A stretch of DNA of 64,000 nucleotides, taken from the NCBI GenBank assembly GCA_002104905.1, contig MCFE01000026.1:1-64000 (forward strand). The letters run 5' to 3'. The position numbers and the translations under genes were made by a program. Positions within the stretch are counted from its first letter, which is position 1. Every line of letters begins with the position of its first letter. The notes under the pieces were generated by a model, which saw only the letters and a program-made list of their open reading frames with translations, was not told the origin of the DNA and searched no databases. Below are positions 1-64,000 of this stretch, piece by piece. The stretch comes from Basidiobolus meristosporus CBS 931.73 (Eukaryota; Fungi; Basidiobolomycota).

Positions 1-1452
1 CCAAAAGGTTCAGTAATCTTTGTTTATATTATTCTGATCAAGTTGAATTAGTAAGCACCAAGAGACTGGACTAATTGAAATCTGCTGGGGTGTTGATAGG
101 TGCATAAGATAAATGAAAAATTGCATCATTAATCAGCTGATGTCTTGGCAACTACTAAGTGGTTGGATAGATCTCAGATGACTAATCCTTTGGAAAGGAT
201 TAGCAGATCAGTTGAGGATGTAATGACCACTTGAAAATGAATCAGGTGTGACAGCTAAAAATGGATTCTGAGAAGTGATAAAATAAACCATAATAGGGAT
301 AAGTTATGTTTGGGTTAGGGAAAATCAGTTTGGGTACTAGATTTTCCAACAGAGTGAAATTGGCTAAGTTTTAAATGTTAATGTACAACAGCAAGTACTA
401 CCATATCCCAATCTCATCAAGAATATAACCTTCAAGTCCATCATAGATATGATGAGTTAGCATATGGAGGACAGCCAGGAGGAGTTGGAAAATATTGGGC
501 ACCAATGTGCTATGGAGATACTTATTTCCTTTGGCATTAAGAGGCTAAGCAGCCTTGATGTGTAGGAAATCAGTCAAGTAAGGCAAGGTTGGGTTGGACA
601 CAAGAAGCAACTAATTTTTGTAAGGACAACTTTACCAAAGTTGGCTGAGTTTCTGCTGGGTGCAAGCCAATTTCTACACCATTCAATTTGGAATTCACTC
701 AAACAAGAACCAGAGTGCACCTATAAGGGGGACTCAAATCCAGCTGGCAGAAGGCATATATTGATTAAGTACCGAAAAGTATTTTGTAGATACTCAACAA
801 GTATTCATATCACAAGAGATGGCAACTAAGCATGTATTTGCAAGATGCATAGGTAACCAGCAATACAGGGTGTATGGCAAATATGCCAGTATCACACTAA
901 AAAGCCGTAAAGTTGGCGTGATAGAAGTGTGTCAATTGCAGCAGGTGTGCACATATGTAGAGGTTAGCAAGATGACTGTCAAAACACCATCAAGTTTTTT
1001 ACTTTATTTGGCAGCAAATTCAGCAATACACTGTCACAATACCACCATAAGATTTTAAGGAGGGTCAAGAATTCTAAGCAGCTGGACCAACTTATTTTTC
1101 ATAGCACTTGCAGGCAAAATTAGAGAAATTTGTCTGTTGGAAATTACTTTGAGAAGTTATTTCATTGAGACACACACTAAGCCAAAGAGTTCAGCACTTG
1201 CTCTTTATGGCTTTAAAGCAAATTGAATTAGTCAACATCAAGAGGTTGGAGTACTGATTCAAGTTAACCTGAGATTTTATTAACAACTACAGATGGAACA
1301 TAATAAATCATTTGGTCAGATGATTTTCAGCTGATGTTAGAGATATGCCAAAGCACCTGTTATAATTTTTGCACAGTTGCTGGTGGATAAAACTAAAATA
1401 CTAGTTGGATAATCATACAGTCCAATTCATGGAATCAGATATCAAAGGGTTA

Positions 1453-1457
1453 GAGAA
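1453..1457 (+). other. Target-site duplication, left copy (GAGAA)
   Basis: GAGAA directly precedes the 5' LTR and recurs at 6145-6149. Confidence 0.95.
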
Positions 1458-1807
1458 TGTTGTAAAAATTCGTATTTTCCACCTAAATATTCACCTAACT
1501 TAGTCACTTAGATCATCACCTTCAAATCCTAGAGAATACTGACCAAATTCCTTGTCGGGATTTACTTAGAATATTTTCACCAAAATACCAGGTACCCAGA
1601 ACATGAAAATTCTCAAAGTTGTCCAAACAGCCCCAAACTTTGCACACATGTTCTTGGGACCTTCCTTAACCTATTCTACGTGTTTGTAATGCCAAGACCA
1701 TGTAAAAGTATAAATACTACTTTTACATTCAATAAATCATTAAGTGAAAACCACATAATCTACTTGTTCTCCAAATCACTTCCAATATCTCCAAGACTCT
1801 TACAACA
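1458..1807 (+). repeat. 5' LTR (350 bp)
   Basis: Direct repeat of 5795-6144. The only difference seen by eye is A1489 vs G5826. Contains TATAAAT (1709-1715) and AATAAA (1731-1736). Confidence 0.98.
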
Positions 1808-1819
1808 GGTTATGAGCCC
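1808..1819 (+). promoter_or_regulatory. Primer-binding site complementary to the anticodon arm of initiator tRNA-Met (half-tRNA priming, Ty5/copia type)
   Basis: GGTTATGAGCCC abuts the LTR end. It is the complement of GGGCUCAUAACC in the fungal tRNAi-Met anticodon stem-loop. Confidence 0.9.
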
Positions 1820-4800
1820 CGAGCTGTCACTCTCTGCAATGTCTACTACTGCTATTACTGGAATTTTTCCCTCTGCTGAAAAGTTGGATGGATCTAACTA
1901 CCAAGTGTGGAAGGTGAAGATGAAGATGCTGCTACAAGAAAGAGGCCTTTGGGATATTGTCATGGGAGAAGAATGCCCTCCTAAAAACGTGGGAGAGGAA
2001 GCCTTGAAGTACCAGAAGAAAGAACAAAGTGCCTTTAACTGCATTTGCCTTAATGTCAAGGACAAATTGCTAATTCAATGCTCAAGAGCAAAAACGGCAA
2101 AGAATGCCTGGAAAGCATTAGAAGACACCTACCAGTCATGTTCAGCTGCCAAGAAAATGTATCTGAGAAGAAAATTCTTTACTACAAAGATGCTGCCAGG
2201 AGAAGAAATGAAAAATCTAATTAACAGAATTACCCTGCTGGTAGATGAGATGGAATCTGTGGGCGTACCAACTACTGATGAGGATGTGATAGTTACCATC
2301 CTGAATAGCCTGACAGACGAGTTTCAGGGCCTTGTATCAGCCCTAGAGTCCAGAACTGAAGATTTGACCTTAAATTACGTATATGGAAGGCTCCTGGATG
2401 AAGAATTAAGAAAATCAAGCGCCAATAAGAAGGAAGAAGAAAATGCTTTAATAAGCAATGATAACCAACAAAGGAGGTACCCAAGACCCTACAAAGGCAA
2501 CAGCAACCTATTTTGCAACTACTGCAAAAGGAAAGGACACACATCAGACCGATGTTTCAAAAAGAGAGATTATCAGCAAAAGAAGCCTGAATATGGAAAT
2601 GCTGCAACAACTGAAGATAGACTATTCATATCTGCACTAAATATGACCACAAACAAGGATTCTCAGACGTGGTATATTGACTCTGGAGCTTCTCAACACT
2701 TTACACACCAAAAAGAACTTTTTACCCAATATCAAGAAATTCCAATTAAGAAGGTTTTCATGGGTGACGATAGAACACTTGATGCAGTGGGAGAAGGAAC
2801 TATCCAAGTAAACCTTAGAAGCAGTGAAGGAAGCCATACACTGACCTTTAAAGAAGTACTCTATGTACCAGAAATAGCCAAGAACCTACTCTCTGTAAGC
2901 AAGGCCACAGCAGAAGGACTCAGTTTCAGTTTTGACAATTCTGGATGCAGGATCACTGATCAAAATGGTGCCCATATTGCTTCGGGCATCAGAGATCAGA
3001 ACCTATACAAGTTGACTTATATTCCATCATATCTGGAAGCCAATATAAGTAACTTAAATGAAGAAACACCAATGCTTTGGCACAGGAGATTTGGACACAT
3101 CAATTTTGATTATTTGCGTAAAATGATCAAAGATCAGCTAATTTCTGGAGTGAAAATTGATCCCCCAGCTATTTTGGAGCACTGTGAAGCCTGCATATAT
3201 GGGAAACAAGCCAGACAACCGTTCAAGAGCTCTGGGTTAATCAAAACTAAGAAAAAATTAGATCTAATTCACTCAGATCTGTGTGGACCTATGCAAAATT
3301 TATCCTTAGGCGGGATGAAGTATTTAATCACTTTTATTGATGATTATACAAGATACACATGGGTCTACTTCATGGAGAGAAAGGAAGAAGCTCTGTCTAA
3401 GCTCAGGGAGTTCAAAGCCATGGTGGAGAGAGAAACTGGTGAAAAAATCAAGAAAATACGCTCTGACAATGGTGGAGAATATACCTCAAAACTCTTCATC
3501 CACTTCTGCAAAATTCATGGGATAAAGCAAGAGACTACTGTACCATACTCCCCACAGCAAAATGGAGTAGCAGAACGAGCTAACAGATCAATAATTGATA
3601 TGGCAAGATCTATGATCCATGATCAAAAATTATCCTATGATTTTTGGGCGGAATCAGTTGCCACTGCTGTATATCTTAAAAATAGGAGTTATAACAGAAT
3701 ACTTCGTGATTCTACTCCATTTGAAGCATGGTATGGATACAGACCAAGTGCAGAACATCTAAGAATATTTGGGTGTACAGCATATGCCAAAAAACTGGCC
3801 GGAAATCAGTCAAAATTTGAGCCAAAAAGTGTAAAATGCATATTTTTGGGCTACTGCAATGAGAGTAAGGCATACAGACTCTACAATACCGAAGCAAAGA
3901 AGCTGATCAAGTCCAGGGATGTGTTGTTTGATGAAAATTCAAAATTTTCACAAAAAATGACATCAGATGATGACGAAAATTTGATCTCAAGTCCACCAAT
4001 TGTCAGGATTGAATCAGAGCAAAACAATGAAAATTTTTTCACTCCAGAGGACTCTACAACCGTGGTTCAGCCAGAATCAGTGCCCAGGAATATCCCAGAA
4101 GTGATCATTCCAGTATCAAATGCCCGGAGATCCAATCGGACAAGAAATAGCCCAAATTACTATATCAATGAGGGTACAAACTTAGCCTATGCCTATTCAG
4201 TCCATGTTGATGAACCCCAGACTGTAAAAGAGGCCCTAAATAGTCCTCAGACGAAGTTTTGGAGATCTGCAATGACTGAGGAATATCAGGCACTGATGGA
4301 AAATCAAACTTGGGACTTAGTCAAATTACCAATCAACCGAAAATCAATTGGATGCAGATGGGTCTTCAAGACAAAATACAAGGCTGATGGTACAATTGAA
4401 AGATACAAAGCAAGACTTGTAGCCAAAGGATACTCTCAAACAAAAGGACTTGACTATACTGAGACCTTTGCACCGGTAGCCAAGTTTAATTCCATCAGAT
4501 TAATATTGGCTATTGCAGCCAAATATAAGTTTTTTATTCATCAAATGGATGTAAAAACTGCATTTTTGAATGGAGAACTTGATGAGGACGTGTATATGGA
4601 CCAGCCTGATGGGTTTGTTGACCAAGATAACCCCCATTTGGTCTGCAAGCTTAAAAAGTCACTATATGGTCTCAAACAATCACCAAGAGCCTGGAATTGC
4701 AAGATAGATTCTTATTTGGAATCTTTGAGTTTCAAAAGGAGTAATGCTGACTATAGTATATACTATAAGCCAGATAGAGCAAATCCGGTTCTATTAGCTC

Positions 4801-5783
4801 TATATGTGGATGATCTTATTATAGCCGCCAATAACCTAGAAACATTGGAAGAGACTAAATCCAGCCTATCTAAGGAGTTCAAGATGTCCGATCTAGGAGA
4901 ACTTAGTTACTACTTAGGGATTAAGTTCTCCATAGACAGAAGTACCCAGACTATTACCCTAAGCCAATCCAAGTATATTCAAGATATACTAAAGAAGTAC
5001 AAAATGGAAGACTGCAAACCGGCAGCTACCCCAATGGAGACAAACCTTCACTTGGTCAAAACTCAACCAAATCAAGAGAGCTTGGTGCCATCTGAAAGCC
5101 CTGACTTTCCTTATCAATCTATGGTCGGCAGTCTGATGTATATCATGCTTGGAACATGTCCAGATATCTCATATTCAGTGGGAGTTGTCAGCCAACATAA
5201 TCAGAATTATGGATCTGATCATATTGCAGCAGTTAAGCGGATTTTTAGATACCTAAAAGGAACTGCTGATATCTGCTTAAGATACACTTATAAGGATTCA
5301 GAACAGGATCTTGTGGGATACTCTGATGCTGATTGGGGACGAAATTTAGAAGACAGAAGATCCACCACAGGATATACCTTTCTTTACTGTAAAGGAGCCA
5401 TTTCATGGAACTCAAGAAAGCAACCAACCGTAGCACTTTCTACTACAGAGGCAGAGTATATGGCAGCCTGTGAAGCTACAAAAGAAGCAATGTGGTTAAG
5501 AAAGCTCTTTACAGATTTAGGCCTATGTCAAAAAACGCCTATTACTTTATTTCAAGATAATCAAGGATGTATACAATTAGGTAGAAATCCAACTTTTCAT
5601 GCTAGAACCAAGCACATAGATATTAGACATCATTTCATACGTGAAGCTATAGAGAATAACTTAGTTAGCTTAGTTTACTGTCCTACAGATGAAATGATTG
5701 CAGACATATTTACCAAACCATTAGCTAGAGACAAGTTTGAATATCTTAGGTCAAAATTAGGACTAGTCAGTATGAACATTTAG
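1812..5783 (+). CDS. Copia gag-pol polyprotein. True start is likely ATG 1812 or 1839, not the ORF-track start inside the LTR.
   Basis: Zn knuckle CNYCKRKGHTSDRC; protease IDSGAS; integrase HHCC plus HSDLCGP/SDNGGEY/NGVAER; RT QMDVKTAFLNG/YVDD; RNase H GYSDADW/TEAEY/QDNQG/ADIFTK. Confidence 0.97.
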   Translation: MSPELSLSAMSTTAITGIFPSAEKLDGSNYQVWKVKMKMLLQERGLWDIVMGEECPPKNVGEEALKYQKKEQSAFNCICLNVKDKLLIQCSRAKTAKNAWKALEDTYQSCSAAKKMYLRRKFFTTKMLPGEEMKNLINRITLLVDEMESVGVPTTDEDVIVTILNSLTDEFQGLVSALESRTEDLTLNYVYGRLLDEELRKSSANKKEEENALISNDNQQRRYPRPYKGNSNLFCNYCKRKGHTSDRCFKKRDYQQKKPEYGNAATTEDRLFISALNMTTNKDSQTWYIDSGASQHFTHQKELFTQYQEIPIKKVFMGDDRTLDAVGEGTIQVNLRSSEGSHTLTFKEVLYVPEIAKNLLSVSKATAEGLSFSFDNSGCRITDQNGAHIASGIRDQNLYKLTYIPSYLEANISNLNEETPMLWHRRFGHINFDYLRKMIKDQLISGVKIDPPAILEHCEACIYGKQARQPFKSSGLIKTKKKLDLIHSDLCGPMQNLSLGGMKYLITFIDDYTRYTWVYFMERKEEALSKLREFKAMVERETGEKIKKIRSDNGGEYTSKLFIHFCKIHGIKQETTVPYSPQQNGVAERANRSIIDMARSMIHDQKLSYDFWAESVATAVYLKNRSYNRILRDSTPFEAWYGYRPSAEHLRIFGCTAYAKKLAGNQSKFEPKSVKCIFLGYCNESKAYRLYNTEAKKLIKSRDVLFDENSKFSQKMTSDDDENLISSPPIVRIESEQNNENFFTPEDSTTVVQPESVPRNIPEVIIPVSNARRSNRTRNSPNYYINEGTNLAYAYSVHVDEPQTVKEALNSPQTKFWRSAMTEEYQALMENQTWDLVKLPINRKSIGCRWVFKTKYKADGTIERYKARLVAKGYSQTKGLDYTETFAPVAKFNSIRLILAIAAKYKFFIHQMDVKTAFLNGELDEDVYMDQPDGFVDQDNPHLVCKLKKSLYGLKQSPRAWNCKIDSYLESLSFKRSNADYSIYYKPDRANPVLLALYVDDLIIAANNLETLEETKSSLSKEFKMSDLGELSYYLGIKFSIDRSTQTITLSQSKYIQDILKKYKMEDCKPAATPMETNLHLVKTQPNQESLVPSESPDFPYQSMVGSLMYIMLGTCPDISYSVGVVSQHNQNYGSDHIAAVKRIFRYLKGTADICLRYTYKDSEQDLVGYSDADWGRNLEDRRSTTGYTFLYCKGAISWNSRKQPTVALSTTEAEYMAACEATKEAMWLRKLFTDLGLCQKTPITLFQDNQGCIQLGRNPTFHARTKHIDIRHHFIREAIENNLVSLVYCPTDEMIADIFTKPLARDKFEYLRSKLGLVSMNI

Positions 5784-5785
5784 CT

Positions 5786-5794
5786 GAGTGGGAG
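5786..5794 (+). promoter_or_regulatory. Polypurine tract (plus-strand primer)
   Basis: GAGTGGGAG immediately upstream of the 3' LTR. Confidence 0.8.
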
Positions 5795-6144
5795 TGTTGT
5801 AAAAATTCGTATTTTCCACCTAAATGTTCACCTAACTTAGTCACTTAGATCATCACCTTCAAATCCTAGAGAATACTGACCAAATTCCTTGTCGGGATTT
5901 ACTTAGAATATTTTCACCAAAATACCAGGTACCCAGAACATGAAAATTCTCAAAGTTGTCCAAACAGCCCCAAACTTTGCACACATGTTCTTGGGACCTT
6001 CCTTAACCTATTCTACGTGTTTGTAATGCCAAGACCATGTAAAAGTATAAATACTACTTTTACATTCAATAAATCATTAAGTGAAAACCACATAATCTAC
6101 TTGTTCTCCAAATCACTTCCAATATCTCCAAGACTCTTACAACA
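5795..6144 (+). repeat. 3' LTR (350 bp)
   Basis: Direct repeat of 1458-1807, with TG...CA ends and an 8-bp terminal inverted repeat. Confidence 0.98.
6068..6073 (+). terminator. Candidate polyadenylation signal in the 3' LTR
   Basis: AATAAA downstream of the LTR TATA element, at the expected R-region position. Confidence 0.55.
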
Positions 6145-6149
6145 GAGAA
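6145..6149 (+). other. Target-site duplication, right copy (GAGAA)
   Basis: GAGAA directly follows the 3' LTR. Confidence 0.95.
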
Positions 6150-6719
6150 GACCATTGATGAGATTTGATCCTTGCAATTTTTGTGATGACATAAGCATTT
6201 TCTTGAGTGTTGATACAGAAGATATGCCAAGTATTACTGCAATTGATATCAATCACAGTCCTAGCTGGTAACATATATCAAATATTGTGCAACACAAAAA
6301 TAAAGCTATCTTAACCAACTTATTATTTCAACAACTAAGCTTTATCCATTTCTTAGGTGTCTATTTCTTCAGTTCCAACATCTTATGAATAGCTCAGCAC
6401 TTCTTACTGGTGTATATCTTCTTGATGAGATGAAATTCAACAGTATAGTAATTTGAGTCCTTGGTACTGTAGCCATCCCTCAGCTCATACCAATCATCCC
6501 TATATCCAGATCCTGATTTTGACCCTGCTACACTCTCTAACTTACAACTGATACAATTAGACTACCTTGGGAAATTTGAGATTGCAAGCCTGGCTAACTA
6601 CAAGCTACATGTATAGCCAAAACATTGGTATCCCTTGGTCATGAAATACAGCAAAGATCATAGATAGGTTTGCTAGATTTATTTTGTGAGCAATATATCT
6701 AACTGACAAACTCGCACTA

Positions 6720-7665
6720 CTACCAAGGCAATTCCTTTCCAGCATAGTCAAAATATTTCCCGGTACTGGAAAATGTCAAGCCGTCAATCACCTTCAACAT
6801 CCCAGAAATACTCTCATCAGAAGTGATATCAGCACCCTTGCCTCCCATATCTAAAATGGGAATTTGTAAGCACTTGAATATACCGAATTTAGTCGTCTTT
6901 AATCCCTACCAGTTTGAACCCAACCAGGGTGGATTGAGATTACAGTAATATTTTGGTCCTTTAGTTCCTTAGAGAAGCCTGAAGTCACTATAGAATTGAG
7001 GTTTGAGTATGGCAAGAATATTATAGCAGTCTTGATAAATACAAACCCATATTGAGTGCTGCCTTTGTTACACCATATCCCATGGTAGATGCACTATTAA
7101 TATTCAAGGTGATTGATCCTAGGATAGAACTAACGTTTATGATTTGCTTTTTTCCTCCTAGTTCTAGTAGTGGAATAAATTGCTGGGCGACCAGGACAGG
7201 ACCAGTGACATTGGTGGTAAACATTTCTTCCAGCTCTGCTTTGGTTCTACGATTACAAATAATCAACCTTTGATCACCTCAAGCAAGATTAGGAGATGAG
7301 TTGCTTACATTTTAGTCAGCCCTGCGTTGTCCTTACTGATACCGGCGTTATTTATCAGTACATCAATTCCACCACCAGTGAGCTTCGAAATTTCTTTGGC
7401 ACTTTCCTGTAAAGATTCGGCGTAAGGGAGGAGGCCCGACTTAAGATCACACGATGTAGCAAACCTCGATAGAACCCTTGTTGTTGACGTCCAGCTTGTG
7501 GACACTCAGCCTGTCTCCTGCCTCCTGCTTAAGTTCTTCTAGAGCAGTAGCGGATGATGGGTTTCTACAGCAAGCAAATACCCTAGCCCCAGGTTTTTGT
7601 AGAATCTGGCGTACAAACTCGAGCCCTAATCCGCGAGAGGCGCCGGTTACAACGTATGTAGACAT
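6720..7665 (-). CDS. Short-chain dehydrogenase/reductase (classical SDR, C-factor/sniffer-like), 5 exons
   Basis: TGASRGLG cofactor motif, NNAG, YGVTK (YxxxK) and HPGWVQTDMG. GT-AG introns join the ORF pieces; ends KELPW-TAG at 6720. Confidence 0.92.
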
Positions 7666-8044
7666 GATAAAATGAAATTATTTCTCAAAGCACCGTGCCC
7701 TCCTGAAATATATACTTCTGCCCCGGATAAAAGGGATGTGGGATTGCTTATTAATAACCTTACCACCTCTATTTGTCAGCGTTGATAGTTGGGAACGAAC
7801 AGGAGAAGCCTTCAAGATCTTGCTCAATGCATCCAACGTAGTGACATCACTGCTTTATCATCCACTCAATCAAAGCTGATGAGAACTAGATAAAACATAC
7901 AGGTCATGCATTCAATAACACATTGGTAAGCTACTAGCACCTTACACTTGGTGGACATAAAGTGGCCGAGTCAGTATTTGATTATGTACAAATGGTTTTT
8001 ATTGTGGGCTAGAATAAAGATGAGGCTATATAATACATCATGCA

Positions 8045-8983
8045 TTAATTAATTTGGCTATATTGAGCTTTCTTATACTCGTCAAGGGCATCAAGGAACT
8101 GTTGAGTTTTGTTAACCAACGATTTCCGAGTTGTCCGGACCAGACCAGACCCCATACTGTCGACCCCGTCTATACGGATAAGCAGCTTTAGCAGTGCATC
8201 TTCGTATCCGAGGTAGCTTTGATTTTCTTTGACTGGCAAGATTTTAATCGAGTCCGGAGTCGAATCGGGGGCAAACTTGAGGGGATGCTTGAAAACCCTT
8301 GAGCCCTGGCGTTCGTGTAGGAGATTTAGTTCGTCTTCAAAGGAATGGAGTGTCCGGAGACATTGGAGAATCTGCCGTGCTTGTCGAATCTCGATACGCG
8401 ATCTGATGAACTCGGCGATCTTCTTTGATGCCTCATCCCTTTGCCTCTCATGATGTTGGCGCCACTGGCGTTGGATGATCTTTGCTGCTCTGTTGCGTTG
8501 GAATCGCTGGATGGCTTCTTGCTGCCTTTGAGCCTCTAGCAGCTGTTGGGATGGATGTCTGTGTGATTTGTTTGAGGCTCTGTGGCCCTGACGTGGTTTC
8601 AAATTGTTATGGGACTTGTTGTGACTTGCACCATACTGGCGATTGGCTGGTAGAGAATCAGGGAGCATAGACCTCAACAAATTCCAATCGTCTTGCTCTG
8701 AATCGGATGATTCACTGCTAGTAGTAGTCTGGGATGAATCATACCCAGTGCGATTGTTGCTAGACATGTTTCTGGATACTGGTGTATAATAGTTTTCTGG
8801 ATAGTAACGTTGTGGCGTTTGCTGGCCATATGTTTTGGGACGAGCTACTCTGTACTGAGGGGTAAAGAATTCCTCGGGGTGTGCTCTTTGATAATATGCG
8901 GATGGTATGGCTGAAGGACGTACCCGCCGTTGAGCGGGGTACTGAACGAATGGATCGAATGGGGAATATAGAGGACTGAACAT
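8045..8983 (-). CDS. IQ-motif plus BAG-domain protein (Hsp70 co-chaperone), intronless
   Basis: AAKIIQRQWR is IQ-like. The C-terminal YEDALLKLLIRIDGVDS...VRTTRKSLVNKTQQFLDALD is a BAG domain. First ATG is at 8983. Confidence 0.85.
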   Translation of the reverse strand: MFSPLYSPFDPFVQYPAQRRVRPSAIPSAYYQRAHPEEFFTPQYRVARPKTYGQQTPQRYYPENYYTPVSRNMSSNNRTGYDSSQTTTSSESSDSEQDDWNLLRSMLPDSLPANRQYGASHNKSHNNLKPRQGHRASNKSHRHPSQQLLEAQRQQEAIQRFQRNRAAKIIQRQWRQHHERQRDEASKKIAEFIRSRIEIRQARQILQCLRTLHSFEDELNLLHERQGSRVFKHPLKFAPDSTPDSIKILPVKENQSYLGYEDALLKLLIRIDGVDSMGSGLVRTTRKSLVNKTQQFLDALDEYKKAQYSQIN

Positions 8984-9290
8984 TGTACAACTGTAGATTG
9001 TGCCTTGCCTCAACGCAGTATTTAACGAAAATCACTTGGCCAAATTTGGTAAGCGAGATTTTACTAGCACACTCTCGTGGCTTCTACAATTTTCCTGATT
9101 GTTCTCGATTTAATTCGGCAGATGATGAAATGGTAATCACGTTCTCCTGGCTCCGGTGAATTTATCCATCGGTATATTTTCATCCATCAATAGCAAGCGA
9201 TTCAGCTGATCGGATAACGTCATTTAAGTGAAGTGTGCCATTTATTGGTTTAGTTGAGACATATTCATTTGAATTGCATATTTCTAGATT

Positions 9291-9770
9291 TTAGCTATTA
9301 CAATACCCAGCCAATGCCAGTACTACCAAGGTACTCACAAGTGCATTAGCTTGGTTCCAGTTCGCTCCATTGGCATGGTTATTGTTGTTGCTATTGTTGG
9401 GGGTGGTTTGAGGGTTGGGGTTTGCCGCCGGGGTATTCGTGGCCGCTGGTACAGGTGTAGCCGCTGGCTGTTGAGGCTCGTTGCCTGCATTGTTTCCTCC
9501 GCCATCGCCTGGTTGACTCGGGGGCTGCTGGTTGTTGGGTTGACCAGCGTCTCCATTATTCCCATTCCCGTTCCCGTTCCCGGTGCTGCTACCCCCGCCT
9601 GAGCCATTCCCGCAGAATGAAGGCCCCACTCCACAGAATCCCCACTGTGAGCAGCAGGACCCGGCTGGGCACTCGACTCCATTCCCGCATCTGCCATCAA
9701 CACTCAGCGCCGCCTGGCTGGCTGAGATCCCGCATGTAACTAAAAGAGTCAGGATAATGGAGAATCTCAT
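9291..9770 (-). CDS. Secreted hevein/CBM18 chitin-binding protein, likely GPI-anchored (copy A)
   Basis: Signal peptide; CGNGVECPAGSCCSQWGFCGVGPSFC (6-Cys hevein core); G/N/P/Q-rich stalk; hydrophobic C-terminus. Confidence 0.9.
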   Translation of the reverse strand: MRFSIILTLLVTCGISASQAALSVDGRCGNGVECPAGSCCSQWGFCGVGPSFCGNGSGGGSSTGNGNGNGNNGDAGQPNNQQPPSQPGDGGGNNAGNEPQQPAATPVPAATNTPAANPNPQTTPNNSNNNNHANGANWNQANALVSTLVVLALAGYCNS

Positions 9771-10195
9771 TGTTACTTCAAGTGGACTAATATGAGTTTG
9801 TACGAGGATTCACTCCGTTTGCTTGGTGTGGTTTTGCCGCTGCTTTGCTGGTTTTCTTGATTTCGCGTATCTCGAGGATGATCACTGCTTGCTGGTTGTC
9901 AAGGATCGCTTCTGTTTCTCTTTGGATTTGACTTGTACGAAAGGTCTCTAGGGAAGGTCTCTCGATTGTTGGCTTGTTGGTGTTCAGTTACTCACATCCT
10001 CTGGTATTTTATATCAACTCACATCCCCTGGTATTCTGTATCAATGCTCACTCGAGTCATCCCAAGAGTGTGGCAGTCATCTTCCTTGACATCATCCGTT
10101 TATGCATAAAGAAGATCACGTAGAATGGCCAAGCTATTAAGCATGAGAATACGTTCATGACATTGCATAGTGCTTATTCTAATTCGCTGTAGAGG
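9347..10195. repeat. Left arm of 849-bp inverted repeat
   Basis: Reverse complement of 11112-11960 with no indels (paired coordinates sum to 21307). One mismatch seen (10181/11126). Confidence 0.97.
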
Positions 10196-10436
10196 CATCA
10201 ATGATTCATCAGATTGGGATGATTACTGATTTATGAAATCATCGCAAATATGCAGCGATTATACTAGTCAAATATATTTCATACAACTAAGTCTCCCGTT
10301 TCCCAGCTTCCAATATTTGTGGAGCCTATAGTAAAGCGCACAGAACAGCAATTAGTATAACGGATTATTAACGTGGTTTATTCGATCAACTCGCGCTCAT
10401 CTATGAAAAGTACATCTATTCTATTGAATACATTGA

Positions 10437-10841
10437 TTACTGCAGAAGATTCCTGGCTGCTAAGAGAAGCGCACTGGTAAAAATTATACTTGGTGTACTG
10501 CGCATGCCTTGATTGGCTACTGTATTGTTAGGATTTGGTACCCCACTGTTTACCGGATAGTTTGTAGCACTTGGATGCGCTACCACTTGAGAGGAAGTTG
10601 CTCCAATGGCAGTTTGTGAGGGTTGGCCGTTTGTGGTAACTGCAAGTGCTGGAATGCTGGAATGTTGGGCATTGCAGAAGCCTTCACCAGCTCCACAGAA
10701 TCCCCAGGGAGAGCAGCATGATCCAGCTGGGCATTCGATTCCATTTCCACATGTTCCATCGACACTCAAAACACTTGCTGCGGGCTTTATGAGATATGAA
10801 GCAAAGGTAAGAATGGAGAAGGCAGCAATGGCAAATCGCAT
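10437..10841 (-). CDS. Third, diverged hevein/CBM18 secreted protein in the IR spacer, likely GPI-anchored
   Basis: Signal peptide; VDGTCGNGIECPAGSCCSPWGFCGAGEGFC; S/T/P stalk; hydrophobic C-terminus; TATA-like element near 10903-10910 on the minus strand. Confidence 0.88.
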   Translation of the reverse strand: MRFAIAAFSILTFASYLIKPAASVLSVDGTCGNGIECPAGSCCSPWGFCGAGEGFCNAQHSSIPALAVTTNGQPSQTAIGATSSQVVAHPSATNYPVNSGVPNPNNTVANQGMRSTPSIIFTSALLLAARNLLQ

Positions 10842-11111
10842 GATAGTATTAGAGAATTAGAATGTTAGGGGTTAATGGTGGCTTCTGGCTCTAAAATTTG
10901 CACTTATATACATAGCAACATGAAATTTTCCGTAAGCGAAAACTGTAGATTGTCTTCACTATTTTGCCATTTACATTTTGAATTGTTTAAGCAACATCAG
11001 GAAGTTATACTGCATTCAATAAAATATCCGATTATGTTCAGTCATATCATAATAGCATTTGTATGACTCCTAGCTTTTAATCTTTTGGTTGGCTAATTCA
11101 AGCGATTGGTA

Positions 11112-11960
11112 CCTCTACAGCGAATCAGAATAAGCACTATGCAATGTCATGAACGTATTCTCATGCTTAATAGCTTGGCCATTCTACGTGATCTTCTTTA
11201 TGCATAAACGGATGATGTCAAGGAAGATGACTGCCACACTCTTGGGATGACTCGAGTGAGCATTGATACAGAATACCAGGGGATGTGAGTTGATATAAAA
11301 TACCAGAGGATGTGAGTAACTGAACACCAACAAGCCAACAATCGAGAGACCTTCCCTAGAGACCTTTCGTACAAGTCAAATCCAAAGAGAAACAGAAGCG
11401 ATCCTTGACAACCAGCAAGCAGTGATCATCCTCGAGATACGCGAAATCAAGAAAACCAGCAAAGCAGCGGCAAAACCACACCAAGCAAACGGAGTGAATC
11501 CTCGTACAAACTCATATTAGTCCACTTGAAGTAACAATGAGATTCTCCATTATCCTGACTCTTTTAGTTACATGCGGGATCTCAGCCAGCCAGGCGGCGC
11601 TGAGTGTTGATGGCAGATGCGGGAATGGAGTCGAGTGCCCAGCCGGGTCCTGCTGCTCACAGTGGGGATTCTGTGGAGTGGGGCCTTCATTCTGCGGGAA
11701 TGGCTCAGGCGGGGGTAGCAGCACCGGGAACGGGAACGGGAATGGGAATAATGGAGACGCTGGTCAACCCAACAACCAGCAGCCCCCGAGTCAACCAGGC
11801 GATGGCGGAGGAAACAATGCAGGCAACGAGCCTCAACAGCCAGCGGCTACACCTGTACCAGCGGCCACGAATACCCCGGCGGCAAACCCCAACCCTCAAA
11901 CCACCCCCAACAATAGCAACAACAATAACCATGCCAATGGAGCGAACTGGAACCAAGCTA
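11112..11960. repeat. Right arm of 849-bp inverted repeat
   Basis: Reverse complement of 9347-10195. Covers about 425 bp of promoter/leader and most of the CBM18 CDS. Confidence 0.97.
11294..11300 (+). promoter_or_regulatory. Candidate TATA box of CBM18 copy B (mirror at 10007-10013 for copy A)
   Basis: TATAAAA followed by an AUG-free leader running to ATG 11537. Confidence 0.6.
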
Positions 11961-12022
11961 GTACACCTGTGAATGTCTTGGTAGGCATGGCTATGGCAGT
12001 ATATTTGTATCAGTTGATGTAA
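11537..12022 (+). CDS. Secreted hevein/CBM18 chitin-binding protein, likely GPI-anchored (copy B)
   Basis: Protein identical to copy A through ...NWNQA, then a different hydrophobic tail (STPVNVLVGMAMAVYLYQLM). Confidence 0.9.
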   Translation: MRFSIILTLLVTCGISASQAALSVDGRCGNGVECPAGSCCSQWGFCGVGPSFCGNGSGGGSSTGNGNGNGNNGDAGQPNNQQPPSQPGDGGGNNAGNEPQQPAATPVPAATNTPAANPNPQTTPNNSNNNNHANGANWNQASTPVNVLVGMAMAVYLYQLM

Positions 12023-12048
12023 ACCTGAAAAGATAAAGTTGTACTTGA

Positions 12049-12723
12049 TTACGCAGAAAAATGCAATAATGATCTATTTGATTTATTGATGGTGCTTTTG
12101 GTTTTTGATAGTGTAGAATTGCTACCCAAATTCTCCAAGATAATATTGATTTTCTGGTTGAACAAGGCAGATGTATCCGTATGAATTTGGATTTTTTCCA
12201 GCATATCTTGGAAGATAGTTGATGAATTATCCAGACTTGTGTGATTAAGATTTACCAACTCTCCGCCTTGCTCCAAGCTGTTCTTGAGTCCAGATTCATA
12301 GCCGTATGCCTCGCCTGCAATCACACCCTTGGTGTATCCGGATTTTTCACCAAGCTCTATCCCTTTGTCTCTGCCATCATGGAACCCAGCCCAATAACCA
12401 TCCCTTTGCCCATGCTTTTCCCCTTTGTTGCGTCCGTGCTTTTCCCCTTCCTTCTGCCCTCTTTCCTTTCCTTTCGAGTAGCCACGGAAATAACTTTTTT
12501 CTAATCCAGCTTGGTATCCTTCAGAATAGGCACTTTTGCGACCTTCAGAATACCCCTCATCGTAATCATCCAGGGCCTGTGCTTTATCGATTGGCTTTGC
12601 AGTTGTGGGTAGCACCCCATTCGCTGTGCCTGTCATATTCAAGCTCTCAACAATGCTAGTGCCTACGACTAGTTTCTCCAACGTCGTAAAGCAGCATATC
12701 CAGGCAAAAACAAATGATCGCAT
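12049..12723 (-). CDS. Putative secreted protein with a long GxxxG (GX3) repeat; function unknown
   Basis: Intronless 224-codon ORF from ATG 12723 with TATA-like TATATA upstream; hydrophobic N-terminus; 24 tetrapeptide units; six N-glycosylation sequons. Confidence 0.75.
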   Translation of the reverse strand: MRSFVFAWICCFTTLEKLVVGTSIVESLNMTGTANGVLPTTAKPIDKAQALDDYDEGYSEGRKSAYSEGYQAGLEKSYFRGYSKGKERGQKEGEKHGRNKGEKHGQRDGYWAGFHDGRDKGIELGEKSGYTKGVIAGEAYGYESGLKNSLEQGGELVNLNHTSLDNSSTIFQDMLEKIQIHTDTSALFNQKINIILENLGSNSTLSKTKSTINKSNRSLLHFSA

Positions 12724-12937
12724 TGAGAGAGTATTTCCGAGCACGTACCCTATATATCTAATATCTCACATCTAATGAAACCTACTGTTTCAATCAATAA
12801 GAGTCTATTTTAATCCAACAGAGTAGGCAGTCCTAAATCAATGTTTCACCAAGAAATGGGACGTTGAGGAATGGTTCGGGAGATTAAATAGAAACAAGTC
12901 TTCAAAATTGGGCTATGTTTTGAAAAGCATCCTTGGA

Positions 12938-13996
12938 TTATATACTGAGAAGCATCCCGATAATGACTATGTTTAGAAGCAGAGTTGGTGCAATGTCGGG
13001 TGCTATCGATTTATCCTCAATGGCAGTGGTATTGTCGGTTAACAGCACAGGATATTTCACGGTACAATTTGCGTCAACGGAAGGAGTTTGATGATCGGCA
13101 TGTACATTCTCATCCTTGTACCACTGCTTGTCACCTAAACACTCGGGAATGGTAACAATCTTGTAGCAAGCATCCTCGACCATTTTAATGATATCTGGAG
13201 CAGCTATTATAGAGGCATAATGATCGTCATGGTGAAGCGAAAGAATCTGATGCTTCGTGGGATCGATATGTTGCAAACTCTTGGCATATACGCTTCGAAC
13301 ATGATCTGGGCTCTGATGAAGCCAATCTTCAGTATCCATATTCCAGAATACCGTCTGGTACCCCAATCCTTTCAACAACTTGAGCTGCGCCGGATTGTTG
13401 GAGCCTGAGGGAGGGCGAAAGTACCGCACACGTTTTCCGATGGCGTCGTATATGACCTCTTCAGCTTTAATCAAATCTTCTCGAACCTCATTCTCTGGGA
13501 TAGTTTTAAGCGTGGTATCAATATGGTTGTACGTGTGGGAGCCAATGTGGTGACCTTCATCGTAGGCTCTCTTTACGATAGACTTCAGGTCTGGGTTCTC
13601 CAGTGCATTTCCGATCACGAAGAAAGTAACCCGTAGTCCTTTTGCCTTGAGTGTGTCAAGTAATTGTTCGGTCAGCGCGTGTGGACCATCAACGAATGAC
13701 ATTGCGACTGTGCCGGGGATACTGCAATGACTAATGAATGTTCCGACGGGTGGAGCAGACTTCCTACTTGCTTCTGGGTGGCCATCGCATTGGAACAGAC
13801 AGTCAACCTTACAGAAGGACTCCCCTTTTCCACAGAACCCATACTTTGAACAGCAGAACCCTACCGGACATTGAACCAAAGGGGCTTGGCTACACTCACG
13901 CATCATGGGGTCAGCAGCACCTATGACTCCGCTGATCATACCCAATATGGTTACAATTGAGGCGACACGATACGAACAAGAACGAAGGAAGAGCAT
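12938..13996 (-). CDS. CBM18 plus CE4 (NodB) polysaccharide/chitin deacetylase-like protein with degenerate catalytic motifs
   Basis: Signal peptide; CPVGFCCSKYGFCG CBM18; NodB motifs SFVDGP, HTYNH, RPPSG, DTEDW, LHHD; hydrophobic C-terminus. Confidence 0.92.
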   Translation of the reverse strand: MLFLRSCSYRVASIVTILGMISGVIGAADPMMRECSQAPLVQCPVGFCCSKYGFCGKGESFCKVDCLFQCDGHPEASRKSAPPVGTFISHCSIPGTVAMSFVDGPHALTEQLLDTLKAKGLRVTFFVIGNALENPDLKSIVKRAYDEGHHIGSHTYNHIDTTLKTIPENEVREDLIKAEEVIYDAIGKRVRYFRPPSGSNNPAQLKLLKGLGYQTVFWNMDTEDWLHQSPDHVRSVYAKSLQHIDPTKHQILSLHHDDHYASIIAAPDIIKMVEDACYKIVTIPECLGDKQWYKDENVHADHQTPSVDANCTVKYPVLLTDNTTAIEDKSIAPDIAPTLLLNIVIIGMLLSI

Positions 13997-14385
13997 GAGG
14001 AATTAAAGAGCATAACGGTTTCTTTTATCGGGAGGAGTGGCATCAAACGGAACCTAATTAGTTCAAACTAAAATCCACTGAATATAACCAAAAGTTCTCG
14101 ATCAATTTAAACATATATGTTTGTTGGGAGGGAGGGGGATTTCTATAAGCATGATGATGAAAAATCGCGAGAACCGCGAGAATGGCAGGAAAGAGATCGT
14201 GTCTCGTTGTGTGGGCAGTTTACAAAGGAGTGGTGAAATATAAAAATACATCAAAGAAGAATGCAATTTCTTGTCTATGTCTAATGCATCTGATTCGTGA
14301 TTGAAGATTCGACGTTACCGTTGGATATGCTTTGACAATGATGGCGTACGGTCTACCAGGTCACATGGTTAGTCGAAGCTTCAAA

Positions 14386-17300
14386 TTATTCTAGCCAACT
14401 ACTGACCAGATATTCTTCTACCAACTTATCTGCTTCTACTGTATCTAACACGTGCAGATATCTCGACCTAGCCTTAGCTCTTGTTCTTCCACGAGGTGGT
14501 CCATTTTGCTCCAATTTGCAGATCACCTTCATGTACCCTCTTAGATATGGTACACCAGTATTCTTGATGCTTACATAAACCGCTGGCGAGAGGGCTAAAT
14601 CTAGTGGGACCAACTTCTCTAGCGCGCTGTAAACAGGAAATTTAAAGAACCGCTCCCATAGGATAGTGCTTACGATACCTACCGCGAAGTAGAACATTCA
14701 TCGATATCCTCAGTTTCAAAAATCAACTGGTGCTCAACCTGACCAACTGAAAGCCCTGCGCTACAGTTGTGTTCCTTTGTCTTGGCTGACAATTGAAGAC
14801 GGCTCAGGACTTCATGATATATACGGATCTCATCATCCACTGCGAGATGGTCCCATGGAGTAGGAGTTTTATAGACAATAGGAGGCCCTTGATTGTCGCT
14901 TTTTGACGGAGCATATACATCTGGCTCTAATACCTAAAATGATATTGTTAGTTGGCAAGCAACGAAGCAGGCACGATCTGACCTATTACTTACCTGTAGG
15001 CTTCTTGCCTCATTGAGGCCCAGATACGCTGCTCCGAACGACAGATTCTCCGCGTATGCGCACATAGATTCAAGCATATGTAGTTGCGAACGATTGTCTT
15101 CAGCATTACTTGGCTTATCACTATCATCCGATGCTGGCAACTGTGCAACTGTGCCACTTTCAGACAAAGAATCAATCTCAGCCTTGATTAGCTTTTCCGA
15201 CAGCCAGTACTGACGCTTCCCGAACTTGGAGATGTGTTCACACTGATCCAGTAGTTCACTCCAAACACTTTCCAGATTCTCCCCATGCGATTCCAATGCA
15301 CTAAAGTGATCAGCGATGCCAAACATTCCAGCCAAAGGCAGATTACATCGTTGGAAAGTGCTCAAATCCTTCGATTCGTCAGTGGGGGTAGGCACAAAGT
15401 GCTCATCGTCGATCTTCTGACGTTTCAACGGGCCCTCTTCTCCCTCGATATCACGCTTCTTGGTCTCCGGCGCTGGTGCCTCTTCTTCACCAGGACACTC
15501 TGGAGATTTGATGGATTTGCACCAGAATTGTAGGCATTGTAAGGTTTTCCGAACGTCCCCGTCATTCATATGGCAGATTTGCCGAATTTCCAGGGGATCC
15601 ACAAAATACCCTTCTAGCAAGCATATGAGATTTGTGTACAATGCCAACTCCTCGACGTTTGGCTTGTCGAAGTGAAGAACAGTCTGCAAATTCACCTCCC
15701 ACGTAGGGACTTTACTAAGATCGTTGCATGTGATGATTATAGGCCGTTTCGACTTCTCTACCAAAGCCACAATAGAACCCCAAAAATTTCGATCCTCTTC
15801 GAACAATATGTCAGCTTCCTCGATCAATATCAATGACTGTTTCGTGGTGGGTTGTCTTGTGTCAGCTTCAGTGGGTACCAGCATATCATGCCTGGAGTTC
15901 CAGCCACGACTTGCAACCAAATGACTCTGACTCATCTCGCCTACAAGGTTCAACATGTCTCTGCCAGAACGCTTCATTCCTGGATTGATTTCGAAAACCT
16001 CATAACCAGCGGTATCTGCGCATGTATAGACAGAGCTGGTCTTGCACGACCCAGTCCCTCCATCCAATAAAATCACCTTCGATGTTACTCTAAAGCTGTC
16101 AAGGTTCTGAGGCTTCATACGCTTTCTACCGAACTTGTTGAATGTGGTTTGAAATTCTTCTGAAGAAGAATACCCCTTTTCTGGGTTGAACTCCTCCTCA
16201 TCGCTTGATACAACCCGCCTGCATCTACTCCGGTTTCCATTTTTTCTGCCAGGTGCCACTTGGTCTTCGGCTTTGCTGACGGACGGATTTACTTTTAAAT
16301 GATTGAGCCATTCCAGTAGATAATTCAGGTTCCGCTGGTTGTCTAGCATGCCAGTTGTCACTTTGGGTCTGTATTTGTCAAACCAGGGCAACGTTCCATC
16401 TGAAAATGGTTTTTCTGCTAGCAGTAATCGTTGGTAGAGGGGATGGCACGCAGATGACTTCAAAAGCGTTTCGCCATACACGCTTTCAAAATGATTCTGT
16501 AGCTGACCTGATGACAAGCGAACGGTCGGGTCTGTGGCAATCATCTTGCCTTTCGTGGAGTTCGCATCGAGAGTTACGCAACGTTGAAAGAATTGGTTTG
16601 CTTGTTGGGTAATTCCAGAGCTGTTGTAGATAGGGATTTCCCTTCTAGGCAATGCGGTTTCGGTTTTAACGATGGGCTCCTCTTCAAGCTGACGCACATG
16701 GCCGTGTTGATGGAGGAAGGCTTGTGGGTACATGGCTGGGTATTGGGGTGTCTTCGACATTTCGATCTTGGGTGTTACGCTCGAAAATTTAGATAATGCG
16801 CGAGGTTGTAAAAATGGATGTGCCTCGCGTCCGCTATAGAAACTTGCAAGCAACTCTCTAGACGTTCCATTCGATAGCCCCAATCCAATATGTGTGTGTT
16901 CTGATACTTGAGGACAATCAGAGTGACTGGCGTTCGTTGTGCTCAAAATCGGAAAGTCGGCTGCCTCTATAGTATCTGACCGCCGCTGAGGTTTAGTGAA
17001 GAATGGATGAACTGCTACTGGGGTCTCATGAGCCACTGGCGTTTCTTCTTTATCATCGCTAGGTTTTGCTTTATCTTTCAGGAAGAATGGATGAATATGA
17101 TCGCTCACTGGTTTCACATCTTTAGGAAGATCGGCGCTTGCTACAGACCCTGTGTTCTCACAAACGGAATCGCCTTTCTCTACAGGTTGGGCTGACAACT
17201 GTGGTAGCTCAGGCTTTTCTTCTAGGGCTGGTGGATACAACACAAAGCACAACCGGATGAGCATATTCCCACGTCATTTGGCAATCTACAATAATTGCAT

Positions 17301-17907
17301 ACCTGGTTTCTCTAACGCAAATGCCTCAATGGTGGCTGTATTTTCACCTAGAGTTGGAGTTTTTCTGGCCGATTTCTTTGGTTTGGGACTTTTCGGTTGT
17401 GGTGGGGGAACAATCTCTTCATCAAATATGAGCGGTACGAAATATTGGCTGACTGGCTTACTTTTTAATCTAACAGAACGTCGCTGGGTACCAAGTGATT
17501 GATCTGATGTAGCGACATCCTTTGCCAACGGCTCTGTCGTAGCATCAACAGCGGAGGAACTCTTCAACTCTAAGGGAATGCGCTTAGGCCTACCCCTCTT
17601 TGGCTTCACCAGTTCTTCTGTGGGCTTTATTTGTTCCGAAGCACTTTCTACTTGATAAGAAGAGCAAGAATGGACTGTCAACAAGATTGTATATTGCAGC
17701 ACGAAAATGAAATGTACGGTCGAATAGATCTAGAGAAGAAATACCTTGTACTTTGCTGTCAACTGATGGTAATGTATGGGGAATCCCCTCCGAATCTACC
17801 TCCAACGGGTTTTTCGACGGGTTAAAAAACTTGGCTATATCGAGGGTTTTCATTTTCGGAGGCTTTTCATTTAGAGGGTGTTCACTGGGGAGACTCGGTG
17901 AAGACAT
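14386..17907 (-). CDS. ELG1: Elg1/ATAD5 RFC-like AAA+ subunit (PCNA unloader), multi-exon
   Basis: GGTGSCKT P-loop, GYEVFEINPGMKRSG, SLILIEEADILFEED...KRPIIITCND. Exons can be joined by GT-AG introns from ATG 17907 to TAA 14386. Confidence 0.88.
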
Positions 17908-18152
17908 AAGCAAAGGAATCTGAGGAGGAACGGTGAATCAGAGTGGACTCCTGAACTACAAACAGAGTGACAAATAACGAACCGAATATCCACACGATTA
18001 CTAGAAACGTATGTTTATTTAAAATTTCAAGAGTAAACAACTTTTGACTAAATCATAACTATGACTGCGATTTTTAGTACACGGATATAGGATCACTCAT
18101 TAATTATTAGGTTGATCATTCTAAATAGAGAGCTACTATTACTGTAGAATCA

Positions 18153-18503
18153 TCACATGATCTGACATGAACAAGGGGGTGGACTTTGGGTTGGCTCTAT
18201 GTTGTATCTACTGGTGCGTTTGATGGCTCGTTCAATGGCCGTGTTAGGAATCATGAGATCCCGTTTTGACACTGCATAATTGATCAGTGAGCAGCTTGCC
18301 TGGGAAACTGCAATCCGTTCCCGGGAAAGGTCCAGCGTCAGTGTGTGGCATTCTCGAATCTCTTTATCTGTGGTAGCAGTGTCTGGGAGTGCTTGCGGTA
18401 TTACTCCCACTCGAGTCTTTCTGGGCCTCTCCAGACGTGTCGCAAGTCCGCTGGACTTCACTAGAAGCTTGGCTCCCTTCAATGAGGGTTGATGGCAGAC
18501 CAT
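18153..18503 (-). CDS. Heterotrimeric G-protein gamma subunit (GGL domain), divergent, intronless
   Basis: DLSRERIAVSQASCSLINYAVSKRDLMIP fits the fungal GGL pattern. Ends CSCQIM (CaaX plus upstream Cys). TATAAAT and a CT-rich leader lie upstream. Confidence 0.72.
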   Translation of the reverse strand: MVCHQPSLKGAKLLVKSSGLATRLERPRKTRVGVIPQALPDTATTDKEIRECHTLTLDLSRERIAVSQASCSLINYAVSKRDLMIPNTAIERAIKRTSRYNIEPTQSPPPCSCQIM

Positions 18504-19648
18504 GATAGTTTGGGATTGGGAAGTGGTTTAAACCGTAGGAGAGCAAATGCCAAGAGAAGAGGGGGTTAGGGAGAATACTGAATATGGTGATAAGTGTGGG
18601 GTATTTATATCATTTTAAGTGATAGACGCATGCAAGATTTGGAAGAGCTGAAAACCTGTTCTCCGACAAGTAGGAGCGCTGAATGGCTGATGGAACTGAG
18701 AAATGATGCAGGCGAAAGTGACATTTGAGAGCGATTCAGTTCTGTTGGTCATAGGAACTCCCACATTTGGCATTCATGTCTGCCCATGTCAATTTAAGCA
18801 ACCTTGCGAATTCCTTGATTTTTAATTTGAGCACAATTCTGACAGCCGCAAAAGTAAACGTTCGAGTAGCAGGCAATGGCTTTATCCTAGTTAATTTCCT
18901 ATTTCCAGATTCTGTTGGATATTACTGTTGACTAACTGCAGAAATCTCGTAAATAGCCTGCTCTCTACCACCCACAGACCTACACTCTCACCAATGTCCA
19001 ATCAGGGACCAGATCGCAAGAACTAGCTGGAGCTTGGATCATATAGTGTGTATATTATGGCATACACGGTCATCAACCTGCTGAACGAAAAGTTGTTAGC
19101 CTTCAGGAATTTTCAGCTTTCGAGACATCTTATCTCAGCCCTAACAAACCTCAATGCACTGCATATGATGAGGGAAGTGGATGGCATTCGTTGCCCTTTA
19201 ATTACGGTGTGATTCAAGCCAGTTTCATCATTCTCGGGGATACCAACGAAGGTATGTTTCGTATCAATTGCTCATACAAATGTTTGAATATAACCCGGAA
19301 TGGTATGTAGCTCATTATTGCATACGCATAGACTTCGAACTTTCCTTCGTATCTCGAGCATGGAGCAGAAGGAATTATGTGGCGGTGGTCATTGGATAGG
19401 GGAGGGGGAGGCCCAGCAGTATTACTGGGCGAAAGTGGCCAAGACAAGCATCCACTGAAAGGTACTATATTCGGAGACATTCGAATCAAACTCACATTTC
19501 TAGAAAAAGATGCATTGTCGAGATTAGTCGTCATAAGGAAAGCATTGCATGAAAATAGATTTGTGCGCCTTGTTTGACAATAATCTTGGAGCTACGGCAA
19601 GGTCAGCGATGACCACATAGCCAATGATATCACATCGCAAAGGCATCC

Positions 19649-19746
19649 AACTGGCATCATTTGGCAATCTCAGAACTGGCATCATTTGGTAATCTCAGGG
19701 ATTTCCAGCTGGCATCATTTCAAACATCACAATCTCAAGGATTTTC
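19649..19746. repeat. Degenerate 25-bp tandem repeat (2 near-identical units plus 1 diverged)
   Basis: AACTGGCATCATTTGG(C/T)AATCTCAG twice, then AGCTGGCATCATTT...AATCTCAAGG. Confidence 0.8.
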
Positions 19747-20355
19747 GCATAGCGCATAACATCTATACACGAAGAATCAATGTTTTCCTTATCTCGCTAG
19801 ATCATTGGATTGAGATTAGCTAATGTGGATGGAACATCATCCAAACCCAGTTCTTTGCTTGGAGTGTTGTAAAGAAGCTGATTCCCCTAATCGCACCCAT
19901 TTGGCACTCCAATACCCAAAGCATCCTAACTACAAATGCCACAACCTAGTGGCCACTCACATCCAATAATTATGATTCAGGCATGCATAAATTTTCGGAC
20001 CCTAACCCTGGGATCCGCCTGTCATCGGAAAACAACCTAAAAAGGGATTAATTCCAGCAACACCTGGATCCAATTTACCCCAAGCCAGTCAACGATATCT
20101 CTCGTCTGAAACCTGGTATCGAGTCGTCGTTAATATCCTGCCCTGACTATCGAGTCAGCAGACATTCGCAGGGAACCTTCAGCATTGAAACACACCGTGG
20201 TTGTCTATTTAAATCTGGCCTTGACCTCCAATTGCTCCTCATCAGCTCGATTTCCTCCAACAATATAGAAATGATGGACATGCTTCCAGAAGAGAACGCC
20301 CAGATGTACTCTGCATATTCTGATCGTGGCTCCTTCCCATCCATCAAAGCCTCAT

Positions 20356-21229
<874 letters not shown>

Positions 21230-21842
21230 CGAACCCTGGGCGGATCAACAATTATCTGTATCATACTTTAGCCTTTCCTCGCCTCCTCGTTAATAAAATA
21301 CTTCATCGCAACATGTCATTTGGTCCAAACTAAGACCCTCTCCTTCTAAGCCCCAATTCGTGTGCAATTCGATGGTTTCCCGCGTATCACATAGGTTCTA
21401 GCGCAATAACTCCCCTTAGTGTCTCATCTTAAGGGATTGGTCGTGGTCAGGTTTCTATGACATCTACGTCAACAAGTATTACTCAAAGATTTGGCACCGC
21501 TTTTACGTGGGAAGCATTCGATCTTTGCTTAACCATGATCTAGTACATGATTAACATTAGGCAGATGATCTGGTGCACAATTAGCACTAAACAAACGATC
21601 GATGGCTAAGAATAGAAACGATGCGCGATTCAAACAGCCAACTTCCTTTGGTTAACCAGGTACTTGGCTATTTTTGTGAGGTGTCCAAATCAAGCTTCCG
21701 CAACAAGTGACGAGTGTTGGCCTTTTTTGATGTGATTTTCGCGCAGTGATATTGTAAACCAATCAGGCTAGATTTACCCGAGCCATTAATAAGCGGTTCG
21801 CGATGGGCATTAAGGTTTTCGCTCAATTAGCTTCAACGTTTG

Positions 21843-21870
21843 CATCGTGTAACCAGTATCGTGTAACCAG
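21843..21870. repeat. 14-bp tandem duplication
   Basis: (C/T)ATCGTGTAACCAG twice in the MFS upstream region. Confidence 0.8.
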
Positions 21871-22313
21871 CATCAGAAACCAATTCCAATATTCGATGGC
21901 ACCATTCCCCAAAGTAGTTGCTGAATAATTCCTGAAACCACCGAATCTACAAAAGCTTAATACATGATGAATCCTCGCTCATCGTCACACACGGAATTTT
22001 GGTTTTCGCGCTGAGTAGAGGATAGGATTCCTGTACATCGACCAGTACTCACCAAAAGCGAACGAGCTGTACACACTCGTTGGATGCTTATATGGGCCAT
22101 ATCTGACGTACATGGCGAATTTATCCGGTATTAGTCAATCATTGGTGGAAAATCTTCTCACCGCTCTGCACATCACTCCTACTCAAATTGATCAGCCTGG
22201 ACTTGATTGGAGGGATATCTCGATTATTTAAACTGCCCAAAGGTTTCTCGTCTCGCTTAACAATTCTTGTTCCTTTTGTTGGTTCAGTTTCAGGCAAGTG
22301 AGCGATCGAAGAC

Positions 22314-23900
22314 ATGGATGAATCAACTCAGAGAGAAGTGAAATACGATACGGCGGTAACAAAGGATGTGGAAACGGACTTCAAACGCAGAGGAGTCTTA
22401 TCTTACATGCAGCGTCAGTTAACCCTTGTCCCAGTTCTTGAGCAAGACCCTCGAACCTTTTCGAAAACGAAGAAGAGCTTGATTGTTGCTCAACTGGGAA
22501 TTGCGGGTATGCTGGCGCCATTATCGTCGACTGTATATTTCCCAGCATTACCAACCATTACTGAGGACTTGAGAGCGTCCGGCACTGCCGTCAACGCAAC
22601 TGTTTCGTTGTTCATCTTGTTTATGGGAATTGCCCCGGTTCTATGGGCCAGTATATCCGACCATTATGGAGTCCGGAGAGTCTTGTACTTGAGTTCCATA
22701 GCCATCTTCATCATCGCCTCAATCGGCAGCGCTTTCGTAAATGACATCACGTTGCTTATCATCCTACGTTGTATACAGTCGTGCGGATCAAGTTCTTCAT
22801 CAAGCTTGGGTGCAGGAACGATTGCCGATTGCTATGATTTGCATGAGAGGGGTACAGCTATGGGATTACTGTTTCTGGGGCAGTACTTGGGTCCGCTCAT
22901 AGTAAGTAGAGTTGGATGCCGATTGCCTCGCGGATAGTTATTAATCTACTTTATCCATCAGGGACCTACTATCGGTGGCTTCTTGACTTCGGCGTTCGGT
23001 TGGAGAGCAACCTTTTGGTTCTGTGCGATCCTGGCTATATTTATTTTGCTGGTAATGTTTTTCGCTCTGCCAGAGACTTATAGACACGACGGTCAATGGG
23101 CCACTTCAGCCGTGATCAGCGATGAGCCCAAAGAGGAAGGTGATGGTACAGTCGTCATTGAAGACAACGTAGACGAGACCAAGACCCCCGAGCATAGCGT
23201 AAAGGCTGTCTCCAGCTCCAACTCGCCCAAACGGATGAACCCCATAGCATCACTAGGGCTACTTAAGCACCTGTTTATCTTGGTGATTGCCATCGAAACG
23301 GGTATCTCCTTCGGTGCCATGTTTACAACAGAAACAGTTCTGCCTGGGCTATTTGCTAGTGCTTACAATTTGGATTCCTCCCAAACCGGGTTGACTTACC
23401 TAGGCGCTGGTTGCGGGAATATCGTTGGAAGTTTCGTAGGGGGGATGCTATCGGATTATTTCCTGAAGAAAGCAAGAATAGCGCGGGGTGGCCACAACAT
23501 CCCGGAGGATCGATTGGGGCTAAACGCATGGGTCAGTGGGATCATATTCATCCCAGGAGGAATCCTGATGTTCGGATGGTCTGTATACTACAAGGTCTCC
23601 CTAGCAGTGCCGATTGTTGCTTTTGGAATCCTTTGCTTCGGGTTGATGCAGATCACCACATCCATATCCACATACTTAGTGGATTCGGTGCCTGGCCGAG
23701 GTGCAAGCGCCACTGCAGCTGCCAATTTCGTTCGAATGGTATTGGCCGCTATTCTTTCGATCACCGCAGATCCACTAATCCAAGCGATGGGGGAGAACTA
23801 TCTCTCCCTCTTTTTGGCGTTGCTGAACATCCTTAGCATTGCTGCTTTGTTTTGGGTGAAGGTCAAAGGCCCAGAACTGCGTAAAAAAAGTGGGTTCTAA
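22314..23900 (+). CDS. MFS drug:H+ antiporter (DHA1, Qdr/Dtr-like)
   Basis: SSTVYFPALP, WASISDHYGVRR, GAGTIADCYDLHERG. Intron 22902-22961 restores PLIGPTIGGFL; multiple TM helices. Confidence 0.93.
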
Positions 23901-24172
23901 GCACCATGCCCTATACTGCCATCCATCACCTAATGTGTATATTATCCCAAATCAACCATATCATTCATTATCTCACGACACCTATATCATACATTAATCC
24001 CAATCTGATCCTGTTCTCACGGTGTTTGATTAAAACCTGATGTTTCTTCTCACCAGGCTTGGAGGCCTCAGGGGTTGGCCGGAATAGGAAATAGGGGGAA
24101 GGGGGAGGAGGGGCCTTCTGGTTAAATGCCAACGAAGAAGGGTGAGCATCTAATCTCTAATCACACTGCATT

Positions 24173-24732
24173 ATGAAGCTACTTTGGTTATTGGGAACTC
24201 TCTCGCTTCTGTCGTTCACCCATGGCGAGCTTTCTCCATACGAAAGAGAGTAGGTTGTCTGTAGACACGGGAGGTGGAGTAGTCCGCATATTCACCCCTT
24301 CATTTCTTCACTAGACACATGAAAGTGATCCATGGTATCGACGACTCTGACGACACCATTTTCTTCAAACTGCACGACTTGAATAGAGATGGCGGCCTGG
24401 ATATTGGGGAGCTGGAGCATTTCTTCCCAGGCGACTTCCCGAACGGCGAGCTGCGTAAAGAATGGTTTGATGAGATATTTGGCCAGGTAGACACGGATGA
24501 AGATGGCATCATTACCCAGAGCGAGTGGAGTGAGAAATCCAGAGGCGACTACCGTGCTGCTAATCAAAAATTCTCTGGGCCCGAGACGGCCTCTTCTCAC
24601 AAGCAACGCAACTCTGGGAGCAACGCCAGGAAGGGATTCTTCGGTGGGGATCCTGGAACCAGACAAAAGGTTCTGTCCGATACCAATCTCCTCAACATCC
24701 CCATGAAATATCGCAAGACCAAAAAGGCTTAG
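24173..24732 (+). CDS. SSP120: Secretory-pathway EF-hand protein (Ssp120/MCFD2-like)
   Basis: Signal peptide exon MKLLWLLG..., intron 24250-24314, two canonical EF loops (DLNRDGGLDIGE, DTDEDGIITQSE) and C-terminal NIPMKYRK. Confidence 0.75.
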
Positions 24733-25095
24733 CGGACACCGATGGTTTAGAAGAGACTTGTTTGTGTATTGATGTATATCTGAAGGATTGGTGTATCTAC
24801 GTTGTTCCATAAAATCTCGTTCATCTCAAATGGAGTCGAAATGCTTTTATTGCATATTTGTACTGTTGTAGTAGAGTAAAGTAAAAGAAACCTCCATTCA
24901 AGGCAGAGTTTAGTTGACCGAGTCACACAAGCGGATTTGATGACGTCGGGAACCGTTTTGAATCTTTCCAACATAGCGATTGTGCCAACATCAAGTGAAG
25001 TTTTAAGCCCCATTGGTGGTAGGACCAATAGGAAGAGGAGTTCAGAAGACGAGGCAAAAGAAAAACCAGTTCATCGCTAACTGTTCTTCAGCTGG

Positions 25096-25341
25096 TTAAG
25101 GCAGCGGAGTAAGAAGGGAGATATCTCTGGTCGAAAAAAAATTCATACTGTTGGTGTCAACCCAACAATGATCTGTTCCCCAGTAGCAAGTGGACCCAAG
25201 CAATGCCAAAAGTAAGATGGTACAGTATATACACGGTTTACTATGTAACAGATAGGACAGCAGAAATAGATAGATAAAGTACGGTGAAGCACTAGGCTGT
25301 GGAAGAAGAAATAACGGGATGAACCATTTCAAGCATTCCAT
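25096..25341 (-). CDS. BLCAP: BC10/BLCAP-family small membrane protein
   Basis: MECLKWFIPLFLLP...KPCIYC..LLL..CYW matches the BC10 pattern (MxCLxWxxPxxxxP...KPCxxC). Confidence 0.78.
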   Translation of the reverse strand: MECLKWFIPLFLLPQPSASPYFIYLFLLSYLLHSKPCIYCTILLLALLGSTCYWGTDHCWVDTNSMNFFSTRDISLLTPLP

Positions 25342-25729
25342 TGCTGTGGTAGAGTCTGGTACAGTCTACCAGAGGAAGGCAATAAGGATGACGTTTAACA
25401 CGTATGCAGTGCCAACACAGCAACAGGATTCACAATAGATTCCATGGCTTTGTATACGTTCTCCGAGAATTTATTTGATTAGCACTAAGCCAAATTGATC
25501 CAGAAGACAACACAATCATTTAGATCTATCTTGATCCTTCTGAATGCTGTCATTTGGCCCACTCGATCTTTAAAAAATATCCTAAAATATCCAACCATCG
25601 TCGGAGCCAATCCCTTGTAGATATTGGCCGATCATATTTACAAAAAAACATGGATAATAAGGAGATGAATGATTTTCTGAACTTAACAGCTAATTGCTTC
25701 TTTGGGCCAGTGTCTCTTGTCTGATAGAT

Positions 25730-26987
<1,258 letters not shown>

Positions 26988-27206
26988 ATCAATGTTGGTC
27001 GATAGATTTATTCCAACTTGGCATGATCGAAATAAACTTAGACCAGATTCTCCATGCGTGATGCACTCTTGCCCAATGAGTTGATTTGCCCCTAAAAAAT
27101 TGATCAAGCTCCAGGAATATTTGTGTAGAGAAAATTTTTGCTACATAGTCGGTCAAGTTCCCTCGATAAACTCCGTTCACACAGTCCACAGCGTATTGAA
27201 ACAACC

Positions 27207-27716
27207 ATGCTCCATCTTCTTGGTGTGAATTTGCCCGACAAGAAAGTCGTTCGCGTTGCATTGACTTATTTCTATGGCATTGGTCATTCTACTGCTGAGA
27301 GACTTTGCAACAAACTGAGCATCCACAAAGAATGTAAGCTCAGCGAGCTTTCCGACACTCAAATCAATCAGCTCAGTGGCCTCTTGACCGATATGACTAT
27401 CGAGAGTGACTTGAGAAGACAGGTCAAGAACAACGTTTTACAGCTTCGTCAAATCAATTCCTACGTCGGTAAAAGACATGCTCTTGGTTTGCCTGTGCAT
27501 GGTCAGCGCACCAGAACCAACTCGAAGACTGCCAGAAAGATCAACGGCCGTTTCCTGAAGCAAGCCTCCCGTGGATATTCCACGTAAGCGCTCTTTCCTC
27601 ATTCTTTTTGTTCGAAAGCAGGACTAACCTTTTGCCTATTCAGCATGCCCGACTACTCTTCAGCCGTCGAGCAACAAACTCCCTTCGAAGCCTTTTTCGC
27701 CAAGAAATACTTCTAA
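27207..27716 (+). CDS. SWS2: Mitochondrial ribosomal protein uS13m
   Basis: LLGVNLP...ALTYFYGIG...KRHALGLPVHGQRTRTN; 3' intron 27584-27643. Confidence 0.92.
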
Positions 27717-28287
27717 ACACATCCCACTACTGTCATACATTCTTATCATAATGCATTGTTTCCTTTCCTCGTTGCATAAGAAATATAGTGCCATTCCTCG
27801 TTTGGAAATGGAGGTTCCTTCAGCAATAAAGTGCTCTCAGACACAACCATGGTCACCGTTGGCGGGAAATCTCATTTTGTTTCACATAAAGCTCCAGTAA
27901 TTCCCTCATCCTCCCAATGCCACCATGGCTACTCTCCATTTATAAGGGGAGCGCCCCAATCAAGCAAAGTTTACGTGATCGTCCATGTCAAGGAGGCAGG
28001 GGCATTTGCTGCAGGATAGTAATTAGTCGCCATTTAAATGTGAGCAGTGCGTCAATCACATCCATTACCACAACGTCCAGATTCTTGTTGAATGTGCACA
28101 GATCAGTCTAATACGAATAACAAACCACTTCAACATTTATCTAACCACTGCAAATCTGCCGCGCATTCATTCAATCCACCTCAACGCTCCCACACTATAA
28201 AGGGGGACCGAATCATCCCTAATCTTCAAGTAACTAGCTGGACTGGACTTTTCTCTCCTGGCAACGACAAGTAACCTCTTTTATTCG

Positions 28288-29480
28288 ATGAGTTCCATAA
28301 ACCCGCTAAACAGCGACGATCTCAATGTACGCTTTGCAATCCGCCTTTTTACCACCTGTTCCTCACCAAGGTTTTGCCACCCTTTAGCTTGCTGACCTCC
28401 CAAAAGTGTACCAAAATATCGCCAGTATCTTAAAACATACGTCAGAGAGCGAGGACACTTGGTCATTACTTAACGATACTATCAAAGAGCTTGATGCTCT
28501 TTATCAAGAAAATCCACACTCTCAAGACCTCCTAAGCGTGATCCAGTGGCTGGCTAACGACATCAAAGTCTTGGTAGGTTCTTACACTCGTCGCTGAGAG
28601 ATGTCTCCCCACCTAACCTACCCCCTAGCTATCATCAGAGGAGATCCTGTTGGTAACCAGTGCCTTGGGTTTCGTTGAAGCCTTGGGGAGCAATCTGAAC
28701 CCTGAAGACTTCTCACCGTTTGAAAGGCAATTCGTTCCATCGATTCTAGAGTTGATTGAAAGAGACTCCCAGGGCTTCCAACTGCGTGCTGGAGAATGTA
28801 TAACAACGTTGGTGAAGAAGAAGCAAATTCAGGATTGCGTTCCAGTTTTGGTGGAAAGATTCACAGGGGGTAATGACTTCGCCAAATATTGCCTAATGGG
28901 GATTATGATGGAGTACATCCAGTGCTTTGCCACCGATATGGAGCCTCACTTGGGATCAGTAGAGGATATATTACGTGCGGGATACAGTGACACAAGTGAG
29001 GATGTTCGCGAAATTTCCAGGTGCGCATTCGATATCTTTCAAGAGAAGTTTGAGGATCGAGCGAGGAATCTATTCAATCAAGAGACCACGGATACCAAAT
29101 CCCCATCACTTCCTGGGTTGTGTGGGGAGACTGAATACAACTCCGAAAGCACTAGTGAGATGTCATCCACACCAACATCCTGCGTACAGCCAAAGTTTGT
29201 GCAACCCTTGGAGCTCTCTAAAAATAGGACCAAATACCTCGCCAAAAACCCCCCCTCAAGCACCACGCATGTCCCAAAGCTCACGGTGCCCTATAGCGAA
29301 CTTCCTTACATGAAACTAACTCAAGCCTACCGCCATCGAATATCAAAAACCGCCGCGGCCTCCGAACCAGGATTAAAGCCTTGGGAAACTAGCGGCGCCA
29401 ACATAGAGAACTTTACTTCCAGTCTCCGCATGTACCCCGTGATGTTGGAACTCTCCGAGCGCAAGCCTTTCCGAGTCTAA
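28288..29480 (+). CDS. CLASP_N/TOG-like HEAT-repeat protein, degenerate
   Basis: Introns 28327-28387 and 28574-28628 give one frame: EDTW...FVPSILEL...GYSDTSEDVREISRCAF...F.DRARNLF, then an S/T/P-rich tail. Confidence 0.7.
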
Positions 29481-29557
29481 GCGTGTTCTGTCCCCAGTCC
29501 CATTCGTAATTGAAGATCACCCATCTACCACAAACTGATTGAATAAATGCTACTCAA

Positions 29558-29578
29558 CCACCACCACCACCACCACCA
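29558..29578. repeat. (CCA)7 microsatellite
   Basis: Seven perfect CCA units. Confidence 0.95.
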
Positions 29579-29780
29579 TTACTCATCCTCAGTCAGCAGA
29601 CGCGAACAGGTATTGTCCCGGAAATCGCAGTCTACAAATCGACCAAACCCAGTCACTATCGGCGAAGGATCTATGAAACCAAGCATGAAATATATAAACA
29701 GGTTTGACGCCATGGGTTTAATACGCCAAACGATCAACACCGGGACTTCGAGTGCTGCGAATATAGATCAAAACCAGTCA

Positions 29781-29864
29781 TCGCATGCATGCCAATCTAG
29801 GATAAGCAGAATCATTGGGATTTCGCATACATGCCAATCTAGGATAAGCAGAGCCATTGGGATT
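29781..29864. repeat. 42-bp tandem duplication (3 mismatches)
   Basis: TCGCAT(G/A)CATGCCAATCTAGGATAAGCAGA(AT/GC)CATTGGGATT twice. Confidence 0.92.
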
Positions 29865-31212
29865 AAGGTTGCGACTGAGATATGCGGTCGAATTAATCTT
29901 GTCTATGGATTGCGACAGAAATGGCGACCAAATTAAAAAGGCGATTGAAACAGCGACGGAAATATGCACCCGAATCAATATTGCCATGGCCCAATGTCCG
30001 ATCGGAATTGTCTCACGCATGGAGGGAATCGAGCTAAATCACACAAACGGATATAGCAAGTGGGTGGCATTCAGTAGGAGTGGGTGTGGTGCAAGTCCAT
30101 ACATTGGGCCTACATATCTGTAGAATACCAAAGCGATTCATTCCATCCAAAACCAATGCCATCATCAGAAACAGATTTGTTGACTCGATACGGATCTGCT
30201 GAAGAGAAACCACCCCTCGTCATCCAAGAGATCGACTGCCCGTCTGCCACCAATCCCCGGCGAGTTGACTCTTCGCATGCCCAAATCGCCTTAAAAAGCA
30301 AACCAGTTTCGAAGCACATTTTCTGTTTGGCGGCGAAGCTAAACTGACATCCAGCGACCATTTGCCAGTCCCGCGAGGATGGGATCCTGCGACGCCCATT
30401 CCGGAAAGATCCACCTAGTCACCCGCCATGGACGCTGATGACTAGCACCAAGGGGGCTCTCTATCTCGGCGGACTTGGTAGAGCTCTTCAGCAATTAGAT
30501 CTACGCATTTCATACCGTGCGTGTTACGATTTCACTGCTGTGGCACATTAGGCGTTGCCAGGATTTCCAGCCATAAACCAGCGGTGGGGTTTATGTCAAG
30601 AGTGAAACAAGCACAGGTTTGGAATGCTTTAAATGTTACTACAGGGATATTGCTATTTACATGGGAATCCGGATTGAGACGCGAAGTTTGGCAAGTGCAT
30701 CTTGCTATGAAGGATCACCAATGAAATGTGGTACACCCCTTGTTTCATCCGACCAAGTATGGCCACTTTCAAATAGGGCCTTGACGTACGTCAATCATGA
30801 AAATAAGTGCACACTAGTGATTTTTTAGCCATCCAAATGTCATACAGATCACATTAAAGGTGCTCGTTGGTGCAACATTGAGGGTGCTACCTTCTCTTCT
30901 ATTGGGCTGACCACGGTTTGCTCTGTATTTTAGATCATAGCATTTGCTTTATCTGGACTCGAGTTTCGCGTAAGCTCCATCCGCTTATAAAACGGTTGCT
31001 GGCGCCGCAACCAAATCGAAATCATCTCCTCGCAAGTCGAGTCGCAATCCAATTTACTCCACTTCCTTGTTGCATCAAGCTCCGGTTATTCTTGATCACA
31101 GTATATATTTCTCCGCCGATTCGATTTGCTTCAATTCGATCTTCGAAAGATCCAGGTGTACGAACATCCCGGCATATCATAGTCAGACATACCCTTCCTA
31201 GCGATTTTGAAC

Positions 31213-32262
<1,050 letters not shown>

Positions 32263-32371
32263 ATATATGTGTGGTCCTCAGCACCGCACCGATGAGTTTA
32301 TACTTTCCCTTTCAAAATTTCTGTTGACATACCACTTTCATCGTCCGTGTATACGTATCGCTTCGACTTCG

Positions 32372-32400
32372 CCCCTCCCCTCCCCTCCCCTCCCCTTCCC
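32372..32400. repeat. (CCCCT)n pyrimidine tract; G-quadruplex-capable on the minus strand
   Basis: CCCCT five times plus TCCC, downstream of forkhead 2. Confidence 0.8.
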
Positions 32401-34199
32401 ACGTCCAAGCACTCGGACACTTTTGATTTGTACCTTCTTTGCGCCCCAGCTCTCTATGTCACCGGTGATTCTCGAAGAATTGTTTGGTGATTCGTAGTTT
32501 CTCTTAGGTCCTAAGTAGATAGGCTTGACCATCTGTACATAACCTGAGATCATCCCACTTCCCACCCTGCCCCGCCTCCTCATTGGTCATATGTTTCATA
32601 ATAAACCAAGTATATTCCTTGGATCGTGGAATCTAAACCTAATCTTCCCACTACGGGCTCTTCTCTCGATCAATCAGAATCTACAGATACGTCATCAGCC
32701 CACCCGGTCAACTAGCCTAATCCAACCAACCTCAGCTGGAGTTGAACCAAACTAAGGATCGTGTTCTCACAACGCTGAGAGCCCATGTGAATCACCGGGG
32801 CTCTCGATTCCATTGGGACGTATGGTGGTACATGGGGAATGGAACAATTAAGTGGATGTACGTGGTATGCGGTATGCTGGCGGATTCATGTATCATATGG
32901 CCCTGCTCGTGGTGGCCTCATATAGCACACCGTTCGGTTGATTGGCACCGCTCGTCAAATGGGCTTCGAAAAATAACCCGTTTGCTGGAACATCGGAAGG
33001 GAGGTGAAAGCCAATTGCCATAGCAAGCTAGCTCCAGCCGAGATGACCACTAGGTGCCACGAGCCACCAGGTGACCCCACGCACGCTCCAATCGAACTCA
33101 TGTTCCACCACAAGATCTCTACATAATCTTAAGTCCTCGCCCCACGCAGCGGTGAGGTTAATGGAGCCGGGGATCAGACAGTTTAATGGCTGTTGTGGAA
33201 TATTGGCTGAAAAATATCGTCCAACGTTCGTGGTGAATCCCGTCCCTTCTAAAAATAGCCGTTTTTCAGCGTAGCTGATCAATATATGTTTGCTATCTTT
33301 GAATCACAACGCCAAGGCTTGTGACATCCCCTTGCGACCAATCAACCCCCACCTTCGGGATAATGTTCACGAGGAGCGTACGGAACAATCATTCCTGCTT
33401 CAGGTTCACGGTCCTGTTGGAATGGTGCGTGTGTTCGGTGTTGAGGTCGTCCTGACCGAAGGGTCAAACCAGAATCCAACAGAAACCATATCATCGTCCG
33501 ACGAGGCGAGCAGCACTGTTTTGGCTTAGCGGAGTGGCATTCGAACTGGCACTCCGTACCGGGATCTTTGACCGGGCTCCGATTATAACCTGTTTGAGAG
33601 TATGGGCCAGTCTGAACTTACTAGGGGTGTAAAGTGACCTTACCGTGGCTGTCTCTTTTGGTTCCGGACTGAAAACGCCCTACTTAACACTCTTTATTCT
33701 GCCGGCCATACGGTGTCTCATTTTCCGAATCTGAAGGTATAGTATGAATCCACGCAGACACTGTCTAGTGGCTTCGTCGCTCACCTGTAGTCTAAGTTCA
33801 ACACTGACACATCCCGCGGTAAATCGCCCAACCGAAAGCCACTTGACTAGGTATATCAACAGATGCCAGGATTTCCCACATTCGTAACGATTACACTGGG
33901 ACCACAAGCTACTTTCCTGGTGAAACATGAAGAACCCCACAGAGAAGCAGAAGCTCGAGGGAACTTTGACAACTCTGGAATACGGCGATTGCAATATCCC
34001 TTGTATCTCCTTTCCATTCACTAAATCTGTCTAGGAGTACCATTCTCTGCCATAAATCATGCGAGGCCAGTCCCTTTATGGCCGCGTTATAAATGGAGAT
34101 GGCAACTCAATTTAGGTTAATAGGCGGATGCAACATATAAAATAAAGTACATCTGCTTGGTACTACTTGCCAATCATTCGATCACACTGATACCGGACA

Positions 34200-34636
34200 A
34201 TGAGGAGGAGCTCCAGTCTGCATGTTGGCGAATGGTGGATTCTGGTGCAGGTATATGGAGGTGGAGTGGTGGAACTTTATTTCGTTCGATTTACTGTATC
34301 TATAGACCATCCATATATTTTGTCAACGATATTCCCGACATTTCTTCAGCCCCACACTTTGCGTTGTCCACAAAAAACCTTATGGATGGCTTCGTGAGAT
34401 CTTGTCCACAGTATACATACTCGGGAAGCACTCACGGCTTGATATGTTGTCCAAGGTTTAATGCCTAACTGCTCAATTTGCTCAATATGCTATCATGTAA
34501 ACCAATTTGGGCCAGAGGAATGGCTGACTATATTAGGAGTGGCTGTGAAGCTCACCAACCTGAAGTGGAATGTTCATCTTTTCGACAGGACTTCTTGAAG
34601 CTGCGCTACGAAAGGTCCCAGGAAGATGCGAGCTAG
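34200..34636 (+). CDS. Putative small spliced gene of unknown function; exon structure unresolved
   Basis: TATAAAA near 34136, ATG 34200, and GT-AG segments of typical size (34251-34305, 34456-34515). No family recognised. Confidence 0.25.
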
Positions 34637-34844
34637 AGTGGTGGGGGGGGAGCTTTTAGGCAATTTTGAAATACGACGTCCTTTCAAAATATCATTCCTC
34701 AAATCTTGTGTCAAGCCCAAAACGAATATATAATCGGGTTGGTGGGTATCAAGCTTCTGTTTCATAAGCAATAGACCAAAGCGATGAATACATTGACAAA
34801 ATCTTTTATTTCGAAGGGGGTACAATTAGAACAGTGAGCAGCGT

Positions 34845-37800
34845 TCAAGAGCTATTGCCGACTGGCTGTTGTATATCCAATATAGTGACAATATGTGGCA
34901 TGGTAGGTTGTTGCACATAACTCTTGATCGTGTTTTGAGGATTCGACGATGGGTGTGAGGTGCCATCCAAACTGGAAACTGTGCCGTTGCCAGAGTCCTC
35001 CTTCAAGACGACTCTTGTGGCCGCTTCCATTTGAACGCTTATCTTCCAGCGACTCAGATTGTAAACCGCTGGTCGGGTGAAGCAGGCGTTAACCTTGATT
35101 TGATGCTCTTCTTCGGGAGCAATCGTTCCACCAAAAGTCGTAGGCCCAGTCCAGTGGTATTTAGAAGGATTGATGGTGGGTTTCACCAAAATGTTCCTAA
35201 AAATGGAATATGTCAGCGGAAGTCGGGCAAAGTTAGACAGTTGGGGCAGGTACCTGGCACTAGAGGTAGTGTCTGATGTATCATGGTACGGTAACATCTC
35301 CAAAGAATAATTGACCATCCAATTCCACGAACAATTTTTAAGGGAAAACGTGACAGGAATTTCTACTAAACTGTGAGTCCAACCATTAGTTGGAGTTCGT
35401 ATGATATCAATTTCGTGGAGTCCATCCGCTTACCCGTTAGAGTTGAAGTCATGTTGATATACGTCCTTACAGTTGACCCGAACCCGTAAGGGGTTCTCAT
35501 CTTTACGTGTCTTCGTTAAGCTATTGATTAGGGCCGCTTTTTCACGAAGAGTAGCTTCGAATAGCGCGCGATTTCCAGATGAAGCTGGATGGCTGAGGAA
35601 ACTTGGATGGAATGGGTTCTGTTGCACACCTGGGTTGAAGCCAATGATGAACTGATGGCCGTGTCGTTGTTGTCCCGGGATTCGCCAAAACAGGCAGAAA
35701 TCAATGTCGTTGGTATTAAACAAAGTAAAGATACTTTTATGTTTGGTGGAGGGAATCATCGAGTATTGGTTCTTCAAGGACAATCTACGGAATTGCATTC
35801 TGGCGTTCATGAAAAGTCCTTTCAACGGGTCCTCATATGACTTGACTCTCTCTTCTCCCTAAAAATTATTAGATCAATTGGGGGATTCAATGGTTCTTAT
35901 TGCCATCGGTAGTCACTTACAAGGGGGATGTCGACATAGGTCAAATCAGTAAGTGGAGCAGCGGACTCGATCTTCTGGTTAATCAATAGGGACTCCAGAC
36001 CATTCAATGTAAAAAGCTCTGGTGACATCCTCTCTTTAGTGGAAAGTTCCTCAGGGCTCAGCTGCTTGATCCGGAAATAGGTAAGTGTAGTTTGCTTTGG
36101 TCCGATTACCGTTTCAGTTGGCAGTTCTCTGCTCGATAGTAATGTGGATCGTGATAAATAAATAGAGTCGAGAGGTGATATTATGAGCTAAGCTTACTCT
36201 GATGAGATAGGTTGTATTTTCCAATACGGACTCATCGATGAGAGCTGCAGCAACTCAAACTGAGTTCCTGTTTGGACATTCTCGGCCTTTGAAGAGGTTA
36301 GTTGTTGTCCAGTAGAAGGTTGACCAAGAGAGGCATTACCTCCAGCCCAAGGATGAATTCGTTGAGACGCAAGGTGCTCTGGCGAGTAAAGGCATTGATC
36401 TTCAAGGATGGGATCACCTGAGTGGTGTTCTGGTAACGCAGATATCGGATGCTATTCGCACCAGTCACTTCCTATCAACGATCATATTAGTCTTGGGGCG
36501 ATCAGTAAGTTTGTGTCAACACCAACCTCGGATTGGTAGCTAAAGATATAAAGGAATGAATGACTTCCGATTTTATCCCCTCTAACCCATATAGGAACCT
36601 CCACAGCTTCACCCGAACCCAGCTGCGTGAGTGAGATTGAGATGACACTTGGATCGAATAGACTGTTATTGGTGTCTACTGTGTGCAAACTATCTTTGCA
36701 AGCAGATGTATCTAGGAAGCCAAGGTGATAGCAGAGAATTAGTCGGATTCTATTGAATTAAATTAAACTATAAGATATTACCTTCCGTCGATTCGGCCGA
36801 TGGCTGCCCTATGTGAAAGAAGGCAGGATGGCTAACCTTCACGTTGATCTTTTTCATTCCTTTTTGACCAATATTACGTACAATCAATGTGGATTGTATT
36901 ACTTCTCCTGAAAATAAGATATTCGGGAAGTCGCGGAATTCGACATCTAATAAGGGCATTGGAGAGGTCACAACCATATCCAAACTATTGTCTTGACCAT
37001 AGAACTTTCCGAGTCGATGTTCTTTGGTGTCGTTCAGACGCTTCCCCTTCTTGGAGAATTGTTTGAATCCTCTTGCAACATGGTTCAATGTATAATGAAC
37101 ACCCGCAATACGAATGTACCCTTGCTTCTTGGGCGTGATTGCAACAGTAATCTACATCGAAGAATCAGTACCACAAACATATGACAATGGCTAGGATAAA
37201 AGTCTAGTGGTAATTACCATTTTCTGCTCATCCCCTTCCATGTTGATATCACCAACTTGACCAGATTCCATATAATCCAATGGCTCTTCATCTGCTGGAG
37301 GTGTAGAATCGTAGCTTTCGCACGATGTTTGGAATTCTTGTTCCGAATATACGCATTTAAGACTTATATTGCTAATCACAATAGGGACTTGCATAGGATT
37401 GGTCAAGACGAAAGAGATGGTGACCGGCTCTAGAAAATCACGGTTAGGTTTACCCGCAACGGCCGAATCCCTCATCCAACACATACCTCCGAGAGCACAA
37501 ACGGTCTGGCCATGGCGAGTGCTTTTATCCTGGATATACGGCTCTTCTAGGAAGTAGTCTTGTTCTACAGACTCCCAGTCTCCTCCATCATGCTCTAAAG
37601 ATTGCGAGCTTGATAACATTACTTTTACAGATGAGTTGTCAACTATTGGTATCGGAAGTCCTCCGTAGGGAAGTAGTTCAGGTAGCTGACCAGTCTCCTG
37701 AACATATTGCTAAGTGTGAAAACCAAAATAAGTAAAATGATGAACCATACATAAGCCAAGTAAGAATTGCTAATTCACCTGATAGATGTTTAAAAACTCC

Positions 37801-40219
37801 GTCAAATAATTGGTTTGCAGAGCAGTCGACTGTCTGCTCTCCCTCAAAAGCTTCAGAAAGTACTCAACGGCTGCCTGTAGGCAGTGCTTACGAACGTTTT
37901 GGCACCCAAGTGCAAAATGAATATGATTTTCAACCAGCGACCAATTCTTGGTTTCGAACACCAACGAAGCAGCTCGATAGCAATGGAATGCAAGTTCATG
38001 CTGTCACTGATGATAAATAAAATAATATTTGGATTCCCAAGGCTTTTGATCACCCACCTGCTCTGCTTTGATGTAGCGTGATCCGGCTAGTACAAGGTGT
38101 GCTCCATATTTACGAACTTTAGGTCTGAACCCTCTCAAGAAACTGTGAGCAGCTTGCTCTAAAAACAGGCCGCTTCTCAGATCTGAGTCCTTTATCGTGA
38201 TTAGATAGGTTAATATTGACACAAGCTGGTGGTTTGATTTCTATGAAAGATCCTCTTACATCGCCCGACATTCGAATTAAAACAGATGGTATGTCCTTGT
38301 ACATACCACGATATCTGAGCATTTCATAGTAGAAGATGGCAGTGCGTGCACCCAGCTCTGGTGAGCCGACCTTCAGATAATTGGAAATGGCCTGTTCGTA
38401 ATTACTTTCGATATCGTTTTTGGTATTGATGTTTTCCATCATTAAAGAACATAACCCCATCATCTCCTAATGAATTCATGATCGGTTCTTGTAAATATGC
38501 AGATCCTCGAATAAATAGGTTGGAAAGGTACTAACGTAAGCGCCAGCAAAGTATTTCCAAGCCTTGTCTGTACTATAATCTTTTTTGACCGTGTCATAGA
38601 CAGACAAGGCGAATTTGTAATCTCTGAGCATGAATGCGAAGTCAGCGAGTCTACGCATCTGCGCTTCAGGAGCGGAATGGTGATACCTTTGTGGCAATGA
38701 TTAAACTAGAGAACCAGATAACGGGCTACTTTGGTGACTTACATTACACCCGATATTCCTGATCCTCGTATCTGAGGGGATTGAATGATTCCGGAGGGCT
38801 TGTTGCTTGAACCAAAGTATTTTCGAGATGCACTAAATAAACGACCGGTGAAACCCCGTCTAATGCTGGCGACCTAAACATAGCATTGAAATAAGAAACG
38901 GAGTCTCTTGAATTGCCGGATAAACCATACCTGCTCATTCCAGTGATGGATACTACGTTCCATATATGGAATAATACTCTGCACAACCATCTCCTTGACG
39001 AAGTTCTGTATAAGGTAGAAATCCTCAAAAGTCAAGCAACATCCTCGAACCAATGCTTTACTCTCTCCATCAGCTTGCTGGGGCACTGCAGTGATGGACA
39101 AATCTTCAGCATCGCTCTTCCATATATCAGGTACAACCTGGCCATCGGATGTGGGAGTAGCATCCGGAATAACGGAATTGATCCGTAGCAGATGGCAGTG
39201 GACACCAAAGGTTTTTCTCATCTTGTCAAAGAGTTGCTCCGATCTACATTGTGACAAAGGAAAATGCCATGGGATGTGTCAGTCCATGTGGGATTGGTGC
39301 CATGAGGAAAAATACTGCTGCTCTCATACTCTGTAATATTTCCGTTTTGATTGTCATGCAACAACACATAGTATCTAAGAATATTGGAATCAATAAATCC
39401 TTTATCATATATAGGTGCTGAAGCGGCAAGGTTGTGAAGTTGCTGTAGTGTATTGAATGGGTCGGGATTCTGGGAGGAGATAGCAATCACACCTAAGGGA
39501 ATGTGAGAACCCTTATTTCAAGATCAGAAATTGGGAGAATAAGCACACTTACATGCAACAGGGTGGTTGAACGTATCGTGCTCCGAAATATTAAACTGCT
39601 TGATATATAATCTACGATATTCAGCATACCAAGGCATATGCGTTTCTATTTGTGCTACAGGTATAAACTCAGAGTAAGCGATGGAATTCAATTGAAGTCG
39701 GGTTCGATAGCTTCTTAATAAGATATCAGGAAGTCCCTTCTCACCAGATAAATATTCGTCGTCGACATCATCCTCGTTTTTTATTCTCTTCACTGTCTCA
39801 ATCTTCTTGCTTTCGTTGTTGACGACGTCGGAAAATGCACTGGGGACTAAGGAGTCCGAGGCATGTGGGAGATTCCGTAAATCCTTGAATCTAACTCCAA
39901 ATTGTTCCAAAGAATTAGGTAGCCCTTGGGAATCGCGAGCCGTCACTGTAACGGGGCCAAACTCAGTAAGTCACGCAGAAAGCGGTAAACAATCGTTCAT
40001 GAAATGGTTCTATAAACCGGGCTCACCCTTTCCATCGATGCTCTCCCCAAATGGTTGGATAAAATCCAAGAAAGTCGATAGATGATTTTTCTGACACAGT
40101 GCATCCACATCCGGAGTCGAGATAACTGCTACTACAGGATTAAGCGACTTCACAACAAACTGTTTGGGAGAATACATTTCATTATGGGATAAATTAGGTG
40201 GCATTATCGTGCGTGCCAT
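34845..40219 (-). CDS. TRS85: TRAPPIII subunit Trs85/TRAPPC8, multi-exon
   Basis: PVVAVIST...FLDFIQPFG, HDTFNHPVAC, LRYYVLLHD, MVVQSIIPYMER, EAQMRRLADFAFMLRDY, LFLEQAAH, GHQFIIG. Confidence 0.93.
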
Positions 40220-40475
40220 AGTAAAGCAACTGGCTCACGAAATATCTTGGAAAGGAGCGATATTGGCTGACAAAGTCTAGCCAGTATCTAAGACTGCTTA
40301 ATTAGGTTGATTAAATGCTAAACGCATTTCTCTTGAAATTAGCTGACGCATACTGCCAAGGACATTGCACATGATAAAATCAGTGAATGGGATAGAATTA
40401 GATTTGCTTAGATTGAAAATATGATGCAAACAGTTACCAAGTATTTATTTTAGAGCTTGTCAGAAAGAAGATCTT

Positions 40476-40529
40476 GAATACTATCAGAAATTTCAGAATG
40501 GATTTTTCTTGGATTTTTTGATAGTATTC
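40476..40529. repeat. Short inverted repeat/hairpin (11-bp perfect stem)
   Basis: GAATACTATCA...TGATAGTATTC. Confidence 0.7.
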
Positions 40530-41247
40530 GCACCTTTTCGATACGACGGTGTTCCACTCCAAACACAGTCATAAACTTTGTAACAGCCCTTCAGAGTTGC
40601 AGCCTATATATTGCATGTAGCATTATGCTTAAATATGGGGCCCAATCCTCCTATTTGAATCCAGATTAGATTTCTGCTGATATTCATCAGGTATTCTGAT
40701 AGAGATATTTATATTACTAAATTTTCATAGTAGGTCAAGTGGACCTTTCAGTAGAATGCAGAACTTCACTATAATTTGGAAGGTTCTAGAGTGTGGGCTT
40801 TGATGTATTATTATTAATTAGAAGCTAAACCAATTCCAAGACTGGTAAACTTCTCACCACATTGGTTATCAGTACACTTGTATACTACTACTATCACACT
40901 GGTCTCATGACAATCACCAGAGGAGAGAACTATAAACGTTATTGAATCGCAGTCCACTGCCTGTCAATTCGCATTAGTAACACTAAATTACTAATACTCT
41001 CAATGAATATAGACACCAGACCTCGGATTCCTACCGATCGCAAGGTAATCCCCCCACTTCCTACTCTATAAAGGGAAATTCCATTCTGCAGAAAAATCCT
41101 AAGTCACAATTTATAAATATTCTTTCGATTTGTTATATCAAGATCGTACGAAAAAAACGAGCAAACAATTGTAGATCCCATCACATATGTACTCTATATC
41201 ATCAGCTACCCTTCTTTGTACTACTTACATCGAAAAAGCGTGTCGCC

Positions 41248-42338
41248 ATGAGTAATCTCCAGCATCTCGCCATTCCTGAGCCCGAATCCCCCTCGGCCCT
41301 CGATAAGGCCAGGGAAAACCCCGAGACTTACAGACTCCTGGAGGAAGTACTGCTAAACAAGTCTGGCAAGGTTCAACTTCACGACCAATTCCGTGCATTG
41401 TTCACCTTGAAGTGCTTGGGAAATGAGAAGAGTATCGACATTATTGCTAAAGGTAAATGGTATGTGTAGAAATCATGTCCATTCAAGTATATCAATCTTT
41501 TCCATTTCCTAGGCTTTTGTGATCCCTCAGCTCTCCTCCGTCACGAACTGGCTTATGTTCTCGGACAGATGGGAAATCCATACGCTTTACCCGAGCTGAC
41601 TAAAATCCTGGAGACAAAGGAAGAGGACCCAATGGTTAGACACGAGGTAAGATTCAATTGAGTGTATCTCACACGAAGTAAACACTTGCTCATAACACTT
41701 TGAAACAGGCAGCAGAGGCTATGGGCGCCATTTCGGACACCGCTGCTCTTGGTATTCTCGAGAGCTATTTAAGTGACCCGGAGAAAGCTGTTGCCGAGAC
41801 TTGCGAGCTTGCAATTGCAAAAATCAAATACGACCAAGAGAAGAGAGCTCAATCGGCCCGAAGCCAATCCGCCTACACTTCTGTCGATCCTGCTCCACCT
41901 TCCGATGAAGATTCCATCGAAAAGCTGAAGGAGATCTATCTGAACCCTAAGCAGCATTTGTTTGAGCGTTACCGCGCGATGTTTGCCTTGCGTAACATTG
42001 GGACCACTGAGGCAGTTTTGGCTTTGGCCGAAGGGTTCAAGGATGAAAGCGCATTATTCCGTCACGAGATCGCGTTTGTCTATGGACAAATGCAGCATCC
42101 TGATAGTGTTCCTGCTTTGGTAAAAGTCCTCACGGATGCCTCAGAAGCACCTATGGTGCGCCACGAAGCGGCCGAGGCACTTGGCTCCATCGCCACCCCA
42201 GAGGTATTGCCCATCCTTCAAAGCTTCAAGGAAGATAACGTACAGGTGGTTGCGGATAGTTGCAACGTTGCATTGGACATGTACGAATACGAAAACAGTG
42301 ATCAATTCCAGTATACTATTCTGCCCAAGTCCGATTGA
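41248..42338 (+). CDS. LIA1: Deoxyhypusine hydroxylase (HEAT/PBS repeats), 3 exons
   Basis: [55 protein letters not shown]. Confidence 0.96.
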
Positions 42339-42479
42339 TCTCTGTTATGATTGTAAGCTAGACTGCAAACTAGATTGGAAACTAGATTCATAGATGAGGA
42401 AGTTGCCTGATTATATTTATTTTATGTGTTCGATTAAATGTATTGAAAGCCACACGAAAGCCACACATTTGCGATAGCA

Positions 42480-45219
42480 CTACTCTATTAATCCAACAAG
42501 CTCTTTTGTGAATTTGGCGATTTCAAATGAAGCGCTGGCCAACTTTTGCTTCAGAACCTTGTGATCAGAGGTGGTTTTGGCAAATTCCCCTTGAAGTTTA
42601 GACATCTTACTGTTGCTTGCCTCTAAATCAGAGAGAATAGCTGCTGCTCGATGTCGATATGGTGCTCCTGTAGTGCTATTGGTAAAGCTATTCCGCGAAA
42701 CACTTACCAGATCCTGTACAATATCATTGATGTTCTTTATGGTGGTAGTTAACTCTTGTCCAAATCGGGAGCTCCTAATAATTTGCAGGAGCGCCTGGAT
42801 CGCTTGCACAATAGAATCGGTCTGGCCTTCCAGATACTGCTTAAGCTCATCAATCTCCAGGACCGGGTGTTTACTAGAGCTAGGGCTAGTATCTCGAGTG
42901 CTCAAGTTGCTTAATACAGCCGATAGTGTCAGATCGTCATCGGAGTTGCTGGATTCCTCGGCATTGTCAGCGACGGGCTTTTTGATTTTGAGTAGTTTGA
43001 CTAAATCCACAATCGCTAATGTGAGGTTCTTTGCTGCTGTGTCCAGCAAAGAAACTGGGCTAACGCCAAATCCAGTGGCGTGGTTCTTTGCTGCGGTCAT
43101 TAATTCCGAGAGATTGGTAGAGATTTTTGACATAAGAGTATTGACGCTGTCCTTTTGGTTGGCACCTTCAGCCGATGTGATCTTCGATTTCTGTTTCTCA
43201 ACACTTTCCGTAATTGATGTACATATCATGACCACTGATTTCATGGCCATTAGAACTCCATTGGATGCGTCCGATCTGGTTCGATTGCATTAGCGTGGTG
43301 CAATGCTATGGACATAGTTTTGCCAACGTACCTGGCTGCAGTGAGCAGGTCATCCATAGTCACTTGATAAGTGGCGATCTTATCCATCTCGATGACACCA
43401 TCAAGGTGAGGCGTTAACAAGCCATTTTCATCTATGGATGCTTTGGGTGCAGTGCGTATGTAGGCCGAGGTCGCTTCAAGAAAATAGGTTCAATATCGCT
43501 GAGGGCTAGTATTAATGCTTTCACGGCTACCTTTTATGCGCCATAGCTCGGCCTTCGTCTCTTCCAGCTTTTGCTGCATCTTTGATTTCTAATGCAAACT
43601 GGAAGTCAGCATATACGACACGTAACAAAGAAAACCGCAAAGAACACACTTCTTCAACTGTAAGCTTCAATTTGGCTTGCGTTTGCTCGTGTCGTGATAT
43701 CAATTCTTCGTTCTTCTTGGATATTTTTTCAATTTCTGATAGTAAAGTTGCCACTTCGGCCTTGATGCTATTGCCAACCTATCATGAAGTGTCGTAAGAA
43801 GATGGTGGCCTTGAGATGCTAACATTTCTTTTAACCTCTAGCTGGCACTTGTAATCTTTCAGCAGGCGTTCATGGTCTTGTTTCAAACTTGAGAGGATCG
43901 CTTCTTGGTGTTGGTTTAACTAGTTTGAGATGGAGAGCAATGTTAGAGCAACCCTTTATCTGGAATGTGCTAGATAACATACAGATTTTTGTTTCTCTAA
44001 CTCGGCTTGCAATTCCTTGACTTGGGCTGACCCAGCCACTGACGTCTGTTTTGATAAAGCAATTTTAGCTGTATGCTACTGGGCTACAAGTGTTCCATAC
44101 TTTAGCTTACCGAATGATACTCCGCCATCTCATCGCTGTATTTTCGGGCGTTGGCTATTTCTGCTCCATGGTTAACATCTCCATTCTGGCAATCGAAACG
44201 ATTGATCGTTAAGAAACAAAGCACGAAAACCTCTACAAAAAGTGCACCGTAAAACCTGAGTTGGGAAATCTTCTTTCGGGGAGTGTCGAGTAGAATTGGA
44301 GTTGGAGTTTTCTTGCTTCGGGATGGGGCGTACTTCTTTATTTTCACCTATCATGTGTCCCAGATCGGCCATCAAGCTATCCAGAGAATCGAAATTGACC
44401 AAAAAGTCATGGCTTGGAGAGCTAGCTTCAGTTGGTGATGGTTTTATAATATCGGATTTCGGCTTATTCGGCAGCACCGTGAATTGGCTTGGGGATTTTT
44501 CTTGTATGTCACCATCCGATTTAGACGAGTAGACAGAAGTACTCATGCTTTGATAATTAGAAGGTTGGGAATTTAGGGAACGGGGCTAGTTGACGTTCAA
44601 ACCAAATTGGAAACTGTCAATAAACGTGGTTCGAGAGGTTCATATCGATGTGCCAGTTACCTTTTCGACACTTTTGACCTCTTTGATTCTTTCCTCCTTT
44701 AACTCCGGATACCTCCTCTCTAGCTCGCAAAACACGTCACTTGCGAGATCCTTGAACCGAATCTTCGACAGTGTGGCCAACTTCTGACGTGCTTGGTTAC
44801 GCTTTGGGTGAAAATCGTCACTTACGGGGAGAAAAGGTTCTAAAGGGGACGAGGTCAACTACAAACGGGCAGGTGAATAGACAAGAATAACCCCACCTTT
44901 TTCCGAATTCAACATGCGCCGGGTAAGCTCGTCGTACACATCAGTAGACAGTTCTTGAAACTGTTGACGCGACAATTTGGTTAGTTTCTCCCTAGCCGAT
45001 TTTCTTTGTCCACTGATACCAGATTGCTCTTTAAAGTGTATGAAAAGCGTAAGTAAATATTAACAAGTCGAAGAAGCGTCAGCTTCGTCCCTAACTTGGT
45101 TCCGCCTACTTTTGAAATAACAACAGCAACTCAGAAAAGCAAGTCTCACCTCTTTGTAGATATGAAGACAAATAGGTTTTTAAGCCCTCATGATGGGTTA
45201 TGGCTAAATCTGTAGCCAT
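42480..45219 (-). CDS. SPA2: Polarisome scaffold Spa2/GIT-like, multi-exon
   Basis: Two SHD repeats (AREKLTKLSRQQFQELSTDVYDELTRR; KRNQARQKLATLSKIRFKDLASDVFCELERRYP), a coiled coil, and C-terminal KQKLASASFEIAKFTKEL. Confidence 0.9.
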
Positions 45220-45870
45220 AGTGATATCTCCACTTCTCGTAGAGTGGTTTGGTTTATCTTAAATGAAGGGTCTCAGACGGGCTTTGGATTACAGAACAGG
45301 TTGTAGAAAAGATTAACACAGCTTGAGGGTGGCGATAGTTCAATGAGGCACATACAGGAGATAGTAGTGCCTATACCCCTTGGTTCAATACGGTTAGCAC
45401 TTCAGTTACACAAAGCGATTTCTACAAAAGGGATTTTGAATTTAACCAATTCGGACCTGACCTGTGCTAAAATAGTTGAACACCTAATTACGAAACGTGA
45501 TACGTGTCTAATGCAAATCATTATGCATTGGTGTGTACAGATAATGAACAGAATGCTGATAGGAAACACTTATTGGCTATACTTTCAAATTGGCTAGCTT
45601 ATGGTTGGATCTTACAGAATTAGATAACATATGATTGCACTCGATTAATGGTATAAATCATGGAGTGGATGGGAAAATACCAATCTTGGTGGCTCTAGAC
45701 ACGAAAGACCCCAGTTGTGGGACTTGCAATATGGGATGTTCAGTCCAGCCAACAAAATACATATTGTTTATTGGCCTTCGTCGGAAACTTTAAATATTGC
45801 CCATATAATATGGTGGGCGTTGAGAATAATTTCTACTAGTAAATACGTGAACACGGCAAAAGTGGGCAAG

Positions 45871-48800
45871 CTAGGGTGAGAGCAATCTTTGGAGTTCCTC
45901 CAACAACAATGGATCAACCTGACTCAGGACTTGCTGTTGAAACATTTGTGGACCTCCATGTGCGTTCTCACTTTCCTTCAGTTTGATCTGTGTGTAGTGT
46001 ATTAGATTAGTGGAGTATACAGGGTCGTGTTGCAAAAGCTATTCACGCAGGTTAGTATGGAGATGTGGAAGAAAAGCAACCAATCATGGTCTACCTCTCG
46101 GCGTCGGTTGCTCTCGGGATTTCCCTCTGAATCCTCCTCATACTCAGCGTTCTCGTCCCAGTAGATGGATGAGCTATATGAAGTAAAGTTAGGAAGCTCC
46201 ATTCCGTATGGCTCATTTCTCACTATGTACATACTCTCCATCCCCGCTTTCCTTAACCTCAGTCAGAACATCAGTCCAGATTCCCACCAATTGAGGGAAT
46301 CGTTGATTCAACTCCGGTATATCGAAGGCAGCGAGAGTAATGAATGCCAGAGCATTCAGCTTTCTCTGTTTGGGATGGCCCATGTTATCAAACTACAAAT
46401 GAAACAGGGTCAATGGATTTGGAGTAGAAAGCACATGTTTGTCACCCTACCTTATCAATCCACTGGTCAAGGAAAACCCCTAGAAGGTCTGGCTGCGGAG
46501 GATTGCATCGTTCACCAGCCATTCTCACAAATTTGACGAAGAGCTCCGGATCAACCAAGGCCACGCGGGCAAAAGTGCACAAATAGTTGACCAACACATA
46601 TGCGTATTCCTAGTTGTTGAAGCATGGTTAGCTTAAGCTGCGTCTCTGGACTCCTCGAACTAGCTAACCTTGTTTTCCAAGATCGCAGTCATTAGCTTCC
46701 ACAATAAACCTGAGGATATCATCGATTCACCACACAAGTTCATGCGATTTAACTGAACAATGGTTTCGATCACATGTGTAACAACTCTACATGCTTCAGG
46801 CTTCAGGTCACCCAAGAGTCTGGTAAATGCTTCCATGATCGGATTCGAGAAATTCTGCGCAAAGAGTTACTAACTGTAGCAAGGCGCTTTTCGTTTGCAA
46901 GACGCTACCTGTAGAATCATATCTGGGGCGAGGAGTAAATAGCTCTCAACGATCTTCAAAACCTTCCTCAAGCTTTCAGATCCGTATTCCAATAGATTGA
47001 CTGCATTCGGGAAAATCGAATACAGTTCTTGCGAGCATTGAGTGGAATTCTGGACCGCAATATGCCATAAATCCAGGCCATCCTCTAGTAAATATACATG
47101 GGCGGGCTACATCTATTGTGAGAATCATCGCCAGAAACAAAACAAGAAATTTGCCACATACATGGTTGAGATCAATGCTATGCTGGACGAGAGGAACGAC
47201 AAAATTATGCATATTAGTTGAGGCCTCGCCCAGAGCCTAGAGTAAATGCAATAAATTAATATTCTTCCAGAAATGGCTTCGTCAAGGCCATAGCACTTAC
47301 TCCAACAAGCTTGGTGACCGTCAACAATATGGAGGACTTGAAAAGGTTTTCATCTTGAGACCCGAACCAGAGTGGTGGTAGCAGATCCATTACCCGTTGA
47401 GCGAAAGGAAGTATCTGAAAAGCCACGGTAAGTTTAGACCCGGCGCAACTCTTCCGTGGGAAACAAAGCGTACCTGCTTCTCCATACGCTCAACTATCAT
47501 TGCTAATGTGTTCAAGACACGCATTCTACTGTCGAACTCTTCAACAGAGCCCAGCATCTTGGTAATCGACTCAATGGAAGGTTCAAGGTATGGAATGAAT
47601 TTCTCGGGTTCGAAATCCCAGTCGTCAATGCGTAGAAAAGGTTAAGGATTATAAAATGGCCAATACACAACACAATCCGAAACTTAGATGAATGCCTAAA
47701 AAGATATAATTTCGTAGATTGGCTACTGCGGTGATTCTGACCACCAGGTCTTCCTCGGAAACCATCAAGTTAAGGAGCATCTTGTACACCTCGATGCGGG
47801 ATTCCTTGGATACTTTAATACCGATCCACTTGCCTATAAGCCAGGCAATTCTGCGGCGAATAATCTTGAAGCTGGATGAGAACTGGTAAGCTTTCAAATT
47901 GTCGGATCCCAGCATAGAAATCTTTGTTATAGTTACTTTGAGCTCTTATTGTTTACCTCCCCGCTCAACCTCTCGATAAGCCATCTATCAAAATCTAAGG
48001 CATCGTAGAGATCATGGGCAGCCAAACCAATTGAACAATAAACAGCATCTTTTAACAGAAGACTATTCATGTCATCTATGCTTCCGTCTACAAAAGCGTT
48101 ATTCGCATATCCGTAAAGAGAAATGCTCAATACGTTCTTACCGGATACACTTCCCAAAGAGTTAAGAAGAACAGGGGTGAGAATTTGACGATATTGCGAA
48201 AACAAGTCCATAAAAACTTTTTCTGCGCAAGCCTATTGCAGAAAATGTCGAGCAAACAAGTCCAAACGGTTAAAACGGTGAAATGATGATGCGCGAGAAC
48301 AAACTTATTACCCGAAGATGATATTCCCAATGATCGGCCTCTTCTTCAGCGAGCCATTCCTCCGGCTCAGTATCCCACATCTCCAGATCCTCCTTCTTTA
48401 GCAATATGTAGTTTGTTATCAGTATCTCGGCAAACCGGGTAACGAAGGTGGGCGTCAAAACGTTATTGTCCAGGACAGCTCGAACCCGGGTGACCTCAGA
48501 ATCTTGGGTGCCTGTCGTTTCGATATACTGCTTAATGAAAATGCTTGAACTCTTGGAGTAAGAATTGAATTTTACCTCCATGACTTGAATAAGCAATGTT
48601 CTTGACAATATTTTTGATAAGCAGAAGCCCCTGAATCAAAAATTTCTCAAAGGGTGGGGGTTGTGATGGTTCTAATGGCCAATGTTTAGTTGAGGTTGCT
48701 GAGATAAGTAGTCTAGAAATGTCTCGATACGTACCTACAACATGTTGGAGATTACTGACTCTGGCCCCTTCCGATAGTAATATATCCCAATAATATTTGA

Positions 48801-50245
48801 TAACTTCGACGAATCCATCGGCCAAAACAAACGAAACGGGATGAAACTTCTGAATATCAAGATATACCTTGCCAACTAAAGTCACGTGTGAGCTTAGTAA
48901 CGTCAACAATTGGGATTCAGGACCATGGGCGTAAGCGGTATTTCCTAAATGGGTGCCACAAAGAAAGATGAGTTTGTGTTTCAGTCTTGTTCAATATGTA
49001 GTAGTATTACTTAGAGATATATATTTGGGTAGATTCCTAACAAGTAGGACATAGAAAGTCTGTATCCCCGACAAAGGCAGCTATTAGAGACCACGCTAAC
49101 GGAATTCTCTCGTAAACTATACGACTGACCTTCGTTTCTTCCAATGCGTTGATATCCTTGAAGCCATGTACGACTAGTCTTCGAAGGCATTTCAATGAAA
49201 TCAAAGAATGTTCAAGCACATTGATCAGATCCTGCGGATTAGCGGTGTTTGCAGCCGCCAGCGCAAATAGAGTATCGGTATGCTGAACATATATATTTGC
49301 TATATGGCGGAAGAGCTCGGGAGAAACCTAGGATTTAAGCCCACTGATCAATAACATATAAGTGACTGCTATCGTTGGCAAGGATGTCTTACACTTTCAA
49401 GCATTCTGCGACTCTTGCTAAGTGTGCGCGAGCAAAGCGCTTTGACCACCAAATGTAAGGTATACAATGCATTCTGTTGAACTACTCTGCTTAAGGGATT
49501 TTCAACAATCGACGTCGACTCTTGTATAATGCGTAGTAGAGTTCTAAGTAACTCAGGCCTAGAGTGCAGTTAGTACCTAGATCTCGGAAAGTACCTGCTC
49601 TGTATATGGTGCACTATTTACCATTCATCTGGCACATCGAATCTAGCAATTTTTGAAGTCAGAACAGCACTCTGAGTAGCAAGCTATAACACGCAATGTT
49701 TGTGAATAAGCCTGCGTTTTTCCGTGAGGTATATATGAGTGTATGCACCTGTTTATGAGGTTCGTCAAAGGATAGTAAAATGCGGTCTCTAATTCTTTTC
49801 TTTTCTTCAGGCGAAATGGCACTACAGAGTTCAATTTCCATTGAGCGAAAAGCACGCACACAAAACATCGCCTCCATCACTTACTTCTTTGCGGTTTTCC
49901 TCCAATATCTATCAATGCCATTTTTTAGGTAAATGATGCTTAACCATCTGATGCTCAAATCAAGGGACTTGTCATAAAATATATCCTACAGTAGAACAGT
50001 TAGTTGACTTTTCAAATATACTAGGAATTTATGGGGCTGCCGCATGATGCGGTGCACTGCTTGCTAGGCAACTCGATCTCTCGTTTTCTTGGATCTTTAA
50101 GGAGCACACATACCTGAAGGATAGCATGGAAATCTGGTGAAGTTTCCCATTGCTTGAGCTGTGCCTCGGCAGGCTTGAGCCTTTCGGGTTCTTGTGATGC
50201 AATCTCACTAAGAGCAGTCAACAATTGCTCTTTTGGGGTTGACAT
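45871..50245 (-). CDS. KAP120: Importin-11/Kap120 (importin-beta family), many exons
   Basis: IBN_N start (AEAQLKQWET...IYLKNGIDRYWRK), WDTEPEEW, RRRIAWLIGKW, DDWDFEPEKF; last exon LLQHDPVY...LLSP-TAG at 45871. Confidence 0.9.
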
Positions 50246-50541
50246 GAGCAAAGGATTCAATGCAAAAGTGCAAACTACACAATTAATCTACGCCAAACTA
50301 CGAAGTAAAGCAATGATAAAACAAAAATATTGAATCAATTTTTGTGCTTCATCGCTGAAAAAATCTAAGCCATTCGAAGAATTAGCCATAGCACACCACG
50401 CTCTTTGTTGATTATAATATAGATGGAAGTAACATTACTGGCCCTGACATATTTATTTAATAACTCACTCTTGAGATTAAGGGCACCTATGGATTACTAT
50501 CTGTCAAAAAAGGTGTTTACACTTTTGTACTGCCTAATGAT

Positions 50542-51840
50542 CTACGAGGAATGTTGGCAGCGACATTGCTTTCCGGCCTCCTCTTCACAACATGAGTTCA
50601 ATGATTGAATTTGCTTTAAGAGAAGCCCAACTTCATGCGATACCAGAGGATATTGAGCAGCCGATTCGATAAGCTCTGTGACTAATGGCAATGGTGTGGA
50701 AGGAACACTCCCGGAACACTTTTTACGGCTAGTCTGAAACCAAGCTAGCAAAAAGAGTGAGCGAAAGGCTGCATATTGTCTACGAGAGTTCGGGAGGGTA
50801 TACAAAGCAGATCGGTTCGAGCTGACTTGCTCATATCCACCTCCATTCAAAGTAGCAGGGAGTGCTGCTTCAACAAGCTGATATATAGGAAGTGTTGCCA
50901 TCAACGAGACTAGTTCCTCAACCTTGTGGCGACGTTGTGACTCTTCCTCAGTTTTCTTTGAATCTTCTTCGCTCCAATGCTCTGCCGCTTCATCACTTTC
51001 TATTAGTGTCGGGGTCACTTTCACTTCGACGATGGAACTGTATTCGATTGGGATGCCTTGAACGATTAGCTCTACCAAATCTTTCGACGTTTGGCAATTA
51101 TCGACCTTCAAAGACCTTAAGATTTTGGAGAGATTAAGCCACGAGTTCTTGTTCAATGCCAATCGAAGTAATCCATCTGTGAATTTCTCTGTTTTTTTCA
51201 AGAGTATGTAACCACGTGGCTTTCCGGTTTCTGAATCAATAGGAAGCAGTGACTCCCACAGAAGGTCGAACGGAACCCAATAGACTGGGTATTTGAATCT
51301 GGCAACGTCCAAGATCAGAACCATCTTTTTCTTTTCGTTGATCCCAGCAACGGGTGAATAGTGACCGTCGCCAGTTTGGCCCAACGTCTTACGATGATAA
51401 GCCAGTACCATAATAGTGTCCGAGGACCGCGATACTGCAAGCAGATCGTCCCAAAATTTCTCTTTACTTACCAAATCCGAACGATTGGTTTGTTCGTCGA
51501 GCCCATTACACTTTGCCAAGCATGAGAATTCAGGAAGCGATACCCCCGTTTTACGAACTTGCTCCAACGAACGGCAGCAGTCGAGCATTTCATCACTGTA
51601 CCACCGCCACACACCCTTCCATTGGCGTTTGGGGTCGACTTCTAACGTATTTAGCACCATTGTTAAACTACCCAATGCACAAAAAGCTGGGTCATTCTGA
51701 GTATCGAATTGTTGAATCAGGGCAAAATAGGACTCGAGATTTCCTTCGTTCAACGTCTCCTTAAACAAGGCCTTCCCTTCAGGAGATGCAAAAGCCACTA
51801 GGTTTTCTGGTAGGGGACGTTTGTAAAACGAGTACTGCAT
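50542..51840 (-). CDS. PCS1: Phytochelatin synthase, intronless
   Basis: SFYKRPLP, QNDPAFCALGSL (Cys), GHYSP (His), LDVARFKYP (Asp), KGVWRWY; Cys-containing C-terminus. Confidence 0.97.
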   Translation of the reverse strand: MQYSFYKRPLPENLVAFASPEGKALFKETLNEGNLESYFALIQQFDTQNDPAFCALGSLTMVLNTLEVDPKRQWKGVWRWYSDEMLDCCRSLEQVRKTGVSLPEFSCLAKCNGLDEQTNRSDLVSKEKFWDDLLAVSRSSDTIMVLAYHRKTLGQTGDGHYSPVAGINEKKKMVLILDVARFKYPVYWVPFDLLWESLLPIDSETGKPRGYILLKKTEKFTDGLLRLALNKNSWLNLSKILRSLKVDNCQTSKDLVELIVQGIPIEYSSIVEVKVTPTLIESDEAAEHWSEEDSKKTEEESQRRHKVEELVSLMATLPIYQLVEAALPATLNGGGYEQVSSNRSALYTLPNSRRQYAAFRSLFLLAWFQTSRKKCSGSVPSTPLPLVTELIESAAQYPLVSHEVGLLLKQIQSLNSCCEEEAGKQCRCQHSS

Positions 51841-52694
51841 TCTATACGTACTTGGACAAAGGTGCTCAATACGACTCTTGATTAAGATCTATCACATCAC
51901 ATCCTATCTTGAACCAAAAAAACCTTGATCAAAACATTTATATATTTGGGCGATTATCAGCACTATATCCCCTCACAAATCACATGACGCGATTCTAGAA
52001 CTCGGCAAGTACATCAACACGATCGGCCCATCGCAATTTGTCATGAACACAATCCTCGGTAGCACCAAGCATGTACACATAAACATTACTATTGTGTGGT
52101 GAAAATCCCAAGCCGGGAAAATGGCTCCGTCAAGAGTGCATGGTATTCGGAATAGATCCCCGCAATCCCCTAGGAACTGGCCCAAAAATGAATTCCGATT
52201 CCGAGACTGAAGCTTCTTCATTGTATCCCCCTCTTCCCCATGAAACATCAAGTATTGCTGGCTGCATCGATGGAACGAGGAGATCGGCCTTCCTGACATA
52301 ACCACATGCAATTCTCCAAAAGCGAATATTAATAATAGTCGTAAAGGGCCAGCATATTACAGATATAATTGACATGCATATCAGTAAAATTGCATGTAGC
52401 ACAAGCTCTCAGTATTGTGCTTCGAAATATTCCTCTTCCTGATTCATTGATTTGCTTGGAGTTACATTAGATCTGAACAATTTCCATCTTCGTACAATAC
52501 CGCGTTTTGCCGGACTAGTTTATTTAATTCACTACAAAAGTGACTGGCTTGAGCCAATTTTATGCTTATATATCCCTGCCCCAGTGTGGATTTTTTGTTA
52601 CCACTCAGAACCTTTGATACCTTCTTCGTTGCATTAGTTTCGTTGTTTTGGAGCTCAAGGAACCTTACTAAGTTTATTACTTTGGCCGAGACAA

Positions 52695-53692
52695 ATGGAG
52701 CTTGAACCTTTCTGGAAGCTCCTCAAGAAATATGTACTGGAGCGTTGGGTTCTGACTCGACAAATTGTTATCCTTCTCGTGTGTATCATTATTCCCTGGG
52801 GCATTTCATATTATTTGATGGTAACGTGTTCCCGTTTACCTCCAGGCTCTGTTGGTTTTGCTCATCTTGTCTTGTAGAATGTGCTTTCTAACTACGCGTC
52901 GTACCGCAGTCCTAGTAATAGGACGAATCCCGTGATGCCTGATGCAGGTAATTCGTTGAGGGGATTTGTCACTTGAAACTTCCAACTAAAGTCGCTCCGT
53001 GCAACTTCTTTGCGCTGTACAGGTTTTGAGGTTATCCCCGAAATGCATAACATTGGGCTCACCGATGCCTTTGATGGAATCACTTTCGCCTTTCTGGCCC
53101 TCCTAGTATTAGCTCACAGGACCCCACTCAAGATCGTAGTCCACGCCCTGTGCGTTAGTTTCATGAACAATATTATGAGAACGTAAGGACAGCGATTCAG
53201 ATATCTCCATATTGTCTGTAGCTCAATCGTTTCCCCCAATCTAGCACCACTGTGGCCATCACTTCGGTGGTAGATCCTCGCCCCAGTTGTGAGCAAGTAA
53301 CCAGCAATTTCTGGTTCTCCTTTGCTCTCCATCGCTGCGGGGATGCCATTTTCTCCGGACACACATCCATCTTCATGCTTTGCGCCATGGTGTGGGTTAC
53401 CTACGCACCAAGAAACCGCATTGGGATTCTGGGAATCTTTTTGATGATTGGTCTGGTCATTGGAGGCAGTTTAATTATCATTTCCAATCGCACGCACTAC
53501 ACCGTTGATGTGCTACTTGCCATATATATTTGTTTTGGTAATTGGTATGCATTCCGGTGGTTCTGGGAGCTTTACGTCGTCCGAGAGAATCGCTTCAAGG
53601 AACTCAACTTCACCCCCGCGTATGAAAGGAAACTCGACAGTAACCGTAACTCCGTCATGCCTACAATTAGAGAGCTAGAGAACGGACAGTAG
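52695..53692 (+). CDS. Sphingomyelin-synthase-family (PAP2_C) phosphotransferase, 4 exons
   Basis: Spliced PDAGFEVIP and MRTTTVAITSVVDPRPSC; CGDAIFSGHT; HYTVDVLLAIY; about 6 TM segments. Confidence 0.88.
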
Positions 53693-54736
53693 AGCTAATC
53701 AACATAGCTAATCCCTAATTACTGTGTCTAATATCATAGTTATTTTAATTTGCAAACTCTCACTTAATCAATTTAAGCTCGCGCATTTTAGTCCTTCCAA
53801 CTGTATCATATTGCTAAATTTCTTACACCGTGTGATACCAGAGCTGACCGATAGTCATTGGTCAAGGTGACGCATTCCAATGTCACACCGGTTTCTCATC
53901 TATTAAAACTCCACTTTTACCGAGACTAGTAGAGTACCAGTTGGTATGGCGGTTGGAGCGGTGTTTTCCCGATGGCCCGCGTTGGTATCAATTGGTAGAT
54001 AGCTCCGCGGAATTCAGGTTTACACTAGACGCCTAATTATGGAATATGGTTTAATCTCTGATATTAACCTTTTCGAGATGGTGATTAGTTGCGGTCCACT
54101 CTGCTTCGCTTTCCTCGTAGTGTTGGTCTTGTTGTTCCCATGGGCTTTACGCATAGCATAGCTTGTCCAACACACATATGTGTCTATCTTGGGTTCAGCA
54201 CATACAAATAGACAGGTCCTACTCCATCCGCCTGATACCACAGCAATGTTGAATGACTGAAGTGAAAAGCTATTTGGTGGATAGGCCAAGGGACCTACTT
54301 TCGGGTTCGTATGTAAGGTGCAACAGTATCCAGTAGTTAGGTTAGCGTGGCATGACTAGATTTTGTGACGTGCATGTAGTGGCATGTTACCTGAGATTGG
54401 ATGAATAAATCCATTGAGTTTTAAGTATCTTGCATATATAAATCATATTCAGGAGAGCGATTTTTTCAAGTAAACCTGGTACGATTGATTGAAAATAATG
54501 CTTTTGAACTCTAAACAAACGCACATGTCGTGTGATTCTCCTTTTATAACATATCACTGCTGACTTCAGGGAATCTGTGTAGGTTTCCTGGTTTAACATC
54601 GATCTGTCCATTTGATAAGCCTCTCTGCTTTGTTTAATGCTCAGATTGTTCCACACATATTAGCTTTTAGATATTGAGCGCACTACACAACTCGTCACGC
54701 CTGGTGTTCGTCTCCTCTTTTAAAGAATCTTAGCCC

Positions 54737-57700
54737 ATGTCCGCTTCTGCCTTTCATACCCCAAATCGTACTATACCCCCCTCGCCTTCGACTCCACAGC
54801 TCCAGATCGGCACTCGTGTCCAGGTTCAGAACAAGCCAGGAACTGTTCGTTTCGTAGGAAACACCTCGTTTGCTAAGGGAAAATGGATAGGGGTTGAGTT
54901 GGATGAGCCGCTGGGGAAAAACGATGGGATCGTGGAGGGTATCACATATTTCACGTGCGAGCCACAGCATGGAATGTTTGTCCGTACTTCTCAGCTCAGA
55001 CCTTTGCAGGAGGACGGTGCGCCAAACACACCAGGATCAACTCAACTACGTCGCCCAACAACTGCCCCTTTTTCTGAGGTGAGAAAAGGGCTTACACCAG
55101 CCTCAGTTGTACCTTCATTCCGTCCTCGCGGGACCCCTGGAATCTCAACCCCAAGCCGATTACCAGCCCCTTCAGGGATCAGCTCTAGTTCTCTGGCTCG
55201 CACTATCAAGAGAAACACAGACACATCATTTCCCGATACTCCAACTACAGTGCCAAACACTCCAAATGCAACTGAAAACACGCCTGAGCCAACACCAGTT
55301 GCTCCAAGCCCTACTCCGTTAGATGCCGGTACCCCTCGGAATTTATCTAGAATGACCACGCCGAAGACGCTAACACGAAGCAACGATCAGGTTTGGCTCA
55401 TGGATATCCATTTATTCATATCTTACGCAGAGCCCGTCTAATGCTCCATGTATTTTTATTCTATTCCAACAGATGGTTTCTGCGAAAGAATACGATGACC
55501 TGAGGTTCAAGCTTGAGATACTGGAGCATAAGCGAGTAGAAGAACGCGAGCGCTGGAAAGAGCAGGAGAAGATTCGTAGCGAAGCGGAACAGTTTCTAGC
55601 CATTAAGCAGAAGCTCAACTGTGAGTTTCACGCGCATGTGTGTTTGTTTTTCAATTGTTACTGACCTTTCAATGTCATAACAGTGAAGTTTAATGAGTTG
55701 CAAGCGGAGCTTCGAGACCACAAGAGGTTGCTCAAGGAAGCCACGGCGGAGAAGGAAAACTTGGAACTGAAATATACCGACATCTCCGAGTCTTTGGAGA
55801 TGATGACTTTGGACAAAGAAATGGCCGAAGAAAAAGCAGAGAACATGAATCAAGAAATCGTACTCTTAAGAGAAAAAATAGAGGAAATGAGTGTGGATTT
55901 AGAAGTCTTCAGAAGAGAAAGTAATTGATGGAGCTACATCTTTCTTGTTGCACATCTTGCTAAAACTCTTTTACATATCTTCTTAGAAGGGCTATCGGGT
56001 GATACCGATAATGAGCATTCCACCATCGAGTTGGTCCAGTTGCAACGCCAAAACGATCGATTAAAGGATGCGTTGGTTCGAATTCGAGACGTCACTTCGG
56101 AGCAAGAAGCAGAGTTGAATCGAAAGATCAAATCATTGGAAAAGGACCTATACGATGTGCAAGACATCCAGAATCAATATGCAAAGACGAAGGAGCGGCT
56201 AGAACAAGCAGAGAACCAGGTTGAAGAGCTGAAACAGCGCTTAGATGACTCGGTCGGTGCGGAAGACCTTGTCGAGCAGCTGTCCGAGAAAAATCTGGCT
56301 CTCAGCGAGAAGGTCGAGGAGATGCGACAAATCATCGAGGATTTAGAGGCGTTAAAGGAGCTTAACGATGAGCTTGAGGAGACACATTTTGAAACCGAGA
56401 AACAGCTCCAAGACGAAATCGACATCAAAGATTCTCAACTTCGGGATTATGAGAAGCGACTGGATGCTTCTGAAGAAACGGTTGCTGATTACGAAAACAC
56501 CATCCATCAATTTCGTCAGTTAGTCACGAACCTTCAAAGTGACCTTGAACAGATGAAACAAAAAGAAGAATCTCAAACCGAGACCAACGCCAATATCGAT
56601 ACCCATTCACAGACGATGCTCAACTTGAATATGCAACTGCAAACCACGGCAATGAAAGCGCAAGGGAAAGCGATTGATTTGGAGCTACGTCGGTTGGATG
56701 CTGAACAGGCTGCTGAGCTACTACGATATGTTCAACCGTTCCTTCCGGACTCATTCAAGAATGAAGATGAATCATTACGCTGCTTACTCCTGCTCAAGCG
56801 GATCGCGTTCAAAGCTGATCTAGTCAATAACCACATTGGACAAAAGTACAAGCTTGCTGACAGCCTCCCTAACCTTCTTACCGATGAGATGATCCCCGCC
56901 TGTCTGATGCGTAAAAAGCTTGACTGGCTCTCGAGCTTGGCTTCTAGATTCATCGGCCATGTCAGCTATAGCTCAGTCCCCGAGTTCCTAAAGATAGGCC
57001 CTCTCTACCACGAGTTTCTTGGAGCCGAGCGACGATTGAATGGGTTCATCGAGATGCTGCGAAATGAAAGTCTGCGCGAGTCGGAGTGTTTACTGGATCT
57101 ACAGCGGTTGATTGCTCAGTTTGAGCGTGTAATTAAGAATTATATCCCGGATGGCACATATGATATGGAGTATCTCGACGCCCTTGGAAGAGCTCATGAT
57201 TACAATGCCGAGGAAAGTCTGGTCACATTTGGCTACTTGATGCAACACATCACTTCCGCAGAATTTCAAGAAGAATTCGTCCACGATCCCGCCGTTCTTG
57301 ATAAGGAATTTCTGAATCCTATCAATTCTCTTTTGGTAACCGTCAAGTCCGGTCGAGTAGTCAATCGAAAATTGCTACGTATCATCAACGACACTCTTAA
57401 GCAGGGCTCACATTCGCTAAAACAAGAGATTTTCTCCGAATTCGAACGATTCACTGAAAAAAGCAGCAAGCTTAATCAGTATGCAGAAGAGTTGTGGAAG
57501 CGCGTTTCAGAATTTCTTTCCGAGAAGAAAGCCGTCAAGCAGCAGGTCCAGTTCTCAGAGATTCACCAGATCATGGTGGACACTACCGGTCATGTCTTTG
57601 TAGGCAACGAGGAGTCTCCTTTAGACGAGGCCCTCGCAGCGGGACAAAGCATAAGCCACGATCTTACCAAACTATCCGAGATGATCCTTGACAACAACTG

Positions 57701-58589
57701 CCACGTTTCGATTGCGCGGAAAGAGGCGCCTTGGGCTGAGCGAGCCCGAGAGTTGAAGTCACAGATCATCCTTGCATCCGAGATGGAGCGCAAGATCCAG
57801 CCTTTGAACGAGGAGATTTTATCTTTGATACGGGAAAACAAGATCAAAAATCAAGAGCTGCAAGAGTCCCAAGTAAAAGTCGAGCTGCTGGAGAAGCGAA
57901 TGGAAAACGTTCGCAAGTACACTGACACCATCCACCAGCTAGAAACGGAGCTTACCAAAGTGAAGAAGATCGAAGAGGACTACGAGGAGGCCATCGAAAG
58001 CCTTGAAGTGGAACTGGACGCCGCGGAGAAGAAATACGACCAGTTGGTAGAAAAGATGAAGCTGGGCGGTAGTCCCGTCAAACCGGAATCGACCGCTGAG
58101 CCAAATTCTGGACAATCCAGCAGTGAAGACATAATAGAAATGCCTCAAAAGCAACAGCAGCAGATAGAGTCCCTCAGAGCTGCACTTCGCTATTTGCGCA
58201 CCGAAAATTCGCAACTGAAGGCTCAAAAAGCCTTGGAGGGCATCCAGCTGGAGCGCAACTTTAGGGGACGAGTGTTTGGCCGGGATGGCTCAGCTTCTCG
58301 TGCGGCCGGCGGGCTCAAATCAGTTGCGTTGGAAACCAAATCATTGCTGAAGGAGATCCAAATCATCACCGCTTCCCCGAAGATTGTCGACCTTGGAGCG
58401 GCTACTCAGGGAGACAGGAAATGGACGTCGCTGAAGAAAAAACCCACTTACCAGTACCAGGTACAGCAATCTGTGTTCCATACTTTGCACCAGCGTAGTC
58501 AGCAGTTGCAGCTCAAAATGCTGAAGCTAGCGGGACACAATCAGGACGCTGTCTCTGTGGTTCCGAACGGAGCCACCGCTGTATATTAA
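54737..58589 (+). CDS. NIP100: Dynactin p150Glued, 4 exons
   Basis: CAP-Gly GKWIGVELDEPLGKNDG...GMFVR, long coiled coils, ETHFETEKQLQDEID, IDLELRRLDAEQA. Confidence 0.96.
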
Positions 58590-59018
58590 GTCGCTCGGTG
58601 GCGATTGTGATTGGACCGTCCCTGTTAAATTTTAATCATCATTCAGTTGTATCTTATACCCTTTGCGGTTGTGTAGCTTGTTCCACAAGCCGCCCAGCGC
58701 GTGCGCATCAATTCTACGCTCAATTAAATTTCCACTTGGTTTGTCCTAGCTCACCAATCCTGGTAGATAAGGTTTAGTTTGTTACTCTGGTGTGTGTAAC
58801 CACCATTACGGTAGCATTGAGTGTTCATGTGACAGCTGAGACTTTTGTTTGGCTACCGAGGTTCGTGGCCAGAATATCCATTTCCAGGAGTGATTTGAAG
58901 CATTGATTTCACGTGATACTCCCGCACCATGACAAGCCTTATTTAAAACCCAGCAAATTCGGTCGAGTCGTTATAAACTTCGCTTTACAGGCTACCGGCC
59001 TATCACATCTTAATAAAT

Positions 59019-62000
59019 ATGAACCCTCTTGATGCAGTGGAGGAGGTAGAGGCGGATACCAACTCGTATACTATTTTCACATTTATTCCGGCTCTTCTCT
59101 ACCGAGTCTTGTCGTTCTTCACGATATCGATACCCTCTACTTTGTACACTCTACTCTCTTACACATTGACAGTTAGTCTTGATTTCTACTCCCTAGTACT
59201 GATCCTTTGTGTCTTGATCGTATGTTCATACCTCTTTATTCGGTATCGTCTGTTGACCAAATATTCCAGGCTCCCCAGCCCACCACCTGAAGTCAGGAAC
59301 CCGGTCTCCTTCGATCTTCACCCGGACACCACCTCGGATGACGAGGAGCCCCCACTGAAGATTTTCCCCGGGGACTTTTTGAAGGTGTTCTTGGCTTCGA
59401 TCAAAGTGTTTGGTTACCTCGAGCGGCCTGTCCTAGACGAGTTAGCTAGACATTTGCAGACGAGAAAGCTGCTCGCCGGGGAAGTGCTCTCGCTTAGCCC
59501 CGAGAAAGAGCGCTCGTTTATCATTGTCGTCGAGGGCTCGGCAAAAGTGTTTGTTCGAGGTGCCGGAAGAAGCGAAAAGCAATTCGAACTTCTTCACGAA
59601 GTCAAGCAAGGTGGCTCGCTGTCAAGTTTGTTCACGCTACTTGCTATGCTGTCGGAGGATGTTCCCCTGAGGCACGAGGAAGAGAGGCCCAAGAGCTTTC
59701 GTCGAAAGAGCTTCGTGTCGAACATGGAGGACAATAGTGAGTTCAGCCCGGCAATTCCAACCACAGAACAGTCTCAGTCACACCCATTCATGGCGCATAC
59801 TCCAAGTCTAGTCACTTCCTTCCGTGGAGACTTCTCAAGAACAACTAGTAGCGAAAGTTCACCCAGTCTAGTGGAGAGCTCTACTCCCTCGGTGGCATCG
59901 TATCCCGACTACTTCGCTTCATCGATCTTTGAGAGACGAGACTCATTCGAGCCCATGCTTCCAGGGTCCAATATATTCGCACGCGCCAGTGTTGATACCA
60001 CCCTCGCGGTCATTCCCATTGAGGCGTTCCATCGAGTGATGGAGAAATTCCCCAATGCTGGTGTTCATATGATCCAGGTCATTCTCACACGCTTCCAAAG
60101 GATGACGTTCCTGACGCTGACCAAGTATCTGGGAATGACCAAAGAAATCCTCCAAATCGAAAAAAAAGTCAACGACCTGTCCAATTACGGCCTACCCCCT
60201 GGGTTCTGTAAGCCAGCTTCCCTGGAGAAGCTGCGTGCTAAACTTGTCTCCAAGGAGAGCCCGCCATTAACTCCGCGGAAATCCCCGTCGAAGCTTCGAT
60301 CGCCCAAGGCAATCAGGAAAGAGAACCAAAGATGGAGCACCATGAGCGATTATGGCATCCATTCCCCCAGTCGACGCCCTTTGCTTCCTCTCGACGACTA
60401 TTTCGGGCATGACGCGATCCGCCAGGAATATGGAGATGTTGACATCAACGACATCAAAGACGCAGTGTTTGAATGCATTTCGAAAAGCATCGGGTTGGTG
60501 CAATCGACGCCGGTCGCCAAACCACAACATCGGTACAGCGATCAATTTGATTTCCTCAACTCGCCATTCGAGGAGCCTGATTCCGTTGGGTTCAACGATG
60601 ATGTTGAGACCGACTCGGTGAACACGGCGAACACCAATTTCACGAACTCGTCCTTGCATTCGGGGATCAGCGAGCTGGACAATGAAGTGGAGCTTCTGCA
60701 CTTCGCTGAAGACTCGGTGCTAGTGAAGGAGGGAGAGCGCACGGAGGGGCTTTACTTCGTAATCGACGGTGTTCTCGATGTCTCCATCCAATCCAAACCT
60801 ATCAACGAATCCCACGCGAAGAGCGGCGGAAAGCCTAAGAGAGCCAGAACCGCAGAGAGTATGGATGCCAGGCCGTCCATGAGAAGTCTGTATCTTATCA
60901 AGCCCGGTGGCTTAGCAGGCTACCTGAGCGGGCTGAGTGGATACCCTTCGGTGGTGACCATCAAGGCTAGCAGTGACTCATTGGTAGGATATCTGTCCAG
61001 GCATGCCCTGGACCGGATTGTCGAGAGACACCCGGCGGTGCTGCTCACCCTCGCCAAACGCCTCATCACCCACCTTTCGCCTCTCAGTAAGTTCCATGAT
61101 GTAACTCCCGCACCATTCAGTCTATTCACCCGCATTCTCTTGATTAGTTTTACACATCGATTTTGCCCTCGAATGGTACCAAGCTAGCGCAGGCAAAGTG
61201 ATCTATAAGGAGGGGGATCCCAGTGAGTTTATCGACATCGTGTTGAATGGTCGTTTACGCTCTATCAGTCAACGGAATGACAGGACCTTCACGATCATCG
61301 GTGAGTATGGTCAAGGCGACTCGATTGGAGAGCTGGAGGTGATGACCGACCTGGCCCGCAAGCAAACACTCTACGCCATTCGGGACTCCGAGCTCGCTCG
61401 GATGCCCAAGACGCTGCTACACTCCTTGGCAATGACCCATCCACAGGTGACATTCCGTATATCCAGGATGATTGCCAATCGCACCTACGAAGCGCAAGCT
61501 GCCTCCATCCACAAATCCGTCAACCCCGTACGCCCGGACGGTGTGGACCTGGGCCAAAACAACATGAATCTAAAAACCGTTTGTCTGTTGCCGGTATCGA
61601 GCGATGTGCCAATCGCAGAGTTCAGCATCCGACTAAGAGATGCGATGAATGACGTCGGAGTAACCAACATACTGCTCAACCATGCGAACGTGCTGTCGAT
61701 TCTCGGCAAGCATGCCTTCAGTCGGTTGGGCAAGCTGAAAATGGCTAGCTGGCTAGCCGATCAGGAAGAGAATGTTGGCATCGTGTTGTACGTTGCTGAT
61801 AGTGGGGTCAACTCGCCTTGGACTCAAAGATGCATTCGGCAAGCGGATTGCATTCTCTTGATCGGGCTTGGCGATGGGAGCCCGGCGGTAGGGGAGTTCG
61901 AAAGGCTGCTGATCAACATGAAGACAACCGCAAGAAAAGAACTTATCCTTCTTCACCAGGACCACAACTGCCCTCAAGGCACGACACGGCAGTGGCTGAA

Positions 62001-63377
62001 GGTTTGTTGCGTCACCTCCAACCCTTTCCATACCAATTAATCTGAATCTTTGTTCTGCAGCAACGTGCTTGGATTCACGCTTATCATCATGTTCAGATGA
62101 AGTTACGGAGGACGCCAACCTTAAACCAGGATAAACGCAAGAACAAGCTGGTTGATCTTAAAGACCAGCTTCAAGACCAGTTCCAGAAATATTACTCCAA
62201 GATCATCAACAAGCCTTCGTATACTTATGGCGGGAGTCGCAGCGACTTCGCTAGGTAGGCCCCACTGCAAGCCAAATCCTAAGCTAGGTTCTAATGACAT
62301 TTCTGCATGCCAGGTTGGCCCGTCGACTGTGCGGCAAATCTGTTGGTCTGGTCCTTGGAGGAGGCGGTGCCAAAGGAATTGCCCATATAGGCTTGATCCG
62401 TGCTCTAGAGGAGGCTGGTATACCGGTAGATATGGTTGGCGGCACTAGCATTGGCGCGTTCATCGGTGGACTGTATGCCCGCGACCCCGACACCGTATCC
62501 ATCTATGGACGCGCTAAAATGTTTTCTGGCCGCATGTCTAGCTACTGGAGGCTTGCACTAGACTTCACCTATCCTGCAGCCGCGTGGTTTACAGGTACCT
62601 GGATTTGTGGCTTGGCTCTCCTTTGTGATGTCTACTAATGCGCTGGCTCCTACAGGTCACGAATTTAACCGTGGGATTTGGAAATGCTTTTCGGACACCC
62701 AAATTGAGGACCTGTGGCTTCCATATTTCTGTGTGACCACCAACATCACTCTTTCTCGAATAGAAACCCATCGGATGGGCTATCTCTGGCGTTATGTGAG
62801 AGCGTCCATGTCACTCTCCGGATTTCTCCCACCATTGTGCGACAATGGAAACATGCTGGTAGACGGTGGATACATGGACAACCTACCGGTAAGCATTCTT
62901 GAGATATCCTTCAACTCACCTTCACAGACTTACCCCGCTGATTAGGTCAGCTACATGAAATCAATGGGCGCGGAGAAAATCTTTGCTTTCGACGTAGCAG
63001 CCGAGGATGACAACTCCCCAGCCACCTACGGTGACTCGCTCTCTGGATGGCGTGTCCTATTGCACCAGCTCAACCCGTTCAGTCGACAACGCATCCCAAC
63101 CCTAACCGAGATCCAGTCGAGACTGGCTTATGTGTCCTGTGTGCGGACGCTAGAGGAGGCCAAGAACATCGAAGGGTGCATGTACTCCAAGGTTCCGGTC
63201 CAGCAATTCGGAGTGCTGGAGTTCAATCGTTTCGAGGAGATCTATCAGATCGGCTACGAGCACGGTAAAGAAACACTGCGCAAATGGCAAGAACAGGGGC
63301 TGCTTGACCACTGGCTCAAACCCAAATCCGGCACCGAGAAGCAGTCGCGGAAGAATGGCCGACGCAACTCCATCTAG
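59019..63377 (+). CDS. NTE1: Neuropathy target esterase / lysophospholipase Nte1, multi-exon
   Basis: N-terminal TM segment, cNMP-binding domains, and patatin motifs GGGGAKG, GTSIG and DGG. Confidence 0.96.
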
Positions 63378-63758
63378 CGCTCGGTGGTAGATTAGAATTT
63401 TGTGTAATCATAGACTAGTGGTGATTAGGAAGGAATTCAATAAATCTCGCCTCGTCTCGAGTCGATGGGGATGACTTGGCCTGATTGGAAAATTTCATCC
63501 AGGTGGTTATAAAAAAAGTCTATCGTCACCTTGTATCACTTCAATCCCTCAAGTAGAATAATAGATGGGCCCTTTAGAAAAGCTCACCCGAACCACCCTC
63601 GACAAGGTAAACTGCCACCTCCCCCCGGCCCCTCGAGACATATTAACCCCCAAGGTTCTAGACGATATTCATCGCCGTATTCGTTGCCACCATATCGCTT
63701 CTATGCCTACCGTTCATCCAAACCGTGTACGCCGGGGCTGGCGGCCTATGTTGCGCAC

Positions 63759-64000
63759 TCACTGGTACACCTTGATATGCATATGTTTCCGAAAGTGGAA
63801 GGGAGGTTTCTGAAACGAGTTGCCTTCTGTAGCCAAGGCGTTGAAACGGATCATTCGACAGCCACGACCCGCCTCCCCCAACGTGAGATCCGGCTACGGG
63901 ATGCCCTCTAGCCATTCGCAAAACACCGCCTTTTTCACGAGCTACTTCAACCTCTACCTGGCGAGGCAAACGCCGACCGTGGCTAGGACGGGGATACTTC
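63759..64000 (-). CDS. Possible 3' end of a gene entering from the right edge
   Basis: A GT-AG segment (63894-63957) joins KYPRPSHGRRLPRQ to PDLTLGEAG...HMHIKVYQ-TGA. No family recognised. Confidence 0.25.

Follow-up and report, generated by a model that had tools for sequence, protein, structure and literature searches.

How do two neighbouring genes come to be identical over most of their length and clearly diverged over the remainder, with the change from one state to the other falling inside the coding sequence? This question is raised by a locus at the start of contig MCFE01000026.1 of Basidiobolus meristosporus CBS 931.73, where, within 12 kb of the contig end, two small chitin-binding protein genes occupy the arms of an inverted repeat on either side of a third. 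An earlier note on this DNA had proposed that an old gene pair was homogenised here by gene conversion or repeated recombination between the arms and had added, as a speculation, that the structure could act as a recombination-based expression switch. We considered both proposals using the 64-kb window (the whole stretch of DNA that was analysed) and the corresponding locus of the sister species Basidiobolus ranarum.

Three small CBM18 genes

Gene A (9291-9770, minus strand) encodes a protein of 159 amino acids which, from its open reading frame and a match to Pfam PF00187, consists of a signal peptide, a six-cysteine hevein-type CBM18, a linker rich in Gly, Asn, Gln and Pro, and a hydrophobic C-terminal tail resembling a GPI signal. 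The product of gene B (11537-12022, plus strand; 161 amino acids) is identical to that of A over residues 1-141 and differs from it only in the C-terminal tail, so that only the last 18-20 codons distinguish the two genes. Gene C (10437-10841, minus strand) is an intact open reading frame in the spacer, specifying a CBM18 protein of 134 amino acids with the architecture of A and B. All three score above the Pfam cut-off of 27.8 bits for PF00187 (Chitin_bind_1), at 32.5 (A), 33.8 (B) and 31.0 (C), and their alignment with the domains of wheat germ agglutinin and with the six-cysteine peptide Ac-AMP2 shows the arrangement C-x5-C-x4-CC-x5-C-x6-C and the motif SQWGFCG, the last two cysteines of the eight-cysteine hevein form being missing. 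The three proteins carry a CBM18, or hevein-type, domain, for which chitin binding is predicted.

By inspection, the hydrophobic N-terminus ends in SQA, and N134-G-A followed by a hydrophobic tail of 11-14 residues can be recognised in A, B, C and the B. ranarum ortholog. The tail of A and B is probably a GPI-attachment signal, and as such would be cleaved from the mature protein.

The public annotation of GCA_002104905.1 calls gene A. Genes B and C are absent from this gene set; exact look-ups of both retrieved no record, and no transcript evidence was found for either. Short reads or RNA-seq reads can be assigned to A or to B solely over the last 60 bases.

The inverted repeat

The left arm (9347-10195) comprises codons 1-141 of gene A (9347-9770) together with 425 bp upstream of its ATG (9771-10195), and the right arm (11112-11960) comprises 425 bp upstream of gene B (11112-11536) together with codons 1-141 of B (11537-11960). 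A base-by-base comparison along the reverse-complement diagonal shows that 848 of the 849 positions of 9347-10195 are identical to the reverse complement of 11112-11960, with no indels. The sole mismatch is at 10181/11126, and the 834 bp of 9347-10180 are perfectly identical. A repeat search returned the same pair as 901 nt at 98% identity (9302-10202 / 11105-12005), and this was the only inverted repeat of at least 100 nt in the window.

Between the arms lies a unique spacer of 916 bp (10196-11111), made up of gene C with 241 bp of 3' flank and 270 bp of 5' flank, in which the arm-to-arm match falls to chance level beyond 10202/11105. The upstream part of the left arm contains a tandem repeat of two 27-bp units (9990-10044, detected with Tandem Repeats Finder), which is mirrored in the right arm at 11263-11317; the 27-bp unit may represent a duplicated regulatory site. 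Neither a tRNA gene nor any Rfam match was found in the arms. Base composition was inspected for traces of GC-biased conversion: GC3 is 0.589, inside the window's range of 0.36 to 0.645, and upstream GC is 0.431, close to the 83rd percentile of non-coding-like windows.

A DNA transposon with terminal inverted repeats was considered and rejected, since the locus has no transposase (the spacer encodes only C) and no target-site duplication, and no further copy of the repeat was found in the window or in loci L002-L005. The outer ends of the repeat fall inside homologous coding sequence, without a duplicated flank.

A step in identity inside homologous coding sequence

Directly outside the arms, the coding sequences of A and B continue in frame and colinear but diverged. 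The 3' coding tail of gene A (9302-9346, minus strand, codons 142-156) and its counterpart in gene B (11961-12005, plus strand) match at 31 of 45 positions (binomial probability about 3e-8). Among the 128,000 positions of the window, both strands included, there is no second place where either tail 45-mer matches at 27 or more of its 45 bases. Past the stop codons, the match between A and B is 28-30%, which is chance level. The proportion of differing sites thus passes from 0.1% in the core to 31% in the tails (Fisher p about 4e-21). Because mutation following a simple duplication cannot yield such a contrast, we interpret the step from core to tail as a recombination boundary. The differences in the tails mix transitions and transversions and are, for this reason, attributed to ordinary divergence and not to a mutation process directed at repeats. 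Repeat-induced point mutation as the origin of the diverged tails was rejected in view of the many transversions and of the sharpness with which the differences stop.

The inner boundary has another appearance. A transition zone (10181-10202, paired with 11105-11126) contains three mismatches in 22 bp, after which detectable homology ends; five of the seven positions following 10195 match, with a chance probability of about 0.02 by a binomial estimate. The zone is either the edge of the old duplication or microhomology at a junction. The inner end of the tract coincides with the end of detectable homology, which also fits a single one-ended event. Outside the core, only 45 + 22 bp of older homology between A and B survive, and the age of the pair is therefore read from a short stretch.

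The earlier note had described 849-bp inverted arms with one mismatch and no indels, a 916-bp spacer holding a third CBM18 gene, and colinear but diverged sequence beyond the outer boundary within both coding sequences; each of these holds. Its reading of an old gene pair homogenised by conversion over promoter and coding region is supported by the sharpness of the step in colinear coding DNA.

The syntenic locus in Basidiobolus ranarum

The outer flanks of the two arms differ, with a BAG gene on the left and a Yae1_N-like gene and a CBM18-CE4 gene on the right; a short-chain dehydrogenase is also among the neighbours. The order of the genes in the outer flanks agrees with that of a B. ranarum locus (L005), in which CE4, a small CBM18 gene and BAG follow one another. 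A search with the BAG protein recovered two B. meristosporus paralogs and two B. ranarum proteins, and of these four loci L005 alone is syntenic. Since the two outer flanks are unlike each other and keep the gene order of B. ranarum, we rejected a chimera, whether by fold-back or between haplotypes.

The one small CBM18 gene of L005 (8430-8861) is oriented towards its neighbours as gene C is here, and is 45% identical to C over the full length of C, with 79% DNA identity over 114 nt. Gene C is the ancestral resident of the locus and the ortholog of the small B. ranarum CBM18 gene. Neither A, nor B, nor the inverted repeat is present at L005, and since B. ranarum holds just the ortholog of C, A and B are lineage-specific additions that flank it. 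A word search with gene B for closer relatives carrying the pair matched A only, and a metagenome scan gave only distant CBM18 matches, at 40-54% over the domain.

Proposed gene conversion between the arms, and its alternatives

We consider it likely that the locus is a small chromosomal palindrome in which an old inverted pair, A and B, was recently homogenised by intrachromosomal gene conversion. Two older paralogs would have flanked the ancestral C head to head for long enough that their unconverted tails came to differ at 31% of sites. Very recently, one copy would have been overwritten by the other through non-allelic, arm-to-arm conversion over 849 bp, that is, over codons 1-141 together with 425 bp of upstream DNA. 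On the outer side, the converted tract would end at 9346/9347 (paired with 11960/11961), and on the inner side at or near the original duplication edge, in 10181-10202. The outcome would be two genes with a common promoter, amounting to a doubled gene dose; their mature proteins would also be the same if the tail is indeed a cleaved GPI signal. Resolution of the crossover type would occasionally invert the spacer as a by-product, and such a flip would be nearly silent.

An unlikely alternative is a single recent one-ended event in which A and its promoter were copied in inverted orientation across C. Template switching or break-induced copying, for instance, could have produced it, with one junction made by homology in the 3' end of a pre-existing diverged paralog and the other, in non-homologous DNA, by a CAAT microhomology. 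The inner boundary is abrupt, with only 4-7 bp of imperfect match past the last long identical run before matching drops to chance level, the lone mismatch among 849 bp is compatible with one very recent event, and both A and B are missing in B. ranarum. An older paralog at the position of B is nevertheless still needed to supply the 31/45 tail, and consequently this event differs from conversion only in the number of events and in the type of inner junction. The matches after 10195 also exceed chance mildly, suggesting old homology that reaches 10202. It is much less probable that the identity was created by assembly or polishing, either from arms that truly differ by a few percent or from a chimeric inverted copy, with the consensus made identical. 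The sequence comes from one assembly only and the locus is close to a contig end, but a fold-back chimera fits poorly with the unique spacer, the differing outer flanks and the synteny to B. ranarum, and cross-talk during polishing would not yield a sharp boundary beside a 31% difference. Palindromes arising from missed adapters are not known to have a unique spacer like the 916 bp seen here, which counts against an artefact. In a comparable yeast case, independent long-read assemblies agreed on the inverted-repeat sequences (PMC9731477). The B. meristosporus genome was sequenced with PacBio long reads (PMC7466969), and such reads could be long enough to span the whole 2.6-kb structure.

Two further readings assign a function to the arrangement itself. 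The expression switch imagined in the earlier note, in which a regulated or frequent flip of the spacer would alter which lectin gene meets read-through from C and so vary the wall lectins, is highly improbable. The geometry of 849-bp near-identical arms around a 916-bp spacer permits inversion by crossover, and inversions between comparable repeats are documented in yeasts. However, no recombinase gene was found among the neighbours of the element (BAG, Yae1_N-like, CBM18-CE4 and short-chain dehydrogenase), and the sole integrase, more than 3 kb from the locus, is that of a copia retrotransposon (1458-6144). From the geometry, inverting the spacer would give a mirror image of the present state over about 850 bp to either side and leave the surroundings of C unchanged. 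With identical arms, and with A and B distinguished just by a C-terminal tail that is probably cleaved off, a flip would alter almost nothing near any of the three genes. C moreover has the orientation of its B. ranarum ortholog, with no sign of a flip, and the orientations of the yeast analogue have no detectable phenotype. Even less credible is a hairpin-RNA locus, in which read-through from the convergent Yae1_N-like gene would yield antisense B, followed by C and by sense A, forming a double-stranded stem of 849 bp that could feed RNA interference against A and B. Its appeal is geometric only, the stop codon of the Yae1_N-like gene (12049) being 27 bp from that of B; the read-through would have to exceed 2.7 kb and cross three genes, and nothing in the analysis favours it.

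Relation to known inverted repeats

Conversion between inverted arms has precedents at several scales. In the palindromes of the human Y chromosome, arms more than 99.9% identical surround a unique spacer and are maintained by intrachromosomal arm-to-arm conversion. The B. meristosporus locus resembles them in its near-identical arms, its unique spacer and the presence of the arm genes in two identical copies, and differs in measuring kilobases, where the palindromes reach tens of kilobases to megabases, and in lying on a fungal contig instead of a non-recombining sex chromosome. Bacterial invertons and the FLP/FRT system of the yeast 2-micron plasmid also place inverted repeats around a flippable segment, and rely on a dedicated recombinase acting at short defined sites, with a flip that changes expression. 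The locus described here lacks a recombinase and has arms that are ordinary gene copies, and inverting its spacer would have almost no effect.

The closest known case is the flip/flop region of Saccharomyces chromosome XIV, in which 4.2-kb inverted repeats containing paralogous gene pairs (YNL018C/YNL034W and neighbours) are continually homogenised (Salzberg et al. 2022, PMC9731477). There too the enclosed segment is inverted as a by-product when crossovers are resolved, no dedicated recombinase takes part, and orientation has no known phenotype. The B. meristosporus arms are five times shorter (849 bp against 4.2 kb), enclose 0.9 kb and one gene instead of 24 kb and 15 genes, and end within coding sequence, where diverged tails remain. 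Whereas conservation across species and the presence of both orientations were demonstrated in yeast, here one genome was read and the sister species is without the pair. The long inverted repeats of Candida albicans, tied to inversions, copy-number change and loss of heterozygosity (Todd et al. 2019, PMC6591007), are likewise two-copy sequences of high identity that serve as substrates for inversion. They range from 65 bp to 6.5 kb, and open reading frames of paralogs, complete or partial, are frequent in them; their inversion-linked spacers are larger, at 3-94 kb, and a step in identity or concerted evolution was not the focus of that study. The conversion mechanism that we propose has been documented for both these C. 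albicans repeats (PMC6591007) and the Saccharomyces flip/flop repeats (PMC9731477). Copy-correction between copies is an already known process, of which this locus would be a further case.

As for the genes themselves, lectin-like CBM18 proteins were reportedly described from Batrachochytrium dendrobatidis by Abramyan and Stajich in 2012. Both fungi have small secreted hevein-type proteins in lineage-specific clusters with neighbouring CBM18-deacetylase fusions. The B. meristosporus proteins differ in having a single six-cysteine module, a low-complexity linker and a tail resembling a GPI signal, and for them a role in wall protection is only putative.

It is rather doubtful that many B. meristosporus genes lie in or between near-identical inverted repeats of 0.5-1.5 kb, with unusually active conversion and a recurrent flip-flop of the enclosed genes; if this were true, small palindromes would be a regular route to dosage doubling and structural variation in an early-diverging fungus. 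At the present locus, conversion would account for the promoter and the product common to two wall-lectin genes, and would clearly exemplify concerted evolution in a fungus of an early-diverging lineage, with a conversion tract of which both ends can be read from one sequence.

A near-perfect inverted repeat joining two small CBM18 genes

The cluster holds three small genes, A (9291-9770, minus strand, 159 aa ORF), B (11537-12022, plus strand, 161 aa ORF) and C (10437-10841, minus strand, 134 aa ORF), each of which scores above the Pfam cut-off for Chitin_bind_1 (CBM18). A and B are divergently transcribed, and C lies in the spacer of an inverted repeat, in tandem with A and divergent from B. 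In protein A the CCSQWGFCG motif is conserved in alignments with the wheat germ agglutinin hevein domains and with Ac-AMP2, a 6-Cys peptide. A, B, C and a relative from B. ranarum follow a common plan, with a hydrophobic N-terminus, a single CBM18 module, a low-complexity linker and a hydrophobic C-terminal end of 11-14 residues. Pfam searches identify the left neighbour of the cluster as a BAG-domain gene and the right neighbours as a Yae1_N-like gene followed by a CBM18-polysaccharide deacetylase gene. The Yae1_N-like ORF (12049-12744) carries many G-x-x-x-type units and is convergent with B, with 27 bp between the stops. In the public annotation of GCA_002104905.1 gene A is called, and B and C, intact ORFs with CBM18 domains, are uncalled. 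The exact protein product of A is recorded a single time, on contig MCFE01000026.1 (230,790 bp), whose opening 64 kb make up the window.

We compared the two arms base by base on the reverse-complement diagonal. The left arm (9347-10195) and the right arm (11112-11960) are identical at 848 of 849 positions with no indels, the sole mismatch (10181/11126) leaving 834 bp of perfect identity, and they enclose a spacer of 916 bp (10196-11111). On the outer side, still within the two coding sequences, the 3' tails of A (9302-9346) and B (11961-12005) match on the same diagonal at 31 of 45 positions, and past both stop codons identity is no better than chance (28-30%). At the inner edge there are three mismatches within the final 22 bp (10181, 10196 and 10198), and homology ends at 10202/11105. 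A repeat search returned the same arm pair, which is the sole inverted repeat of at least 100 nt in the 64-kb window. A coincidence between two hydrophobic tails is ruled out as the source of the tail match, both by its binomial probability (~3e-8) and by sliding each tail 45-mer over both strands of the entire window, where no other site reached at least 27/45. Arms, spacer and identity step are thus, in each element, as the earlier note had described them.

A search for RNA genes in the arms returned none. The arms do carry a tandem 27-bp unit in two copies, 89% alike (9990-10044, mirrored at 11263-11317), which sits ~220-275 bp upstream of the ATG in both A and B and may be a duplicated regulatory site. 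On L003, a piece of another B. meristosporus contig, inverted repeat copies of ~60-230 nt and 84-90% identity (12102-12455, 13198-13546 and 17533-17886) look like dispersed small MITE-like elements unrelated to the A/B palindrome.

The identity step and its possible origins

One site in 849 differs in the core, as against 14 of 45 in the colinear tails next to it (Fisher p ~4e-21); at the divergence of the tails, ~260 core differences would be expected. Since the tail differences mix transitions and transversions, they represent old divergence of the ordinary kind. A plain recent duplication whose breakpoint fell within the gene was rejected, as it would border unrelated sequence, where instead we find a 69% identical in-frame tail. 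The step, together with this in-frame homology, therefore implies that an older inverted pair pre-existed the overwriting. One copy of that A/B pair would have been overwritten by the other across 849 bp, probably by gene conversion between inverted paralogs, and the step in colinear coding DNA supports the earlier note's claim of an old pair homogenised in this way. The three inner-edge mismatches may hint at remnants of the same old divergence, in which case the whole tract would lie inside old homology. Of the seven positions after 10195, 5 match (chance ~0.02), a faint hint of such old homology; a single recent one-ended event with a microhomology junction at this edge is a possible, less likely alternative.

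Assembly artefacts were also considered. Strain CBS 931.73, isolated from gecko dung, was PacBio-sequenced (PMC7466969). Neither a fold-back chimera nor the inverted joining of two haplotypes can explain the layout, because the outer flanks differ, the spacer is unique and the gene order is shared with B. ranarum. That assembly or polishing has overstated the arm identity is very unlikely: polishing cross-talk would not be expected to leave a sharp border beside a 31% difference, and the whole structure, at 2.6 kb, could fall within the span of long reads.

An intact Ty1/copia LTR retrotransposon (1458-6144), with a 1367-aa gag-integrase-reverse transcriptase ORF carrying seven Pfam domains, lies near the contig start, ~3 kb from the lectin cluster. 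Its 350-bp LTRs have TG...CA ends and differ from each other at one site, and it is flanked by a 5-bp target-site duplication (GAGAA); the insertion is very young. By comparison with its LTRs, the arms were last homogenised as recently as this element was inserted. GC and GC3 were compared as a possible enrichment trace of long-term conversion. At 43.1%, GC in the upstream portion of the arm exceeds that of nearby intergenic pieces (31-40%) but stands only at the 83rd percentile of non-coding-like windows, and the GC3 value of 0.589 for the converted codons is within the long-ORF range of the window.

Ancestry of the cluster

A syntenic B. ranarum locus (JASJQH010000127.1, 6024-11182) carries a CBM18-deacetylase gene, a single small CBM18 gene and a BAG gene, one of the two B. 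ranarum BAG relatives, in an order matching our cluster and on one strand throughout. The deacetylases are 61% identical. Compared with C, the small gene is 45% identical at full length, and its DNA is 79% identical across 114 nt of the CBM18 module; A and B are poorer matches to it. On these comparisons the small gene is the ortholog of C, and it is annotated as a 144-aa protein. Searches of this locus found no A/B-type gene, Yae1_N-like gene or inverted repeat, and neither of the two paralogous BAG loci in B. meristosporus carries a CBM18 gene. The BAG paralogs themselves (at least three in B. meristosporus, two in B. ranarum) are diverged, at 39-47% identity, a sign of old duplications within the genus.

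As the C ortholog occurs there without A or B, C is an old resident of the cluster. Either A and B were gained on its two flanks within the B. meristosporus lineage, or B. ranarum has lost them; the Yae1_N-like gene is likewise a cluster addition or a B. ranarum loss. Relative to the genes outside it, C points the same way in B. meristosporus and B. ranarum; the spacer of this assembly is therefore in the ancestral orientation.

Consequences of the proposed homogenisation and of a possible inversion

Proteins A and B are identical over residues 1-141, with differences confined to residue 142 onwards. In both, a small-residue triplet (N134-G-A), a short spacer and the hydrophobic end resemble, under general rules for such signals, a GPI-attachment signal. 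If the tail is such a signal and is cleaved, the sole A/B difference would be removed and the mature proteins would be the same.

The earlier note had speculated that spacer flipping could act as an expression switch. We find a regulated switch unsupported and extremely unlikely: no recombinase gene is encoded near the locus and, because the arms are identical, a flip mirrors the present arrangement for ~850 bp on each side. C would still face an identical promoter and an identical stretch of 141 codons, and any differences would be confined to the 18-20 codon tail and the 3' flank that follows.

The best-studied analogue is the flip/flop region of Saccharomyces chromosome XIV, which exists in two orientations with no phenotype detected; the orientations are a by-product, ~4% of conversions resolving as crossovers (PMC9731477). 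By analogy, occasional spacer inversion in B. meristosporus is plausible as a neutral polymorphism. Many of the long inverted repeats of Candida albicans contain whole or partial ORFs and are located at inversion breakpoints (PMC6591007). The conversion proposed here has the same mechanism as in the flip/flop repeats, the C. albicans repeats and sex-chromosome palindromes. In this zoopagomycete the locus provides a small and clean new case of an already known mechanism.
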